Below are positions 1 through 64,000 of a stretch of DNA of 64,000 nt, piece by piece (the stretch's first letter is position 1; the number at the start of each line of letters is the position of its first letter). The position numbers were made by a program, and so were the translations under genes. Under the pieces are notes generated by a model that ran no database searches, was not told the origin of the DNA, and saw only the letters and a list, made by a program, of their open reading frames with translations. Source of the stretch: Thermoplasmatota archaeon (GTDB lineage Archaea; Thermoplasmatota; Penumbrarchaeia; Penumbrarchaeales; Penumbrarchaeaceae); NCBI GenBank assembly GCA_029762535.1, contig JARVGK010000012.1, positions 15,019 to 79,018 on the forward strand. The letters are read 5' to 3'.

Positions 1-143
1 AGGACATGAATGTCAGCCTCCAGCCTGGAGGCCACCTCCAGGATGTATTCGGACCTCTCCTTCGCCGCCAGGTAGCCGGACGTGGGGACCAGTATCTTCT
101 TGCCCGTCTGCTTCATGTCGACTTGCAAGGCTTCTATCTCCAT
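1..143 (-). CDS. Universal stress protein (UspA family), 5' part only; runs off window start
   Basis: Manual minus-strand translation from ATG at 143: MEIEALQVDMKQTGKKILVPTSGYLAAKERSEYILEVASRLEADIHV; KKILVPT is the typical USP N-terminal strand; lies directly downstream of mptA. Confidence 0.65.
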   Translation of the reverse strand, partial: MEIEALQVDMKQTGKKILVPTSGYLAAKERSEYILEVASRLEADIHV

Positions 144-155
144 AAACGTTTCGAG

Positions 156-1091
156 TCATGTCCTCTCGTGCCTCGAGCCGACCCTCAGCTCCCCAAGGGT
201 CGAGACCCTCTCCGCAAGGGCATCGTGCTTGTGTATGGACTCCTCGGAGACCGAGCGGACCCTTATAACGACATCGTCATCGAGCTCGGGATGGGATCCC
301 AATAGGTCATCGATGATGTCCCTGACTATGTCCTCGACGAACTTGGGCCTCCTGTGGGCTTCGAGGACGACCCTTGCCTCACCCATTCTCTTCAGGATCT
401 CGTAGGTGGGGGAAGAGAGGTTCCTCTCGACGATGTCGATGAGCTCGTCGGCGTCCATCATGACCCCGTCCGTGGAGGACAGGAAAAGCTCCACCCGGTT
501 CTTCTGATTGTGGGTGGGGACCGGGATCAGATCGAGAACCTTTATCTGTTCAGGGGTCGCCCCTCCCTCCGAGAGCTCCTCGGACAGGAGCTTCCTGACG
601 GTCTCCATCGCGCAGGGGCATGCGCTCATGCCCGACACCTCGACCCCGATCGTTCTCAGTGGCCTCGCATCGCCCCGCCTGACCGAAGCGTTGGCGGCGA
701 TGACGTAGTTCTCGAGGACGGCCTTGCCGTCTGGCGAGGTCCTCTCCCTGAAGTAATCGGCCCTGAGCCCTATCTCGGCATATGTGGCATATTCGTGCGA
801 CTCGAGAAGGGATAGGGCTATCCTCTCAACGAACGCCTCCAGGGAATCGTTCTCCATGTCGAGGGCGGAATCGACGGCCCTGTGTATGACCTCTACGTGC
901 CTGGACATGTGCGATCCCCGCTGCTGGGCCGGGAGGTTGACCATCACGTCTATCGAGGGGACGAGGCTCACGTCCTTTCCCGGGCGGTGAATGGTGACCG
1001 GACGTTTGATCCCCTTTACGCCCACCCTGCTTAGGTTGTAGCTCGAGAACAGTTCCCTTCCCTGCACGTCCGGCAGATCCATCTCATGCAC
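156..1091 (-). CDS. mptA: GTP cyclohydrolase IV / MptA (FolE2 family)
   Basis: LPDVQ, RVGVKGIKRP, RGSHMSR, ACPCA, THNQ, PKFVEDIVR and ESIHKHDA motifs. Confidence 0.92.
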   Translation of the reverse strand: MHEMDLPDVQGRELFSSYNLSRVGVKGIKRPVTIHRPGKDVSLVPSIDVMVNLPAQQRGSHMSRHVEVIHRAVDSALDMENDSLEAFVERIALSLLESHEYATYAEIGLRADYFRERTSPDGKAVLENYVIAANASVRRGDARPLRTIGVEVSGMSACPCAMETVRKLLSEELSEGGATPEQIKVLDLIPVPTHNQKNRVELFLSSTDGVMMDADELIDIVERNLSSPTYEILKRMGEARVVLEAHRRPKFVEDIVRDIIDDLLGSHPELDDDVVIRVRSVSEESIHKHDALAERVSTLGELRVGSRHERT

Positions 1092-1953
1092 CGCCCGTCA
1101 GTTCCTTAACTGCCCGCGCAACCGGTGCGGTGGCCGAGAAAGCGGTGGTCTGGTTCTCGATCGTGTCAGAGGAGAAAAGGCCGTCGAGGATGTGTTCCAA
1201 CCTCTCCCGTCCCCCTCCGGTGAACAGGCCGTGGACGCAGCATGCGAAGACCTTCCTGGCCCCCTGCTCCCTAAGAGCCTCAGAGGCCCTGGCGATGGTC
1301 GAGCCCGTGGCGATAATATCGTCCACTATGCACACGTCCTTTCCGTCGACGTCCAGTTCCTTTCTCGCCATCGTGACGGTGGAGCCGTCTATCCTGGTCT
1401 TTTCCAGGTGGTCGAAGGGGCACCCGGCCGTTCTCGCCGCCTCGGCCGCATAGGTTATGGCCCCCTTGTCCGGTGAGAGTACCAGGTCCAACCTGCCCTT
1501 CATCATTCCCCCCAGTTCGCTCATCACGGAGACGTTCCTTTTTCCGACCGCTGTTCCGAACTCCTCCAGGGTAGCCTGTTTGTGCAGATTGACGCAAATA
1601 ACGTCGCTCAGAGAGAGGGATAGATGCCTGGCCATGGTCCGTGCCGCGAAGGATTCTCCTTCCTTGAAGACCCTGTCCTGCCTGGCGTATCCGAAGTATG
1701 GAATGACCCCGATGACCCGCGACGCGCCGTTGTCACGTGTCATGGATGACAGCATAAGCATCTCCAAAGCGTTATCGTCGGGGTAGGTGGATTGGACGAT
1801 TAGAACGGTCTCGCCGGTGATATCCTCGAGCAGCCTGGCATACAGCTCTCCATCGGGGAATCGCCTGATGTCAGCATTCAGAATTCCGGCATCCAGCTCC
1901 TTGGAGAGGGATGTGCACAGGGATGGATTGGAGCTGCCGCAGAGGATTCGCAT
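1084..1953 (-). CDS. prs: Ribose-phosphate pyrophosphokinase
   Basis: RFPDGE, PYFGYARQD, SPDKGA and VDDIIATGST motifs. Confidence 0.95.
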   Translation of the reverse strand: MRILCGSSNPSLCTSLSKELDAGILNADIRRFPDGELYARLLEDITGETVLIVQSTYPDDNALEMLMLSSMTRDNGASRVIGVIPYFGYARQDRVFKEGESFAARTMARHLSLSLSDVICVNLHKQATLEEFGTAVGKRNVSVMSELGGMMKGRLDLVLSPDKGAITYAAEAARTAGCPFDHLEKTRIDGSTVTMARKELDVDGKDVCIVDDIIATGSTIARASEALREQGARKVFACCVHGLFTGGGRERLEHILDGLFSSDTIENQTTAFSATAPVARAVKELTGGA

Positions 1954-1992
1954 GGATATTTGCCCTCCTTAGATAACATATCATCTTCCGAT

Positions 1993-3192
1993 TCAGAGGA
2001 TCTCCTCGATCCTCATGAGCTCGTTGAGCTTCGCGATCCGCTCGCCCGAGACGGCCCCCGTCTTGATGCATATGGAACCGAAGGCCACGCCCATATGCGC
2101 GATCGCCGAGTCGGTCGTCTCCCCCGATCGATGCGAGATGACGGTCTGATAGCCGGCGTCCCTTGCGAGCCTGACAGCTTCCATGGTATCAGTGAGGGTA
2201 CCTATCTGGTTCGGTTTGATGAGGATGGCGTTGCAGGACCCCTCCTCGATCCCCCTCTCCAGCCTCTCGACGTTGGTCACGAAGATATCGTCCCCGATGA
2301 CCAGGCATCGATCGCCGATATTTTCGGTCAGGATCGAATAGCCCTCGTAATCCTCCTCCCAGAGCGGGTCCTCGACCGAGAACAGCTCGTATTTGTCGAC
2401 AAGCTCGCCCACGAAGGCGATCTGCCCGTCACGGTCGAGCTTCCTGTCGGCATAGACGTACCTGTCCTTCTTGTAAAAGGAGGATGAGGCCAGGTCCAGT
2501 CCCGGCTGCACCGGGAAACCGACCTCGTCGGACACCTCCTGGCATGCCGCAAATAGGACCTCGAGCGCCTCTTCATTGGCGATGGAAGCCACCCAGGCGC
2601 CCTCATCGCCTTTGCCGAGGGCGCGGTCGGGGTATCTCTTCTTGAGCATCTCGGCCACCTTGGCGTGAACGGCCGCGCCCGCGAAGGCCGATCCTCTGAA
2701 GGTCTCGCCCTGGGATATGGCGAGGAACTCCTGTATGTCCGTGCCTCCAATGGCGTGCTTGCCCCCGCCGATGACGTTGCCCATGGGGTAGGGCAGATCG
2801 CAGGCCATCATGCCTCCGAGATATCTGAAATACGGTATCTCCAGCGATTCCGCCGCCGCCCTCGATGATGCGATGGACAGGGCCACTGCGAGGTTGCCCC
2901 CGATCCTGGACAGGTCATCCGTCCCGTCCACGTCGCGTATGATATCGTCGATCCCCTCCTGATCGAACACGTCGAGCCCCATGACCTTGGGCGCGAGCTC
3001 GTTCTCGAACAGCTCCATGGCCGCATCCAGCCCGGCCTTGGGTACCGCCACGGCCTCATGCTCGCCGGTGGATGCCCCGCTCGGGGCCGCGAACATGCCT
3101 CCCGCCTCCATTGTCCATACCTCGACCTCCACGGTGGGCTTCCCCCTGCTGTCCAGTATCTTCCTTATGACTATGTCCTCTATCTCCGACAT
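1993..3192 (-). CDS. eno: Enolase (phosphopyruvate hydratase)
   Basis: ILDSRGKPTVEVEV, APSGASTGEHEA, LIKPNQIGTLT, SHRSGETTD, ERIAKLNELMRIEE; start placed at MSEIED (3192). Confidence 0.96.
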   Translation of the reverse strand: MSEIEDIVIRKILDSRGKPTVEVEVWTMEAGGMFAAPSGASTGEHEAVAVPKAGLDAAMELFENELAPKVMGLDVFDQEGIDDIIRDVDGTDDLSRIGGNLAVALSIASSRAAAESLEIPYFRYLGGMMACDLPYPMGNVIGGGKHAIGGTDIQEFLAISQGETFRGSAFAGAAVHAKVAEMLKKRYPDRALGKGDEGAWVASIANEEALEVLFAACQEVSDEVGFPVQPGLDLASSSFYKKDRYVYADRKLDRDGQIAFVGELVDKYELFSVEDPLWEEDYEGYSILTENIGDRCLVIGDDIFVTNVERLERGIEEGSCNAILIKPNQIGTLTDTMEAVRLARDAGYQTVISHRSGETTDSAIAHMGVAFGSICIKTGAVSGERIAKLNELMRIEEIL

Positions 3193-3293
3193 GGCAACGC
3201 CTCGATGGGACCATGACACCCCTGCGTAAAAGGTTTTTGGATGGGTCGATACCCGCCATCATCTATTTCTCCCGAGAATTCCTTCTCCCCCTC

Positions 3294-3635
3294 ATGCCAT
3301 CGGACGGGACGAGAACGATCGATCGGTTCAAGGACAGGATAGCCGCTTTCATAGACGAGAGGGACTGGGGAAGGTTCCACAGGCCCAAGGATGTGGCCGC
3401 GGCCCTATCGATCGAGGCCTCGGAACTGCAGGAGCTCTACCTGTGGGACAGGACCCCATCCAGGGAGGACCTGGAGGACGAGATCGCGGACGTTCTCTTC
3501 TTCCTTATAGACCTTGCAGCAAGGGAAGGGATCGACATCTCCGACGCTTTCGACAGGAAGATGGAGAAGAACGAGGAAAGGTACCCGGCCGGGAAGGTCA
3601 GGGGAAGCGATAAGAAGTACGACAGTTATGAATGA
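3294..3635 (+). CDS. MazG-like nucleotide pyrophosphohydrolase
   Basis: ERDWGRFHRPKD, EASELQE, EDEIADV, KMEKNEERYP; start placed at 3294. Confidence 0.88.
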   Translation: MPSDGTRTIDRFKDRIAAFIDERDWGRFHRPKDVAAALSIEASELQELYLWDRTPSREDLEDEIADVLFFLIDLAAREGIDISDAFDRKMEKNEERYPAGKVRGSDKKYDSYE

Positions 3636-3724
3636 GCCCTCGTAGACATCCTCAAGGCAAATTTTATAGAGGCAGGAGTCCGCTTAAGGATGCCCGTGCG
3701 GGGCGATCAGGGGAGAACGCGGTC

Positions 3725-5761
3725 ATGAGCGAAGGCGCATCCGGAAAGGGCGGGATCGAAGACGTTCATAATGGAATACCGGACATCCCTACCGGGGAAT
3801 GTCCATACCTCGAACGCCTCATCGACGAGGTCACTCCTAAGCTGTTCAAGATCCCATCTGAGCAGATAGACCGGTCCATAATGGAGATACTATCTGCGGT
3901 GGGGGAGAACATCGGGGCGGACAGGTCCTACATATTCCTCTTCAACGAGGACAGGACGAGGATGACCAATACACATGAATGGGTCAGGCTCGGGGTTGTC
4001 GCACTCAAGGACCGTTTCCAGGACATTCCGGTCCTGGCGTACCCCTGGCTGGCAGGAAGGATACTCAACGGTGAGATAATAACCAACACCGGGATGGAGA
4101 AAAGCGCACATGGTTCGGTCCAGGGAAAGAAGGAGCTGGAGAGCCAGGGGGTCCTGACCTTTTTGAACATACCCATCAAATACCAGGGGTCCGTCGTGGG
4201 TTTCATAGGGTTCGGAACGGCGTTCTCCACCAGGACATGGTCGGAGCAGTGCATACTGCTCCTGGGATCGATCGGGGACATGATCGTCAACGTTCTTTCC
4301 AGGAAGTGGATGGAGGAGGAGCTCCAGTTCAGCAGGGAGAAGTACAAGGCCTTGTTCGATCTCTCCCCTCAGGGAATAGCGATACTGGACCTTGACGGGC
4401 GCATCATAGAGTACAACAATGCGATGGGATCGCTCTCGGACATGCCCAGGGACAGCATCATAGGCAGGCCCTTTACGGACCTCGAGATCGTCGAGAAGGA
4501 GGACATGCCCAGGCTCGTGGGGATGATGATGGACCTTATGGACGGTAAGAGCGTGGGCCCCGTGGAGGTCCGACTGAATATGCCAGGGAGGCATGTGTGG
4601 ATCGAGGTCCACTCAGGCCTCATCAGGATGAACGATGAGGTAAGGGGCATACAGATACTTTCGCTCGACATCACAAGGAGGAAGCAGGCCGAGTTCGAGA
4701 CCATGAAGTTCAAGTCGGTCTTCGACAACGCCAGCTTCGGAGCGGTCCTGACCGACATGGAGGGCATAATCGTCTATGCCAACGATAAGATGGCCCGCAT
4801 GCACGCTTATTCGGTCGGAGAGCTTTTGGGGAATCACATTTCCATGTTACAAGAGGGTATGGACCCCTCCGTTATGGAGGGGATCACGGAGGGCATGATG
4901 AAGAAGGGACGTTCCAACGCGATGGAGCTCAGGCAGTCCAGGAAGGACGGCAGCGAATTCCCTGTCCTCATGAACGGGACCCTTATTATTGGCCCGGAAG
5001 GATCGCCCACTCACATAGCCGCTACCATGGTGGACATCACCGAGATATACGAGGCCCGCGAGCTGATCAAGGAGGAGAGGTATCGGGCCGAGTTCTACCT
5101 GGACCTTCTCAGCCATGATATAGGCAACCTGCATCAGGGGATCTCCTCATGGACGGCCTTCGCAGTGGACCCTGGATCCGATGACGATAGGAGGAACCTC
5201 GCCCTCAAGCGAATAGACGAGCTGCAGAGAAGGGCGCTCAAGCTCGTCAGGAACGTCCTTCTGCTCTCCAGGCTCAAGAACATGAAGGTGGACCTTAGAG
5301 AGATAGAGCTGATGGGTATGATCAGGCGCTCCTCGGACGATGTCGCCGGTATGTTCCCGGACAAGCACGTCCACGTCGAGATCGTATCGGAGAAAGATGA
5401 GGTCAGGATAATGGGAGAGCAGTTGATGGAGGAGATATTCTTCAATCTCATACAGAACTCGTACAAGTTCATAGAGAAGGGAGAGGGGCGGATCACGGTC
5501 CGTGTCGATCACGGCGATGATCGGACGGTGATCACATTCTGCGATAATGGACCGGGTATACCGGACGATCTCAAATCCGAGGTTCTGAGCCGGATGGGCC
5601 GCAGCGGAAAGCACCGCAACACCGGAATAGGCCTGTCTCTCGTGAAGGAGCTGGTGGAGAGGTACGGTGGAACGCTGACCATCTCCGACCGGGTCCCGGG
5701 AGAACATTCGGATGGAGTGTGCTTCACAATGGACCTTCAAAACGGCGGGAGGGATCGATAG
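3725..5761 (+). CDS. Cytoplasmic sensor histidine kinase (GAF-PAS-PAS-HisKA-HATPase)
   Basis: GAF (ADRSYIF..NTHEW), two PAS/PAC (RKDGSEFPV), H-box LLSHDIGN, NLIQNS, DNGPGI, GIGLSLV; start uncertain (3632 or 3725). Confidence 0.9.
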   Translation: MSEGASGKGGIEDVHNGIPDIPTGECPYLERLIDEVTPKLFKIPSEQIDRSIMEILSAVGENIGADRSYIFLFNEDRTRMTNTHEWVRLGVVALKDRFQDIPVLAYPWLAGRILNGEIITNTGMEKSAHGSVQGKKELESQGVLTFLNIPIKYQGSVVGFIGFGTAFSTRTWSEQCILLLGSIGDMIVNVLSRKWMEEELQFSREKYKALFDLSPQGIAILDLDGRIIEYNNAMGSLSDMPRDSIIGRPFTDLEIVEKEDMPRLVGMMMDLMDGKSVGPVEVRLNMPGRHVWIEVHSGLIRMNDEVRGIQILSLDITRRKQAEFETMKFKSVFDNASFGAVLTDMEGIIVYANDKMARMHAYSVGELLGNHISMLQEGMDPSVMEGITEGMMKKGRSNAMELRQSRKDGSEFPVLMNGTLIIGPEGSPTHIAATMVDITEIYEARELIKEERYRAEFYLDLLSHDIGNLHQGISSWTAFAVDPGSDDDRRNLALKRIDELQRRALKLVRNVLLLSRLKNMKVDLREIELMGMIRRSSDDVAGMFPDKHVHVEIVSEKDEVRIMGEQLMEEIFFNLIQNSYKFIEKGEGRITVRVDHGDDRTVITFCDNGPGIPDDLKSEVLSRMGRSGKHRNTGIGLSLVKELVERYGGTLTISDRVPGEHSDGVCFTMDLQNGGRDR

Positions 5762-7015
5762 TTGCATGGCGATCTGGTCGTTCATAACATCGGAAGATTG
5801 CTGACCTTTCCTGGGGATGGCCCTGTGGGATGCCCGGAGGTCGAGTCCCCCGTCACCGTGGAAGGTGCCGCGGTCCTGATCAGGGGAGGAAGGTTCAGCT
5901 TCGTGGGGGCGGAGAAGGACCTCTGGGATATTGCGGAGATCCCTCCGGACTGTCGATGCATCGATGCCGGTGGTAGGTGCGCCGTTCCCGGGTTCGTCGA
6001 TCCTCATACGCATGCCGTGTTCGCCGGATCGCGTGAGTTCGAGCTGCCCATGAAGCTCAAAGGGGCATCGTATCTGGACATACTCCGCGCCGGCGGCGGC
6101 ATACTCAGGACGATGGAGGAGACCAGGAAAGCCTCCGTGGATGAACTCGTCAGGGGAATGGACGAGAGGCTCGACCGCATGATGCTCTACGGGACCACAT
6201 GTGCGGAGGTCAAGACGGGATACGGGCTGGACGAGCGTTCGGAGATGAGGCTTCTTCGAGCCATAGGCGCATCGGAGCACCCCGTTCACAGGATAGCTAC
6301 CTTCCTCGGCCCCCACGCCGTCCCCCCCGAGTACATGGGAAGGCCCGACGATTACATCGATCTGATGATATCCATGCTTCCGGGGATAGCCGGCGAGGGC
6401 CTCGCCACCTATGCCGATATTTTCTGCGAGAGGGACGTGTTCGATGCCGAAATGTCGATGAGGTTCCTCGCAGCGGCAAAGGAGGCCGGGCTCGGAACGA
6501 AGATACACTCCGATGAGATAGAGAACCTTGGCGGTACGATGGTTGGAGCCGAGCTCGGAGCTGTGAGCGCGGAACATCTGCTCGTCTCCGAGCGACACGA
6601 CCTCGAAGCGATGAGGAGGTCGGGAACGATCCCGGTACTACTTCCAGGCACGCTCATGACAATATTCGAGGAGAGGGTCCCGCCCGTTACCATGATGAGG
6701 GAGTTGGGTCTGCCCATCGCCCTAGCGACCGACCTCAATCCTAACTGCATGCTCGAGTCAATGCAGCTCGTTCAGGCCCTTGCCTGCTACAGGCTGAGGA
6801 TGACACCGAACGAGGTCCTGGCCGCATCCACAGTCAACGCGGCATATGCCGTCGGGATGGGCGGGAAAAAAGGCAGCGTGACGCCCGGTCATGACGGCGA
6901 CCTGCTCATTCTAAAGGATGATTCGTTCGATCACGTCCCTTATCATTTCGGGTCCAACCATGTGGACAGGGTCATCATCGGCGGGAATGTTATGATAGAC
7001 GCAGCGGGGTGGTGA
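5762..7015 (+). CDS. hutI: Imidazolonepropionase
   Basis: PGFVDPHTHAVFAGSR, GGGILRT, EVKTGYGLD, DIFCE, KIHSDE, SAEHL, ALATDLNP. Confidence 0.92.
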   Translation: MHGDLVVHNIGRLLTFPGDGPVGCPEVESPVTVEGAAVLIRGGRFSFVGAEKDLWDIAEIPPDCRCIDAGGRCAVPGFVDPHTHAVFAGSREFELPMKLKGASYLDILRAGGGILRTMEETRKASVDELVRGMDERLDRMMLYGTTCAEVKTGYGLDERSEMRLLRAIGASEHPVHRIATFLGPHAVPPEYMGRPDDYIDLMISMLPGIAGEGLATYADIFCERDVFDAEMSMRFLAAAKEAGLGTKIHSDEIENLGGTMVGAELGAVSAEHLLVSERHDLEAMRRSGTIPVLLPGTLMTIFEERVPPVTMMRELGLPIALATDLNPNCMLESMQLVQALACYRLRMTPNEVLAASTVNAAYAVGMGGKKGSVTPGHDGDLLILKDDSFDHVPYHFGSNHVDRVIIGGNVMIDAAGW

Positions 7016-7476
7016 CCATGGAGCTCTGGTCCGCTATGAGCAAAAGGAGATCAGTGAGGAACTTCTCGATCCTGCCTCCTTCCGATGCGATGATAGAGAA
7101 GCTCTTGGAGGCCGCAAGGGCCGCACCTTCGGCGGGAGGGCTTGGGTCTAGGAAGGTCTTCGTCGTGAAGGCCGAGTCCAAGAGGAGGGCCCTGGCCGAC
7201 GCTTGCCATGGACAGGAGTTCGTTGCCCAGGCGCATGTGGTACTCCTCTTCTGCGCGGACCTGGATCGGATCACTCCTTACGGCGACAGGGGCAGGAACC
7301 TCTACTGCATACAGGACGTCGCCGCTTCGGTACAGAACGTTCTGCTTCGTGCAGTGGACATCGGCCTGGGAGCCTGCTGGGTCGGGGCCTTCGACGAGGG
7401 AACGGTGTCCGAAATAATCGGCTTGAAGGAGGGCATAAGGCCCTTAGCGTTGGTCCCGGTGGGTTACGAGGCATGA
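7009..7476 (+). CDS. Nitroreductase family protein
   Basis: KRRSVRNF, AARAAPSAG, QNVLLRAVDIGLGACWVGAF. Confidence 0.9.
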   Translation: MVTMELWSAMSKRRSVRNFSILPPSDAMIEKLLEAARAAPSAGGLGSRKVFVVKAESKRRALADACHGQEFVAQAHVVLLFCADLDRITPYGDRGRNLYCIQDVAASVQNVLLRAVDIGLGACWVGAFDEGTVSEIIGLKEGIRPLALVPVGYEA

Positions 7477-7862
7477 GCATGTGGGTCTATTCGATAGCGT
7501 TCAGGAAGGATGCGGATCCTGGAAATGCCCCTTTCATGATGGTAAGGTCAAAAAAACGGGGTGCATGGGAGATGCCGGGCGGGCGGGTCGAGGTCGGTGA
7601 GGGTCCCCTGGAAGCCGCTGTAAGGGAGTTCCTAGAGGAGACGGGATTGAGGCTCGAAACAGGGGAGAATATGTGCATCGAGTATGAAGGTGGACGCGTT
7701 TTTTGTGGGACCTTTTCGGAGGGAACCCCCTCTCCCCGATGCGATGATGTGTTCGAGGCCAGGGAGTTCAGCGAACTTCCAGAAGACCTCGCATTTCCCT
7801 TCGTGGAATACGCCCCGATGATCGAGGTATGCAGGACCATGTTTAGAAATACCGTCACATGA
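7473..7862 (+). CDS. NUDIX hydrolase
   Basis: Nudix box PGGRVEVGEGPLEAAVREFLEETG; ATG at 7473 overlaps the nitroreductase stop (ATGA). Confidence 0.88.
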   Translation: MSMWVYSIAFRKDADPGNAPFMMVRSKKRGAWEMPGGRVEVGEGPLEAAVREFLEETGLRLETGENMCIEYEGGRVFCGTFSEGTPSPRCDDVFEAREFSELPEDLAFPFVEYAPMIEVCRTMFRNTVT

Positions 7863-8889
7863 CCATAGGAACGTCCCATCTACCCGGGTCGCCTTCAGGC
7901 TGCGGACGGGCCTGTCTCTCCTTTACCGCGTTTGAAAGTGTGAACTTCTCCTGATCGATCCCGGTGGCGATCCCGAATATGTCGACCTGGCCGGATGGCT
8001 CATCGCATCTGAGCGACGTGATGAAGACCGTCCTGCTCCTGTCCCCCAGTTTGCTGAATATCTCGTCCAGTAACCCCTTCATGGACGAATCCGGAGCTCC
8101 CTTGGGCACCGTCATCTGCAGGAGCAGCCCCTTGCTCGCCCTCACGTCGGCCTTCATCATTATCCGCGATAGGAAGGACGTTGCGGCGGCCGAGGCGTCG
8201 CCGAGATCGTAATCCCCGACGAGAACTGTCCCCTCTCTCCCCTCTTTGAACAAAGTCCTGAGATCGGAGATGGTGATCCCTCTTTCCGGATGGCCGTACA
8301 GGGCCTGGGCAAGGGAGGTGACGACCCCGGATATCAGTATGTCCAGAGCTTGCAGGCTCCTGTGTATAGGGGCATTGCCGTATATCTCGAGGAACCTGTC
8401 CTGGTCCACGGTGACCATGTTGAAGCCCCTGCGCAGCATGTTGTTCCGGGTGTGGTTGGCGACGGTCCTCGGAAGCGACTCCAGAACGGCCGACGGTATC
8501 GTGCATATATTGATCACGAAGGATCCGGTTGACTCCGCCAAAGATGAGATCACGGGCATCGCTCCCGAACCTGTACCCTTTCCTAGGGTTCCTATGACTA
8601 CTGTCAGGTTGTAGTCCTTCATGTATGGTTCTATATCCCTCTTCGCATCCTCGGCGGCCCTCTCCCCCAGCTCGGGGAATCCGTTCGCTCCCTTTCCTCC
8701 GAACAGTCTGTTGCCTATTAGCACCTTGTACCTCGACGAGGCCCTGGAGAGCGAAGACCTGTCCGTCGTAATGAACATGGTGTCCGCTGTGTCGGATGCG
8801 GAATCGTGGACGTGGCGGAGTATCCTGGCGGTGCCCCTTCCCACGCCCACGACGAGTATGCGCCTGCTGGCCGATATCAGTTGGAACAC
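7855..8889 (-). CDS. Divergent FtsZ/tubulin-family protein
   Basis: Collinear with FtsZ: ILVVGVG, TTD, KVLIG..GKGANGFPELGERAA, LGKGTGSGA(M)PV; several signature residues substituted. Confidence 0.85.
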   Translation of the reverse strand: MFQLISASRRILVVGVGRGTARILRHVHDSASDTADTMFITTDRSSLSRASSRYKVLIGNRLFGGKGANGFPELGERAAEDAKRDIEPYMKDYNLTVVIGTLGKGTGSGAMPVISSLAESTGSFVINICTIPSAVLESLPRTVANHTRNNMLRRGFNMVTVDQDRFLEIYGNAPIHRSLQALDILISGVVTSLAQALYGHPERGITISDLRTLFKEGREGTVLVGDYDLGDASAAATSFLSRIMMKADVRASKGLLLQMTVPKGAPDSSMKGLLDEIFSKLGDRSRTVFITSLRCDEPSGQVDIFGIATGIDQEKFTLSNAVKERQARPQPEGDPGRWDVPMVM

Positions 8890-8893
8890 CGTC

Positions 8894-9148
8894 CTACTTC
8901 AACGAGTAGACCAGGGGTTCCATACCCGAATATCTCTGCTCCAGAACGTGCAGGGCCTGAGTGTACATCGCTGTGGCCCTGATGTACTCCGGAGTGTTCA
9001 TGGTGTTCTTGCAGTACATGTCCATCTGCTCCAGATAGAGCAGGTCGCTCGTCATCCTCTCGCTCAGTTCATTTTCATTTTCTGGCATATGTCCCATCCC
9101 CTTCATATTCCACTGCACGGAAATTTCCACGAAAGGCCGTTCTTCCAC
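8894..9148 (-). CDS. Small hypothetical protein in the RHH-ftsZ-like operon
   Basis: 84-aa ORF tightly packed between the RHH gene and the ftsZ-like gene; GGAG RBS before a GTG start. Confidence 0.6.
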   Translation of the reverse strand: MEERPFVEISVQWNMKGMGHMPENENELSERMTSDLLYLEQMDMYCKNTMNTPEYIRATAMYTQALHVLEQRYSGMEPLVYSLK

Positions 9149-9160
9149 TCCTTATCTGGC

Positions 9161-9547
9161 CTACCTCTGGTTCAAAGCCGCCGTCTGCAAGTCCATCGCG
9201 TCCGCCTCCGACGCCACCCTCTCGAGCTCCAGTTCGTTCTGTCTCCTGCGGATGTACTCCGATATGAGCGCATCCAGTCCAGGTTCGACCGCCTTTTCCA
9301 GGAGCTCCGGGATCGAGGAGGCGATCCCCTTTTCGTGGACCAGCTTCGCGGCCCTTCTCTTCACATCGCGTGGGATAGTTATGGTGACAGTCGAGGCTGC
9401 GGATCCCGTCCCCATCTGACCGAGAAGCTCCAGCGCTTTTTGTATTACATCGGTTTTCGAAAGCTCGAGCTCCGATGAAAGCTTCTCGAGGATCCCGAGA
9501 TGTTCCCCCGAGATCCTGGCAGATACCGTTACCACCTTCTCCGACAC
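9161..9547 (-). CDS. Tandem ribbon-helix-helix (CopG-like) DNA-binding protein
   Basis: Two RHH-like units: VTVSARISGEHLGILEKLSSELELSKTDVIQKAL and TVTITIPRDVKRRAAKLVHEKGIASSIPELLEKAV; GTG start at 9547. Confidence 0.7.
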   Translation of the reverse strand: MSEKVVTVSARISGEHLGILEKLSSELELSKTDVIQKALELLGQMGTGSAASTVTITIPRDVKRRAAKLVHEKGIASSIPELLEKAVEPGLDALISEYIRRRQNELELERVASEADAMDLQTAALNQR

Positions 9548-9766
9548 CGTATTTATTCCCCTTGAACCCCCGTAATACGAGAGTATTACATGGAATAGCA
9601 TAGGGGGTATATATTTTTTTTTACGGAGGTATCGGCCCGGGCAAGGATGGAAGGGTGGATGTTTTGACATGTGCAGGTAACGTATATATACGCTGATGGA
9701 CGCTTTTTGGAGCGATCCCCAACGGGGACGGACCCTTGAAGGGGATATGTGGTTGGAGCATCCGAA

Positions 9767-12442
9767 ATGAGGTCAAGGGCAGCTTTGGCACTGTTGATGT
9801 TGCTGTCGGGATCGATCCTATTCATGATGGACCCCCCCGTCGGGGGGATGGGAATGGACGGGTCGGGGACGGCGGGGGATCCCTACGTTATAAGAGACCT
9901 GTGGGACCTGCAGAAAATGAGAGAGGACCTTTGCGCCCACTACGTCCTCGGGAACGACATTGATGCTTCGGATACGTATAACTGGTATGGTGGGAAAGGC
10001 TTCCTCCCCGTGGGAAATTACGAGAACAGGTTCAGGGGGAACCTCGACGGCAGGGCCCATATCATTCGGGAACTTTACATCAATCGCTCGGATATGAACG
10101 ATGTTGGACTCTTCGGTTACATCGTTACGGCGGGCTCCATCAGGAACGTCAAGATGTTTATGGCGAACATAACCGGGAACGATCGCGTGGGCGCTCTGGC
10201 GGGAGAGTTGTCCTATCTCAAGGTGGTCTCGAACTGCCACGTTTCAGGTGAGATATATGGCAACAGATACGTAGGGGGCCTTGTCGGATATATAGACAGG
10301 GCCACTGTCTCGGACTGCTCTTCCAGGGCGGAGGTCAGGGGAGTGTCCTACGTCGGAGGGCTTTTGGGATATATCTGGTTCGGAAAGGTTCATACCTCCT
10401 GCGCTAAGGGTCTGGCGAACTCGACCGATCTCTTTTCAAGGGTAGGAGGTCTGGTCGGTTACAACAAGAACGGCACCGTATGCAACTGTTATTCCACGGC
10501 GACGGCCCAGGGTATATATCGAGTAGGGGGTCTATTGGGTTTCAACAATCACGGAACGGTTTCCAGATCCTTTTCCGCGGGACGGACCGAGGGTGTGGAC
10601 TGGCACGTGGGGGGACTTATCGGGACCTGCTACGAAGGGATCGTCACGGACAGCTTCTGGGACTGCAACAGCACAGGCCAGGGGAACAGCTCCGGGGGGG
10701 CGGCCAGCACCACGGTGCAGATGAGACATAGAAGCACATTCCTTGATGCGGGGTGGGACCTGGATGGGATGTGGTGCATGGTCGAGAACGCGACATATCC
10801 CTTCTTTCGATGGGAGGATACCGAGGACCCGGTCGCCGATGCGGGACCTGACCAGACCATCGAGGTCGGGCGTTACGCTTTTTTTAACGGTGGAGCGAGC
10901 CATGACGACACTTTCGTGTACGGCCATACTTGGCGTTTCGAGGATAAGGGCCCGGTCGTGTTATTCGGGGTCGAGGCGTTCCACAGGTTCATGGACATCG
11001 GGACGTACATCGTTACGCTGTATGTTCGGGATCCTCTCGGAAAGCACGGCACCGACGAGATGAGCGTCGAGGTCAGGGATTTTACCGATCCCTACGCCGA
11101 CGCCGGGAATAACCTGTACGTCGATGAGGGGACAGTCGTCACCTTGGATGGCAGCAACAGCCGAGACAATTACGGAATAGCGAACTTTACGTGGAGCTTC
11201 ATCGACGGGTACGCCATCATCCTTTTCGGAGCGACTAACACATACAGGTTCGATGATCCAGGCCAGTACCGGGTAACGCTCAAGGTGACCGACCTCTGTG
11301 GTAATTGGGCCGTCGATACGGTCATGGTCACCGTTTTGGATACGACACCTCCTACGCCGATCGCGGGCCCTGACCGTGTAGTCAGAGGGGATACCACCAT
11401 CGTGTTCGACGGGAGCGGCAGCTTCGACAACGTAGGGATCACCGGCTATACCTGGTCGTTCCATGACGGGATCGAGCATGTCGTGCTACACGGACCATCC
11501 CCGGCGCATATATTCGTCGTACCGGGGACGTACACGGTCACTCTCACCGTCATCGACGAGGTTTATAACAGCATGTCCGACACCATCACCGTAACTGTCC
11601 TGGACCACATCCCTCCGGTGGCCTACGCCGGGGAAGATAGGACGGTCCCCGCTGGGAGGGAGGTGGTGCTTAATGGGTCTCTGTCGAGCGATAACATCGG
11701 GATCGAGAAATACCGGTGGTCCCTCGTTTACGATGAAGAGGAATTGATATTTCTTGAAGAGGAGTTCAGATCCACATTCGATGTCGGTGGCGTATATCGG
11801 GTGTCTCTATATGTGTTCGACGCTGAGATGAATCACGACGAGACGTTCGTGACGCTGACCGTGTTGGATACCGGGGTCGTTCGAGGGACGGTCGCGGATG
11901 CCGATTCGAAAAGGATAGGGGGCGTGGACGTCGATATAGTCGCATCCGACGGGAAAATGTATTCCACGAGGACGAGGGCCGATGGGAACTTCTCGATAGA
12001 GGTCCATTACGGGCCGTTCGAATGGACGATCTCGAAGAAGGGCTACAGGTCCATCAATGGGAGCTCGTATCTGAACGCGATGGAGGACGAATACCTGGAC
12101 CTTGATACTACTCCCTTGATATGGATAGGAGGGGATGGCCCCAAAAACCCCCTGCCCTATATACTGTCATCTTTCTTCCTGATCGTGTTGATCATCTCGA
12201 TATCCGCCGGATCGGTCATGTTCTTTACCCTGAAGAGGCCGACAGGAAAGAGGGTGGATGCGGACCCGGAGGGAGATTATAAAATCCACGAAGATGTTGA
12301 TCGGACCAATACCGGGTATATCCCTTCGCTTTACAAGGAGGAAGGGGTATGGACCAAGGATCCCTATACGGGATCATATCCTGAATACCGTTCATATAAC
12401 CATGAGGATCCAGCGGAGGATTTGATAGAATGTCGATGGTAG
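9767..12442 (+). CDS. Secreted surface protein: GLUG-motif repeats, four PKD domains, carboxypeptidase-regulatory-like domain, C-terminal TM anchor
   Basis: Signal peptide; GSGTAGDPY; VGGLVG repeats; PVADAGPD...TW.F...G.Y.VTL.V.D repeats; TM ILSSFFLIVLIISISAGSVMFF. Confidence 0.85.
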   Translation: MRSRAALALLMLLSGSILFMMDPPVGGMGMDGSGTAGDPYVIRDLWDLQKMREDLCAHYVLGNDIDASDTYNWYGGKGFLPVGNYENRFRGNLDGRAHIIRELYINRSDMNDVGLFGYIVTAGSIRNVKMFMANITGNDRVGALAGELSYLKVVSNCHVSGEIYGNRYVGGLVGYIDRATVSDCSSRAEVRGVSYVGGLLGYIWFGKVHTSCAKGLANSTDLFSRVGGLVGYNKNGTVCNCYSTATAQGIYRVGGLLGFNNHGTVSRSFSAGRTEGVDWHVGGLIGTCYEGIVTDSFWDCNSTGQGNSSGGAASTTVQMRHRSTFLDAGWDLDGMWCMVENATYPFFRWEDTEDPVADAGPDQTIEVGRYAFFNGGASHDDTFVYGHTWRFEDKGPVVLFGVEAFHRFMDIGTYIVTLYVRDPLGKHGTDEMSVEVRDFTDPYADAGNNLYVDEGTVVTLDGSNSRDNYGIANFTWSFIDGYAIILFGATNTYRFDDPGQYRVTLKVTDLCGNWAVDTVMVTVLDTTPPTPIAGPDRVVRGDTTIVFDGSGSFDNVGITGYTWSFHDGIEHVVLHGPSPAHIFVVPGTYTVTLTVIDEVYNSMSDTITVTVLDHIPPVAYAGEDRTVPAGREVVLNGSLSSDNIGIEKYRWSLVYDEEELIFLEEEFRSTFDVGGVYRVSLYVFDAEMNHDETFVTLTVLDTGVVRGTVADADSKRIGGVDVDIVASDGKMYSTRTRADGNFSIEVHYGPFEWTISKKGYRSINGSSYLNAMEDEYLDLDTTPLIWIGGDGPKNPLPYILSSFFLIVLIISISAGSVMFFTLKRPTGKRVDADPEGDYKIHEDVDRTNTGYIPSLYKEEGVWTKDPYTGSYPEYRSYNHEDPAEDLIECRW

Positions 12443-15400
12443 AAGGGATGAGGATGATAAAAGCGAGTAATGTGATCATTATTTTGCTGTCCACTGCCAT
12501 TATTCAGCTACTTGTCTTGCCAGGGCCCACCTCCCTGGGGGATCCGATCCCGGAGCAATCCTTCGGGGGCGGATCGGGGACGGCGGGGGATCCCTACGTC
12601 ATCGAGGACGTGTGGGATCTCCAGAATATGAGCAAGGATCTCAGCGCCCACTACGTCCTCGGGAACGATATCGACGCCTCCGATACGATCAATTGGAACT
12701 CGGGGGCGGGATTCGATCCGATCGGGACCAAAACGATCAATTTCAAGGGAAGCCTGGATGGAGAGGGACATTCCATCAACGGCCTGTTCATAAATCGTTC
12801 TGAAGAGGATTACGTAGGTTTGATCGATATATTATATTATGGAGGAAGGATCATCGATCTGAATATATACGATTCAAATATAACCGGCGGATCCTATGTT
12901 GGAGGTCTGTCCGGGTATAACTTAGGTTATATTGAAAATTCGTCCTTTTCAGGGAGGGTCAGTGGTAAGAACTATACTGGGATGATAACAGGATATAATA
13001 TTGGAAGTATATCAGGTTCTCATACTTACGGGATCATGATCGGAGGAAATTATGTTGGAGGTATCGTAGGTTTCCAATATTCATATTATCATTATTATTC
13101 TGGAAAGATCGAGAATACTTTTTCTGAAGCGAATGTGATAGGAAAATCGCATATCGGAGGGTTATGTGGTTCCAACACCGGACCGATCATAGATTCTTTT
13201 TATACTGGAAATGTATCTGGCGATAAAGCTGTAGGAGGTATACTTGGCAGTATAGGAGAGGACGGATACGTCTCGAATTCCTTCTATGATGTGGATAATG
13301 TACTCATCAACGGTCGGAATCATCTGACCATCGGCGGATTGTTCCATGATGAGTATGAGGATTGGTTTAGAAACAATAGGACCTTGAACATTTCACACTA
13401 TAATGATACTTTGATACCTTCCGGAGACCATTATGAGATAAATGCTGTAGATGGAATGAAAAAATTGCTCGTTTTCTCTCATATCGAAGATTATAAGTTC
13501 AGATTGTCTTCGGACATAGATCTTATTATATTCCCCGGGCTACATATCCCTTTCTTTCGCGCAGCGGAATTCAATGGGAACGGATACAAGGTATACAACC
13601 TATGTCTGGATCAGGATTTTTCATATTATACTGGACTCTTTGGATTTAATTCAGGAGGTTTTATCTCAAATTTATCCATGGTCGATGTTAATGTGAAGGG
13701 TGATAATAATGTAAGTGGTTTGATAGGTTATAATCATAAGGGTGACGTCAAGGATATTCAGGTAAATGGAATCATATCTGGTAAGAATAACATTGGAGGT
13801 GTCATCGGATCAAATTATAATACGAATGTCATAAGCTCTTCAAATTTTAATGGAACCATAAATGGGGCATTCTCTGTCGGCGGTATTGTTGGTAATAATC
13901 TTGGAAATGTTTTCAATTGTTATTCATCTGTTAATATTTATGGACGGAGAAACAATATTGGGGGAATATGCGGGTCGAATACCGGTTCGATCAAGAACTC
14001 GAACGTTTACGGGAACCTGAGTGGCGATCATAACGTCGGTGGAATAGTTGGATCGACCTCCGGTCCTGTCTCTTTTTGCAGGTCATATTCATATGCTACG
14101 GGAAACAGGTCCATAGGATGCATTGCAGGAACGAATACAGGAACTATATCGGATGTGCTATCGGAAGGATTCGCCCATGGTGATCTATCTGTCGGTGGGA
14201 TTTCGGGCAAAGCGAATGGACATATAATGAGGTCCAGATCTAAATCAAACATCGATGGTCGTTCATCTATAGGCGGAATTGCCGGAAACAGCAATCGGAT
14301 TATCATGGATTGTGCGTTCTCAGGAAAGATTGTTTCGACCGGATATTCTTCGGGTGGAATAGTTGGGGACTTGCAGGGTTCAAATTGGGATAATTCCGGG
14401 TACGTGATGGATAGTGTATCCTCTGGGGAGGTAGATGGACATATTTCTGTCGGGGGAATAGCTGGTTACAGCAGCGGAACCATCGTTGATTCATGTTCAT
14501 TGACAAATGTTAGCGGTATTCTGCATGTCGGTGGCGTTGTCGGTTTGTACAGAGGAATTGTGAATAATTGTTATTACAATATAGATAAGGTACTAATCAA
14601 CGGCATACATCAGGTTACATATTGTGGCCTGTTCGATCGCCAGTATTTGGATTGGATCCAAAGCAATAAGGTTTTGAACATTTCGGATTACGGCGAATGG
14701 TTGGTTCAAACACATGATGGCTATGATGTGTCATCCATAGATGGATTAAAATATCTTCTCGGTTTTTCCCATGAAAATAATATCCGTATAAGCATAATTG
14801 CAGATATCGATCTGTCCAATAAATATAATCTCCACATCCCATATTTTTCGGGAGAGGAATTCGATGGGAACGGTCACAAATTATTGAATTTGACAGTAGA
14901 CCAGGATTTCTCTAATTATCTCGGTTTGATAGGTTACAACGATGGCGGGACGATCAGGGACCTATCCCTCTTCCATCTGAATATTACTGGCCAAAGATAT
15001 ATTGGGGGAATTACAGGATACAACAACGGAGGAAAGATCACCAATGTATTGGTCGATGGTGCCATATGTGGAAAGGATGAACACACAGGCGGAATAGTCG
15101 GATACAATTCAGGCAACCTTCACAATTCTTCCTCAAGTGGAATGCTCTCTGGAAAAAATGTTGTAGGCGGTTTGATAGGAGAACACTGGGGTTCATTGAC
15201 GGATTCATATTCATCGATGAATATCAATGGCGAAGGGTCCATAGGAGTATTGGTCGGAAGAAATCATGGAAAGATATTCAACTCATTTTATAATATAGAT
15301 CAAGTTGAGATAAATGGAATGAATCATATTTATAGAGGGGGGATCTTCGATCGACAGTTCAACGATTGGATAACGAATGATAGATCACTTGACATCAATG

Positions 15401-18400
15401 ATTACAAAGATTCACTTCCATTTTCGAGAGGGTTTTATGAGATATCGTCCGTTCAGGGGATCAGGGATGTTTTGGGCTTTTCGTCATCTGAAGGGCTGAG
15501 GTTTAGAATGGTTTCGGATATCGATCTCAAGGATGAGTCGGGTTTACACATCCCTCATTTTTCCGCGGAGGAATTCGATGGAAATGGTTTTACAGTATCA
15601 AACTTGAATATGGAAAATAATTTTTCAGAGAAGATCGGTTTTTTTGGAGAGGTGTCCAGAGGAAATATCAGAAACGTAGTTCTAAAGGATGTAAGGATAA
15701 CCGGAACGAACCACGTTGGTTCGTTGGCGGGATCGAATAATGGCAACATATACCATTCATATTCCGAAGGTTCTATCTCGGCATGGGACAATGTGGGCCT
15801 TTTAGTGGGAAGTAATTCAGGAACGATCTTGAATTCAAGAACGGAGGGAACCTTGAATGGAAGAAGTCGTGCAGGTCTTATTGCTGGTATGAATTATGGA
15901 GCAATTTTAGATTCATCCGTTGAAGGTATATTAAAAGGAAAGGACTTTATTGGGGGATTGGCCGGTGAGAATCGAGGTTTTATAAATAGATCCTTTTCAA
16001 CAACCCAGGTCAAAGGCAGTGTAGAGTGTGTGGGGGGCATATGTGGTATGAATACAGGATCGATCTCAGAAACCTGTTCAAACGGAGAGGTAAAAGGTTC
16101 TGAGAAAGTAGGTGGTCTGGTGGGATATAATGGTATGTTCGGAAAAATTAAGGATTCATATTCAATATCATCGGTCGAGGGAAATAAGAATATTGGAGGT
16201 TTGGTAGGAGCCAATGAATTATATTCTTTAATATCGAATGTATATTCTTCAGGAAGGATTGTAGGCAATATGAATGTCGGCGCCATCACAGGATATAACG
16301 GTGGGACAATCAAGAACAGTTTCTGGGACAATGAGTCTTCCCTTCAGACCTCAAGCGCTGGAGGAATGGGTAAAAGCACATCGGAACTCATGAAAAACAA
16401 GACCTATACAAGCGCAGGATGGGATATGGATGACGTTTGGTGGATGATTGATACGGCCACGCGGCCAATATTGAGGATGGAGTGGTCTGAAAGTATATCC
16501 AATATACATCAATTACAGATGATGGCAGCTAATTTAAGCGCTGATTATGAACTCGTGAGCGATCTGGACCTATCATCGATCACAGAAGAGTCGGAAATTT
16601 GGGGAACGAATCTTTCATCTGGTAAGGGATTTTTCCCAATAGGGGATATGAATGGACCATTTTTAGGCACCTTCGATGGTTTGGATTATGAGATCAAAAA
16701 TTTATATATCAATAATGCCGATAAGGACAATGTTGGATTGTTTGGTTATATTGGGAAAGGAGGGGCCTTGACAAATGTAAAGATATCTGATGTATATGTC
16801 ATAGGTAATTCATATGTCGGTGGGATCGCCGGGTATATTTACTATGGATATTTGACTTTTTCATATTCGAAAGGATTTATTAAAGGAAATGAATATGTTG
16901 GAGGGATAACGGGCAGTCTATTGGGCACGACGATATCACACTCTTTTTCAGAAGGGAGCGTTAAAGGTCATGGTATCGTTGGAGGACTGGCGGGTTCGAA
17001 TAATGCTGCTGGAGTGATATCGAATTCCTATTCCAATGTTGTATGTGATGGTATCATACGGGTAGGAGGTATGGTAGGATATAATGCGGGTAAAATATAC
17101 AATTCATATTCATCCGGGAGAGTAACAGGAAATGAGAGGATAGGCGGTATGGTCGGATCGGATTATGGGTTGGTAATATTGAGTTTCTGGGATAATGAAA
17201 CATCAGGACAAACCAGCAGCCCGGGAGGGATTGGAAAGAATACTTCAGAGATGAAGATTAGAATAACCTTCTCAAATGCTCATTGGGACCTATCAAATAT
17301 CTGGTGTATTGCGGAAGGTTTGACATATCCACTTCTGAGGTGGCAGGATAAGGCACCTCCAATAGCCAATGCGGGAAATGATATAACCATCGACCAGGGA
17401 ACGTTATTGAAATTTAACGGAAGCGCCAGCTATGACGATCTGATGATAGCTCAATTCGAATGGACATTTAATATCGATGATTATGCGGTTGTATTATATG
17501 GTAAAGGTCCCACATATCTGTTCGATAGACCGGGGACCTTCCTGGTCACTTTGACCGTCATTGATGTTGTTGACCTTATCGATAGCGATACCATTATAGT
17601 GAATGTAAGAGAGGTCGAAGGTTACGATCCGTTCCCTCCTGTTGCTAATGCGGGAAATGATATTATTATTGTCAATGGAAGTAAGGTTACTTTTGACGGC
17701 AGTGCATCTTATGATAATATTGGTATCGTCAATTATACCTGGACCTTATACGACAATAAAACGATCTTCCTTTATGGTGTGAACCCAACGTATATTTTCA
17801 ACTTTGTTGGATCATATTGTGTTACATTGAATGTAAGTGATGCTTGGGGGTCTTGGAGTGTCGATATGATCAATGTGACCGTCATTGAATTGCCATATGT
17901 CGATGAAACGTCTCCCATCTGCATAGCAGGATCTGATGTGGAGATTAATGAAAGAGAGAGAGTCTATTTCGATGGAAGAGGAAGCCACGATAACGTCGGG
18001 ATCGCAAGCTATACCTGGACCTTCTTCGACGGGATCGAGGACGTGGTCCTTCAAGGGAGCACTCCCTCCCACATATTCACCGTTCCCGGAAGATACACCA
18101 TAACTCTCACCGTCATGGACGAGGCGGGGAACTCCGGATCCGACACGATGACCGTGTCGGTTCGGGACATAACCCCTCCCATCGCGAACGCCGGGGAAGA
18201 TCTCGTAATTGATGAGGGATCCCCTGTCCAGTTCGACGGAAGCGAGAGCTCCGACAACGTGATGATAGTGAACTACACATGGACCGTGATATCGGGGTCC
18301 CGAAGGACCTCCCTCTATGGCGTGGACCCTGTCCACGTCTTCGGGGATCCGGGAGTGTACGTCGTGACATTGGAGGTCCTTGACGGGGCAGGTCTCACCG

Positions 18401-18819
18401 ACAGCCATGCCATAATGATCACCGTTCTTGATGCAACACCCCCTGCCTCTGTCGCCGGTCCGGATCGGACCGTGGATGTCGGCACCCTGGTGATTTTCGA
18501 CGGCAGCGGAAGTTCCGACAACGTCGGGATCGTGAATTACACCTGGACCTTCAACGACGGATCGGCCAATGTGATACTTTATGGAATACATCCATCTCAC
18601 ACATTTTCGATCCCCGGGACATATACCGTCACATTGACCGTAAGGGACGAGGCGGGGAACGAGGGGATCGACTCATTTTCCGTGAATGTGATCGCCGAGG
18701 AAAAGGCAGATGACCATCTCGCCGCTCAGATCGCTGCCATGGTCATGCTGGTTCCCCTTTCAGTCCTTGTCCTCTATCTTCTGGTCCGATCGAAAAGGAG
18801 GAGGGGGCCCGAGGAATGA
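12430..18819 (+). CDS. Giant GLUG/PKD surface protein (about 2100 aa) with C-terminal TM anchor
   Basis: Signal peptide, many VGGI/LxG GLUG motifs, five PKD repeats, TM followed by RSKRRRGPEE; true start may be 12448-12456. Confidence 0.88.
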   Translation: MSMVEGMRMIKASNVIIILLSTAIIQLLVLPGPTSLGDPIPEQSFGGGSGTAGDPYVIEDVWDLQNMSKDLSAHYVLGNDIDASDTINWNSGAGFDPIGTKTINFKGSLDGEGHSINGLFINRSEEDYVGLIDILYYGGRIIDLNIYDSNITGGSYVGGLSGYNLGYIENSSFSGRVSGKNYTGMITGYNIGSISGSHTYGIMIGGNYVGGIVGFQYSYYHYYSGKIENTFSEANVIGKSHIGGLCGSNTGPIIDSFYTGNVSGDKAVGGILGSIGEDGYVSNSFYDVDNVLINGRNHLTIGGLFHDEYEDWFRNNRTLNISHYNDTLIPSGDHYEINAVDGMKKLLVFSHIEDYKFRLSSDIDLIIFPGLHIPFFRAAEFNGNGYKVYNLCLDQDFSYYTGLFGFNSGGFISNLSMVDVNVKGDNNVSGLIGYNHKGDVKDIQVNGIISGKNNIGGVIGSNYNTNVISSSNFNGTINGAFSVGGIVGNNLGNVFNCYSSVNIYGRRNNIGGICGSNTGSIKNSNVYGNLSGDHNVGGIVGSTSGPVSFCRSYSYATGNRSIGCIAGTNTGTISDVLSEGFAHGDLSVGGISGKANGHIMRSRSKSNIDGRSSIGGIAGNSNRIIMDCAFSGKIVSTGYSSGGIVGDLQGSNWDNSGYVMDSVSSGEVDGHISVGGIAGYSSGTIVDSCSLTNVSGILHVGGVVGLYRGIVNNCYYNIDKVLINGIHQVTYCGLFDRQYLDWIQSNKVLNISDYGEWLVQTHDGYDVSSIDGLKYLLGFSHENNIRISIIADIDLSNKYNLHIPYFSGEEFDGNGHKLLNLTVDQDFSNYLGLIGYNDGGTIRDLSLFHLNITGQRYIGGITGYNNGGKITNVLVDGAICGKDEHTGGIVGYNSGNLHNSSSSGMLSGKNVVGGLIGEHWGSLTDSYSSMNINGEGSIGVLVGRNHGKIFNSFYNIDQVEINGMNHIYRGGIFDRQFNDWITNDRSLDINDYKDSLPFSRGFYEISSVQGIRDVLGFSSSEGLRFRMVSDIDLKDESGLHIPHFSAEEFDGNGFTVSNLNMENNFSEKIGFFGEVSRGNIRNVVLKDVRITGTNHVGSLAGSNNGNIYHSYSEGSISAWDNVGLLVGSNSGTILNSRTEGTLNGRSRAGLIAGMNYGAILDSSVEGILKGKDFIGGLAGENRGFINRSFSTTQVKGSVECVGGICGMNTGSISETCSNGEVKGSEKVGGLVGYNGMFGKIKDSYSISSVEGNKNIGGLVGANELYSLISNVYSSGRIVGNMNVGAITGYNGGTIKNSFWDNESSLQTSSAGGMGKSTSELMKNKTYTSAGWDMDDVWWMIDTATRPILRMEWSESISNIHQLQMMAANLSADYELVSDLDLSSITEESEIWGTNLSSGKGFFPIGDMNGPFLGTFDGLDYEIKNLYINNADKDNVGLFGYIGKGGALTNVKISDVYVIGNSYVGGIAGYIYYGYLTFSYSKGFIKGNEYVGGITGSLLGTTISHSFSEGSVKGHGIVGGLAGSNNAAGVISNSYSNVVCDGIIRVGGMVGYNAGKIYNSYSSGRVTGNERIGGMVGSDYGLVILSFWDNETSGQTSSPGGIGKNTSEMKIRITFSNAHWDLSNIWCIAEGLTYPLLRWQDKAPPIANAGNDITIDQGTLLKFNGSASYDDLMIAQFEWTFNIDDYAVVLYGKGPTYLFDRPGTFLVTLTVIDVVDLIDSDTIIVNVREVEGYDPFPPVANAGNDIIIVNGSKVTFDGSASYDNIGIVNYTWTLYDNKTIFLYGVNPTYIFNFVGSYCVTLNVSDAWGSWSVDMINVTVIELPYVDETSPICIAGSDVEINERERVYFDGRGSHDNVGIASYTWTFFDGIEDVVLQGSTPSHIFTVPGRYTITLTVMDEAGNSGSDTMTVSVRDITPPIANAGEDLVIDEGSPVQFDGSESSDNVMIVNYTWTVISGSRRTSLYGVDPVHVFGDPGVYVVTLEVLDGAGLTDSHAIMITVLDATPPASVAGPDRTVDVGTLVIFDGSGSSDNVGIVNYTWTFNDGSANVILYGIHPSHTFSIPGTYTVTLTVRDEAGNEGIDSFSVNVIAEEKADDHLAAQIAAMVMLVPLSVLVLYLLVRSKRRRGPEE

Positions 18820-18825
18820 TCCCGA

Positions 18826-20625
18826 TCAGATCCTTCTGGTTCGGTCCTTCAACCATTTCCTGGTATCCGGATCCAGCCTTCGGGTGAGGCGGTGGTACAC
18901 GTCCCTGTGATAGTTGTTGAGCCACTTCCTCTCTTCGTTGGTAAGGAGATGGACGTTGATAAGCCTCCTGTCTATGGGGGCCAAGGTTATGGTCTCGAAG
19001 CGAAGGAAAGTGGTATCCTCCGTCGAGAACTCCTCGTCCCTGACGACCACTATCACGTTCTCTATCCTCATGCCGTACTCGCCGACCTTGTAGAAACCCG
19101 GCTCGTTCGATAACACGTTCCCATCGGCGAGAGGGACGCCCGTATCCCGAGGAGTTATTCCCATCGGTCCCTCATGGACGTTTAGATAATGTCCGATGCC
19201 ATGCCCCGTCCCATGATTGTAGTTCATACCGGCATCCCATAGCGCCCTTCTGGCGAAAGCGTCTATCTGCTTTCCTGAGAACCCCTTGGGGAACCTCAAG
19301 GATGCGATAGCTATATGCCCCTTCAGTACCCGGGTGAAATGGTCCTTCTGCTCCTCGGTCACATCTCCGGTCGTCACCGTCCTGGTTATGTCCGTCGTGC
19401 CATACAGGTACTGACCGCCTGAATCGAGAAGGAATATCCCTTTGCCAACGGGGATGTTCGTCTCCTCCGTCGGCTCGTAATGTATTATAGCGCCGTGCTC
19501 ACCGAACGATGCTATTGTTGAGAAGCTCGGCCCGATGTGGTCCTTGTTCTGGGCCCTGAACTCCTCGACCTTACGAGCGGCATCGAGCTCGGTGACCGTT
19601 TCGCCCATCCTCAACGATCTCTCGAGCCATCGCAGGAACCTGCACACCGCGATCCCGTCATGTACGTGTGCCTTCTTGAAGCCCTTCAACTCTCTATCGT
19701 TCTTGATGGATTTGAACTCCACCACAGGGGACCTATCCCTTATCAGACCCTTCGCCTCGCCGAGCTTGAGCTCTATCCATTTGTTCGTGACCTTCTCATC
19801 GGTCCAGATCCTGCCCTTCTGCTTTCCCAACCCCTCGAGGAACATTCCAATGTCCCTGTAATCGTGGATCTCAACATATCTCTTGAGCTTCTTCCTCATC
19901 CTGGCGTTCACCTTTTGGAGATCGATGAAAAGATGGGACCTCCTGGGTCCAATGACAGCGTAGGATATGAACACGGGGTTGTATTTGACATCGCTCCCCC
20001 GCAGGTTGAAGGTCCATGCGACGGCGTCCAGCTGCGTGAGTATCATCGATGTCGCATTGTTCTTCTTCATCCTCTCCCTGATCCTCGTAAGCTTGTCAGG
20101 CATCGATTCTCCGGCGATGCTCGTGGGAAGTATTGAGATCGGGTCCGAAGGCAGCTTCGGTCTATCCTCCCAAAGCTCATCGACGAGGTTCCTCTCGACA
20201 TATCTGAACGAGATGCCCTTCTTGGAGAGCCGGCCATCCAGCTCTTTCGCCCTCTCCATGGACAGAAGCCTGGGGTCTATTCCTACCTTATCGCCCCTGG
20301 ACAGTTCTTCGATGAGGAACTCCTCCATCTTGGGCACATCGGGCATCCCCATCCTGTAGAGGTCGATCCCCGATCCGGAAAGCTGCTCCTCGGCCTGAAC
20401 GAAGTACCTGCCGTCCGTCCAGAGTCCAGCCTTGTCCATCGTGACGACGACATCTCCGGCGGACCCTGTGAAACGGGAGACCCACGCCCTTCTCTGCCAG
20501 CATTCCGGGACGTATTCGCTTTGATGTGGGTCCGTGCTCGGTATCAAATAGGCCGAGAGCCTCTCCGTCATCATCAGGTTCCTCAAGGCCTCGATCCTTT
20601 CAGATGTCCCTTTCATATTATGCAC
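18826..20625 (-). CDS. Xaa-Pro aminopeptidase (aminopeptidase P, M24B)
   Basis: DPHQSEYV, FTGSAG, LWTDGRY, LDSGGQYLYGTTDITRT, HGTGHGIG..VHEGP, SNEPGFY, GMRIEN. Confidence 0.93.
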   Translation of the reverse strand: MHNMKGTSERIEALRNLMMTERLSAYLIPSTDPHQSEYVPECWQRRAWVSRFTGSAGDVVVTMDKAGLWTDGRYFVQAEEQLSGSGIDLYRMGMPDVPKMEEFLIEELSRGDKVGIDPRLLSMERAKELDGRLSKKGISFRYVERNLVDELWEDRPKLPSDPISILPTSIAGESMPDKLTRIRERMKKNNATSMILTQLDAVAWTFNLRGSDVKYNPVFISYAVIGPRRSHLFIDLQKVNARMRKKLKRYVEIHDYRDIGMFLEGLGKQKGRIWTDEKVTNKWIELKLGEAKGLIRDRSPVVEFKSIKNDRELKGFKKAHVHDGIAVCRFLRWLERSLRMGETVTELDAARKVEEFRAQNKDHIGPSFSTIASFGEHGAIIHYEPTEETNIPVGKGIFLLDSGGQYLYGTTDITRTVTTGDVTEEQKDHFTRVLKGHIAIASLRFPKGFSGKQIDAFARRALWDAGMNYNHGTGHGIGHYLNVHEGPMGITPRDTGVPLADGNVLSNEPGFYKVGEYGMRIENVIVVVRDEEFSTEDTTFLRFETITLAPIDRRLINVHLLTNEERKWLNNYHRDVYHRLTRRLDPDTRKWLKDRTRRI

Positions 20626-20814
20626 AACCTTTTTATGCCCAATTACCGCCTTTTATATCTTTATTTTGGATATTATTAGCTTGAGCAACTATCATGGAAG
20701 GTCCGTTTGAGAACTCTGAGAGGAACAGGTATTCAATTATAGATGAATCTATATCCAAAATATGATTAAAGCGGTGATAAAACGCTATATATCAATTCGT
20801 GTCATTACTGAAGC

Positions 20815-21042
20815 ATGTCTCGGAAAGGTCTCTGGTCCTGGATCGCCGTCGCGGGGTTGGTCCTTCTGATAATTGGCAGCTTCCTTCTGTTCATTCCTTA
20901 TCTTGGACTGGTAACTCTCGGTCTGGGGACGATCCTCATGTTCATCGGCATCATAGCATTGATACCGATACTTATCAGGGAGATGAAAAAGGACGACGCC
21001 GAGATGAGAGAGGCGATATCCGAGAGGGAGTTGAGACCGTGA
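20815..21042 (+). CDS. Small two-TM membrane protein
   Basis: Two hydrophobic helices plus a charged tail; GTGA overlap with the next gene; TATATA upstream. Confidence 0.7.
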   Translation: MSRKGLWSWIAVAGLVLLIIGSFLLFIPYLGLVTLGLGTILMFIGIIALIPILIREMKKDDAEMREAISERELRP

Positions 21043-21362
21043 AGGTGAGCAACAGGGACAGCATAGCGGGTTACGAGATAACAGAGGACCTTGGTTTGGT
21101 CCGGGCCAACGTCGTGAGGGCCAAACACATAGGCAAGGACCTCATCGCGGGGCTGAAGAACGTGGTGGGAGGCGAGGTCAGGGAGTACACTGAAATGCTC
21201 TCCGAATCCAGGGAGATCGCCCTCAAGAGGATGGAGAAGAAGGCCGAGGAGATGGGTGCCGACGCCGTGGTCAACGTCCGCTTCATGACCTCGGCGATAG
21301 CGGGATCCGCCGCCGAGATCATGGCCTACGGGACGGCGGTCAGGTTGAGGAAGATAATATGA
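21039..21362 (+). CDS. YbjQ/UPF0145 family protein
   Basis: IAGYEI..LGLV, AGLKNVVGGE..YTEML.ESRE.A, GADAVVNVRF, AYGTAV; GTG start at 21039. Confidence 0.9.
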   Translation: MKVSNRDSIAGYEITEDLGLVRANVVRAKHIGKDLIAGLKNVVGGEVREYTEMLSESREIALKRMEKKAEEMGADAVVNVRFMTSAIAGSAAEIMAYGTAVRLRKII

Positions 21363-21473
21363 AGCATACAAAAGATACATGTTCCCGTTAGTACATCCCC
21401 AAACATTGGACCCCGGTCCGCCCCAGCTTGATGGCATTTCGCTGGGCAGCGGATCCCATTCGGGAGATGACCC

Positions 21474-23138
21474 ATGAGGAGGATATTGACCCTCGATCTG
21501 ATAAGGGGATCGAGCATAATCTTCATGATAGGCGCCCATATGTTCAGGGACCTGTACGACAGTTCATGGGTTGGAACGGAGCTGGCCCATTCGAAGTCCC
21601 TTCTCGAGGTCATGTTCCTCTTTTTCATGACATATCTGGGCGGTTTCGCCGGATTGTTCATCATGGTGTCCATCACCTCACACACCCTATCTATCCAGGG
21701 TCAGTTGGGGAAAGGGGCCGAACTGAGGTCCGTGATGGTCAGGCAGTTGGTGGGCGGGTTCATACTTCTCGCATTCGCGTTCCTGGTGGAATCCACCATA
21801 GGGCAGTATGGCTTCCTGGGCCGGATGGCCTATTTCGATCCCGCGGGTCCATTGACATTTGGCGAGGCCGTCGGTTCGAACCTGTCCCGCATATACTACA
21901 GGGGATTCCACTTCATGACGCTTCATGTGATAGCGTGGTCCATCATATTGAACACTATCATACAATGGATACTGTATCGGAACGGGGGGGTCCATCGGAT
22001 CAGGAGGAACGTTATCATCTACGGCGTACTGATCATCGTAACACTGATGTTGACCCCGCTCATGTGGGAACTGGCCGGTACGCTGGTACCCGGCTATCCT
22101 TTCGCAACTTATCCAGGTTCGTTCAGGAGGGTGCAGTATCCAATGGAAGGCGTCACAACGCCCTTTCAAATGGTCCTGCTGTTCTTCATGGGCCCACTGG
22201 CCGGCCAGACCGAACCATTGTTCCCCTTCTTCATCTTTTCATTGATAGGTGCGATCATCGGGATATACCTGGGCATGGACCGCCCGCCCCGGGCCTTCTG
22301 CGCGAAGGGCTTGATGATAGGGTCGATCCTGATCGTGACGGGGATCATCGGGACCTTTCTGTTCTGGAGGTTGGGATCGGATACTTGGTCCGATCTGATG
22401 GAGAACACTTTCATAATCATGAAGATGAACGGATGGCTTTGTTTGATAATGCTCGTCTGCGGAGGAATGCTGATCCTGTTCTTCGGAGCGCTTCGGCTGA
22501 TCGAGTACAGAGGCGTCTCATACGAGATCGCGAATAGGTTCAGTTTCGTAAGGCGCTTCGCGGCCGCTTCCCTGACGGTGTATACCTTTCAGTATCTGGA
22601 TGCCATCCCGAGGTTGCTGCTTTCGAGACTGCCCTGGATCACGGTGGGGTCCAAGGGTACGGGATTGTTCACCACCCTGTTCGCCATACTTCTCGTTGTC
22701 GTCCTATGGGATCTGGTACTTCGCGTCTGGGCCAAGATGGGATTCGCGGGAAGCGTCGAATGGTCACTAACCCTCATCCAGGGGATGTTCGCTCGAAAGG
22801 ACACTCGAAAAGTCACGGGGCGTAGATGGTATGAGGTCCCCAAGCTCGATCTGTTAAAGAAGGACCCCGGCATCGAATGGATACAGTATATTGAAAATGA
22901 GCGCGGTTCCGAAAGGAACGTGATCAAGGAATCCACTCTGGCCCGGGACCTATCTTTACTGGGGATCATCTTCTTTCCGATCTCATTTCTGGCATTGTGT
23001 ATTTCCCTTCCTCTGATGAAAAAAGGTCACCGGAACGGGAGTTTGGTGTTCTCGATAGCATTGTCGAAGATCGGGATCGCCTTGGGCGCCGTGGAGTTGA
23101 TCATACTTTCGTACATCGACAATCCGATCGTTACATGA
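21474..23138 (+). CDS. Multi-TM membrane protein of the DUF1624/HGSNAT-like acyltransferase clan
   Basis: N-terminal RILTLDLIRG..IIFMIGAH, about 12 hydrophobic helices, SLTVY and GSVEW motifs. Confidence 0.65.
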   Translation: MRRILTLDLIRGSSIIFMIGAHMFRDLYDSSWVGTELAHSKSLLEVMFLFFMTYLGGFAGLFIMVSITSHTLSIQGQLGKGAELRSVMVRQLVGGFILLAFAFLVESTIGQYGFLGRMAYFDPAGPLTFGEAVGSNLSRIYYRGFHFMTLHVIAWSIILNTIIQWILYRNGGVHRIRRNVIIYGVLIIVTLMLTPLMWELAGTLVPGYPFATYPGSFRRVQYPMEGVTTPFQMVLLFFMGPLAGQTEPLFPFFIFSLIGAIIGIYLGMDRPPRAFCAKGLMIGSILIVTGIIGTFLFWRLGSDTWSDLMENTFIIMKMNGWLCLIMLVCGGMLILFFGALRLIEYRGVSYEIANRFSFVRRFAAASLTVYTFQYLDAIPRLLLSRLPWITVGSKGTGLFTTLFAILLVVVLWDLVLRVWAKMGFAGSVEWSLTLIQGMFARKDTRKVTGRRWYEVPKLDLLKKDPGIEWIQYIENERGSERNVIKESTLARDLSLLGIIFFPISFLALCISLPLMKKGHRNGSLVFSIALSKIGIALGAVELIILSYIDNPIVT

Positions 23139-23222
23139 TGTATCGATCGTGGCAGATATTAAAGCAAAATGGGGTCCACCCGATGCTCTCACTCATCATC
23201 AACTTGATCTTCGAAATACAGT

Positions 23223-24488
23223 TCAACGTTCGTGTATGAGTGTCTCTATCGGATCGTTCTTTCCATTGAGGATCATCCTCGAAGCGAACAGTAGCGACCC
23301 CATTATGCAGATCGACCCGCCAAAACCGAGCGTTAGCGGAGCGCCGAAGCGGTCCGCAAAAAACCCCATGAAAAGGCTTCCCAAGGGGAAGATCCCGACT
23401 ATCGCCAGAGCATAGAAGCTCATCACCCTGGCCCTCTTGTCGTCGTCCACGATCGTCTGAAGTATGGTGTTGCTCGACGCTGTCAGGAGTATCATCCCGA
23501 GGCCGATGAATGACATGAGTACCAGGGAGAGCACCAGCCACCTGGATAACGAGAACGCCACGAGAACGATGGAGAAGCCGACGGACGAACCCGCGATGAT
23601 CCTCGTCAGCCCTCTGGCATCCTTTCTCGAGGCCAGGTAGAGCGCCCCGATCAAGGCACCCGCCCCCATGGCCCCCATCAGGAAACCGTATGTCCTCGGA
23701 CCGCCCATAAGAACATCCTTGGCGAATACCGGCATCAGAACGATGAAGGGCATTCCCATGAAGCTGAGGAGGGCAAGGAGGACCATTATGTTCCTCACCG
23801 GCGCGAAACCGAACGTGTATGCGAAACCTTCCCTTATGACCCTCATCACGGCCTGCCCCTTTCCGTGCAGTTCCTTTTCCCTGAGGTTCATCGCGAGCAG
23901 AGAACCTATGACGAAGATGAAGCTCGCCCCGTTGACAGCGAAGCAGATACCCTCGTTCGTCAGGGCTATCATGATCCCCGCCACCGAGGGTCCGACGAGG
24001 CGTGCGGCATTGAACATGGAGGAGTTAAGCGCGATCGCGTTGCCCAGGTCCTTCCTGTCATCCACCATATCGACGACGAAGGACTGCCTCGCCGGAATGT
24101 CGAAAGCGTTGATGCATCCCAATAACAGGCTCAGAGCGATCAACACAAGCGGGTCCGATCCCCCCGTGAAATAATATACCGACAAGGCCAGAGCCTGTGC
24201 CATGGAGAGGACCTGGGTCCATAACAGCACCTTGTAGCGGTCCCATCTGTCTATGATCGCCCCGGCCACAGGTGATAATATGATGGCAGGGATCCACCCC
24301 GCAAAGGAGACAACTCCCAGAAGGAAAGGGGATCCGGTCAGGCGGAATACATACCAGGGCAAGGCGATCCTCTGGATCCATGTCCCCATCAAAGACACGC
24401 CCTGTCCGGCGAAGAACAGCCGGTAGTTCCTGTATCTGAGGGAGCGGAACGTGCTTCTCAACCACGTCTTCCCCCAAATATCGCTCAT
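23223..24488 (-). CDS. MFS transporter (MFS_3/EntS-like)
   Basis: FRSLRYRNYRLFFAGQGVSLMGTW, G.IIDRWDR, NAFDIPARQS, NAARLVGP, RARVMS; start MSDIW at 24488. Confidence 0.92.
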   Translation of the reverse strand: MSDIWGKTWLRSTFRSLRYRNYRLFFAGQGVSLMGTWIQRIALPWYVFRLTGSPFLLGVVSFAGWIPAIILSPVAGAIIDRWDRYKVLLWTQVLSMAQALALSVYYFTGGSDPLVLIALSLLLGCINAFDIPARQSFVVDMVDDRKDLGNAIALNSSMFNAARLVGPSVAGIMIALTNEGICFAVNGASFIFVIGSLLAMNLREKELHGKGQAVMRVIREGFAYTFGFAPVRNIMVLLALLSFMGMPFIVLMPVFAKDVLMGGPRTYGFLMGAMGAGALIGALYLASRKDARGLTRIIAGSSVGFSIVLVAFSLSRWLVLSLVLMSFIGLGMILLTASSNTILQTIVDDDKRARVMSFYALAIVGIFPLGSLFMGFFADRFGAPLTLGFGGSICIMGSLLFASRMILNGKNDPIETLIHER

Positions 24489-24629
24489 GATACCACCTCG
24501 ATGATCCGCGATCCAATAAACATTCGGGAGAGTCCGATCCTGCATATTAGCGTTGCTGGGGGGGCATTCACAAAATGTATAATAATACCCTCAACGTTGC
24601 AATAGCGGGGAATCCCAGGGGACACTTCT

Positions 24630-27600
24630 ATGGACAGGTCGTTGAAGCTAGCCGCTTTTATAGTTGTTTCTTTGATGTTGATCACGCCTTTGTTGTCATC
24701 GGCCGACTCGTTCCCGGTCACAAGGGCCTCGTATCCGAAGATGGCACAGGTCACGGTCCGCCTCACATATCCGAACGCCACTGTAGCTAAGGGATGCAAC
24801 GTTTATGTACACAAATTCGATAGTGGATACGGCTACACCCACTCATCTGGGGTGACGGATGTTACGGGAATGGTCGAGATAGATGTCACTCCTTACGAAC
24901 TGGGACCATGCTATATAACGGCCCAAAACGAAACTGGCCTGAGGTTCGTAAGGGAACAGATATACATCGAGCCGGGAGGAGTTTACGAGAGGAACATGGT
25001 CCTTTGGGAGGGCATGCCCTTCGATTACAATATACACGGGACCGTAAGGAACCTGAAGACGGGTGGGACGATTTCGGGAGCAAGCGTACAGATATACGGA
25101 TCGGATGAGATGACCCGCAATATAAACATCAACCGAAAAACAGGGTCCGATGGGAGATACTCATTGTATGTCCCATATTCACCTTATCCATACAGCATCC
25201 AGGTAGGAATGTCCGGCATTCCCGGGATGAGGTCCTATTCATCGACCCTATACCTGAACAGGTCGATTACCAGCTATCAGATGGATGTCGATCTGAGGTC
25301 CGATCCGCCCACGAACCCGCTGAACATCAGGTTCCTCGATAGTTCGACGGGACAGCCTATAGAGTTTCCTAACATTGTGGTAAGCGGGACCAAGGCATAC
25401 GACGATCATATACCATATTATTATGACTCATATTTTGGGCTCGGCTCACCATGGTGGCTTAACCTGTCTTTGGGGAAGGGAGAGTACGTCTATAGCTTTC
25501 ACAAGTCTGTATATCGCGGGGGCGGAAGTATGACCTTCTCTACGAATTACGGGGTCATCATGGAAGACATTCCGATAACAAGGGAGGTCTCGGTTCCCAT
25601 AGTCCATGATCTCAGGAACGTCACCTTCAGGGTCGTTACCAAGGGAACGGGAGTGCCGATCCCATCGGTCAACATATTCTCAAATGAGGTCCATTACGAG
25701 GATCTGGGAATACTGATGAGGACCATCTCATCCGGTTACACCAACGCGACCGGCCATGTGACCATGCCGATGCTGCCCGGAAGGGAATACGAGTTCAGAT
25801 TTTCGAGATACTCCTATGATGAAACGTCGATCACAATTCCCGCCGGCCCCGTTACCGATCACAGAAATATCGAGGTGGAGATGGAGCATCGTCCGAAACC
25901 ATCACCTGGTTCGGGTAACATATCCATACTGGCGAAGGATCAGGCCACAGGCAGGATACTTCCGTATGTCACTTTGACCGGCAGAAGCGATGATATGTAT
26001 TTCGTGGGGAACACTATGGAAGATGGCTACATGAACATGTCCGTCCCGGCGGTGAGATACTACGAGATAGAGCTCAAATGCGGCCTGGGAACGGGGACGG
26101 TCAACGATGTTTTGGTCCAGAAGGACGGGACAACCACCTTGACAATGTTCCTCACTGAAAGGAGGACCTTCTATGAGAAACCAAGATATGAATATTCATT
26201 CAGGCTCGTGAACGAGGCGGGGGATCCCCTGCCCAACAAGTACGTCCCGATCACGAAAGAAGTTGATGGCGGCGGAGGTTGGTGGCTTCTGAGCTCCCAT
26301 TCTGATGGGGACGGATCGGTCCGCATTATCTGGGAAGAGGGTGATTATGAGATATTCAAGACCGAAGTTTATGGCCGATACGATATCATGACCCAGACCA
26401 GAACACATCACGTTCCCGCCGTTGGGGACGGGTTCACGGTAGGCGCCCCGGGCGGGATGGGGCCGGACATAACGCTCTACAGCGCCCATCCGTTCACCGA
26501 CGTCTCGGGTACTGTTAAAGAGCTTGGAAGCGGGGATCCGATCTTCAACGCGGGGATAGAGTACAGCACAGGAAGGGGTCTGGACGAGGATCCGGGCCTG
26601 GATGTGGTGTACATGAAGAGCCGTTTCTCATCGACCACCGAGGGCAGATACAGGATGTGGGGCAAGGACGAGATCGAATACAGATGCACGAGGCCGGGTT
26701 ATTTCCCTAAAAGCGGCATGGTCGATACATCCTCCAGAGGCCCCACCATGGACATATTCCTCGAGCCCCTGCTCGAGATGATCACGTTCGTCAACGGCAC
26801 ACTTGTGGACTATATGAACGTGACCAGTAGCGGTTACGTGGAGATATACGATCTTGACAGGGACCTCTACGAGGTGGGTGTATACATGCCCTCGGAGGAT
26901 GGACTATTCTCCATACCGGTATATCCGGGCAGGTTCGAGATCAGATACGGGAACGATACGATCCACGAGATCGTCGAGATCACCGTCGGCGAGGATGGAT
27001 TGGAAGATTTGCTTCTGGTCATGACGCCGGAGACAGTTATCGAGGGCATGGTGGTGAACTGGAGCGAGGATCCCCTCGAGGGGATCGATGTGGACCTGAT
27101 ATCGGGCGATGATGTCGTGGATACAGCCACGACAGATGGAGAGGGCCATTACATTTTCGAGGCCCTTCCCGGGACATATCACCTAATAGTAGCCGGCAGC
27201 GAGCTCTACGAGGAATACATGAGCGAGGACATAGTGGCGACGGGATACAATGCATTCACTATCGACATCACGCTCATGAACCGTACAACGGGAGATCTCC
27301 AAGGAATGGTCATCGGCGACTCACCAATTGGCCAAGGTCCGATCATCGGAGCCCTCGTTGACCTCATGATCGGATCGAACGATACGGTATCGTCCACAAC
27401 GACAGACGAGGATGGCCTCTTTTCGTTCGCCGATGTGGAATATGCTTCGGGTTACCACCTTCATGTCGAACCTCCCGCGAATATGACATACGATGAGGAG
27501 GAACGAATTCCCGGGTACCTTCCGACTATCCATGGTCCCTTCGATCTGATGACGATGGACCTATTGATCGAGGTAGAACTGGAGTATCGTGAGATCGAAT

Positions 27601-28589
27601 ATCCCGGGTATTACAACATCACGACCTATTCTCCATCAGGTAGCGATGTTTTCCTGAACGAGCCGATCTGGATGAGGTTCTCCCACGCGATCAACATATC
27701 GACGTTCAACGACAATGTGATCGTCCATCCCGAACTGGCGGAACCGGTTGTGGTGTGGAGCGAGGGCAACACGAAGCTGATGATCGATCATTTTGGTTTC
27801 ACGCCCAACACCACATACACGGTGAGGGTCCTTCCGGGGCTCCTGTCCGTGGAGGGCTATTCGCTCTTCACCAGACCTTACTTTGTCTGGAACTTCACGA
27901 CCGGTATGGAGGAGATCACCTGGCGCCTGGACAACAAGGTCATCTCCATATTCGACAACAGGACCGTTCAGGTGTCCGTAACTGGGCTTGAGGGTTTGAT
28001 CGTGTACTTCGTTATCGAGGGTATCGACTCATTCCCGCTCACCGAGGAGCCCCTCGGCACATACAGAGGCTTCGTTCAGGGATCGCTTCTGGAATGGGAT
28101 ACGGAGTATGATTACCATTTCTCCGATGCGGATGGAGGTCCCGACAGAGCACCGGCCCTCGCCGGCAGCTTCATGACGCCGGAGGAGGTAATTCCATGGA
28201 AGCTGGATTCCGCCAGTGTGAAAATAGACAAGGACGGCAACTGGGTCGTGAAGGCCGAGGGCAACCCCGGTCAGGACGTTCACATCGTGATAGATGGAGT
28301 TGGGTCCTTCAAGCTGACGGAGACGTCTCCCGGCATCTACGAGACAGAGATCCAGGCCAGGGAGTTCGATGAGGGCGAGGAATACGATTACTGGTTCTCC
28401 GACGCCGTAGACGGCGAGGACAAGGCCCCTGCGCTTTCCGGGTCATTGAAGGCCAAGGCCGAGGATCCCGCCGGAGGGATGTGGTGGCTATGCTGCCTCG
28501 CAGGCCTGGTCAGCGTCATACTCCTTATGCTTGTCGTAATCATTGTCCTTGTTCTCAAGAAGGGAAAGGGATCCGACATCGAGGAATGA
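24630..28589 (+). CDS. Secreted surface protein with carboxypeptidase-regulatory-like repeats, an Ig-like domain and a C-terminal TM anchor
   Basis: Signal peptide; repeated G.V.....PI.GA.V....TD.DG.Y units; Big_5-like P..SDV..N.PI...FS; WWLCC-TM-KKGKGSDIEE. Confidence 0.82.
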   Translation: MDRSLKLAAFIVVSLMLITPLLSSADSFPVTRASYPKMAQVTVRLTYPNATVAKGCNVYVHKFDSGYGYTHSSGVTDVTGMVEIDVTPYELGPCYITAQNETGLRFVREQIYIEPGGVYERNMVLWEGMPFDYNIHGTVRNLKTGGTISGASVQIYGSDEMTRNININRKTGSDGRYSLYVPYSPYPYSIQVGMSGIPGMRSYSSTLYLNRSITSYQMDVDLRSDPPTNPLNIRFLDSSTGQPIEFPNIVVSGTKAYDDHIPYYYDSYFGLGSPWWLNLSLGKGEYVYSFHKSVYRGGGSMTFSTNYGVIMEDIPITREVSVPIVHDLRNVTFRVVTKGTGVPIPSVNIFSNEVHYEDLGILMRTISSGYTNATGHVTMPMLPGREYEFRFSRYSYDETSITIPAGPVTDHRNIEVEMEHRPKPSPGSGNISILAKDQATGRILPYVTLTGRSDDMYFVGNTMEDGYMNMSVPAVRYYEIELKCGLGTGTVNDVLVQKDGTTTLTMFLTERRTFYEKPRYEYSFRLVNEAGDPLPNKYVPITKEVDGGGGWWLLSSHSDGDGSVRIIWEEGDYEIFKTEVYGRYDIMTQTRTHHVPAVGDGFTVGAPGGMGPDITLYSAHPFTDVSGTVKELGSGDPIFNAGIEYSTGRGLDEDPGLDVVYMKSRFSSTTEGRYRMWGKDEIEYRCTRPGYFPKSGMVDTSSRGPTMDIFLEPLLEMITFVNGTLVDYMNVTSSGYVEIYDLDRDLYEVGVYMPSEDGLFSIPVYPGRFEIRYGNDTIHEIVEITVGEDGLEDLLLVMTPETVIEGMVVNWSEDPLEGIDVDLISGDDVVDTATTDGEGHYIFEALPGTYHLIVAGSELYEEYMSEDIVATGYNAFTIDITLMNRTTGDLQGMVIGDSPIGQGPIIGALVDLMIGSNDTVSSTTTDEDGLFSFADVEYASGYHLHVEPPANMTYDEEERIPGYLPTIHGPFDLMTMDLLIEVELEYREIEYPGYYNITTYSPSGSDVFLNEPIWMRFSHAINISTFNDNVIVHPELAEPVVVWSEGNTKLMIDHFGFTPNTTYTVRVLPGLLSVEGYSLFTRPYFVWNFTTGMEEITWRLDNKVISIFDNRTVQVSVTGLEGLIVYFVIEGIDSFPLTEEPLGTYRGFVQGSLLEWDTEYDYHFSDADGGPDRAPALAGSFMTPEEVIPWKLDSASVKIDKDGNWVVKAEGNPGQDVHIVIDGVGSFKLTETSPGIYETEIQAREFDEGEEYDYWFSDAVDGEDKAPALSGSLKAKAEDPAGGMWWLCCLAGLVSVILLMLVVIIVLVLKKGKGSDIEE

Positions 28590-28634
28590 TGTTCCGGCAA
28601 GAAAAAATAATAGTATACATGCCATGCACCCGTT

Positions 28635-29435
28635 ATGCCAAGCTGCGCCCTGCTCTACACATCGACAACTATGAATACGAAGCTCGCATGCGAGCACCTC
28701 ACGAGGAGGATCCCCCAGGTCGAGTTCGAGCTGTTCGACATGCGGGACCTCACCGGTTTCGACCCGCAAAGGTACACCTTTGTGGGCTTTGCATCATACG
28801 TCGATCATCAGGCCCCGCCCCTTTCTTTCATGGAGGCATTGTCGGGACTCGGGGATGCGGGGGGAAAGGAGGCTTTCGTCCTGCTCACATATGCGGCGCT
28901 GCAGGGGACGGCGCTCCTGCGCATGGCTGATGCGGTACGGGGCAGGGGATACAGGGTCATTCACGGCCACGCACTACCTATGCCGGAGAACTATCCCCCG
29001 CAGCGTAAGCGGGGTATGAAACTGGACGAGAACCCCAAAGATGTTGAAATGGATAGATTCAGGCAGTTCATAAGGGAGATCGGGGACCTCATCGTCACGA
29101 GGGAGCTCAAGGGAGAGGTCCGACCGAGGAAGATCTCCGTGGGACTGGTGAACTCCCTGTTCAGGAAGGGCGTGAGGAAGGATGGGGCCAAGGGCATGGG
29201 CAAAAAGATTGTCGATGGGGATCTCTGCACTCGCTGCGGGGCATGTGAGAGGAACTGCCCTTACGGGGCGATACGTATGGAGGATGGCCCGATATTCGAC
29301 GAGGATCGATGCCATTCCTGTTTCTCCTGTTACAATCACTGTCACGTTGGCGCCATCACATCGGAGAAGGTCAGGACATCGGATCACAGGTATTCTGGTC
29401 CATCCGAGGAGCTGAAAAAGAGGATGAGCTACTGA
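28635..29435 (+). CDS. EFR1-family flavodoxin-ferredoxin fusion
   Basis: YTSTTMNT flavodoxin-like start, MPENY, CTRCGACERNCP and CHSCFSCYNHC. Confidence 0.88.
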   Translation: MPSCALLYTSTTMNTKLACEHLTRRIPQVEFELFDMRDLTGFDPQRYTFVGFASYVDHQAPPLSFMEALSGLGDAGGKEAFVLLTYAALQGTALLRMADAVRGRGYRVIHGHALPMPENYPPQRKRGMKLDENPKDVEMDRFRQFIREIGDLIVTRELKGEVRPRKISVGLVNSLFRKGVRKDGAKGMGKKIVDGDLCTRCGACERNCPYGAIRMEDGPIFDEDRCHSCFSCYNHCHVGAITSEKVRTSDHRYSGPSEELKKRMSY

Positions 29436-29540
29436 TGGTCCTATCGATAATGAAAGGGTCCAGGTCGAAGTTGTAAGGAATATGCGGATAAGTAGACGGA
29501 TACGCGTATATTCTTCATAAAAAGAGGAAAAGGCATAACT

Positions 29541-29756
29541 ATGAAAAGAAACAAGAATATCAATATGTACGGAAAAGAAGATATCGAAAATATCATCGTG
29601 GAATATGAAAGAGCACTTCGCAGCTCGAAGGATCCCTTCAGCGAAGATCAGGTCCGATCCCTGAAGACCGCTTTTGGAATGGGGATCACACAAGCTCTCC
29701 TTCTCATCGAGAGGCGTATAGAGGCGGCTCCCAGCTCGATAAGGACGATGAAATAA
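29541..29756 (+). CDS. Small hypothetical protein
   Basis: 71-aa ORF with upstream GAGG; plausible amino-acid composition. Confidence 0.45.
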   Translation: MKRNKNINMYGKEDIENIIVEYERALRSSKDPFSEDQVRSLKTAFGMGITQALLLIERRIEAAPSSIRTMK

Positions 29757-29762
29757 AGGAAG

Positions 29763-30206
29763 TTAAGGGATCTCGAAGAGGGCATCCTTGACCCTCTTCA
29801 TGACTATCTGGACCGAGCAATCCGCAACGCCGCAGGAGAGGAGCCTCGATGTGACGAAGGTGTTGAGGTCCTCCATGTCGGAGAAGAAACCTATGGCCAT
29901 TACCGAATGGTCTCCGGTTATCTGATATATCGATACCAGCTCCTTGAATTCCTTCAGCTGTCTGATCATCTTTCCACTGTTGTCTCCCTGCACTTTGATC
30001 ATGAGGACCGCCTGGACCCGCCTGTTGAACTTGGTAGGATTGAGTATCGCTGTATACCCTTTGATGTGTCCGGTCCTCTCCAGCTTCTCGAGCCTGTACC
30101 TGACCCCGTTCTCGCTGAGCTGTACCTTTCTCGCTATATCGGATATGGTGATCCTGGCGTTGTCCTGCAGCAGTCTGATGATCTCCGTGTCGATCCTGCT
30201 TGCCAT
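29763..30206 (-). CDS. Lrp/AsnC family transcriptional regulator
   Basis: IDTEIIRLLQDNARITISDIARKVQLSENGVRYRLEKLE..GHIKGY HTH; YQITGD. Confidence 0.93.
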   Translation of the reverse strand: MASRIDTEIIRLLQDNARITISDIARKVQLSENGVRYRLEKLERTGHIKGYTAILNPTKFNRRVQAVLMIKVQGDNSGKMIRQLKEFKELVSIYQITGDHSVMAIGFFSDMEDLNTFVTSRLLSCGVADCSVQIVMKRVKDALFEIP

Positions 30207-30365
30207 CCTATCACCAATGGTCGAGCATGTCGTTCATGATAGATTAGGATTCCGCAGAAAAACGGAACAAAAACCTCCGTATCCTCAAAGAATCTATTTA
30301 AAACAGAAACCAGAACCCCATGAAGATATGAGAAAATAAAAATATCTCAACGGTGGGGCGAGCAT

Positions 30366-31739
30366 ATGGACGAACGTATAGAAAAGAAACTTTACAACCG
30401 CAGGGTGGGAAGGACGCCTCTTGTCAGAGCAAAGGGCCTGGAGAAGGCTCTGGACATGGAGGGTCTATACTTGAAGCTCGAGGGCACGAATCCCTCCGGG
30501 CATAAATGCGACCGCAGGTCCATATACACGGTCAAGCAGGCAAAGATAAGAAAGGCCGCGGACCTGACCATAGGTACCATCGGGTATATGGCCCGGTCCC
30601 TATCTGTACTCTGCCAGATGCACGATATCGATTTCCATCCATTCATCGCCTCGGGATATCCGGATGTCGAGGTCCCGGAGGGAGGGATCAAGGTGAAAGG
30701 AACTCTCGAGGACGCCGTCAAGAAGAGCATGGAGGCCGCGAAGGCGAACGGATGGTACGATGCAAATTCGCAGATGCCCCAGAGCCTGGACGATCTCGCC
30801 TACTCCTCGATATCCCGGGAGATACATTCGTCCCTGGGACTGATACCCGCTTGCATCTCGATGTCCGTATCGTCCGGGTCAATGGCCTATGGCATACACG
30901 CAGGGTTTCTCGAGATATCGGTGCTTGAGGATGCGCAGCGGATGCCTGTGATGATAGGTGGGACCAGCAGGTATGGGAACGCCGTTCTGGCATCATATGA
31001 AAAGGGAGCGGACAGGGTAGAACACATGGTCATCGATATCCCATCGATGAAGAGCCCGATGTCGCCGCTCTTCCATTCCGGAGGTCAGGACGGTTCCCAG
31101 GTACTGGATGCTTTCAGGGACACCGGCGGTGGCATCTTCGGTTTCGAAAGGGAGCAACTGACGGCGACGAGAACGCTTCTGCGCAGGAAGGAGGGTATAG
31201 ACTGCGATCTCTATTCCATTGCGGGATTGAACGCCTTGATAAAGGCCAGGGAGAACGGCCTGATCGGAAATGGCCCGAACATCGTCGTCCTCTCCACGGG
31301 AAGGCCCGATACCGTTGTCAGAAGGATGGCGGGATCCGAGATCGACACGCATGATCTGGCATTGACATTGGATTCCTGGCTTGGAAGGTTCACCGACCCC
31401 ATCGAGGAGATCGAGGATGCCGTCCAGAACGCTTTCGATGAGGGATTCGTCATCGGAGCCTACCGGGGTGATGACCTCAGCGGGATAGTGATACTGTCCA
31501 GGATGCATTTCGATAGCTTCTTTCCAAAATATCATCTATCCTACATAGCCTCGGACCCGAGGTCCACCGGCAGGGGGATCGGCACCAGTTTGATGGACAA
31601 GGCGATCGAGCTGACCGACGGTGATTTCTCGCTTCATGTGGAACCGGACAACCGAAAGGCGATAAACGTCTACAGGAAGATGGGTATGGACGTCAAGTAC
31701 CTTCGTATGCATTTCAGGAAGCCCAAGGAGGAGGCTTGA
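30366..31739 (+). CDS. Threonine-synthase-like (fold type II) domain fused to a C-terminal GNAT acetyltransferase
   Basis: VGRTPLVRA..LE..L....LYLKLEGTNPSG, VVLSTG; GNAT YHLSYIA...RSTGRGIGTSLM...LHVEPDNRKAINVYRKMG. Confidence 0.82.
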   Translation: MDERIEKKLYNRRVGRTPLVRAKGLEKALDMEGLYLKLEGTNPSGHKCDRRSIYTVKQAKIRKAADLTIGTIGYMARSLSVLCQMHDIDFHPFIASGYPDVEVPEGGIKVKGTLEDAVKKSMEAAKANGWYDANSQMPQSLDDLAYSSISREIHSSLGLIPACISMSVSSGSMAYGIHAGFLEISVLEDAQRMPVMIGGTSRYGNAVLASYEKGADRVEHMVIDIPSMKSPMSPLFHSGGQDGSQVLDAFRDTGGGIFGFEREQLTATRTLLRRKEGIDCDLYSIAGLNALIKARENGLIGNGPNIVVLSTGRPDTVVRRMAGSEIDTHDLALTLDSWLGRFTDPIEEIEDAVQNAFDEGFVIGAYRGDDLSGIVILSRMHFDSFFPKYHLSYIASDPRSTGRGIGTSLMDKAIELTDGDFSLHVEPDNRKAINVYRKMGMDVKYLRMHFRKPKEEA

Positions 31740-32785
31740 TGCCCCCGAGGGTAAGGATAGACCTCAAGGCTATAAGCGACAACGCCCGGATGTTGATGGA
31801 ACTGTGTTCCAAACGATCGATATCGATATCCGGCGTGACCAAGGCGAGCGCCGGAAGCATGGAAGTGGCTCAAGCGATGATCGATGGAGGGGTAAGGGAG
31901 ATCGCCGATTCACGCATCGCTAATCTGATGAGGTATTCAAAACTCGACGTTAAGAGGATGCTCTTGAGGCCCGTGACCCCGGAACAGGCCGGACCCGCAG
32001 TTGAGGCATGCGATACGAGCCTGAACACGGAACTGGAGACCATCAAGTCGTTGGGCAGAGAGGCCCTTCGAAGGGGTGTGGAGCATCGTGTGATCATCAT
32101 GGTGGACCTGGGTGATAGGCGCGAGGGTGTGATGCCCCGGGATGCTACGGCGATCTGCGAGGAGGCCTCGAGCATCGATGGGATCGATCTCAGGGGCATA
32201 GGGACGAACCTCGCATGTTTCGCGGGGATCATCCCGACCCCGGTGAAGATGGCCCAGCTGAGCCATATCGCCGAGATGGTGGAGGACAGGATCGGGCTCC
32301 CACTCGAGACAGTGTCCGGTGGAAACAGCGCCAATCTGGGAATGGTCCTGAAAGGATCGAACCATCACAGGGTCAATGATCTCAGATTGGGGGAATCCAT
32401 ACTCCTGGGCCTCGAGACCGTTAACAGGACTCCAGTGCCAGGTCTGAGAACGGACGCCTTCATCGTCTCGGGTGACCTCATCGAGGTCAAGGAGAAGCCC
32501 TCCAAACCCGATGGCGATGTCGGACAGGATGCTTTCGGGAACACCGTGGAGATAAAGGACGAAGGCATGCAGATAAAGGGGATAGTCAACCTGGGTCGGC
32601 AGGACGTGGACCCTTCCGACCTCGTACCTGTCGGTGACGTGAAGGTCCTTGGCGGGAGCAGCGATCACACTTTGCTGAGCTTGAGACGATCGCTGAAGGT
32701 GGGTTCGAGCATCGGTTTCATACCCGGGTACGGATCACTTCTGCGCTGTATGACATCGCCCTATGTGGAGAAGGTGTACGTATGA
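31736..32785 (+). CDS. Alanine/ornithine racemase-family PLP enzyme (Orr-like)
   Basis: GVTK (PLP Lys), ADSR, MVDLGDRREG, GTNLAC, VSGGNS, LRLGESILLG, GRQDVD, GGSSDH. Confidence 0.9.
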   Translation: MMPPRVRIDLKAISDNARMLMELCSKRSISISGVTKASAGSMEVAQAMIDGGVREIADSRIANLMRYSKLDVKRMLLRPVTPEQAGPAVEACDTSLNTELETIKSLGREALRRGVEHRVIIMVDLGDRREGVMPRDATAICEEASSIDGIDLRGIGTNLACFAGIIPTPVKMAQLSHIAEMVEDRIGLPLETVSGGNSANLGMVLKGSNHHRVNDLRLGESILLGLETVNRTPVPGLRTDAFIVSGDLIEVKEKPSKPDGDVGQDAFGNTVEIKDEGMQIKGIVNLGRQDVDPSDLVPVGDVKVLGGSSDHTLLSLRRSLKVGSSIGFIPGYGSLLRCMTSPYVEKVYV

Positions 32786-32931
32786 TGGATGATGAGAAGA
32801 TATGCCCCAAGTGCGGGAAAAGGAGTGCCCAGAGAAGGTTATTGAACAACAGGAAGTACATCATCGTCTGCTCCATTTGCGGATACTCATCCGATGAGCT
32901 TCCAGTATCCGGCGGAAAGGACGTGGTCTGA
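32782..32931 (+). CDS. Small CPxCG zinc-ribbon protein (49 aa, absent from the ORF track)
   Basis: MMDDEKICPKCGKRSAQRRLLNNRKYIIVCSICGYSSDELPVSGGKDVV; ATGA overlap with the racemase stop; GGAG/AGGTG upstream. Confidence 0.75.
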   Translation: MMDDEKICPKCGKRSAQRRLLNNRKYIIVCSICGYSSDELPVSGGKDVV

Positions 32932-33618
32932 TCAGAACAATATGAACAGGACCAGGATCCAGCATACGGCGCTGACGGCTGTGGAAGTTCCGAAATATAC
33001 TTTCCTGTCTATTTTCTGTATTTCCACGTGCAGGTTGTCGTATAGGGCGAACACCGGAACGGAGATCCCGCCGAGGAGGGCAGCATAGAAGGCCCTCCCG
33101 GCGATCAGGGGGAGAATGTTGACGACATCCATGATGACGAGCGTTGCCCCGGTGAAGACCGGGGTTAGTATCTGGGTCGTAACGTATCCTATCGAGAACA
33201 CCGTGAAACCGCTGATCACTCCCAGGGACGCGAGCGCCCGGACATCCTTCCTGCCCCAGAGGTTATCCATGAACACTTTTCGGCCGACGATCATTTCGAA
33301 GACCATGCCCTCGACAGCGATCGCTATCGCCGAGCATATCACGCAGGACCCTATGGGCGCGAAATATCTCATTATCGAGGCGACAAGAGCGACAAGGAAG
33401 ACCGCTCCCGTGAAGTTGAACATCCTCCTTGCAAGTATCATGAACCCAAGCCCGAACAGACCGGCCATGACCGCACCCATGGATATGTAAAGCCCGGAAA
33501 CGCTCCATTTGAGGCCTCCCAGAGTGCATTCGAGCAATCCCCAGATGGACCCCAGGAGGACAATCCCGGCAAGGACCATGGCACGATCGATGGCGGACCT
33601 GCTCACTTTCATGTTCAT
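32932..33618 (-). CDS. Membrane protein, ECF S-component-like
   Basis: About 6 TM helices in 228 aa; GSIWGLLE motif; translationally coupled to the lipoprotein gene. Confidence 0.6.
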   Translation of the reverse strand: MNMKVSRSAIDRAMVLAGIVLLGSIWGLLECTLGGLKWSVSGLYISMGAVMAGLFGLGFMILARRMFNFTGAVFLVALVASIMRYFAPIGSCVICSAIAIAVEGMVFEMIVGRKVFMDNLWGRKDVRALASLGVISGFTVFSIGYVTTQILTPVFTGATLVIMDVVNILPLIAGRAFYAALLGGISVPVFALYDNLHVEIQKIDRKVYFGTSTAVSAVCWILVLFILF

Positions 33619-34337
33619 ATCACCTCTATCTCCACGATGTCAGATATATGGAACTTCTTGGACAGATGAGGGAAGAAGCTTTTCCTACCTTCTTCGACGA
33701 GTATTCCCTGGGTCATGTCCTCCCAGCTCACTGTCCTGTTGTAACCGTCGCTGCCTATGATATTGTAAGTGTGTGAGGCCTGATCGTTGGCTATTGTCAG
33801 GTTGATGACCTGGGACAGGTAAACGCCTTCTATGTCGTTCTCGTCGGCGTCCTTTAGCGTGACGGTATCGTCGATCATGTGGAAGGGCTGCTTCCATGTG
33901 AAGAGGTGGTCGTTCACCAATATTGTGGGGACGCTGACGGTCTCGATCTCGACCACGTTCTTGACCCTATACTTACCCGGCAGCCCTGGGAACGCGGTCA
34001 TGGTATCCTCTTCCACAAGGACCCCCTTCATCATATCGTCCCAGGTGACGTCCTGATAATAATCGTCATCTGCTGTTATGCGATACTGATGGTCCCCGGG
34101 CGAAGCGAGCCCCGTGCTGTTAACGATATTGCTGAGAGGGACACCGGTATAATCTTTACCCCCCGTGTTAACGGTAATAGTCCCGTATCCCTCGAACATC
34201 TCATCGAGCGAGATCTCCTCGCCGTTGAAGAGTATGGTCGGCCCTTGTCCCTCTTCGCTTTCAAGGCATCCGGCCACGAGAACGGTCAAGAGGACCAAGG
34301 CCGCGGATGCCGCCAGATATATCTTTCCATCTTTCAT
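33615..34337 (-). CDS. Lipoprotein with two molybdopterin-oxidoreductase-like repeat domains
   Basis: Lipobox LVAGC; two repeats G(V)xLS...Y.I...D.Y...V.W.DM..G.LVEE....FP.L..K.....VEIE. Confidence 0.7.
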   Translation of the reverse strand: MKDGKIYLAASAALVLLTVLVAGCLESEEGQGPTILFNGEEISLDEMFEGYGTITVNTGGKDYTGVPLSNIVNSTGLASPGDHQYRITADDDYYQDVTWDDMMKGVLVEEDTMTAFPGLPGKYRVKNVVEIETVSVPTILVNDHLFTWKQPFHMIDDTVTLKDADENDIEGVYLSQVINLTIANDQASHTYNIIGSDGYNRTVSWEDMTQGILVEEGRKSFFPHLSKKFHISDIVEIEVI

Positions 34338-34338
34338 C

Positions 34339-34773
34339 TCATATCACCTCTATCTCCACTATATCCCTGACCCAGAAGGCCTTGGCCATACCTGGCAGCA
34401 CGACCTTCTTCTCCTCGATGACTATGAATCCGTTACCTATGTCCTCTCCGGGCACCTCCTTGCGGTACCCGTCGGCCCCTATGAACCTGAAGGACCTCGA
34501 ACCCACGTCCTTGACCCCGGCATCCTCGAGGAGGGCCACCAGTGAGATCCCGGTCCTGCCCTCGTGCTCGATCATGGGAAGATCTCTTTCGAGGGATCCC
34601 CAATCATACTCCTTATCGTTCACGATGAGCACATCGGTTTCCTCGGTGCTCATGGCGTTGTACACCAGAGCGCTGAACGATCCGATCAGAATTATCAGCG
34701 CAAGGACAGCAAGGATAAGATTGATCCTCGTTCCGAAGAAGCGTATCCTGCTCCCGTTTTCCTTCCCGAGCAT
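34339..34773 (-). CDS. Membrane-anchored protein with one copy of the same repeat domain
   Basis: N-terminal TM, then GISLVALL...FIGADGY...WVRDIVEIEVI. Confidence 0.7.
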   Translation of the reverse strand: MLGKENGSRIRFFGTRINLILAVLALIILIGSFSALVYNAMSTEETDVLIVNDKEYDWGSLERDLPMIEHEGRTGISLVALLEDAGVKDVGSRSFRFIGADGYRKEVPGEDIGNGFIVIEEKKVVLPGMAKAFWVRDIVEIEVI

Positions 34774-34944
34774 ATGCCCACCTCAGAGACCATCTGGCCG
34801 CTTCGGGATAGAGATTAATCGACTATAATCTTTACCATCGGCCTCTGTCAAAACCCACATCGATATCGGTCAGGGCTGCTCCCATCAGGTCATGTTTGGG
34901 GGCTGGAATCAGCAGGATAGATGACCATCCCTCCTGATTATCGT

Positions 34945-35664
34945 TCATTTTTCCCCATCATCTTCCCGTCGATCCCAAAGGGAACCATCGATGTCCCAAG
35001 AACTCTGGAGCAACATCAGTCCGGAGACCAGGTGGAAGTAAGGGGCGATCAGAAAGACCGCGATCACGATCGTTTCCTCCTCCATGATCAGCAGGCAGAA
35101 AGAGAGGAAATAGAGTATCATCAGGTTCAGACCTATACCTATCCACAGACCCACACCTCTCCTGATGAACTGCAGCTGCAGTCCGATCCCGAGAAGGAAC
35201 AGGGCGGGACCCATCATCGTAACCAGAAAGATATGTTCCGAATCCAGATGGTATGTCATGAATGGGCCCGAGATGAGTATCAAAGCTCCCGCATAAGAGA
35301 TCCATCTCGCGATGCGGAAATGCCATCTATCGATCTCTCCCAAGGCATGCGTCAGCTCGTGCATCTTGAAGAGAATGAATACCGATACCCCCATCAGGCA
35401 CAGTATCATAACGACAAGTGTGATACCCATGAGCGGGTAAAGGCCCGATAGCATCATGGGATACAGCGATATATCCAGAAGGACGATCGTTTCGATAAGG
35501 ACCAATATCCCAAGGGCCAGCGTGAATACGATAAGTCCGCGATAGAGGATCCTGGACACTTTATGTGGAGGGCGGCTTACTTCTGTGATCCCGGGATCGG
35601 ATATGCCCATGACCTTGGAGAGATCGTAGGATGACGAGTCCAAATGAACACCTCTTCCATCCAT
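34945..35664 (-). CDS. Hypothetical membrane protein
   Basis: About 6 hydrophobic helices. Confidence 0.6.
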   Translation of the reverse strand: MDGRGVHLDSSSYDLSKVMGISDPGITEVSRPPHKVSRILYRGLIVFTLALGILVLIETIVLLDISLYPMMLSGLYPLMGITLVVMILCLMGVSVFILFKMHELTHALGEIDRWHFRIARWISYAGALILISGPFMTYHLDSEHIFLVTMMGPALFLLGIGLQLQFIRRGVGLWIGIGLNLMILYFLSFCLLIMEEETIVIAVFLIAPYFHLVSGLMLLQSSWDIDGSLWDRREDDGEK

Positions 35665-35806
35665 CTTTCGAGCCCACGGCCCCGACCATGGGGACGACCA
35701 TCCGAAGGACCATAAGGATCCTTTTCAAGGACGCGAACACATCATCCCATAACGTGCTATAAATAATCTACCAGTGCCTGGATCCCTATATGCTGGAGGA
35801 TCCCCC

Positions 35807-37306
35807 TCATCGGGATCGATATTTACCCTGCCCGGACCTCTTCTTTCGTCCGTTGGGATGGGTTCGATGTGAATTGAAGCTGTTCGATCTTTCATTCTTT
35901 CCCGGGCGGGCCCGATCCCCTCTTGGAGCATCGCGTTCGAATGCTGGTTTGGAACTTTTATTGAAAGTGTGCCTATTCTCCTGTCTTTCGGAGTGTGTCC
36001 TGTTCCTGTGGGGGGTGTCGAACACGATATCCTCCTTTATGCTCGCACCGAAGGACTGCCTCAGAAGCGCTGATACAAGGTCCTCGGCGGATCCCTGACT
36101 CAGGAGATCCCTGGCCAGGAGCCTGAATTCATCGTCTATGTCTCCGGAGCGGATCCCGTCCCTGATGGAGTTGATGCGTTTCTCCATTATCTCCTTCTTG
36201 CCGGGGACATTGACCCTCCTGATGTCGGATCCTATGAACCTGACGATGGCACCGAGCTTCCTGTTCTCGGACGGGGTCACGAAGGTTATTGCAACCCCTT
36301 TGCTGCCGGCCCTGCCGGTCCTCCCTATCCTGTGAACGTAGGATTCGGGGTTCTGGGGCATGGAATGGTTCACGACATGGGTCAGATCCTTGACATCGAT
36401 GCCCCGGGCGGCCACATCCGTCGCGATCAATACCAGGACCTGCCTGTCCCTGAACCTGGCCAGTATCCTCTCCCTTGTGGGCTGGGCTATGTCCCCATGT
36501 AGACCTTCCGCTTTGTAACCCCTATCCTTGAGCCGGGCGGAGAGCGTATCCACATCCGCTCGGGTCTTGCAGAATACGATACCGTAGAAATCCTTCTCCA
36601 GGTCCAGGATACGTGAGAGAGCCTCCTCCCTCTGCTCCGCCCGGACCTCATAATAAATCTGCTCGGTCAGATCGGTGGTCATATCCTTTTCTGACCTGAT
36701 ATATGCGCTCTCGCCCATGTATCTCGAGGCCAGCTTCTTGATCCTGTTGGGCATCGTCGCCGAGAAAAGCAGGGTTCTCTTTCTCTTGGGGGTATGACCT
36801 ATGATGGTCTCTATGTCCTCTATGAACCCCATATTGAGCATCTCATCGGCCTCGTCGAGGATGAGGAACTCCATACCTTCGAGAGTAAGCCTGCCACGTC
36901 GAATATGATCGAGGATCCTCCCAGGGGTCCCCACAACGATGGAGGGCCCCGCCTTGAGGCCCCTGAGCTGGATCGAATAGGGGCTCCCTCCGTATATCGG
37001 AAGCACATCTATCGGAGCCTCCCCCTTGAGAGAATCGATCTCGGCGCATATCTGAAGGACCAGCTCCCTGGTGGGGGCGAGTATCAATGCCTGGACATGG
37101 CCGCACGGGAAGAGTTTCTCTATAAGCGGCAGGGCGAAGGCCGCGGTCTTGCCCGTTCCGGTCTGGGCCTGGGCGATGATGTCCACTTCGTTCTTCATAA
37201 GTAGAGGGATCGCCATGGATTGGATCTCCGTGGGTTCCAGGAAACCCTTCTTTCTGAGCGTCAGAAGGTTCGCCTCCGACAGGCCCAGTTCTCTGAAATC
37301 TTTCAT
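35807..37306 (-). CDS. DEAD-box RNA helicase (DeaD/CshA-like)
   Basis: Q motif PTEIQ, AQTGTGKT, PTREL, TPGR, DEAD, SAT, ARGID, HRIGRTGRAG; basic C-terminal tail. Confidence 0.95.
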   Translation of the reverse strand: MKDFRELGLSEANLLTLRKKGFLEPTEIQSMAIPLLMKNEVDIIAQAQTGTGKTAAFALPLIEKLFPCGHVQALILAPTRELVLQICAEIDSLKGEAPIDVLPIYGGSPYSIQLRGLKAGPSIVVGTPGRILDHIRRGRLTLEGMEFLILDEADEMLNMGFIEDIETIIGHTPKRKRTLLFSATMPNRIKKLASRYMGESAYIRSEKDMTTDLTEQIYYEVRAEQREEALSRILDLEKDFYGIVFCKTRADVDTLSARLKDRGYKAEGLHGDIAQPTRERILARFRDRQVLVLIATDVAARGIDVKDLTHVVNHSMPQNPESYVHRIGRTGRAGSKGVAITFVTPSENRKLGAIVRFIGSDIRRVNVPGKKEIMEKRINSIRDGIRSGDIDDEFRLLARDLLSQGSAEDLVSALLRQSFGASIKEDIVFDTPHRNRTHSERQENRHTFNKSSKPAFERDAPRGDRARPGKNERSNSFNSHRTHPNGRKKRSGQGKYRSR

Positions 37307-37649
37307 TACGAGGCCGGCCCACACAGGATGGTGTATTTATACTTGTCCTAGTTATCGGACATCAGAACTTTCCTGGGTCCCACGCTCGGGTCTTGACGAT
37401 CTCGCTTTCCTTCAAATGATCCTCGCCCCTCTTGTAGCCTACGATCCGCGGGATATATCGTTGCTCACAGGTATGAAGGACGATCTCTGCAGATTCATGA
37501 CAGCCCCTCAATGATGCTTCCAAGAGTTCTTTGCTTTTCGTGGTTAAAATTTTTCAATGAACATAAATAATTAAAATTTATAACGTTAATATTTATATAT
37601 TATATTTGGTCGATATAACATCACAGGACGTGAAAAGGAGGAAAAAAAT

Positions 37650-38247
37650 ATGACATAACGGAACAGGACGGAAGTAGTGTTCATCATCGACCGTTCCGGA
37701 TCGATGGAGATGATAAAGGACGACGCCATCGGCGGGTTCAACAATTTTCTCGAGGAGCAGAGGAAGCTTCCCGGGGAGGCGACCGTCACGCTCGTGATGT
37801 TCGATCACGAGTACGAGATCTCATACCAGAGCGTCGATCTCTTGAAGGTCGAACCTTTGACGGAGAGAACATATGTCCCCCGGGGGAACGACCGCGCTCC
37901 TCGACGCGGTGGGAAGGACGATAAACGATGTGGAGGCCAGGATGGCCAAGGCGGAGGATCGACCCGACAAGGTCATGATCTGCATCCTCACCGACGGGAT
38001 GGAGAACGCATCCAGGGAGTTCAGTAAGGACAGGATAAAGGAGATGATCGAGGGCAAAAGGAAGGACCAGGGTTGGGAGTTCGCCTTCCTCGCCGCCAAC
38101 CAGGATGCTTTCCAGGAAGGAGGAAACATGGGGATCGCCCTGAACATGATAGCGAAATTCGACGCGACGAAGGAGGGCACCAAAGGTGCCTTCCATCACA
38201 TGAACGTGCTCACAACGGATTACCGGACCAAGGATAGGTCCAGGTGA
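37650..38247 (+). pseudogene. vWA-domain protein disrupted by a stop at codon 3 and a +1 frameshift
   Basis: AGGAGG RBS then ATG ACA TAA in frame with TEVVFIIDRSGSM; the frame shifts at YVPRG (extra G in the run near 37882-37886) into TTALLDAVG...ILTDGMENAS. Confidence 0.8.
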
Positions 38248-38468
38248 GAAACGCTTCTTCATTTGTTGGATCAATCGCATCGAGATGTGATCCCAATACC
38301 TGTTTGTTCTTTTTTTCTCTACATAAAATGTATTCTCATGATGGATTTCGATCCTCCAAAGGGTGGGCCCCTCCCAGAAGAGGATCCCCTCGGACACGAA
38401 TCCCCTGAACATATTCAATCCGACCTTGATCGGATTGAAACAATTATTTAGTTGGATGCATATACGGA

Positions 38469-40607
38469 ATGGGGATAATCATGAGGGCCGGATGTTTGGT
38501 CACAGCAGTATCTTTGATGGTTCTGACAATGATGCCTATGGTCTCAGCCGACAATGACCCTTTGAAGGTCGTGCTTACCATAGAGGAGGAAGAGTTCGCC
38601 ATAAACTCGACCATTCATTTCAAGGTCCATGTCTTTTACAGGGGAGAACCGGAGGACCCGGACGAACCTCCATGGGTCAGGTTCGGCTCTATGGGACGCA
38701 ACAACATATCCGTCACCAGGATGGGAAAAGGCATCTATTCGGGCGAGGCCAAATTGATCCCCGAACTGGTCGGTGGTGATGAGTTAGTGACGCTCTGGGC
38801 TTCAGCAACAAAGGGAAAGGAAGGGGCGGAGGATAAGGTCTATGACATGAATGCGGACCCTGTCACACTTCTGGTTATGGGTATTGGTGTGAACGTCGAA
38901 TGCGAGATAGTATCCCTATCTGACAGCGTGGTCAAGGTAGGGACCAAGGCGGTCTTCAGGGCAAGGGTGATGAAGCACGGGGTTCTGTTCGATCCCGACA
39001 GCTTCGTTTTCACCCTTTTTTACAAGAACTCATCAAGGAAAAACGTCGAGGTCGAAATGCCCCATGAGAAGATATCCGTGGGAAGATACGAGACCACATT
39101 GACGGTCCCTGATGCAGGAAGTGACACGGTATTCACGGTCACAGGAGAGGCGAGGGATAACTACCAGGATTTTAGCGGGTCTGCCTCCATCTTCTATGAC
39201 CCTTTGACCGTCATCTACCACATGGTGGACAGGAAGGTGTTCGATGAGGTATCCTCCCAGTATCTGACCCGGTTCGACCTGTATGTGGGGGATGGGAACG
39301 GCGAGGTCGTCGAGGGTGCCAGGTTCGATCTCGAATACTATCCCAACTCCAACATGTACGATGCAAAGTATCTGGAGGACATAGAACCTACGGGACCTGA
39401 CGGCAGAACAAGGGTCGAGATCCCGCTGACCGATCGCATCAGGGATATCTTCGTCAAAGGAAAGGTCAAAAGCGGTGGAACGATCCAATCATTGGGAGGG
39501 ACGATATTCATCAAGGTACCGACACCTTCTACCGGGACCGGAGGCTACATCGAACCGGATGAGAGGCCTGAACCGAGAGGGGGGTATCATTCATTCTGCG
39601 CCCAGCACTCATCAGGTAGTGGCGGACAGACGTATGGATCCGGAGAGAAGGTCACAAGGAAGCTATGGGTATACAATGATTCCATCCCCTGGGCAAACAA
39701 GGAGGTCTATGTCTATATACTATCAGGAACGAACCCTGACTACACCTATAGCTGGATGTATCTCAGAAAAAGTGTGGAAGCGAGGAAGATGATGACCGAT
39801 GGAAGCGGCAGGCTGAACATAACCGTTCAGACGGAAAAAGATAAGGATGTCGATCACAGGATCCATATAGTCAGTGCAACTGGAAGCCATCCGACCCTGG
39901 AGCAGCGCTTCAACCATGAGAGCAACGACGGTCTGTACTACAATAAGGCGGAGGACTATTTCTACACAAGAAAGGAGGGTAGCTCTCCAATGACCGGGGT
40001 CGAGATAGGTGATGTGAAGGCCGGGGAGACCGTCCGGATAACCTACCCCGCCGAAGATGGCGATCCCGACATCGCCGTTGCCCAATGGTTCGTCAATGTC
40101 TATGCCGAAAAGGAGGAGTACGGTGAATGGAGCGTCTGGGCTGGTCCATATTCGTACCTGACCAAAAAGGATGGAAAGTTCGAAGGTAGCTTCATGGTGC
40201 CGTCATTCATGCCCTCCGATATGGATTATCTTGTCAGAACGGAGGTTCTAACCGGGAAGGAGCCGCGGTCGGCCTATTCGATCCCTGTTGGCGGCAAGGG
40301 GGTGGATGACGACCCAAATAACGGGAGATCTCCGTTATGCTACATATGCTGCGGTGCGGCGATCCTGATCATCCTGGTGATAGCCGTTGTAGTCGCCATC
40401 ATGGTGATCTCGAAGAAGAGGAACAACGACGAGGAACCGCGGACCTCTGAGGTTGAAATGAAGGATCACATAACAGCAGGTGACGGGATCGGAATGGAGG
40501 GAGGGAAGGAGAATGATCCCCACCCGAAAGTGGATGACGCAAATGATCAAGATAAAGATCAGGAAGATAGGGTGGATGATGTTTTGAATAAAGAGATCGA
40601 AGAGTGA
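38469..40607 (+). CDS. Secreted surface protein with a C-terminal TM anchor
   Basis: Signal peptide, beta-rich domains, PLCYICC-TM-KKR and an acidic tail ending EIEE. Confidence 0.8.
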   Translation: MGIIMRAGCLVTAVSLMVLTMMPMVSADNDPLKVVLTIEEEEFAINSTIHFKVHVFYRGEPEDPDEPPWVRFGSMGRNNISVTRMGKGIYSGEAKLIPELVGGDELVTLWASATKGKEGAEDKVYDMNADPVTLLVMGIGVNVECEIVSLSDSVVKVGTKAVFRARVMKHGVLFDPDSFVFTLFYKNSSRKNVEVEMPHEKISVGRYETTLTVPDAGSDTVFTVTGEARDNYQDFSGSASIFYDPLTVIYHMVDRKVFDEVSSQYLTRFDLYVGDGNGEVVEGARFDLEYYPNSNMYDAKYLEDIEPTGPDGRTRVEIPLTDRIRDIFVKGKVKSGGTIQSLGGTIFIKVPTPSTGTGGYIEPDERPEPRGGYHSFCAQHSSGSGGQTYGSGEKVTRKLWVYNDSIPWANKEVYVYILSGTNPDYTYSWMYLRKSVEARKMMTDGSGRLNITVQTEKDKDVDHRIHIVSATGSHPTLEQRFNHESNDGLYYNKAEDYFYTRKEGSSPMTGVEIGDVKAGETVRITYPAEDGDPDIAVAQWFVNVYAEKEEYGEWSVWAGPYSYLTKKDGKFEGSFMVPSFMPSDMDYLVRTEVLTGKEPRSAYSIPVGGKGVDDDPNNGRSPLCYICCGAAILIILVIAVVVAIMVISKKRNNDEEPRTSEVEMKDHITAGDGIGMEGGKENDPHPKVDDANDQDKDQEDRVDDVLNKEIEE

Positions 40608-40865
40608 ATTGGGATAAGGTCAAACTCTGAAAATCAATGATGTTATGGATCGACGATGTTCATCATTCCAATATTCGATCGCCAAATACGCCTTACTCAG
40701 GGGATCTCCCTTATTTCAAGGAGAAGCCCCCATATCGTTGTGGGGATCCCTCCCCGCAGAGGAACGATGACCAGAACTTTAATATGTAGGTCCAATTGGT
40801 TAAATTATCAGATTAACGCAAATGAAAACCACATAAATATATACTATAATGATTATTCCGTTTGC

Positions 40866-42221
40866 ATGAACAAGGAAGAGCTCTTCATTCATCTCAAAAC
40901 GAACAACTATTGGTGGTCGGGAACGCCCGTCAAGGATGAGGACAAAGGGATTTCTCGCGAATACATAGGCAACATAGAGAGGGGGTTCGAACTGGACAGG
41001 ATCGTTTGCATATCGGGTATAAGGAGGTCGGGAAAGACGACCATATCCTACCAGTATATCGATCATCTCATCAAAAAGGGGATCGATCCTGAACGTATAG
41101 TCCATGTCAAGGTCGATCTCGTTTCAAGGTACATCGACGACCTCAGGCAGATAATCTCGGCATATACGGAGCTCACGGGAGTGGATCCCCGAACAGAGGA
41201 GGTCCATCTTATCCTTGATGAGGTCCAGACGATGGAGGATTGGCAGGTCCAGGTCAAGGAGTTCATCGATATGCGTATGAAATTGAAGACCATCGTCCTC
41301 GGTTCCTCGGTGACCTTGATGTACCTGAACGCCTCCGAGAGCCTTGCAGGCCGTATAACCTTCATCAACGTCAAACCGCTCTCCTTCCGTGAGTTCCTGA
41401 CATTCGAGGGTCTTTTAATACCCCAGACAGACGATATGGTATCACTTTACAATATCCTTTTGACCGATAGGGAAAGGATACTCTATCATTTCAACGAGTA
41501 CGTAAAGGCCGGAGGTTTTCCGGAATGGTTCAGGGTCAAGGACACGGAAAGGTGGTACCGGGTCCTATTCGATGAATACCTGAACCTGATACTTATGAAG
41601 GATATCGTCAGGGTCTTCAAGGTCAAGGACCCAAGACTGCTCGAGAACCTGGTCAGGGAGATCGCCCTCCTATCCTGCGAACGATTCTCGTACAAGGGAC
41701 TCGCTGACAGGCTAGATGCCGACCGTGAGACATTGAAGCTCTATCTTTACTATCTAAGATCGGCTGGCCTTGTTCACGTGATGCAGATATACTCGAAAAA
41801 GAAGATATCCCGGGAGAGGACCGAGAAGAAGATCGCATTCTTCGACGAGGGCATGAGAAGGGCTCTCACTCTGGATTTCGAAAGCCTCAGGTTCACCGAG
41901 ACGCTGGTGAACGCCCACCTGATCTCGATAGGAAAAGGATCCACGCATCTATTCGAGCCTTATTATTGGAAGAACGACTGCGAGGTGGATTTCATATACG
42001 ATGACGGGAAACATCTTGTCCCGGTAGAGGTCAAGTATCGCAAAGATCCCACCGATACCAAAGGTATCGTCGAGTTCATGGAAGATCTCGACTGCAAGAG
42101 GGGTATCGTGGTTACGAAGGACCTATTTGGATCGGACGATGTGGGATTGTCGAGGACCGTGGATTACGTACCTCTGTGGTTCTTCCTGTTGTGCGACGGC
42201 AAGATGTTGGGACTATTGTGA
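40866..42221 (+). CDS. AAA_14 ATPase with C-terminal DUF4143 (PD-(D/E)xK-like)
   Basis: GIRRSGKT, ILDEVQ, LGSS, ESLAGR, PLSFREF, GGFPE, EVDF...PVEVK; start MNKEEL at 40866. Confidence 0.9.
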   Translation: MNKEELFIHLKTNNYWWSGTPVKDEDKGISREYIGNIERGFELDRIVCISGIRRSGKTTISYQYIDHLIKKGIDPERIVHVKVDLVSRYIDDLRQIISAYTELTGVDPRTEEVHLILDEVQTMEDWQVQVKEFIDMRMKLKTIVLGSSVTLMYLNASESLAGRITFINVKPLSFREFLTFEGLLIPQTDDMVSLYNILLTDRERILYHFNEYVKAGGFPEWFRVKDTERWYRVLFDEYLNLILMKDIVRVFKVKDPRLLENLVREIALLSCERFSYKGLADRLDADRETLKLYLYYLRSAGLVHVMQIYSKKKISRERTEKKIAFFDEGMRRALTLDFESLRFTETLVNAHLISIGKGSTHLFEPYYWKNDCEVDFIYDDGKHLVPVEVKYRKDPTDTKGIVEFMEDLDCKRGIVVTKDLFGSDDVGLSRTVDYVPLWFFLLCDGKMLGLL

Positions 42222-42397
42222 TCATAGTTCTGGTTCAGGATTATGGATATTATATTTCCAGGAGGAGCATCCATATCTTTTGGGGCGGGGAGGGGATCCC
42301 TTGGGTATCGAGGCGATACTACATCCCCAAGAGGTTGAAAAAATTATAAATAGTAACATTTCTATCAACTTATGTAAGATTACAAAGGTTGACACAT

Positions 42398-42850
42398 ATG
42401 TCAGAGAATCGGTTCGCGAACGAAGCACAGTTCATTTATTGGAACCTCAGAAGAGGAATGTTGTCGCAATCCGGCATTGCAAGAAAGTTCCATATAACAA
42501 GACAGTCGGTATCCAAATCCGTCAAGATACAGGAAAGGAATGTCGTTATACGATTGCTAGATTGCGCCCAGGTGTCCGGTATTATGCCTACTTATTATGA
42601 TCCGGTACTCGGCATCCTGATCGGCTTGATCCCTCCCCTGGGAAACCTGAGGTGCATCCTTGTGATAGACGACAAGAACGATTCAAGGATATTCTATGAC
42701 CCGGCAGCCAACCCCGACATCGACTCCAGTCTCTCTACACAAAAGGAACTGAACGGCATATTGAACACCGTATGCCTAACGAAGGATTTCGACGGGATGA
42801 ACTTCGAAAAAGCGATAGATCACCTGAAGAAGATTAAGAGAGGTGTTTGA
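42398..42850 (+). CDS. HTH-containing hypothetical protein
   Basis: LSQSGIARKFHITRQSVSKSV helix-turn-helix; TTATAAAT upstream. Confidence 0.7.
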   Translation: MSENRFANEAQFIYWNLRRGMLSQSGIARKFHITRQSVSKSVKIQERNVVIRLLDCAQVSGIMPTYYDPVLGILIGLIPPLGNLRCILVIDDKNDSRIFYDPAANPDIDSSLSTQKELNGILNTVCLTKDFDGMNFEKAIDHLKKIKRGV

Positions 42851-44326
42851 ATGAGCATTGGTCCCGGCTCTCCGAGAAATACATGGAAGCAATATCCAAT
42901 GTTGGTCGTCATTCTTGGATTGTTCTTCATATCAATATATGGTGTAGGTGCATCAGCTCAGGTCGAGCCCCCTCCGATCGAGAGCATTCGAGAACAACTC
43001 CCAACTGCTACACTGCTGAAAAGGGATGTAAAGGTAAAAGGAGAAGTGACCCTCGATCAAAACAATAGTGTTTTCGACCTCTATAAAACATCGATAACGC
43101 CAAGTATGTCATTTCCACCGCGCAATGATTACATCTATCTTAACATAGAGGGGAACGATCCGGCAAACGGCAGGATCAATGTAATATATTTGTATGATGA
43201 CCTAACCCCAGGTTCCGACAGCTATGATCTATGGATAGAATCTGATTCGACATTGAATGTTGCTATCTCAACTAAGGAGCCATTCGAGAACTGTACAATC
43301 TATTTCATCATTTACGGCGATGGAGAATATACCATCGAGATATGGGGCCCTCCCTATTCGAGCTTCTTTTGCTTTCTGGTCCCGTTATTCTGCTGCTTTA
43401 TTCCTTTCATGTTGCTCATTCTCGCGATCATTGGACTGGTGATTTTTTTACCATTCTGGTCAGTGAAAAAGAAAACGGAACAGAGAAGGGAAATGATAAG
43501 AAGAAAGGAAAAGATAGTGATACCTCAAGAGTTGAGTGACCCAATGGGGTATTTCAGGTCCAGCAGGAACATGATGAGATACAGAAGCTTCCTGAACATT
43601 GTGATGATCGTATTGGGATTGATTGGGGGGTTGATTATGTTCATCGGCTTCACAATTTCAATAACCCAACCCGAATCTCTAGTTTACTTACCATTGATAG
43701 GTATAGGTTACCTCATGATCATCGGTTCAACTGTCTTGATGTTGCTCCTTTTGATAGAATCGATATCCCAGAGGACTCAAGTCCCTCCATATGAAAGATC
43801 GATCGGGGTGAACAATGCATGGATGAAACCGTTCAAGGAGATCCTTCCAAATCGTATGGTGGTAATACCCCCCATCTTTTTGTTGTTCCTTTTCTTATTC
43901 ATACAGATAATTTTCTATCTATCGGAGGTTTCTATACCCTCTCTCATTATCATTGAATTCCTGGTGATAGGTCTCTTGTCGGCTTTCATCATTCCTGTTT
44001 TTTCATTTTTCAATGTTCGGGCAATGGATGACAGGATCGAATTCCATTTCGGTCCGAGGAGTTTGTGGAATAACATGAGATTTCTGGGTAAGACCTTAAT
44101 GATAGACGGTATCTATTCGATAACCCCTGTATCCGTTAATCGATTAAGGGATTATCACATAGGAACCTGGTGGGTTGTGATCGGTGGAAGAGGAGAGTAT
44201 GGATACCTGACGAGCGACCGGACCGGGGTTAGCATCATCACCAAGGATGGCAAGGAGTACGTGATCTCAACGAGAGACCCCATGAGGCTGGTCAAGTTCG
44301 TCCAGGAACGACAGAGCGATAATTGA
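42851..44326 (+). CDS. Membrane protein with an extracellular N-terminal domain, several TMs and a PH-like C-terminal domain
   Basis: Signal/TM, soluble domain, Cys-rich TM (FFCFLVPLFCC), further TMs, GVSIITKDGKEYVISTRDP; GAGGTG RBS. Confidence 0.7.
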   Translation: MSIGPGSPRNTWKQYPMLVVILGLFFISIYGVGASAQVEPPPIESIREQLPTATLLKRDVKVKGEVTLDQNNSVFDLYKTSITPSMSFPPRNDYIYLNIEGNDPANGRINVIYLYDDLTPGSDSYDLWIESDSTLNVAISTKEPFENCTIYFIIYGDGEYTIEIWGPPYSSFFCFLVPLFCCFIPFMLLILAIIGLVIFLPFWSVKKKTEQRREMIRRKEKIVIPQELSDPMGYFRSSRNMMRYRSFLNIVMIVLGLIGGLIMFIGFTISITQPESLVYLPLIGIGYLMIIGSTVLMLLLLIESISQRTQVPPYERSIGVNNAWMKPFKEILPNRMVVIPPIFLLFLFLFIQIIFYLSEVSIPSLIIIEFLVIGLLSAFIIPVFSFFNVRAMDDRIEFHFGPRSLWNNMRFLGKTLMIDGIYSITPVSVNRLRDYHIGTWWVVIGGRGEYGYLTSDRTGVSIITKDGKEYVISTRDPMRLVKFVQERQSDN

Positions 44327-44651
44327 TGATATGATCGATGGTATGCATTCTTAATAATGATCATCTTGGTTCTTTTGATCGTTCGTGATGTGGGTTTGAG
44401 CGATGTTCCATCTCGTTCCCGGAACGGGAGGATGTACCTCGGATCAAGACATCGAATTTATTATCTGCCCTCCTCTTCATTGTATTGTTCTTTATCCAAT
44501 ATAGGTGGGGACCCCCCCCGCAGGAGACCTCCCCGACGGGAGATCTCTGTGGAAGATGGCTTCTTTTATCCGATCCTGTTATCGGTTGTCGTATCGGCAA
44601 ATGTAATTTTATACCGACACCGGTATAAGCTATAAAATATATCGGGACTAC

Positions 44652-45581
44652 ATGAATAAAGCCGATACCGATACGATGTTAAGATCGATACATCGGGCGG
44701 ATGCGCTCAGGAAACAACTGGACGATCACAGGCCTCTTCCTCTGGATGCGGTTCGAAGGCTTCAGAAGGAGATCAGGCTCAGGCATACCTATCATACCGA
44801 TGCCATAGAGGGTAACACTCTGACCCTGAACGAGACCAGACTGGTGGTCGAGGAAGGGATCACGATAAGCGGGAAACCTCTGAAAGACCATATAGAGGCC
44901 AGGAACGGCCACGAGGCCTTCGGCACGATGATGGACATGGCCACGAAAAAGGAGAGGATAGGCCATGTTCCGGTCCAGAAGTTACACGAGGCCGTGACGA
45001 GGGGGGTCCTCCACGATCCAGGCAGGTACAGGACCACCAACGTGAGGATAACCGGATCCACGATCACTCCTCCTCCATTTATTAAAGTGGTAAAGGAGAT
45101 GGATCGCTATTTCGAGATCGTGAACTCGTCACAAGGCCATCCTGTGGAGGTATCCGCCCTCATACACCACGGTCTTGTAAGGATACATCCCTTCACGGAT
45201 GGGAACGGAAGGGTAGCAAGATTGTTGATGAACCTCCATCTGATGAGCGAGGGTTATCCTCCGATCGTTCTGAGAAAGGAGGATAGAAAAAGATATTATC
45301 TCTCTCTCAGAAGAGCCGATGGAGGGGATCTGTCCTATCTGACGGATATGATAGCCAAGGCGCTTCAGGGATCGCTCCTTCTCTATCTTTCGGCGCTATC
45401 GGACGATCATCATCTGAAACCCCTGAATGAACTGTCGAAAGGTACGAAATATTCTCAGGAATACCTCAGCCTCCGAGCGAGGCAGGGAAGATTGGATGCG
45501 GTCAAGATCGATGGGACCTGGTACTCTTCAAATGAGGCTTTGAAGAGTTATCTGCTTGGGATCGGTCAATATTCCTCCTAG
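44652..45581 (+). CDS. Fic family protein with a C-terminal DNA-binding-like domain
   Basis: HPFTDGNGRVAR Fic motif; TDAIEGN inhibitory-type motif; C-terminal SQEYLSLRARQGRLDAVKIDGTW. Confidence 0.93.
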   Translation: MNKADTDTMLRSIHRADALRKQLDDHRPLPLDAVRRLQKEIRLRHTYHTDAIEGNTLTLNETRLVVEEGITISGKPLKDHIEARNGHEAFGTMMDMATKKERIGHVPVQKLHEAVTRGVLHDPGRYRTTNVRITGSTITPPPFIKVVKEMDRYFEIVNSSQGHPVEVSALIHHGLVRIHPFTDGNGRVARLLMNLHLMSEGYPPIVLRKEDRKRYYLSLRRADGGDLSYLTDMIAKALQGSLLLYLSALSDDHHLKPLNELSKGTKYSQEYLSLRARQGRLDAVKIDGTWYSSNEALKSYLLGIGQYSS

Positions 45582-45632
45582 TGGGGGATTTCAAGGCTGT
45601 TTTTCTGGTATGCTAGCAGGGGATCCCTCCCA

Positions 45633-48600
45633 TCACTCTTCGTGACGTAACATTATTGAGGTCTCATGGGCCTTCTTATTCCTCTGGTAAAGGAATCCCA
45701 TGATGGCGAGGCCGGATACAAGTATCATGATCACCACTAATGCGACTATCGCCTCGGTCAGGGTCTCCTTCTCATTTCCGGATCCCCCTGGCGGGTCCTC
45801 TTCGTCTATGGGGTCGGATATCGTGATCTCTATCCAGGCGCTCACGTTGTGGGACCCATCGTCCGCGAACAGGGAGATCCTATGCACTCCTTTGGGAAGC
45901 GTGACCTCGACCATAAAGCCGGATCCCAGGTATCCCGATCGGTTCGATGTCCATGTGAGCAGAACGGGATCGTGTGCCCCTATACCATCGTCCCTGGTGC
46001 CCGCGGCGGAGAGGACTATAGGGGTTCCGGTGTTGAACCTTGAACCATTGGCGGGAATTGATATGATCGGCGTCGGAGGCAGGTTCTCCGGCGGGACTGT
46101 CACCGACAGTTCGAACGATGCGGTCCCGATGTTGCCTGCCAGGTCACGGACGCGGTACCGGATCTTCACCTCACCCTCGGGTAGTGTCAGGTCCTGGGTC
46201 ACTATCCAGGGATCGCCAGTGTATTCGTATGGCAATGGGGTCCATATATCGTCGTTGCCGAGACCGAACTCGAGCGAGTCCGGATCCGGCCCGGAATCCA
46301 TGTCCCGCACTCGGATGGATACTCGATAGGGAGGTGAACTTTCGAACCTGCCATCACCCGGGGACATGAGCAGGATCTCGGGAGATGCCGTATCGACCCC
46401 TATCGAGATAGGTCCCGAAGCCCCCTTGTTCCCGGCCAGGTCCAACACCTCCATATCGATCCTTCCTCTGAACCTGGGACCAAGTTCTGGCGAGATCAGC
46501 GCGGTGAAGGAGACCATCCTGTCCTCCATCATGACGGCATCGTCGATCCTCACATCGGAGTCGATCCAGGTGCCGAAGGCCTCACCTTCATCGAGTACCC
46601 TGTATCTGAACGAGAACTGGTCCAGGCCGATGTCATCCGATACAGGTATCCTGAAAAGAGGTGATGTCTCGTTGGTCCAGGAGGGGATCCCGGTCGCATC
46701 GATCATCGGCGGGGAGAGGTCCAGTTCCGCGGTGGCGGATCCCCGATCCGAGGAGATCCCGACCCAGTCGATCGCTTCCACGGCCCAGGTGGTGTCGGAA
46801 GGTCCATCTATCTCGATCATGGTACTGTTCGTCGGGCCGTACAGCACATGGGAAGGGACCACCTCGACGGTCCCGTTGTCATCCTTCCACCATAGATGTA
46901 TGGAGGGGGACTGATCCTGGTCCCTGTGAAAGTAGTATATCACGACCTCATGCAGATCCTCTGAGGACAGGTAAAGGTCCGTGGTCCCCGGTCCCAGCGT
47001 GAGATCGTCCATCGGGATCGCCACATCACCGTCCAGTAGCATCATCCCCTCGCCCCTGCCCCTGAGCTCCAATTTATACATTCCTGTGTTATCGACCCTG
47101 ATGTAGCCGTGCCATCTTGCGGAGAAACCCTTCGGCGGCAATATCTGCAGTTCGGGATAAGGCCCCCACAGGCCCCAGTCTTTGTCCAATCCATCCTCAT
47201 CGATGGAAAGGCCATGTTCCCTCATATCCATGTCCATGTAATATGTGGCATGGAGCCGCCCGCTCTCGAGCATCGGTGTTGAGCCGCCACTGTCGATCAT
47301 CCTGTATTCCTTCACCCCGGATCCATCGGAATCGTACTCCGGACCCAGCCCCCCTTCGCACTCGAGCTTCCAAGCCCCTATTTTACCCAGGTCCGCTCTC
47401 TGCGTGAGCGTTACCGATGGCTGATCGGGTTTGGTCCCGTCCACGGGGAACCTCATGGCATGCCCTTTCTCAAGCATGGGTGAATTGATAGGTGTTTCTC
47501 TCAGTTCTATATCGAGTGAATAGACCTGCTCAGGCTGGGTCACAAGGACATCCTCGAACTCCCACGATGGATGGTAAAGGATGGAGTCATCCCCTATCCT
47601 GATCGATGCCTCCCCTGCCGGGACCATCCTGTCGTAACCCGTGTACACTATGGGGATCCCGGAGATCCGGACCTCATCCCCCAAACCTGCCCAGATACCC
47701 CTCGCGGGGATGTCGATCCCATTTATGGTGATCGATCCCCCTTCACCGAAGGAAAGGTCCCTGGCCACCATGAAAGCGTTCCTGTACGTCCGGGTCACAT
47801 GGCATCCTTCGGCATCGGTTACCGTGAATGCTATATCGGTCAGGTCCTGGGGGAAATCCCACGTGAACTCACATTCGAACCAGGCCGTTGTGCCCCCGAT
47901 CCCTCCTGAGGGATCATTGAAGAAATGATAAGAAACGATATCCTGCACGTCGATCATCATACCTCCGATCTCCACTTTGAGGCCTGTCAAGGGGATCGAT
48001 GGACGGTCGTTCTTGATCGGTATCTCGAACCGGACCCTGCCCCCGGATGCGAATATCGTCCCATCCTCGTGTCCATCCCCCGTGATCGATAGTCCTTGAA
48101 GCCTGATGTGCGAGGAGTAGATGACGAACATCTCCCCGCACTTGCCTCTGTCGTTCCCGATACCGTCGGCGCTCGGGGCGCCTATAAAGATATCGTCCAG
48201 GCCGTCACCGTTGAGGTCACCCGTTCCCAGATGGAAACCCAGGCCGTCCTCGAGGTCCATGCCCTCGATGGTGAAAAGACCCGAGGGGTTCCCGAGACGG
48301 ACCACGCGTGACCCGAACGCTGTGGAATGGTCGTAGAAGAGGACGACCCCGGCCATATATCTCGGATCGGTCCCGATGGAGGGCAGGTCCTGTCCGTGAA
48401 CGGTGGTGATCAGGTCCAGTTCACCATCGCCCGTGAGGTCCGTGATCGAGAACTGCCTGCCAAGCTGGAATCCAGATCCCTGCCTGTTGACGGGATCCTC
48501 GGCTCCCAGGACCAGCAAGTCGAAGCTGTTCTCGTCATACATTTCGGACGGGAACCCAATCTTCGGTCTGCCGTTGAATATGAATATGGCCCCGCAGTCA

Positions 48601-49823
48601 CGGGTGTCGTCTCCCGGGCCGTCGTTGTTTGGTGATGACGCTATCACATCGTCCTTACCGTCGCCGTTCAGGTCCCTGAGCATGACGGAGTATCCCAGCT
48701 GGTCGTTGTCGCCGGAACCGTGGATCACCGTCTTGCGGGAGGTATCGTATCGCTCGAGCCTCACATCCCTCAGTCCGGTGATGTTGAAGTATATGCTCAC
48801 GTTACCGCACTGTTTCAGCATTTCCGTGCTTCCGAGCGGGGTCCCAACTGCCATATCCAGGTATCCGTCCCCGTCGATGTCGCCGATGTCCATGGAAAAA
48901 CCGAAACGATCGTAGTTCTCCTTGTAGATGACAGTCAGCTCCATCTCATCGTGTGGCCCTCCCCAGATGATCCTAACGTTGCCGTAGTAGTGATAGTATA
49001 TGATCCCGTTCTTTGTGTAGGTGGGCGTATAGCAACCGCTGCCGATGATATCCAGGTATCCGTCGCCGTCTATGTCCTCAGCCTGCAGGAACGGTGTGTA
49101 CTGGGAATCCATCGCCTTCTGGAAACCTCCCACGCATTTGGAGATGGTCGAGAACAAGGGGCCGTCCGAGGAGTCTACATATGCATCGGTATGTAGGAGT
49201 TCGTTCAAGGGTATGTATTTAAGATAGATATCGTCATCGAGAGTGATCGACATCCATTCCGGCCATCCGGACTCCGGGCAGTATATGATAACCAGGACCG
49301 GGTTCCTCTCATCGGAGGGACAGACGATGACGAGATCGTTGATACCGTCGCCGTCGATGTCCTCGGCAAGCATGCCCGTTGCCATCGCCAGGCCGAGCTT
49401 GTTCCCTGAAGGATCGCTCGAGGACGGGCAGTTCCCCCGTATGACCAGGTCCGGGTCCGCTTCATGGAGGTCGATCAGGTCCGGGAATCCGTCGCCGTCG
49501 CCGTAGAATACGTATATCTTTCCATCCTCGTCCTTTCCCGAGAGCCCGGTCATGCCAGGGGCGGCGATTGCCAGGTCGGGGATCCCGTCGGAGTTGATGT
49601 CTCCCACGAAAGAGAACGTGCCGACACCGCTGGAATACCGCTCGCCCAGGATCCTGATATTGGCCGCGTCCTCGATGAGCTCTGTCCCTCCAAGTGAGAT
49701 ATAGGTCCGGTTCGTTCCGGAACGGAGGGGTTCGATCCCTCCTGCAGGTATGACCCCATCGTTCTCGATGGGGAAAGTGATGAACAGTAGCAAGAATAAA
49801 TTGAGGGCTACCAATTTCCTCAT
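45633..49823 (-). CDS. Surface protein with FG-GAP (integrin-alpha-like) repeats, a PA14 domain and a C-terminal TM anchor
   Basis: Repeated GDxNxDGxxDxxxxAP units; PA14 GFSARWHGYI; TM followed by NKK...RHEE. Confidence 0.85.
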   Translation of the reverse strand: MRKLVALNLFLLLFITFPIENDGVIPAGGIEPLRSGTNRTYISLGGTELIEDAANIRILGERYSSGVGTFSFVGDINSDGIPDLAIAAPGMTGLSGKDEDGKIYVFYGDGDGFPDLIDLHEADPDLVIRGNCPSSSDPSGNKLGLAMATGMLAEDIDGDGINDLVIVCPSDERNPVLVIIYCPESGWPEWMSITLDDDIYLKYIPLNELLHTDAYVDSSDGPLFSTISKCVGGFQKAMDSQYTPFLQAEDIDGDGYLDIIGSGCYTPTYTKNGIIYYHYYGNVRIIWGGPHDEMELTVIYKENYDRFGFSMDIGDIDGDGYLDMAVGTPLGSTEMLKQCGNVSIYFNITGLRDVRLERYDTSRKTVIHGSGDNDQLGYSVMLRDLNGDGKDDVIASSPNNDGPGDDTRDCGAIFIFNGRPKIGFPSEMYDENSFDLLVLGAEDPVNRQGSGFQLGRQFSITDLTGDGELDLITTVHGQDLPSIGTDPRYMAGVVLFYDHSTAFGSRVVRLGNPSGLFTIEGMDLEDGLGFHLGTGDLNGDGLDDIFIGAPSADGIGNDRGKCGEMFVIYSSHIRLQGLSITGDGHEDGTIFASGGRVRFEIPIKNDRPSIPLTGLKVEIGGMMIDVQDIVSYHFFNDPSGGIGGTTAWFECEFTWDFPQDLTDIAFTVTDAEGCHVTRTYRNAFMVARDLSFGEGGSITINGIDIPARGIWAGLGDEVRISGIPIVYTGYDRMVPAGEASIRIGDDSILYHPSWEFEDVLVTQPEQVYSLDIELRETPINSPMLEKGHAMRFPVDGTKPDQPSVTLTQRADLGKIGAWKLECEGGLGPEYDSDGSGVKEYRMIDSGGSTPMLESGRLHATYYMDMDMREHGLSIDEDGLDKDWGLWGPYPELQILPPKGFSARWHGYIRVDNTGMYKLELRGRGEGMMLLDGDVAIPMDDLTLGPGTTDLYLSSEDLHEVVIYYFHRDQDQSPSIHLWWKDDNGTVEVVPSHVLYGPTNSTMIEIDGPSDTTWAVEAIDWVGISSDRGSATAELDLSPPMIDATGIPSWTNETSPLFRIPVSDDIGLDQFSFRYRVLDEGEAFGTWIDSDVRIDDAVMMEDRMVSFTALISPELGPRFRGRIDMEVLDLAGNKGASGPISIGVDTASPEILLMSPGDGRFESSPPYRVSIRVRDMDSGPDPDSLEFGLGNDDIWTPLPYEYTGDPWIVTQDLTLPEGEVKIRYRVRDLAGNIGTASFELSVTVPPENLPPTPIISIPANGSRFNTGTPIVLSAAGTRDDGIGAHDPVLLTWTSNRSGYLGSGFMVEVTLPKGVHRISLFADDGSHNVSAWIEITISDPIDEEDPPGGSGNEKETLTEAIVALVVIMILVSGLAIMGFLYQRNKKAHETSIMLRHEE

Positions 49824-50323
49824 GCACTCATTATCAGGTATTCATGATAAAACCATTTTGGTTTATAGATAGGATTGAACGATGAGTGTTTTTGAACATT
49901 CGGATCAACTTAAAATGGGTGATCCTTAAACGGGTCCTAGGTTGGATCCTCCCGTTTGACCTCGATCGCCTTTTTGGATCCTCGGAGAGGATACGTTGCT
50001 CGATAATACTTCAGGCTGGAGGTGAGGCGGAGGAATATGGTTCTGTCCTGTCCTTTCGTAGGAGAGGGGTCCATATAAATCATCGTCACTGGAACGAAGG
50101 ACAATGCTATCCTGGGATCGCTCGTGGAGAAGGGAAACATCCTTCAGCATCTTCCAGTAAATCGGCAGGATAGACCTTATCGAAAAGGCCACGAGGGTGA
50201 ATAGGGATCGGATCCTCTCCTTATATCCTCGGGAGATGGAGCGGCGAATGAAATTTTATTTCGATTCGAGTCTGTGGGAAACCGATACATACCTATCGGC
50301 AAGATAGACATAGTATCGGGTTT

Positions 50324-53300
50324 TCATTCCTCGATATCCATCCTTCTACGTCTGAAAATAAGGAAAATAATGAACAGGGCCAGCAATAAGATTATGGAAA
50401 TGATCGATATCAGGAACAGAAGCGACCTTTCCTTTTGCTTCTCCGTCGATACTTTTTTGATCATGGGCGGAGGGCCCTCGCTCAATATCCCCTCATCGGT
50501 TATGCTGGTGTTGTATTCCAGGGTATGGTATCCTTCTTTCACGATTCTTATCCTAACGGAGTGTCCAAGCGCGTCAGAAGATATCAGGAATCCGCTGAGT
50601 CCATTTCGGTCCGTGATGTTCATCAATTCCAGACTTTGCAGGAAAAGGGTTATGTTGGCCCCTTCGATGGGGTCGTTGTCGGTATCGACGACCGGCCCTA
50701 CCTCCAAGACGAAGGTCTCGTGTTCGTTCCGGGTACCGACGATGGCGAAGGTAGATAGATGGGCCCCCGTCATCCAGAGGTAACCGGCATATTCATTGCC
50801 GAACATCGCAACATCCGCAGTGTTCACCCCTGTCCCGGTGATCCCGTCCATTCCCGATACGTTCGACCAGTTCCCGTCCGAATGGAAAAGCAGATGAAGA
50901 CTCGCCTCATCAAGGTCCCTTACTCCGTCGATCATGCCGTCGCCGTCCAGATCGAGGTCCGAATTGGAGTAGTATATTCTCATCTCGACCGAGACGATGG
51001 ATCTCAAGGGGTTCCCATCCGGGTCGGAGATGTTAACGGTAACATATTTGCCCATGGACGAGGTATCCATCTGCAGACCGTTGCCGAAGGATGGAGGGGC
51101 GATCGGGGAAGTGTCGTCGGAGATAGATATCCCCGCTTTGAATGCTGTAATCTCGGAGAGGCTTAACTTGAGCGTGGTATCCGTCTCTCTAATGGTCTCG
51201 CAGTTCTCCATGTAAATGAAATCCACCGGGCTCAGGACATCATAGACGACGTGACCTTCCTCGACCATCAGCCTGAGGCCTCTCAAGATACCTAGCACCC
51301 TGTTGTGGTCGAAGGGATATGTATGGGACAGAAGGACCACTGTCTGGTCATTGTTCCAGACCCCGTATCGCACGAGGCAACGAGCCTCGTTCGTCCTTTC
51401 CATCTTCCACAGGTGATCCCCACAATCGATCAGGAGGTCCCGGACCAACTTGCCTGATGTGCCATCTTCAGAGGTCGGTCTGCCTATTATCACCACATAA
51501 TCGCTATCCGCATGATCTCGTATCAACGAATCCGGGGTGGTCTCGATGACGCCGACGATCTTCGAAAGATCTGATATGAAGTTCGCTCCCTCTACCGTGC
51601 CATCCGATACGACGACAACATCCACACCAAGCTCGACCGTGAAATCCAAGTCATACAGATCCGGTATCCCGTCACCGTCCGTATCAGTGGACCTGGGGTT
51701 ATATCCTATCTCCAGCTCATATCGGTCATCTAACCCATCCCCATCCGTATCGTTGTTCGTCGGATCCAGGAATATCCCGATTTCGAAACCGTCATTCAGA
51801 CCGTCACCATCGGAGTCACCGTTTGTTGGCGATGTCCCGAAAAGGCGCTCATATCCATCATCTATGCCATCCCGGTCCATGTCACTTCCGTTCGGATCGC
51901 AGCCGTGGGCCAGTTCGTCACCGTCAAGCATGAAATCCCCATCGCCGTCAGGGGAGACCGCTGACCATCCCAGGTCCCATTCTTCCTTATCGCTCAGACC
52001 GTCGTCATCGGTGTCGATATCGTTGGGATCGGACCCCTGCAGGTATTCATCGCGGTCCGATAGACCGTCCCCGTCCGTATCATGAAGCAAAGGATCGCTC
52101 CCGAAAATGATCTCCGCTCCGTCGCTTAAGCCGTCGCCGTCGGTGTCCCAGCATGTGATGTTCGTACCCATCATGATCTCTATTTGATCGGGTAGTCCGT
52201 CGCGGTCGCTGTCAACGGATGTAGGATCGGACCCGAACAGATATTCTGACAGGTCGTCCAGGCCGTCCATATCGGTATCTATCATCATGATGCTCGAGTG
52301 AACATGGATCGTGAAGGTGTCGAATTGGGTGTTCAGAGTGATGTTCCATCCCACCTCTTCTATGATATCTATAAGGCCTTCACCGTCCGTGTCGATGAAC
52401 GTCTTGTTCTTCTCGACCTCATGGAGGGTAACGTTCTCCCAGAACTTCATTATCCTGCCCTTGTAGGTCGCGGTCTCGTTCAGGCCCGCAACATATACAT
52501 GCCCGTCATGACCTGGACATAAGGAGGTTTCCATCAGATCCGTGTTCCACTCTACCACGACCCTTCTGTAACGGTCGTACTTCTGGATGAGATCGTAACC
52601 GTTGTCATGTCCGCAAACGTATATGCTGTCATCATCATCGATCCTGATATCCCTCACCAACCCGAACTGGCTGACATCCCAGACATACGATAGATCGAGA
52701 TGCTTGTTAAAGACGAGGATCCTGTCTGTTGTCGGATCGGTGATGTAAAGCTTCCCCTTGCTGTCGATGTCCAATTCGCCGTTCCAGTAAAATGAAGGGA
52801 AAGATCTGATACCGCCAGGGAAGTTCTCGCTGCCTGTCGGGAAGGAGTTTTCATGGGCCACCGTTCCGTTGGGATGGAATTTTACGAGATAGACGCCACT
52901 CAGATCGAATGTGCTCAAGGTATAGACGCATCCCTCGTCATCGACGGCGAGTCCCTTGATCTCCGTTGCATCCCTTACTGGATATGTCGAATTGAACGTA
53001 CCGTTGGCGTTCAGGACCAGGACGCCTGGATTCATCATGGAATCCACGGAAGCGTAGATGCGGCCGTCAGGGCCACCTCTCACATCGTTGAACTTTTCAT
53101 ATTCGGATGAGAGGGATGGATCGGTATAATTCCAGATCGTCTCTCCCTCGGAGCCGATCCTGCAAATCGTGTCATCATCCTTACCGATAAGGACCAGGCT
53201 CCCATCATCGAGGACCGATACGCTTTTTGCGGTCAAAAGATCCAATCCATCGTCATCACCGAACGTATCCACATATTCTATCTCTGTGGTGGTGTAATCG

Positions 53301-56300
53301 AGGATCTCGTCCTTTATCCCGTCGCCATCGGTATCGGAGGACATAGGATTCAACAGGCACATGTACTCTATCCTGTCGTCAAGGCCATCTCCGTCAGTAT
53401 CGGGAAGGCCGGGGTTGGAAACGATATGCCATTCGAACGAACGGCCGTTGTATGTGAAGTTGATCACCCAGCCCTCGATCTCCTGAAGGTCGGTCAACCC
53501 GTCTCCGTCAGTGTCCTTGTTCAACGGATCGAGGCCCAATATCATCTCCATTCTGTCCGATAGCCCGTCCCTATCGGAATCGGGATCATCAGGCAGGTAA
53601 CCCAGGTCCAGTTCGAACTTGTCCCCCAGAAGATCTCCGTCGGAGTCCCATTTCAACGGGTCCGTCCATTTCTCATCGGTGTCGTTGATACCATCGCCAT
53701 CGGTATCGGAATGAACGAGATACTTCCATTTCGCGAACTCATCGATGGTCGCCGGCATGATATCGAAGTACAGGTCCTGCGTATCCATCTTCTCGACGCC
53801 GGAGGAAACCTTGGGTTCGAACGGGATCGCTCCCCAGAACAGGTATTCTTGATAATATCTGCTGTAGTTGAACATCAGGTCCATCACGACCTGATAATTG
53901 GGCATGGCCGATCCAGGTTCGACCCACACGCCGGACCTGTATCGGTCATTTCTCTCGAAGGAGGTCTTTTGCGAGGAGATGATATCGGAGTAATGACCGA
54001 CACGTGCCTTTCCTTCGGAGGATGCTACCGCAGCTCTGTATTGCGGTATTATGAAGGAGTCCCTGAGATGGTCCTCTGTCCCGTGTTGCCGGGTCACTGT
54101 CGTGTTCCAGATACTCTCGACCTCTATCCTGTCGTTGACATCCAGACCGTTCTCCGTCGCATCGTGGATGATCATCCTCGATGAGAACATCTTCATGTCC
54201 ACATCGGTCAGGGATCTCACGCCCGATATCAGTTGTATTATCCACGTGATGATCCATTCCGAGCCGCTCTTTCCGGTGATCAGGGATACCAGCAACTCCT
54301 CAAGGGCAAATAAAGTGAAGGCCACTGCCACGGCCAGACCGATCACCAAACCTAAGACCTGGCCTGCTACCGGGACCGATTGCAGGCTCAACAAGAAGAC
54401 GCCTATCGAGGAGAGAAGGTTCACACTGAAGAGCGTGATGATCCAAGATAATGCTATGACCATATAGATGGTCGTCAGGGTCATCTGGAAAGGATCGTAA
54501 TTCGCGGCACTGTACATCGCCACGACATTGAAGATGAGCATGGTGATATCGAATATTAGGCCTATGACGTTCAGAACAATACCGACCCCGAATAGGACCT
54601 TGGATACCGTACTCCCCCATGCTCCCCAGTCCTTGAAGGATTTCAGTATGAACATCACCGTCGAGCAACCGCCTTTGATGACAGCGAGCATGAACTGGCT
54701 GCTCGTGGTGAAAGCATTGTAGAGAAATGTGAGTAATTCAAGCACGGGCAGCACGAAATCTTTGATGAAGTTCGTGATGAAGAGTATGCTCCCGATTATT
54801 GGCCCTGCCCATTTCGTAATATCCTCCGCCCAGTGGTGGGTCTCGTTCTCTTTCAGTTCATCCCCTATCTTCATGACCCTTATCTCGCCGGTGCTCCAGT
54901 AAAGGACGAGGGCGATCATCACCTTCCTGTCCTCATCTTTGAGGGGTTCAAGGAGGGGATCTATCTTGTGTATGAATCCTTCAGGTTCCATGGGCCCGTC
55001 CGACGGGTTCCGATGCCATGTTGATTTCATCATCCTCGTGACGATGGGAGGGAGACCGCCCATGTCTGCGTAGAAGTACGAATCATTGGACGTGAGGTCC
55101 ACGGCCGAGAACGTATCCTGCATCAGCGTGGTCATGCAGAATATCCTGTCATCGGGCAGGCTCTCAAGAGCTTCTTTCGCCATCCTTCCCATCGAATCCT
55201 TCACCGCGAGGTCAGAATGCTCATATTTGCCCGATCTGTGTTCGATGTTGATGTTCCTATCCCGGAGGAAAGCGGGTATATCATCCAATTCAAGTGAGCA
55301 ATTCCTCATATAGCTGCTTGATAGGACCATATTGGCCGTCAATATCTCCTCCATATCCCTAGAATAGAGTAGGCCCAGCTCGCTCCCGAAATTCTCCACG
55401 GCCGAGAGGCTCGCTATTATAAGATCCTCGGGATAGGTGATCAGGGTGATGCTGTTCTTTCTGATGCCGTCATTCTCTATGATGAATCTCGCGTCATCGG
55501 AGATGTTCGTTGCGGTCCCGATCGATCCGTCCTTCATGAGGGATAGGTATCTCCCGTTCCTGTCCGCGATATATTGGTGGCCCCCTTCATTTCTGATGGC
55601 GAATATGCAGTTCTCATCCCTCTTTTCAAATCCGGAACTTACCATTCCGTCATGTTCGATGCCCAGATAATACCCCATGTAGGATCTGAATGCCACTTTC
55701 TCCCCATCAACGATCTCCCAGCCGTATCGCTGGGGTTCGGATACGGTTGTGGAGTTGGACATGGCGGGTCCTGTGTCCATAGAGGTCAAGAATTTCCCGT
55801 TCGAGGCCTTGATCGTTCGGACCTCGGAGTCGGTCATGCCGGTCACGACCCATTCCAGGTTGATATCAAGGCTAATTGTCCTGGGACCCTGTGATGCCGG
55901 GAAGAATAACCTGCCGCTAAGTCCGACGATCCTTCCGTATTGCCATTCGGCACATAGCGGGGCTCTGGCCTCGCCTGGTGAGACCCTCATTCCATATTCG
56001 AGGACCTCTTCCTGTTCCGGAAGATCATCTCCTTTGATCCTCAACACCGGTGACACAAAGACGTCCTCTCTGGAGTTGTCAAGGTCCCTCATCAAACCCT
56101 TGTCATCGTATGGCCAATCGAACGTGCCCAGCATCAACCTCAGGTTGTCTGGGTTCCTGGGTACGACCTGCATGGAAATGTACAGAGGTCTTCCCGTGGT
56201 TGCAAGCTCAAGATGGAAGGAATCCAGCGGATCTGTCCTGTGAAAGGGTGAACGATCTGATGCATCTTCGATCCCGTCGTTGTCATTATCCCTGTCCCAT

Positions 56301-56728
56301 GCGTTGGGGATACCATCTCCGTCCGCATCCAGAGGAACCCCCAGGACCTCGTTCGGGTCGGCCAATCCATCCCCGTTCGAATCCGCTTTTAGGGGATCCA
56401 GGTTCAACGAGACCTCGAACGAGTCGTTCAAGGTGTCATGGTCGCTGTCCGCGTTGAAAGGGTCCGTACCGATGATCCTTTCGACGCTGTCGGGAAGGCC
56501 GTCCTCGTCGGAGTCCGTCATGTCGGTGGTGACGGCGATCAGCTCCTCAACGAGTTTTTTCAGTTCCCTGAACGGTCCCGGGACGACGTCCGCCCTTGTT
56601 GAGAGAGGGTCATGCTTGTCGAGACCTTTGACCCATCCCGTAATGACGGGATCGAAGGCCGGTCCCAGAAATAAGGCAACACAGAACAAGGACAGGACAA
56701 GGACGGATCTCCCATGCATTGAACTCAC
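50324..56728 (-). CDS. Giant surface protein: TSP3-like DxDxDG repeats, fascin-like beta-trefoil, central hydrophobic helical region, beta-propeller, C-terminal TM anchor
   Basis: About 20 DxDxDGLxDxxE...DP repeats in three blocks; IKASNGKFL / FRSYMGYYL / ADRNGRYL trefoil repeats; NHL-like LDIDSKGKLYITD; TM followed by RRRRMDIEE. Confidence 0.85.
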   Translation of the reverse strand: MSSMHGRSVLVLSLFCVALFLGPAFDPVITGWVKGLDKHDPLSTRADVVPGPFRELKKLVEELIAVTTDMTDSDEDGLPDSVERIIGTDPFNADSDHDTLNDSFEVSLNLDPLKADSNGDGLADPNEVLGVPLDADGDGIPNAWDRDNDNDGIEDASDRSPFHRTDPLDSFHLELATTGRPLYISMQVVPRNPDNLRLMLGTFDWPYDDKGLMRDLDNSREDVFVSPVLRIKGDDLPEQEEVLEYGMRVSPGEARAPLCAEWQYGRIVGLSGRLFFPASQGPRTISLDINLEWVVTGMTDSEVRTIKASNGKFLTSMDTGPAMSNSTTVSEPQRYGWEIVDGEKVAFRSYMGYYLGIEHDGMVSSGFEKRDENCIFAIRNEGGHQYIADRNGRYLSLMKDGSIGTATNISDDARFIIENDGIRKNSITLITYPEDLIIASLSAVENFGSELGLLYSRDMEEILTANMVLSSSYMRNCSLELDDIPAFLRDRNINIEHRSGKYEHSDLAVKDSMGRMAKEALESLPDDRIFCMTTLMQDTFSAVDLTSNDSYFYADMGGLPPIVTRMMKSTWHRNPSDGPMEPEGFIHKIDPLLEPLKDEDRKVMIALVLYWSTGEIRVMKIGDELKENETHHWAEDITKWAGPIIGSILFITNFIKDFVLPVLELLTFLYNAFTTSSQFMLAVIKGGCSTVMFILKSFKDWGAWGSTVSKVLFGVGIVLNVIGLIFDITMLIFNVVAMYSAANYDPFQMTLTTIYMVIALSWIITLFSVNLLSSIGVFLLSLQSVPVAGQVLGLVIGLAVAVAFTLFALEELLVSLITGKSGSEWIITWIIQLISGVRSLTDVDMKMFSSRMIIHDATENGLDVNDRIEVESIWNTTVTRQHGTEDHLRDSFIIPQYRAAVASSEGKARVGHYSDIISSQKTSFERNDRYRSGVWVEPGSAMPNYQVVMDLMFNYSRYYQEYLFWGAIPFEPKVSSGVEKMDTQDLYFDIMPATIDEFAKWKYLVHSDTDGDGINDTDEKWTDPLKWDSDGDLLGDKFELDLGYLPDDPDSDRDGLSDRMEMILGLDPLNKDTDGDGLTDLQEIEGWVINFTYNGRSFEWHIVSNPGLPDTDGDGLDDRIEYMCLLNPMSSDTDGDGIKDEILDYTTTEIEYVDTFGDDDGLDLLTAKSVSVLDDGSLVLIGKDDDTICRIGSEGETIWNYTDPSLSSEYEKFNDVRGGPDGRIYASVDSMMNPGVLVLNANGTFNSTYPVRDATEIKGLAVDDEGCVYTLSTFDLSGVYLVKFHPNGTVAHENSFPTGSENFPGGIRSFPSFYWNGELDIDSKGKLYITDPTTDRILVFNKHLDLSYVWDVSQFGLVRDIRIDDDDSIYVCGHDNGYDLIQKYDRYRRVVVEWNTDLMETSLCPGHDGHVYVAGLNETATYKGRIMKFWENVTLHEVEKNKTFIDTDGEGLIDIIEEVGWNITLNTQFDTFTIHVHSSIMMIDTDMDGLDDLSEYLFGSDPTSVDSDRDGLPDQIEIMMGTNITCWDTDGDGLSDGAEIIFGSDPLLHDTDGDGLSDRDEYLQGSDPNDIDTDDDGLSDKEEWDLGWSAVSPDGDGDFMLDGDELAHGCDPNGSDMDRDGIDDGYERLFGTSPTNGDSDGDGLNDGFEIGIFLDPTNNDTDGDGLDDRYELEIGYNPRSTDTDGDGIPDLYDLDFTVELGVDVVVVSDGTVEGANFISDLSKIVGVIETTPDSLIRDHADSDYVVIIGRPTSEDGTSGKLVRDLLIDCGDHLWKMERTNEARCLVRYGVWNNDQTVVLLSHTYPFDHNRVLGILRGLRLMVEEGHVVYDVLSPVDFIYMENCETIRETDTTLKLSLSEITAFKAGISISDDTSPIAPPSFGNGLQMDTSSMGKYVTVNISDPDGNPLRSIVSVEMRIYYSNSDLDLDGDGMIDGVRDLDEASLHLLFHSDGNWSNVSGMDGITGTGVNTADVAMFGNEYAGYLWMTGAHLSTFAIVGTRNEHETFVLEVGPVVDTDNDPIEGANITLFLQSLELMNITDRNGLSGFLISSDALGHSVRIRIVKEGYHTLEYNTSITDEGILSEGPPPMIKKVSTEKQKERSLLFLISIISIILLLALFIIFLIFRRRRMDIEE

Positions 56729-56803
56729 CTCTTGTTATCAGACCGTTTGTTTGGTTCTCCCATCAGACCAATTTAAAATGGTTAGACCCCACGTCCGGTT
56801 AAC

Positions 56804-57025
56804 ATGGTATTACTTCTTAATGATTTCATCCACACTGGACCGGGATCGTTCCTCGTCAACACTGCCTTCATGGATCCGATAAAGGATGACGTGGATAAAG
56901 AGGATCCTCCCGATCCTGGTCCGGATTATATTTACGTCTTGATAATTGCCAGGATCCTGGTATTAATGATCGTATGGATCGCCATCTTCCTGATATCAGG
57001 AAGGAAGGAAGGACCCGAGGAATAA
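56804..57025 (+). pseudogene. Probable remnant C-terminus of a surface protein
   Basis: Acidic Pro linker, TM helix and GRKEGPEE tail, but no signal peptide or body. Confidence 0.45.
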
Positions 57026-57273
57026 AAAGAGAGGACGGAGGATCCTCCTGTTGAAGATAAGGAGGCGGATCCCTCTCTCGAAAAGAAGTAAATTAAGGAT
57101 CGGACCGAGGAAGTCTGAAGTGCTAATCATTAGGTCGGATAAGGGTAAGGATGATAATGACATGTTTCTTTTTAGAAAAGGTATTGTTCCGTCATTGTAA
57201 AGCCAGGTAGGTTTCGGGGTCTTAATTTGTATTATAATATCATGAAAATGAGATATTTTGATATAAAATAAAT

Positions 57274-58032
57274 CTATTCCGGTATCCAATCTTCAAGATC
57301 CATTGATACATCGGAGAAAGAGGGGAGCGAACCGATTATTATCCCCTTGAGGTCCCTGGCCCACATACCCTCCATGGACCTGATCCTCGAGATCATAATT
57401 TCCTTGGAATAGTCAATGCAGTAAATGGATAGTTTCCTTTTGATCATCGAAGGCTCGGGTCTTATCCCCTTTCTGAAAAGGAACCATAGGTCATAGATAT
57501 CCCTCGGTTTGTTCCTTGTCAATATGCATCTTATCTTTTCCGAGGATATTTCCTCTTGCGAGAGCACGTTCATTTCGAATGCGGTCAGATCCGGATATTG
57601 AGGTATTAGCAATTTCATGGAATTGCTCTCCGGCCGTTCCCTTTTGCTGAGGTTGAGGACTATCCTGGTCATGCTCGTCTTCTTTCCATCGTAAAGAGGA
57701 CCCCTGATAAGAAATCTGATGTTGGTCTCGTTTCCGTGGTCCTCTGATTCCGCAATGGTCCCTGCCATTCCCATGAGATCAAGGTTTCTCCTGATCCTTT
57801 CGATGATACGGTCCGGATCATTCCTTTTTCCCGTCAGGTCAAAGTCAAGGTCTTCGGAAAATCGGTTCAGTCCGTAGAATTTGTAGAGTGCGGTACCCCC
57901 TTTGAAGACCATGGTCCTCTTCATGTCGGAGAGGAAGAACATCATCGTTTCGAGCAGATAATCCTTCTCACAAACTCTCAATGGGAGTTTTTTCAAAGAT
58001 GAGATATCTTTCAGATCTTCTTTCGGTATCAT
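57274..58032 (-). CDS. AbiEii-type nucleotidyltransferase toxin (type IV TA)
   Basis: EKDYL, FKGGTAL, RFSEDLDF, EKIR, RDIYDL. Confidence 0.92.
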   Translation of the reverse strand: MIPKEDLKDISSLKKLPLRVCEKDYLLETMMFFLSDMKRTMVFKGGTALYKFYGLNRFSEDLDFDLTGKRNDPDRIIERIRRNLDLMGMAGTIAESEDHGNETNIRFLIRGPLYDGKKTSMTRIVLNLSKRERPESNSMKLLIPQYPDLTAFEMNVLSQEEISSEKIRCILTRNKPRDIYDLWFLFRKGIRPEPSMIKRKLSIYCIDYSKEIMISRIRSMEGMWARDLKGIIIGSLPSFSDVSMDLEDWIPE

Positions 58033-58036
58033 AATA

Positions 58037-58774
58037 TCACACCAAATTCTCCTTCACCTTCCATCTGGAATTGCCTTCTCCTTTCTCGGGACGGGAATAG
58101 TCCAGAGGAATGAACGCACCTTTGACCGATCCGAGGAGAACGTCTGTACCGGGCAATTCCAGGGTGTCAAGTAACCACCCTATCCTTTTCATCGCAGGGA
58201 GGTTTCCCGACCTTTTTGCATATTCGGACAACTTCGTTGACGATATGGTATTTTTGTCCTCCTTGATCATGAAGAAGATCTCTTCAAGAGATATCCGTTT
58301 CAGAAGGATACTGTCCAATAGGCATTTTTCGGGATCGGCCATGAAGACATCGAACACTGATACCTTTTCCTTCGTATATCCGAAAAGGTACCGGACCGGG
58401 ATCGTGGAGAATGATATCCTCATGTTCATGAACTCCATGTTCTTCGAGTGTCTGGTCGCTGTGGTCAGAACGGAGATCTCATTTGGTATCTGATCGGTCA
58501 AACCATGATGATGGAGTGCATACCACAAGGATATATAGCTAGGCCAGGCGATCCTGGTTGCTATTATGAGAGGATCGTCATGGAGAGTGAACCTGTTCCT
58601 CTGGATCCTTTTCACGATCCCCCTCTTGACCAATCTCCCGATCATGACCTTGCAGTAGGATGGATCCTTCTTGGTTAGAGCACAAAGATCGTCGAGTGTG
58701 AAGACGGGATAGGTCTTCAGTCTCTCGATGAGCATGTACGTGTTGATATTCATCGATGGCTCAGTACCATACAA
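58037..58774 (-). CDS. AbiEi-type antitoxin/transcriptional regulator
   Basis: N-terminal wHTH, PSYISLWYALHHHGLTDQIP, ADPEKCLLD; lies directly upstream of AbiEii. Confidence 0.88.
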   Translation of the reverse strand: MYGTEPSMNINTYMLIERLKTYPVFTLDDLCALTKKDPSYCKVMIGRLVKRGIVKRIQRNRFTLHDDPLIIATRIAWPSYISLWYALHHHGLTDQIPNEISVLTTATRHSKNMEFMNMRISFSTIPVRYLFGYTKEKVSVFDVFMADPEKCLLDSILLKRISLEEIFFMIKEDKNTISSTKLSEYAKRSGNLPAMKRIGWLLDTLELPGTDVLLGSVKGAFIPLDYSRPEKGEGNSRWKVKENLV

Positions 58775-58792
58775 GTATATTTAACTAACGAT

Positions 58793-58812
58793 GGTAATCA
58801 TTTATGATTACC
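58793..58812. promoter_or_regulatory. Inverted-repeat operator upstream of the AbiE operon
   Basis: Perfect 9-bp dyad GGTAATCAT-TT-ATGATTACC just upstream of abiEi. Confidence 0.6.
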
Positions 58813-59013
58813 TAAGTTTTGTAAATATACATCAGAGTTGTCGACAATATATCGACGACTGGATTATCTTCATTTCCATCCTTCTTCGGCTCATCCTGTA
58901 TCCTCCGTGAAGGATCGCATTGATCATCTTCGATGTGAAGTCCGGATCCTCAAGGGATCGGACCAGGTTTCAGTCGAGATGGGGTAGGGAGTGGTCGGAT
59001 TGATGTTTTTCCA

Positions 59014-59276
59014 AGCAGACTCGGCAGGTCGGGATGAAGAGGCGAGAGATATGGAGTGTAGAGACGGAAGATGGAGTGCGCAGTCCCGGTGGGTGGAAAA
59101 CTGCTGGCGCTACGCGTTGGTATATAAAGAACTGCCGATCACTGCGCGGGGATCGATGCGCAGTGCCGGCATATGCCACCTCTGCGCAATGGGATATTTT
59201 TCCTTTGTCTGGCTATGGAGTGAGAGGAGGGGGTCCCGTGCGCAAAACTCGGCAGGTAACTGCCGCCATTGCGCGG
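59014..59276. repeat. Cluster of GCGCA-N4/5-CGGCA units arranged as inverted dyads
   Basis: About 8 degenerate copies in both orientations, e.g. GCGCAAAACTCGGCAG-GTAA-CTGCCGCCATTGCGC (59240-59274). Confidence 0.55.
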
Positions 59277-59384
59277 TTTGGACGATCCTCTCGTTACTAA
59301 CGTGATCAACGAATATCGAGTAGTGATCCTGGAAAGTACAAGGATATATCGTGAGAGGACCAAAACGATCCGATCGGAATATGT

Positions 59385-59805
59385 TCATCCATTGACCGGA
59401 TCCGGGAACATGTGCACAAGATCACTCGTTGAATAGATAGCGACAACATCCTGATCACGCAGTTTCGAATCATTTGTCCATAGCCCGGCACCGATCAGGA
59501 TCGCCGCGGCGAGATAAGGATCGTCCTTGACATCCGGGGAGAACTCCTTCACCTGTTCCATCTCCCGGATTATCTCTTCCATTGGAATGGTCTCGATCCT
59601 TTCGGTGTATATCGATAGTACCTCATCGAACTCCATCTGCGATCTGTGGGTCTTTTTCAGGATGAGATCGCGGTACTTCTCGAACTCTTCGAAGATGAAC
59701 TCGGGTGCGTAAAGGTGGAGCCTTTCGTTCAGGATGAGCCTTGATGTCTCACCTTTCCTGATGAGGGCGGAGAACATAAACGTTCGCGTCCACGATGAGG
59801 TCCAT
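59385..59805 (-). pseudogene. PIN-domain (VapC-like) toxin with a +1 frameshift after codon 9
   Basis: ATG at 59805 gives MDLIVDANV, then an extra T (GTT T ATG) shifts into MFSALIRKG...DDPYLAAA...LWTNDSKL. Confidence 0.8.
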
Positions 59806-60032
59806 CAGGTGCTCTCCGTGTATCTCTTGCGGAGGGCCTTGTTGACCTTCCTGCCCAGTTCGAGGGCGTCCTCGTCGGTCATCTCGCTGTCGGATGCGAA
59901 CTTTTCCAGGACCTTGAGGTCCCTGACCTTGTCCCTGAAGGCCATGCGGGCCACTTCCGACCAGTTGACCCAGGGATGGGAGTCCATTTCCTTCTTCAGT
60001 TCCTTTGGAACAGAAAGGGTCATATTGACCAT
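59805..60032 (-). CDS. RHH-type antitoxin (VapB-like)
   Basis: MVNMTLSVPKELKKEMDSHPWVNWSEVAR; AGGTGA RBS; TGATG overlap with the PIN gene. Confidence 0.85.
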   Translation of the reverse strand: MVNMTLSVPKELKKEMDSHPWVNWSEVARMAFRDKVRDLKVLEKFASDSEMTDEDALELGRKVNKALRKRYTEST

Positions 60033-60046
60033 ATCGTCACCTATTT

Positions 60047-60071
60047 GATGTGTATGCACATCTTTATACTT
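60047..60071 (-). promoter_or_regulatory. TA promoter with operator dyad
   Basis: GATGTG-TATG-CACATC dyad adjacent to minus-strand AAGTATAAAG. Confidence 0.6.
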
Positions 60072-60214
60072 ATGTTCTCTCCTTATTCATTTTCGAAGAT
60101 CACAGGGATCGATCCCCCGGTTCTTGTTGAGGATCAGATCCAGAAGGAGGATCGGTTTATAGGGGGCTTTCTCGACGGTGTATCTGCTGGGGTTGCGATC
60201 CACGCGAATTTCCT

Positions 60215-60691
60215 CTATTTTCCGCAAAGGTCCGTCATATCAGAATGGAAGATGTCCCATTTTCTCATCTCTTCGATCACCCTCACGGCATATTCTCTAT
60301 CCCATTCCAGGACCTCGGCGATCTGTTCGAGATCCGCCTTTCCTTCAGGGAATCTCGATAGCACCGCGGTCATTCCCGCAAACAGGTCAGCTTCTTTCTC
60401 GAACCTCTTGATGAGTGGTGATCGAACGCCGTACTCCTCTTCAAGATCGAGCAATCTAAGGTAAAATTTGAGAATCCATCTCCACGGATCCTTCTGGGAC
60501 CTCACCTCGGATTCTATGATGTTCCAGTCCAACAGTCTATTTGCCAATCTCTCCATATCCGACAGGTCCTCCGGACGGTCTGTTATCCCTTTGAGCAAAA
60601 AGATATCCTCTCTGGAGATGACGTGGATATTGATATCTTCGAATTCGGGTATCCGGGTTGCTCTTTTGACCATCCCTTCGGATAATGAAAG
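60215..60691 (-). pseudogene. C-terminal half of a DUF6036-like nucleotidyltransferase, truncated by the cassette insertion
   Basis: LSLSEGMVKRA...SREDIFLLKGITDRPEDLSDM...LDWNII; N-terminal NTase motifs missing; the frame continues upstream as EICRG on the far side of the insertion (61601-61615). Confidence 0.65.
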
Positions 60692-60741
60692 TTGTGTGAA
60701 ATTATTGACCATCTATCTGTGCCTTTTCGAAAAACAAACGA

Positions 60742-61146
60742 TCATATCAAAATATCCCATGCATCATTAGGTGATATGATATTCTTCAGTTTTAAGTTGA
60801 GAAATTCCTTATCGCTTGTCAAGAGATAATCGATTTCATCTAACATTCCACATGCCAATACCGGTGAATCTTTTAAACTGATCAATTCTTTTGCTACAGG
60901 CAAATTGTGGATGTATCTGTCTTTAGTTATTATGCTACAATGCGATATGAATATTTCAAGGTCCATCAATGCATTCTCTCTTTTTGTTCCAGATAGTTTC
61001 AATTGAAGATTTCGTTTAAGTTCTTCAATAATAAAATCAGATAAGATAACGTTATGTTTTTCAATTAATAAATGAAGAATGTCATGTACTCTACCTTCAT
61101 GTGCGATAGCAGAGTAGAGTGTCGAAGTGTCTACCAGTATCTTCAT
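60742..61146 (-). CDS. PIN-domain toxin (VapC-like)
   Basis: MKILVDTSTLYSA, EELKR, KDSPVL, LLTSDKEF. Confidence 0.9.
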   Translation of the reverse strand: MKILVDTSTLYSAIAHEGRVHDILHLLIEKHNVILSDFIIEELKRNLQLKLSGTKRENALMDLEIFISHCSIITKDRYIHNLPVAKELISLKDSPVLACGMLDEIDYLLTSDKEFLNLKLKNIISPNDAWDILI

Positions 61147-61400
61147 TCGTTATCTCCGAACATCTCTTGAAATAACTTTTCTCTAATCTCTTTTCCACCT
61201 TCCAGGAGATCCTTTTCGGAAATACCTTCTTCATTCATGATCCGACCAAGACGTTTGAATGCATCAAACATTTCTGCTTTTCGAACTGCATCACGAATAT
61301 ATTCAGAACGTGAGGGATACTCACCCTTCGTCACGTAATTATCTATTCGTTTGAGTTCCTCTTGGGGAAGGCGTATCTGCACGGAGACCATTTTAGCCAT
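61143..61400 (-). CDS. RHH (CopG-like) antitoxin
   Basis: VSVQIRLP..ELKRID..V.KGEYPSRSEYIRDAVR; ATGA overlap with the PIN gene. Confidence 0.9.
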   Translation of the reverse strand: MAKMVSVQIRLPQEELKRIDNYVTKGEYPSRSEYIRDAVRKAEMFDAFKRLGRIMNEEGISEKDLLEGGKEIREKLFQEMFGDNE

Positions 61401-61404
61401 GAAC

Positions 61405-61433
61405 TGTGATTGTATTCAATCACATATATACTT
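61405..61433 (-). promoter_or_regulatory. TA promoter with a perfect operator dyad
   Basis: TGTGATTG-TATT-CAATCACA (61405-61424) and TATATA about 25-30 nt upstream of the ATG (leaderless spacing). Confidence 0.7.
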
Positions 61434-61516
61434 TCCGCATTGTTATGTGGGATAACAAAAGAAATGGTCGACCACTCTTCGTCGCCTTCGGCTCCGTTCC
61501 CTCCCTGTGGTCGGGT

Positions 61517-61602
61517 CACATAACCCGCGGTTATGCGGTTCGCAAACGGAGTTTGCTCGAGCCAAATTCACCTTCGGTGAACTTCGCATACCCGCGTCCG
61601 TC
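61517..61602 (+). other. attC-like recombination site
   Basis: R''-like CACATAAC; arms CGCGGTTATGCG / CGCATACCCGCG; internal hairpins GCAAAC-GGA-GTTTGC and TTCACC-TTC-GGTGAA; ends CCG|T. Confidence 0.7.
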
Positions 61603-61885
61603 CCCGGCAGATCTCCGATTATGGGATCCCCTACTGGGTATAAGTATTGATCAAGGACGAGGCATTTGCTCATTAATCCAGATTAGTTCTATGCCATCCA
61701 AGAGCTGATGGATGGGGGTACTTGGAGGAGTTATCCGGCAGGATCATGTCCCGATCGTATAGATGGTCAGGACATTATCGGGATCCTCTGGGGATCAAAT
61801 GAGATCCCTCTCGATATTTGTATGTAAGGAGAGGGAGGTCGATACATGGTGAATGATCTGGACTTTAACTGATTCTTACTTTGGA

Positions 61886-63220
61886 TCAGGGTTCATTCAA
61901 ACCGAAAGTTAACAGGTCTTCCATATCCGTTTTTTCAACCACATTCCGTGACAATATACCAAATATTACCTTATCCTTCCTGTGTGGATAGAGCACAGCC
62001 TTCATACGAAGATGCTCGATTATCCTGTTCATATCCTTTTTGGATATATCTCCCCATTTGACTTCGAGGAAGCATACGATATCTTCCCCTTCGATTATTA
62101 GATCGATCTCCTCTCCCTTATGCCACCAACGACCGTACGATTCGACCTTGAAAGGCATCAAGGGTACGACGATATCCGAAGCTATCATTTCCAGGTGATA
62201 ACCGACAAAGGTGAAAAAATCCCTTTTGAACCTGGATCTGGCCTCCATATCGTATCCCGAATCGATATCCTCGAAATGGGGTGAGATGAATTTGAACCAG
62301 AAAGCGAAGTATGGATCCCTGATCCTGTATATCCCCCTTTTTTTGTTGCTCCGGAAGGGAAATTCACGTCTGATTATACCGAGATTCATGAGTACATCCA
62401 GGTATTTCGCCACGTTCTTCGGTTCCACCATCGACTTATGTCCTATATCGGTAACCGTGGTCGAACCCTTTGAGATGGATTCCAGAATTGCATAGTATGT
62501 CGATGGATCGTCGAACTCCTCCTCGAGGACCTCCTTGGCTTCCCGAAAGAGATACGAATTGCGATCGAAGAACATGGATTCGATCTTCTTCTGAGGTTCC
62601 TTGATACTATCTAAGAATTCAAGGTAACGGGGTATCCCACCCAGAGCCGAATGGACCATGACGAGATCGGCCATATCCGATCCCGGGAACCATTTATCGA
62701 GTTCTCTTATGGTCAAAGGTAAAACGTTCAACATCATATCCGATCTACCATAGAGGGGAGAGGAATACTCGAGCAGTCCCCTCTTCATGATCGAATAGGA
62801 GGATCCGGACACGATCAGCATGATGTCCTTTTCGGCAAGGATCTCGTCCACGATCGTCTGGAATTCTGCCAGAGCATCGGAGTATCTGATCAGATAGGAG
62901 AATTCATCCAGTACGATGATCTTAGGATCGTTTCCGGATAGGAATTCGATTGCATCGGTCAGTGTGGAAAAGTTCGGAGGCGGGATCTTCGACCATTTTC
63001 CGATCTCATTGTTCAGTCTCGCCAGATTGTATCTAGCAGTCCTCTTTTCGAACTGGATCCGGAAATGGTCCTTATCTTTGAGGAATTCTTTGATGAGGCG
63101 GGTTTTGCCGACCCTGCGCCTTCCCGTTATGATGGCAAATCGGAAGCCATCCTGTTCGTGGAGGCCTTCGAGGCGTTCGAGTTCTTCGGTCCTGCCGATG
63201 AATATTCGACTTTTCATCAT
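61886..63220 (-). CDS. Archaeal AAA ATPase (ATPase_2 + DUF234)
   Basis: FIGRTEEL, GRRRVGKT, VLDEF, SGS, SPLYGR, GGIPRYL, WFKF, EIDL...EVKW. Confidence 0.92.
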   Translation of the reverse strand: MMKSRIFIGRTEELERLEGLHEQDGFRFAIITGRRRVGKTRLIKEFLKDKDHFRIQFEKRTARYNLARLNNEIGKWSKIPPPNFSTLTDAIEFLSGNDPKIIVLDEFSYLIRYSDALAEFQTIVDEILAEKDIMLIVSGSSYSIMKRGLLEYSSPLYGRSDMMLNVLPLTIRELDKWFPGSDMADLVMVHSALGGIPRYLEFLDSIKEPQKKIESMFFDRNSYLFREAKEVLEEEFDDPSTYYAILESISKGSTTVTDIGHKSMVEPKNVAKYLDVLMNLGIIRREFPFRSNKKRGIYRIRDPYFAFWFKFISPHFEDIDSGYDMEARSRFKRDFFTFVGYHLEMIASDIVVPLMPFKVESYGRWWHKGEEIDLIIEGEDIVCFLEVKWGDISKKDMNRIIEHLRMKAVLYPHRKDKVIFGILSRNVVEKTDMEDLLTFGLNEP

Positions 63221-64000
63221 ATACTATATGTCCGAAAAGAGATATAAGGATTTCGCAGTCAGGAATTTGATCGGGATAGATGATGAGGTGCTCAGGGTAT
63301 GGGATCCCCGGAGATCCTCCATAGTTTTACGGAGGTCGATAGAGGGCTTGATCTCGGAGAGATCGATCTTTTGGTTACGATCCAGTATGATCAAAGCCAG
63401 GAGGAGGAACGTTTTTTTTTTGGAGCTTTCCTCATCATGTAGCGGTTGTGATCCACACGGAGGCGGGGGATCTTGTTGAGGATGAGAGAAGGATCCATTG
63501 ATGATGATGCTTTTGGGGGTGGGGATGGGGAGGGGATCCCCCCCCGAGGGGGGATCTCCCTTTTGTCGAGGAGAGGCCTCCATGTTGTTGGGGGTGGGGG
63601 GGGGATCCCTCCAAAAAAGACCCGCCGTCGTTGAAAAATTTCCCTTGGAAATTTTCCCGATGTCTAGCCTTTCAGGCTTCGGGATGGGGCCCCGGGTTGG
63701 GCCCCGCGTGGGGCCCCGACGTGAGGCACTTTAGGACCCGCGACGGGCGGGTCTGTTTTGCGATTTTGGAAGGAGCCAGTGTACTGGAAAAAGACTCGCC
63801 GCGGGCAGGGGTGTTTTTTCGGCTTTATAAAGGGATCCCCTTCTCTTCCCGAGGGTTTTGCCCTCTCGATCCCGGGGGCAAAGGGGGAGGATCTCCTCCC
63901 GAAATGATTATATTTAATCAAATCCTTTGTCTTTACTGGATGGGAGTGTCATACGAATATCAGTCATTGGAGGTATGAGAAAGGAACAAGAGGAGGATAG

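Follow-up and report, generated by a model that had tools for sequence, protein, structure and literature searches.

Within the 64-kb stretch of DNA that was analyzed (hereafter, the window), positions 60692 to 61600 of the forward strand hold an integron-type gene cassette of 909 bp, running from TTGTGTG to GCGTCCG. Its GC content is 0.389, against 0.46 to 0.48 in the flanks and a mean of 0.519 over the window, so the AT-rich unit of this length that a preliminary description had begun at 60691 was borne out. The contig belongs to an archaeal genome (referred to here as G000), as indicated by an archaeal RNase P RNA scoring 182 bits in the assembly; mcrA was not found in the genome. Between 57 and 63 kb, the window also forms a lower-GC island of toxin-antitoxin (TA) and defense-type genes located on one strand. 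A tRNA-targeted island was considered and set aside, there being no tRNA genes in the window.

The cassette encodes an RHH and a PIN protein and neither a transposase nor any nuclease other than PIN. Both genes are inverted, on the minus strand: an 85-residue RHH antitoxin (61143 to 61400; Pfam RHH_1, 31.5 bits against a cutoff of 20.5) followed by a 134-residue PIN-domain toxin (60742 to 61146). Five Pfam PIN families match the toxin, the best score of 21.2 bits being slightly under the 23.6 cutoff, and four conserved acidic residues can be read directly in its translation. A 4-bp overlap joins the two genes, an arrangement seen in VapBC-type pairs, and the gene order, the overlap, the two domains, and the acidic residues together are those of a type II VapBC-like TA module, as judged at the sequence level. 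The inverted RHH/PIN pair of the preliminary description is therefore upheld. Compared with the copy in a related genome described below, the dN/dS ratios are 0.19 for RHH and 0.23 for PIN, indicating purifying selection on both genes between the two copies; since these values are low, the module probably retains its function. A TATA-like element, AAAGTATATAT, lies upstream of the RHH start codon at 61424 to 61434 (minus strand), and a 20-bp palindrome, TGTGATTG-N4-CAATCACA, abuts the ATG at 61405 to 61424. In the related copy, conservation reaches 97% over the 34 nt immediately preceding the ATG. Together, these elements (61405 to 61434, minus strand) may constitute an archaeal promoter with an operator, yielding a nearly leaderless transcript. 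The earlier claim that the pair has its own promoter thus stands as a prediction read from the DNA, and we infer both the promoter and the TA activity of the cassette.

The last 140 bp of the cassette are G+C-rich, with a folding z-score of -3.3 to -4.4 relative to shuffled controls, and the attC-like hairpin previously noticed there was confirmed as an attC-type core at 61516 to 61600 (plus strand). The core scored 82.3 bits (E value of 6.5e-19 over the whole genome) with R2, one of two lineage-specific models built in this analysis, one of which includes the window sequence; R2 is the shorter core model and is broader than the other, R1. Rfam, searched from 58 to 64 kb at a permissive threshold, gave no match in the hairpin region (61440 to 61600). 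The core includes the R'' box CACATAAC at 61517 to 61524 and ends in CCG at the crossover point. It contains the paired stems CGCGG/CCGCG and TATGCG/CGCATA and a three-way junction with two small hairpins. According to the predicted fold, a 3-nt bulge follows AAC and two of the stems are separated by a 1x1 mismatch; these may be counterparts of the unpaired central spacer and extrahelical bases of attC sites. In this lineage, a conserved GC-rich leader of the CTC-N-TCGTCGCYTCGGCTCC type precedes the core; in the window it occupies 61464 to 61515 (plus strand), where it falls within the coverage of R1 and could be aligned with three array repeats of G004, a genome of a different genus in the same family. 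Across 13 aligned attC sites from four genomes, compensatory changes occur in 10 of the 17 predicted pairs, and the AAC and GTT motifs are nearly invariant.

In the native window sequence, the R box is unable to pair in the DNA fold. In-silico circularization of the unit from 60692 to 61600 gives the end CCG| with a reconstituted GTTGTGTG, and the resulting strand adopts a fold in which an R-box stem is accompanied by a 3-nt bulge, two short stems, and the three-way junction. The R-box stem forms only in the circularized strand, in agreement with the earlier claim that circularization rebuilds a full attC. The circularized end, G plus TTGTGTGA, is complementary to R'' at 8/9 positions in the window and at 9/9 in the G004 copy, a single A-to-G difference separating the window from G004. 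This relationship is general: G plus the first 8 nt of each cassette is the reverse complement of that cassette's own R''. In the array of the window's own genome, the match is 9/9 in five cassettes and 8/9 in one; it is 9/9 in both testable units of G004 and in one unit of G005, compared with only 4 to 6 of 9 in controls consisting of R' boxes merely downstream of an array repeat. Complementarity between a unit's own end and its R'' is what excision as a circle and reinsertion at G|TT would predict. The unit therefore combines open reading frames, an imperfect inverted repeat with AAC/GTT, and the signature of circular permutation, the features by which a cassette is defined.

The RHH-PIN cassette is also present in a second context. 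In G004, the segment C1:35691-36607 matches 60691 to 61601 of the window at 88% identity with identical ends, and these are exactly the cassette limits first proposed. There, the RHH-PIN unit is the second cassette of an array adjoining a tyrosine recombinase gene. The recombinase lies on the opposite strand and is followed by a first TA-like unit, the RHH-PIN unit, and a small open reading frame, each with a repeat behind it, and then by a methyltransferase. All unit junctions in this array read CCG|TTA..., including CCG|TTATG. The recurrence of the cassette with unchanged ends indicates that it is mobile as a unit and fixes its identity and boundaries. A DNA search of the window's own genome with the cassette recovered only the unit itself. 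The cassette is 88 to 89% identical to the G004 copy, whereas the syntenic flanks of the integrons in the two genomes are mostly 65 to 78% identical, with one 1.3-kb block at 91%. This difference suggests that the platform was inherited vertically and that the cassette was exchanged more recently.

The preliminary description had called for a search of the genome for further attC copies and a recombinase, and both were found. The R1 covariance model detected seven attC sites in the 2.96-Mb assembly, six of them co-oriented on contig C25 and the seventh, that of the window, on contig C6; R2 recovered the same seven plus one weak match on C25. The window site is the only attC outside the C25 array in both genome scans. 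Neither the 64-kb window nor the rest of contig C6 contains a second R2 match, and in the window no weak one was found either, so the locus is a solitary attC that has neither an integrase nor a further att site in its vicinity, as in the elements termed SALINs. A gene on contig C5 that is 85% identical to the antitoxin gene of the first G004 cassette was examined as a possible second lone cassette and rejected, as it has no attC.

On C25, an intact tyrosine recombinase of 266 residues, 57% identical to that of G004, lies on the opposite strand at the head of a row made up of the conserved attI followed by six cassettes. The recombinase start codon is 130 nt away from the beginning of the first cassette, G|TTAAGTCC, and this beginning agrees exactly with the R'' of the cassette's own repeat. 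To the left of the crossover, the sequence ...CGAAAGT...TTCGC(T/A)TAATAGGAG|TTA is retained at nine loci in eight genomes, which identifies it by conservation and position as the attI. The adjacent divergent tyrosine recombinase, the attI, and the G|TT insertion point make up an integron platform. Five loci, distributed over four genomes (G000 C25, G004 C1, G013 C3 and C25, and G020 C11), have the recombinase next to the array in divergent orientation, so the array, attI, and recombinase exist as a linked set. In total, 8 of the 24 family genomes carry the recombinase; R1 attC matches are present in 8/8 genomes with it versus 3/16 genomes without it. Its patchy distribution in the family argues against a housekeeping Xer role. 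The C25 protein is the only full-length PF00589 protein in the assembly, which is 93% complete and contains a second, fragmentary tyrosine recombinase on contig C53.

To the left of the cassette, positions 60215 to 60691 (minus strand) comprise the C-terminal 150 codons of a DUF6036-type nucleotidyltransferase-like gene (Pfam DUF6036, E value of 0.005, profile positions 69 to 138 only). The annotated open reading frame of 165 residues takes its ATG (60712) and seven codons from the cassette. The fragment is 74% identical to residues 99 to 248 of P0002 and 69% identical to residues 106 to 255 of P0003, which are full-length homologs of 248 and 257 residues. Across the junction, the uninterrupted homologs read ...FVTEICRG|LSLSRGM... 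and ...FVIDICRG|LSLSEGM..., and when the unit is deleted in silico the window reads EICRG|LSLSEGM. The unit-deleted DNA also aligns to an intact homologous locus (L029) by gapless blastn across the junction, starting in 61601 to 61617. The claim that deletion rejoins the frame of the target gene therefore holds at both the protein and the DNA level, including the C-x-G-type segment expected in homologs (EICRG and DICRG precede LSLSRGM and LSLSEGM), but it holds over a short distance only, as just 17 nt remain on the right. This remnant (61601 to 61617, minus strand) was recognized by blastn to L029 and encodes codons S-E-I-C-R-G, corresponding to TEICRG and DICRG in the homologs; in the rejoined window frame, a stop codon occurs six codons upstream of the junction. 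The two cassette junctions share only GT and have no longer target duplication, as originally described.

A second breakpoint lies at 61617/61618, beyond which other DNA (61618 to 61885) replaces the N-terminal 93 codons of the target and the HTH partner gene that precedes its homologs. No match to the 93 N-terminal residues or to the HTH partner was obtained by tblastn of the assembly. The homologous loci share no further synteny with the window flanks, and there is no attC at the intact ones. The history of the locus was clarified by public metagenome contigs. Contigs of two sediment studies (X8, and a minor contig in X4), ∼97% identical to the window sequence, span the cassette with both junctions; in them, each side of the cassette carries one half of the gene, and the sequence continues in frame at 61617 with QGLLVDIFVT and RGFIVDIFVT before EICRG. 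The 61617/61618 version of the window is bridged by contigs of two further studies, X2 and X11, and the breakpoint is therefore real rather than an assembly error. Taken together, the two forms indicate that the gene was still intact when the cassette inserted, in a common ancestor, and that its upstream half was lost later in the window's lineage. The insertion is common to populations in several studies at ∼97% identity, and the ancestor in which it occurred possibly had a different enzyme complement. Contigs of four public runs yielded neither a joint that skips the cassette nor a circle junction, although contigs cannot prove absence. No empty allele of the same species was found, and the uninterrupted genes are 69 to 74% identical homologs rather than orthologous empty sites.

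The left half of the insertion target, CTTCGGATAATGAAAG| (60676 to 60691, plus strand, with the crossover between 60691 and 60692), resembles an attI. The target CTTCGGATAATGAAAG|T aligns in register with the attI CTTCGCTTAATAGGAG|T, sharing TTCG, TAAT, and AG|T, and matches the attI of its own genome at 10/16 positions, the commonest attI at 11/16, and that of G014 at 12/16. Among all positions of the genome, only a fraction of 2e-4 equals this match to the own attI, and only 2.6e-5 equals that to the common attI. The reconstructed target, AAAG|TCC, conforms to neither GTT nor the GWT motif of bacterial secondary sites. This likeness, noticed after the fact, is suggestive of an attI look-alike rather than an arbitrary site, and an attC x pseudo-attI event appears to fit better than insertion at an arbitrary position. 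The site had been described as a non-att chromosomal position, which is correct in that it lies outside the array but overlooks its resemblance to the attI core.

The recombinase of the array differs from canonical integron integrases. The C25 protein has 30 residues where VchIntIA (2a3v) has 74, so that ∼44 residues, including the IntI-specific additional domain around patch III, are missing. Its best PDB match is the archaeal XerA 4a8e, aligned end to end, and the G004 ortholog reaches 161 bits in two stretches against the NCBIfam integron-integrase model TIGR02249, whose cutoff is 265. The array recombinases of the lineage range from 266 to 273 residues. Among named organisms, a scan of the genome collection with the recombinase retrieved distant relatives only, in Nanoarchaeia-labelled MAGs (50 to 53%), Methanosarcinales (∼41%), Woesearchaeota, and Acidobacteriota. 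Bacterial IntI requires the IntI-specific domain for attC recombination, and because this domain is missing here, a role of the recombinase in inserting the cassette is argued from linkage and co-occurrence. An IntI-type integrase acting in trans had been proposed; an integron-type recombinase is indeed encoded elsewhere in the genome, on C25, but it is Xer-like and lacks the IntI domain. The statement that the system works like an integron is well supported, whereas the statement that it is a canonical integron is not.

These differences bear on whether another enzyme inserted the cassette, such as a canonical IntI from a transient element or donor, or a host Xer-type recombinase acting at a dif-like site. 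The lack of the domain that bacterial IntI requires would favor such a view, as would the incompleteness of the assembly, the fragmentary C53 recombinase, and the apparent exchange of this cassette type between genera. Yet the assembly yielded no canonical IntI; at five loci in four genomes, arrays and a conserved attI accompany the short recombinase, which also co-occurs with attC across the family; and the target mimics the attI of the array itself, so we regard insertion by a different enzyme as unlikely. Still less probable, in our judgment, is that an array decayed at this locus until a CALIN with one attC was left, the nucleotidyltransferase fragment being old cargo and at no time a chromosomal gene that was interrupted. 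The surrounding low-GC island of TA and defense-type genes might be read in this way, as might the fragmentary state of the target gene in the window genome, but intact homologs span the junction at loci lacking attC, contigs of studies X4 and X8 place both gene halves directly beside the cassette, and the window has no second attC even among weak matches.

The unit could finally be imagined as a small transposon-like or homing element that merely resembles a cassette and moved by itself, an explanation to which we give hardly any credence. Its small size, AT richness, addiction module, and imperfectly complementary ends would suit such an element. It nevertheless encodes only RHH and PIN proteins and no transposase, there is no target duplication past the shared GT, and both of its ends fall precisely on attC crossover points of an array.

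We therefore consider it very likely that 60692 to 61600 is a genuine integron-type cassette, composed of an inverted, presumably self-promoted RHH-PIN operon followed by an attC hairpin, and that this lone attC cassette was placed outside an array by an integron-type recombinase acting from elsewhere in the genome. The central proposal of the preliminary description, movement by an integron-type enzyme in trans, is thus sustained by the array copy in G004, the C25 platform, the solitary attC, the uninterrupted homologs, and the X4 and X8 contigs. In the route we propose, the cassette would have left an array of this archaeal family as an excised circle, and the array's own tyrosine recombinase (that of C25 here) would have inserted it by single-strand exchange at G|T into a chromosomal mimic of the attI left half, TTCG-N2-TAAT-N3-AG|T, within the DUF6036-type gene. 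A rearrangement 17 nt to the right would later have removed the N-terminal half of the target in the window's lineage. We infer the acting enzyme and the circular intermediate. With TCCCC contributed by the target in place of TTRNNN, the R box remains unpaired, and the cassette is probably locked in place.

The preliminary description had further envisaged an attC-driven route that seeds TA modules around the genome. This extension would rest on one case: the assembly contains a single off-array attC, and RHH-PIN loci homologous to that of the cassette (67 to 72% nucleotide identity) in six other relatives lack attC.

The locus can be read as a natural record that archaeal cassettes move as units, cross genera, and can land in ordinary genes, and that the cassette system has been active in nature outside its home locus. 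In this case, the landing destroyed one gene and fixed a TA pair in the chromosome. The recognition rule indicated by the locus is an attC paired with an attI-like TTCG-N2-TAAT-N3-AG|T. A recombinase that would act without a domain considered essential in bacterial IntI also bears on the origin of integron integrases from Xer-type enzymes. That the archaeal family at large runs a working integron-like system is a proposal to which we assign even chances. In it, a short Xer-type recombinase lacking the IntI domain would recognize a sequence-conserved attC containing the three-way junction, together with an attI, TTCGC(T/A)TAATAGGAG|TT, and would also act on chromosomal attI look-alikes; this would be an ancestral or independently evolved form of the integron, with the window as its first natural off-platform product, known along with its donor form and its interrupted target.

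To our knowledge, experimental proof of off-platform cassette capture is recent and confined to bacteria, and archaeal integrons are known from sequence surveys only. One parallel is the secondary-site recombination by IntI1 reportedly described by Francia in 1993 and Recchia in 1994, in which the hybrid site is said to be a poor substrate and the cassette is locked in; IntI1, however, has the extra domain, unlike the C25 recombinase. Another is provided by Acinetobacter plasmids, whose small pdif modules, TA pairs among them, are mobilized by a Xer-type enzyme, but these are bounded by double-stranded XerC/XerD sites rather than by a folded hairpin with G|TT exchange.

SALINs and the insertion of cassettes by attC x attG recombination are established in bacteria (Loot et al., Nat Microbiol 2024; preprint 10.1101/2022.09.11.507474), where the secondary-site motif is 5'-GWT-3' with cleavage after G (10.1101/2022.09.11.507474). 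The window resembles SALINs in having a single attC cassette far from any integrase or att site, inserted into an ordinary gene by crossover beside a G while the platform lies in another part of the genome; it differs in its archaeal host, in G|TC in place of 5'-GWT-3', in the extended likeness to attI, and in a recombinase without the IntI domain. Arrays of cassettes bearing attC hairpins occur in archaeal MAGs (Ghaly et al., Sci Adv 2022, PMC9668308), and the archaeal IntIs described there have the IntI-specific additional domain, with arrays, CALINs, and In0 elements reported (PMC9668308). The system analyzed here shares with them the arrays, the common TA cargo, the attI beside the integrase, and the canonical insertion point, but its recombinase, of 266 to 273 residues, lacks the domain, and one cassette lies alone off the platform, in a target whose interruption is demonstrable. 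In the sedentary chromosomal integrons of Vibrio, TA cassettes are known to carry promoters of their own (PMC11023631). Lineage-conserved attC repeats and apparently self-promoted TA cassettes are features in common with those integrons, and the G000/G004 platform has one flank that is syntenic between genera; the arrays are far smaller (six cassettes in G000), the attC has a conserved three-way junction, and the recombinase is of another type. Relative to these systems, what is new is an off-platform archaeal cassette for which the form in the array, the gene it interrupted, and the two subsequent states of the locus are all documented, as well as an attI-like insertion site, a linked recombinase without the IntI domain, and an attC with a conserved three-way junction.

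The contigs of X4, a public sediment metagenome run, were compared with the window around the cassette (60692-61600), which carries an RHH-PIN toxin-antitoxin (TA) pair and an attC. The dominant X4 contig, at a depth of 35, tracks the window across the TA genes and diverges at 61462, immediately ahead of the attC leader (61464-61515). This contig could represent a variant whose attC differs or has been lost. On the right side of the cassette, a second breakpoint is located at 61617/61618, 17 nt away. The DNA beyond it (61618-61885) begins with ATTATGGGATCCCC and is unique in the genome. Because motifs of the GGGATCCCC type recur in this genome, the cut at 61617/61618 may have been made by another recombination system.

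Further TA and defence-type genes occupy the neighbourhood at 58037-60230, all on the same strand, including an AbiEi-like protein (58037-58774) and a PIN_2 toxin paired with an 84-aa protein (59385-60059). A 70-bp stretch at 60117-60186 is 88% identical to another contig of the assembly, C87. Another island may be present at 13000-18000, a 5-kb block with 38-43% G+C and strong positive GC skew within surroundings of 50-60% G+C. The end of the window's contig, C6 (63500-64000), contains palindromes built of G/C runs (GGGATCCCCCCCCGAGGGGGGATC...). Contigs C31, C25, and C2 carry repeats of these palindromes at 75-84%, and the palindromes probably account for the contig ending at this place.

In the genome's own array (C25:77842-96148), applying the end-complementarity rule, under which G plus a cassette's first 8 nt is complementary to R'' of its own attC, implies two very large cassettes, of about 7.8 and 8 kb, as well as a first cassette coding for a 1365-aa protein. 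One gene just past the last attC (C25:70761-72065) is 90.8% identical to its counterpart in another genus (L015:6245-7558), compared with 66-75% for the neighbouring genes. This gene is possibly an old cassette, or else a different transferred segment.

In a further relative, locus L119 (G005:C73:29500-36000, oriented minus) contains a second attI-like site, TTCGATTAATAGGAG/TTAAATGA (slash, junction), with the junction at ∼2459. It is accompanied by one cassette (168-aa ORF) and one attC, with the recombinase on a different contig, and is either an orphaned attI or part of a second, integrase-less platform. In G004, the relative that holds the 88% identical cassette, the attI junction is masked by N runs in the interval between the recombinase and the first cassette (L003:640-739). 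N runs are also present in L031, on contig C5 of the window's own assembly, and at both loci they adjoin similar short sequences (CTATC...GTG.TGC).

Outside the archaea, Terriglobia MAGs (loci L047-L086) encode a recombinase ∼40% identical to the 266-aa Xer-like tyrosine recombinase of C25. Identical copies of the Terriglobia enzyme are found at dozens of positions within single acidobacterial chromosomes, which suggests a high-copy mobile element whose enzyme is related to the C25 recombinase.
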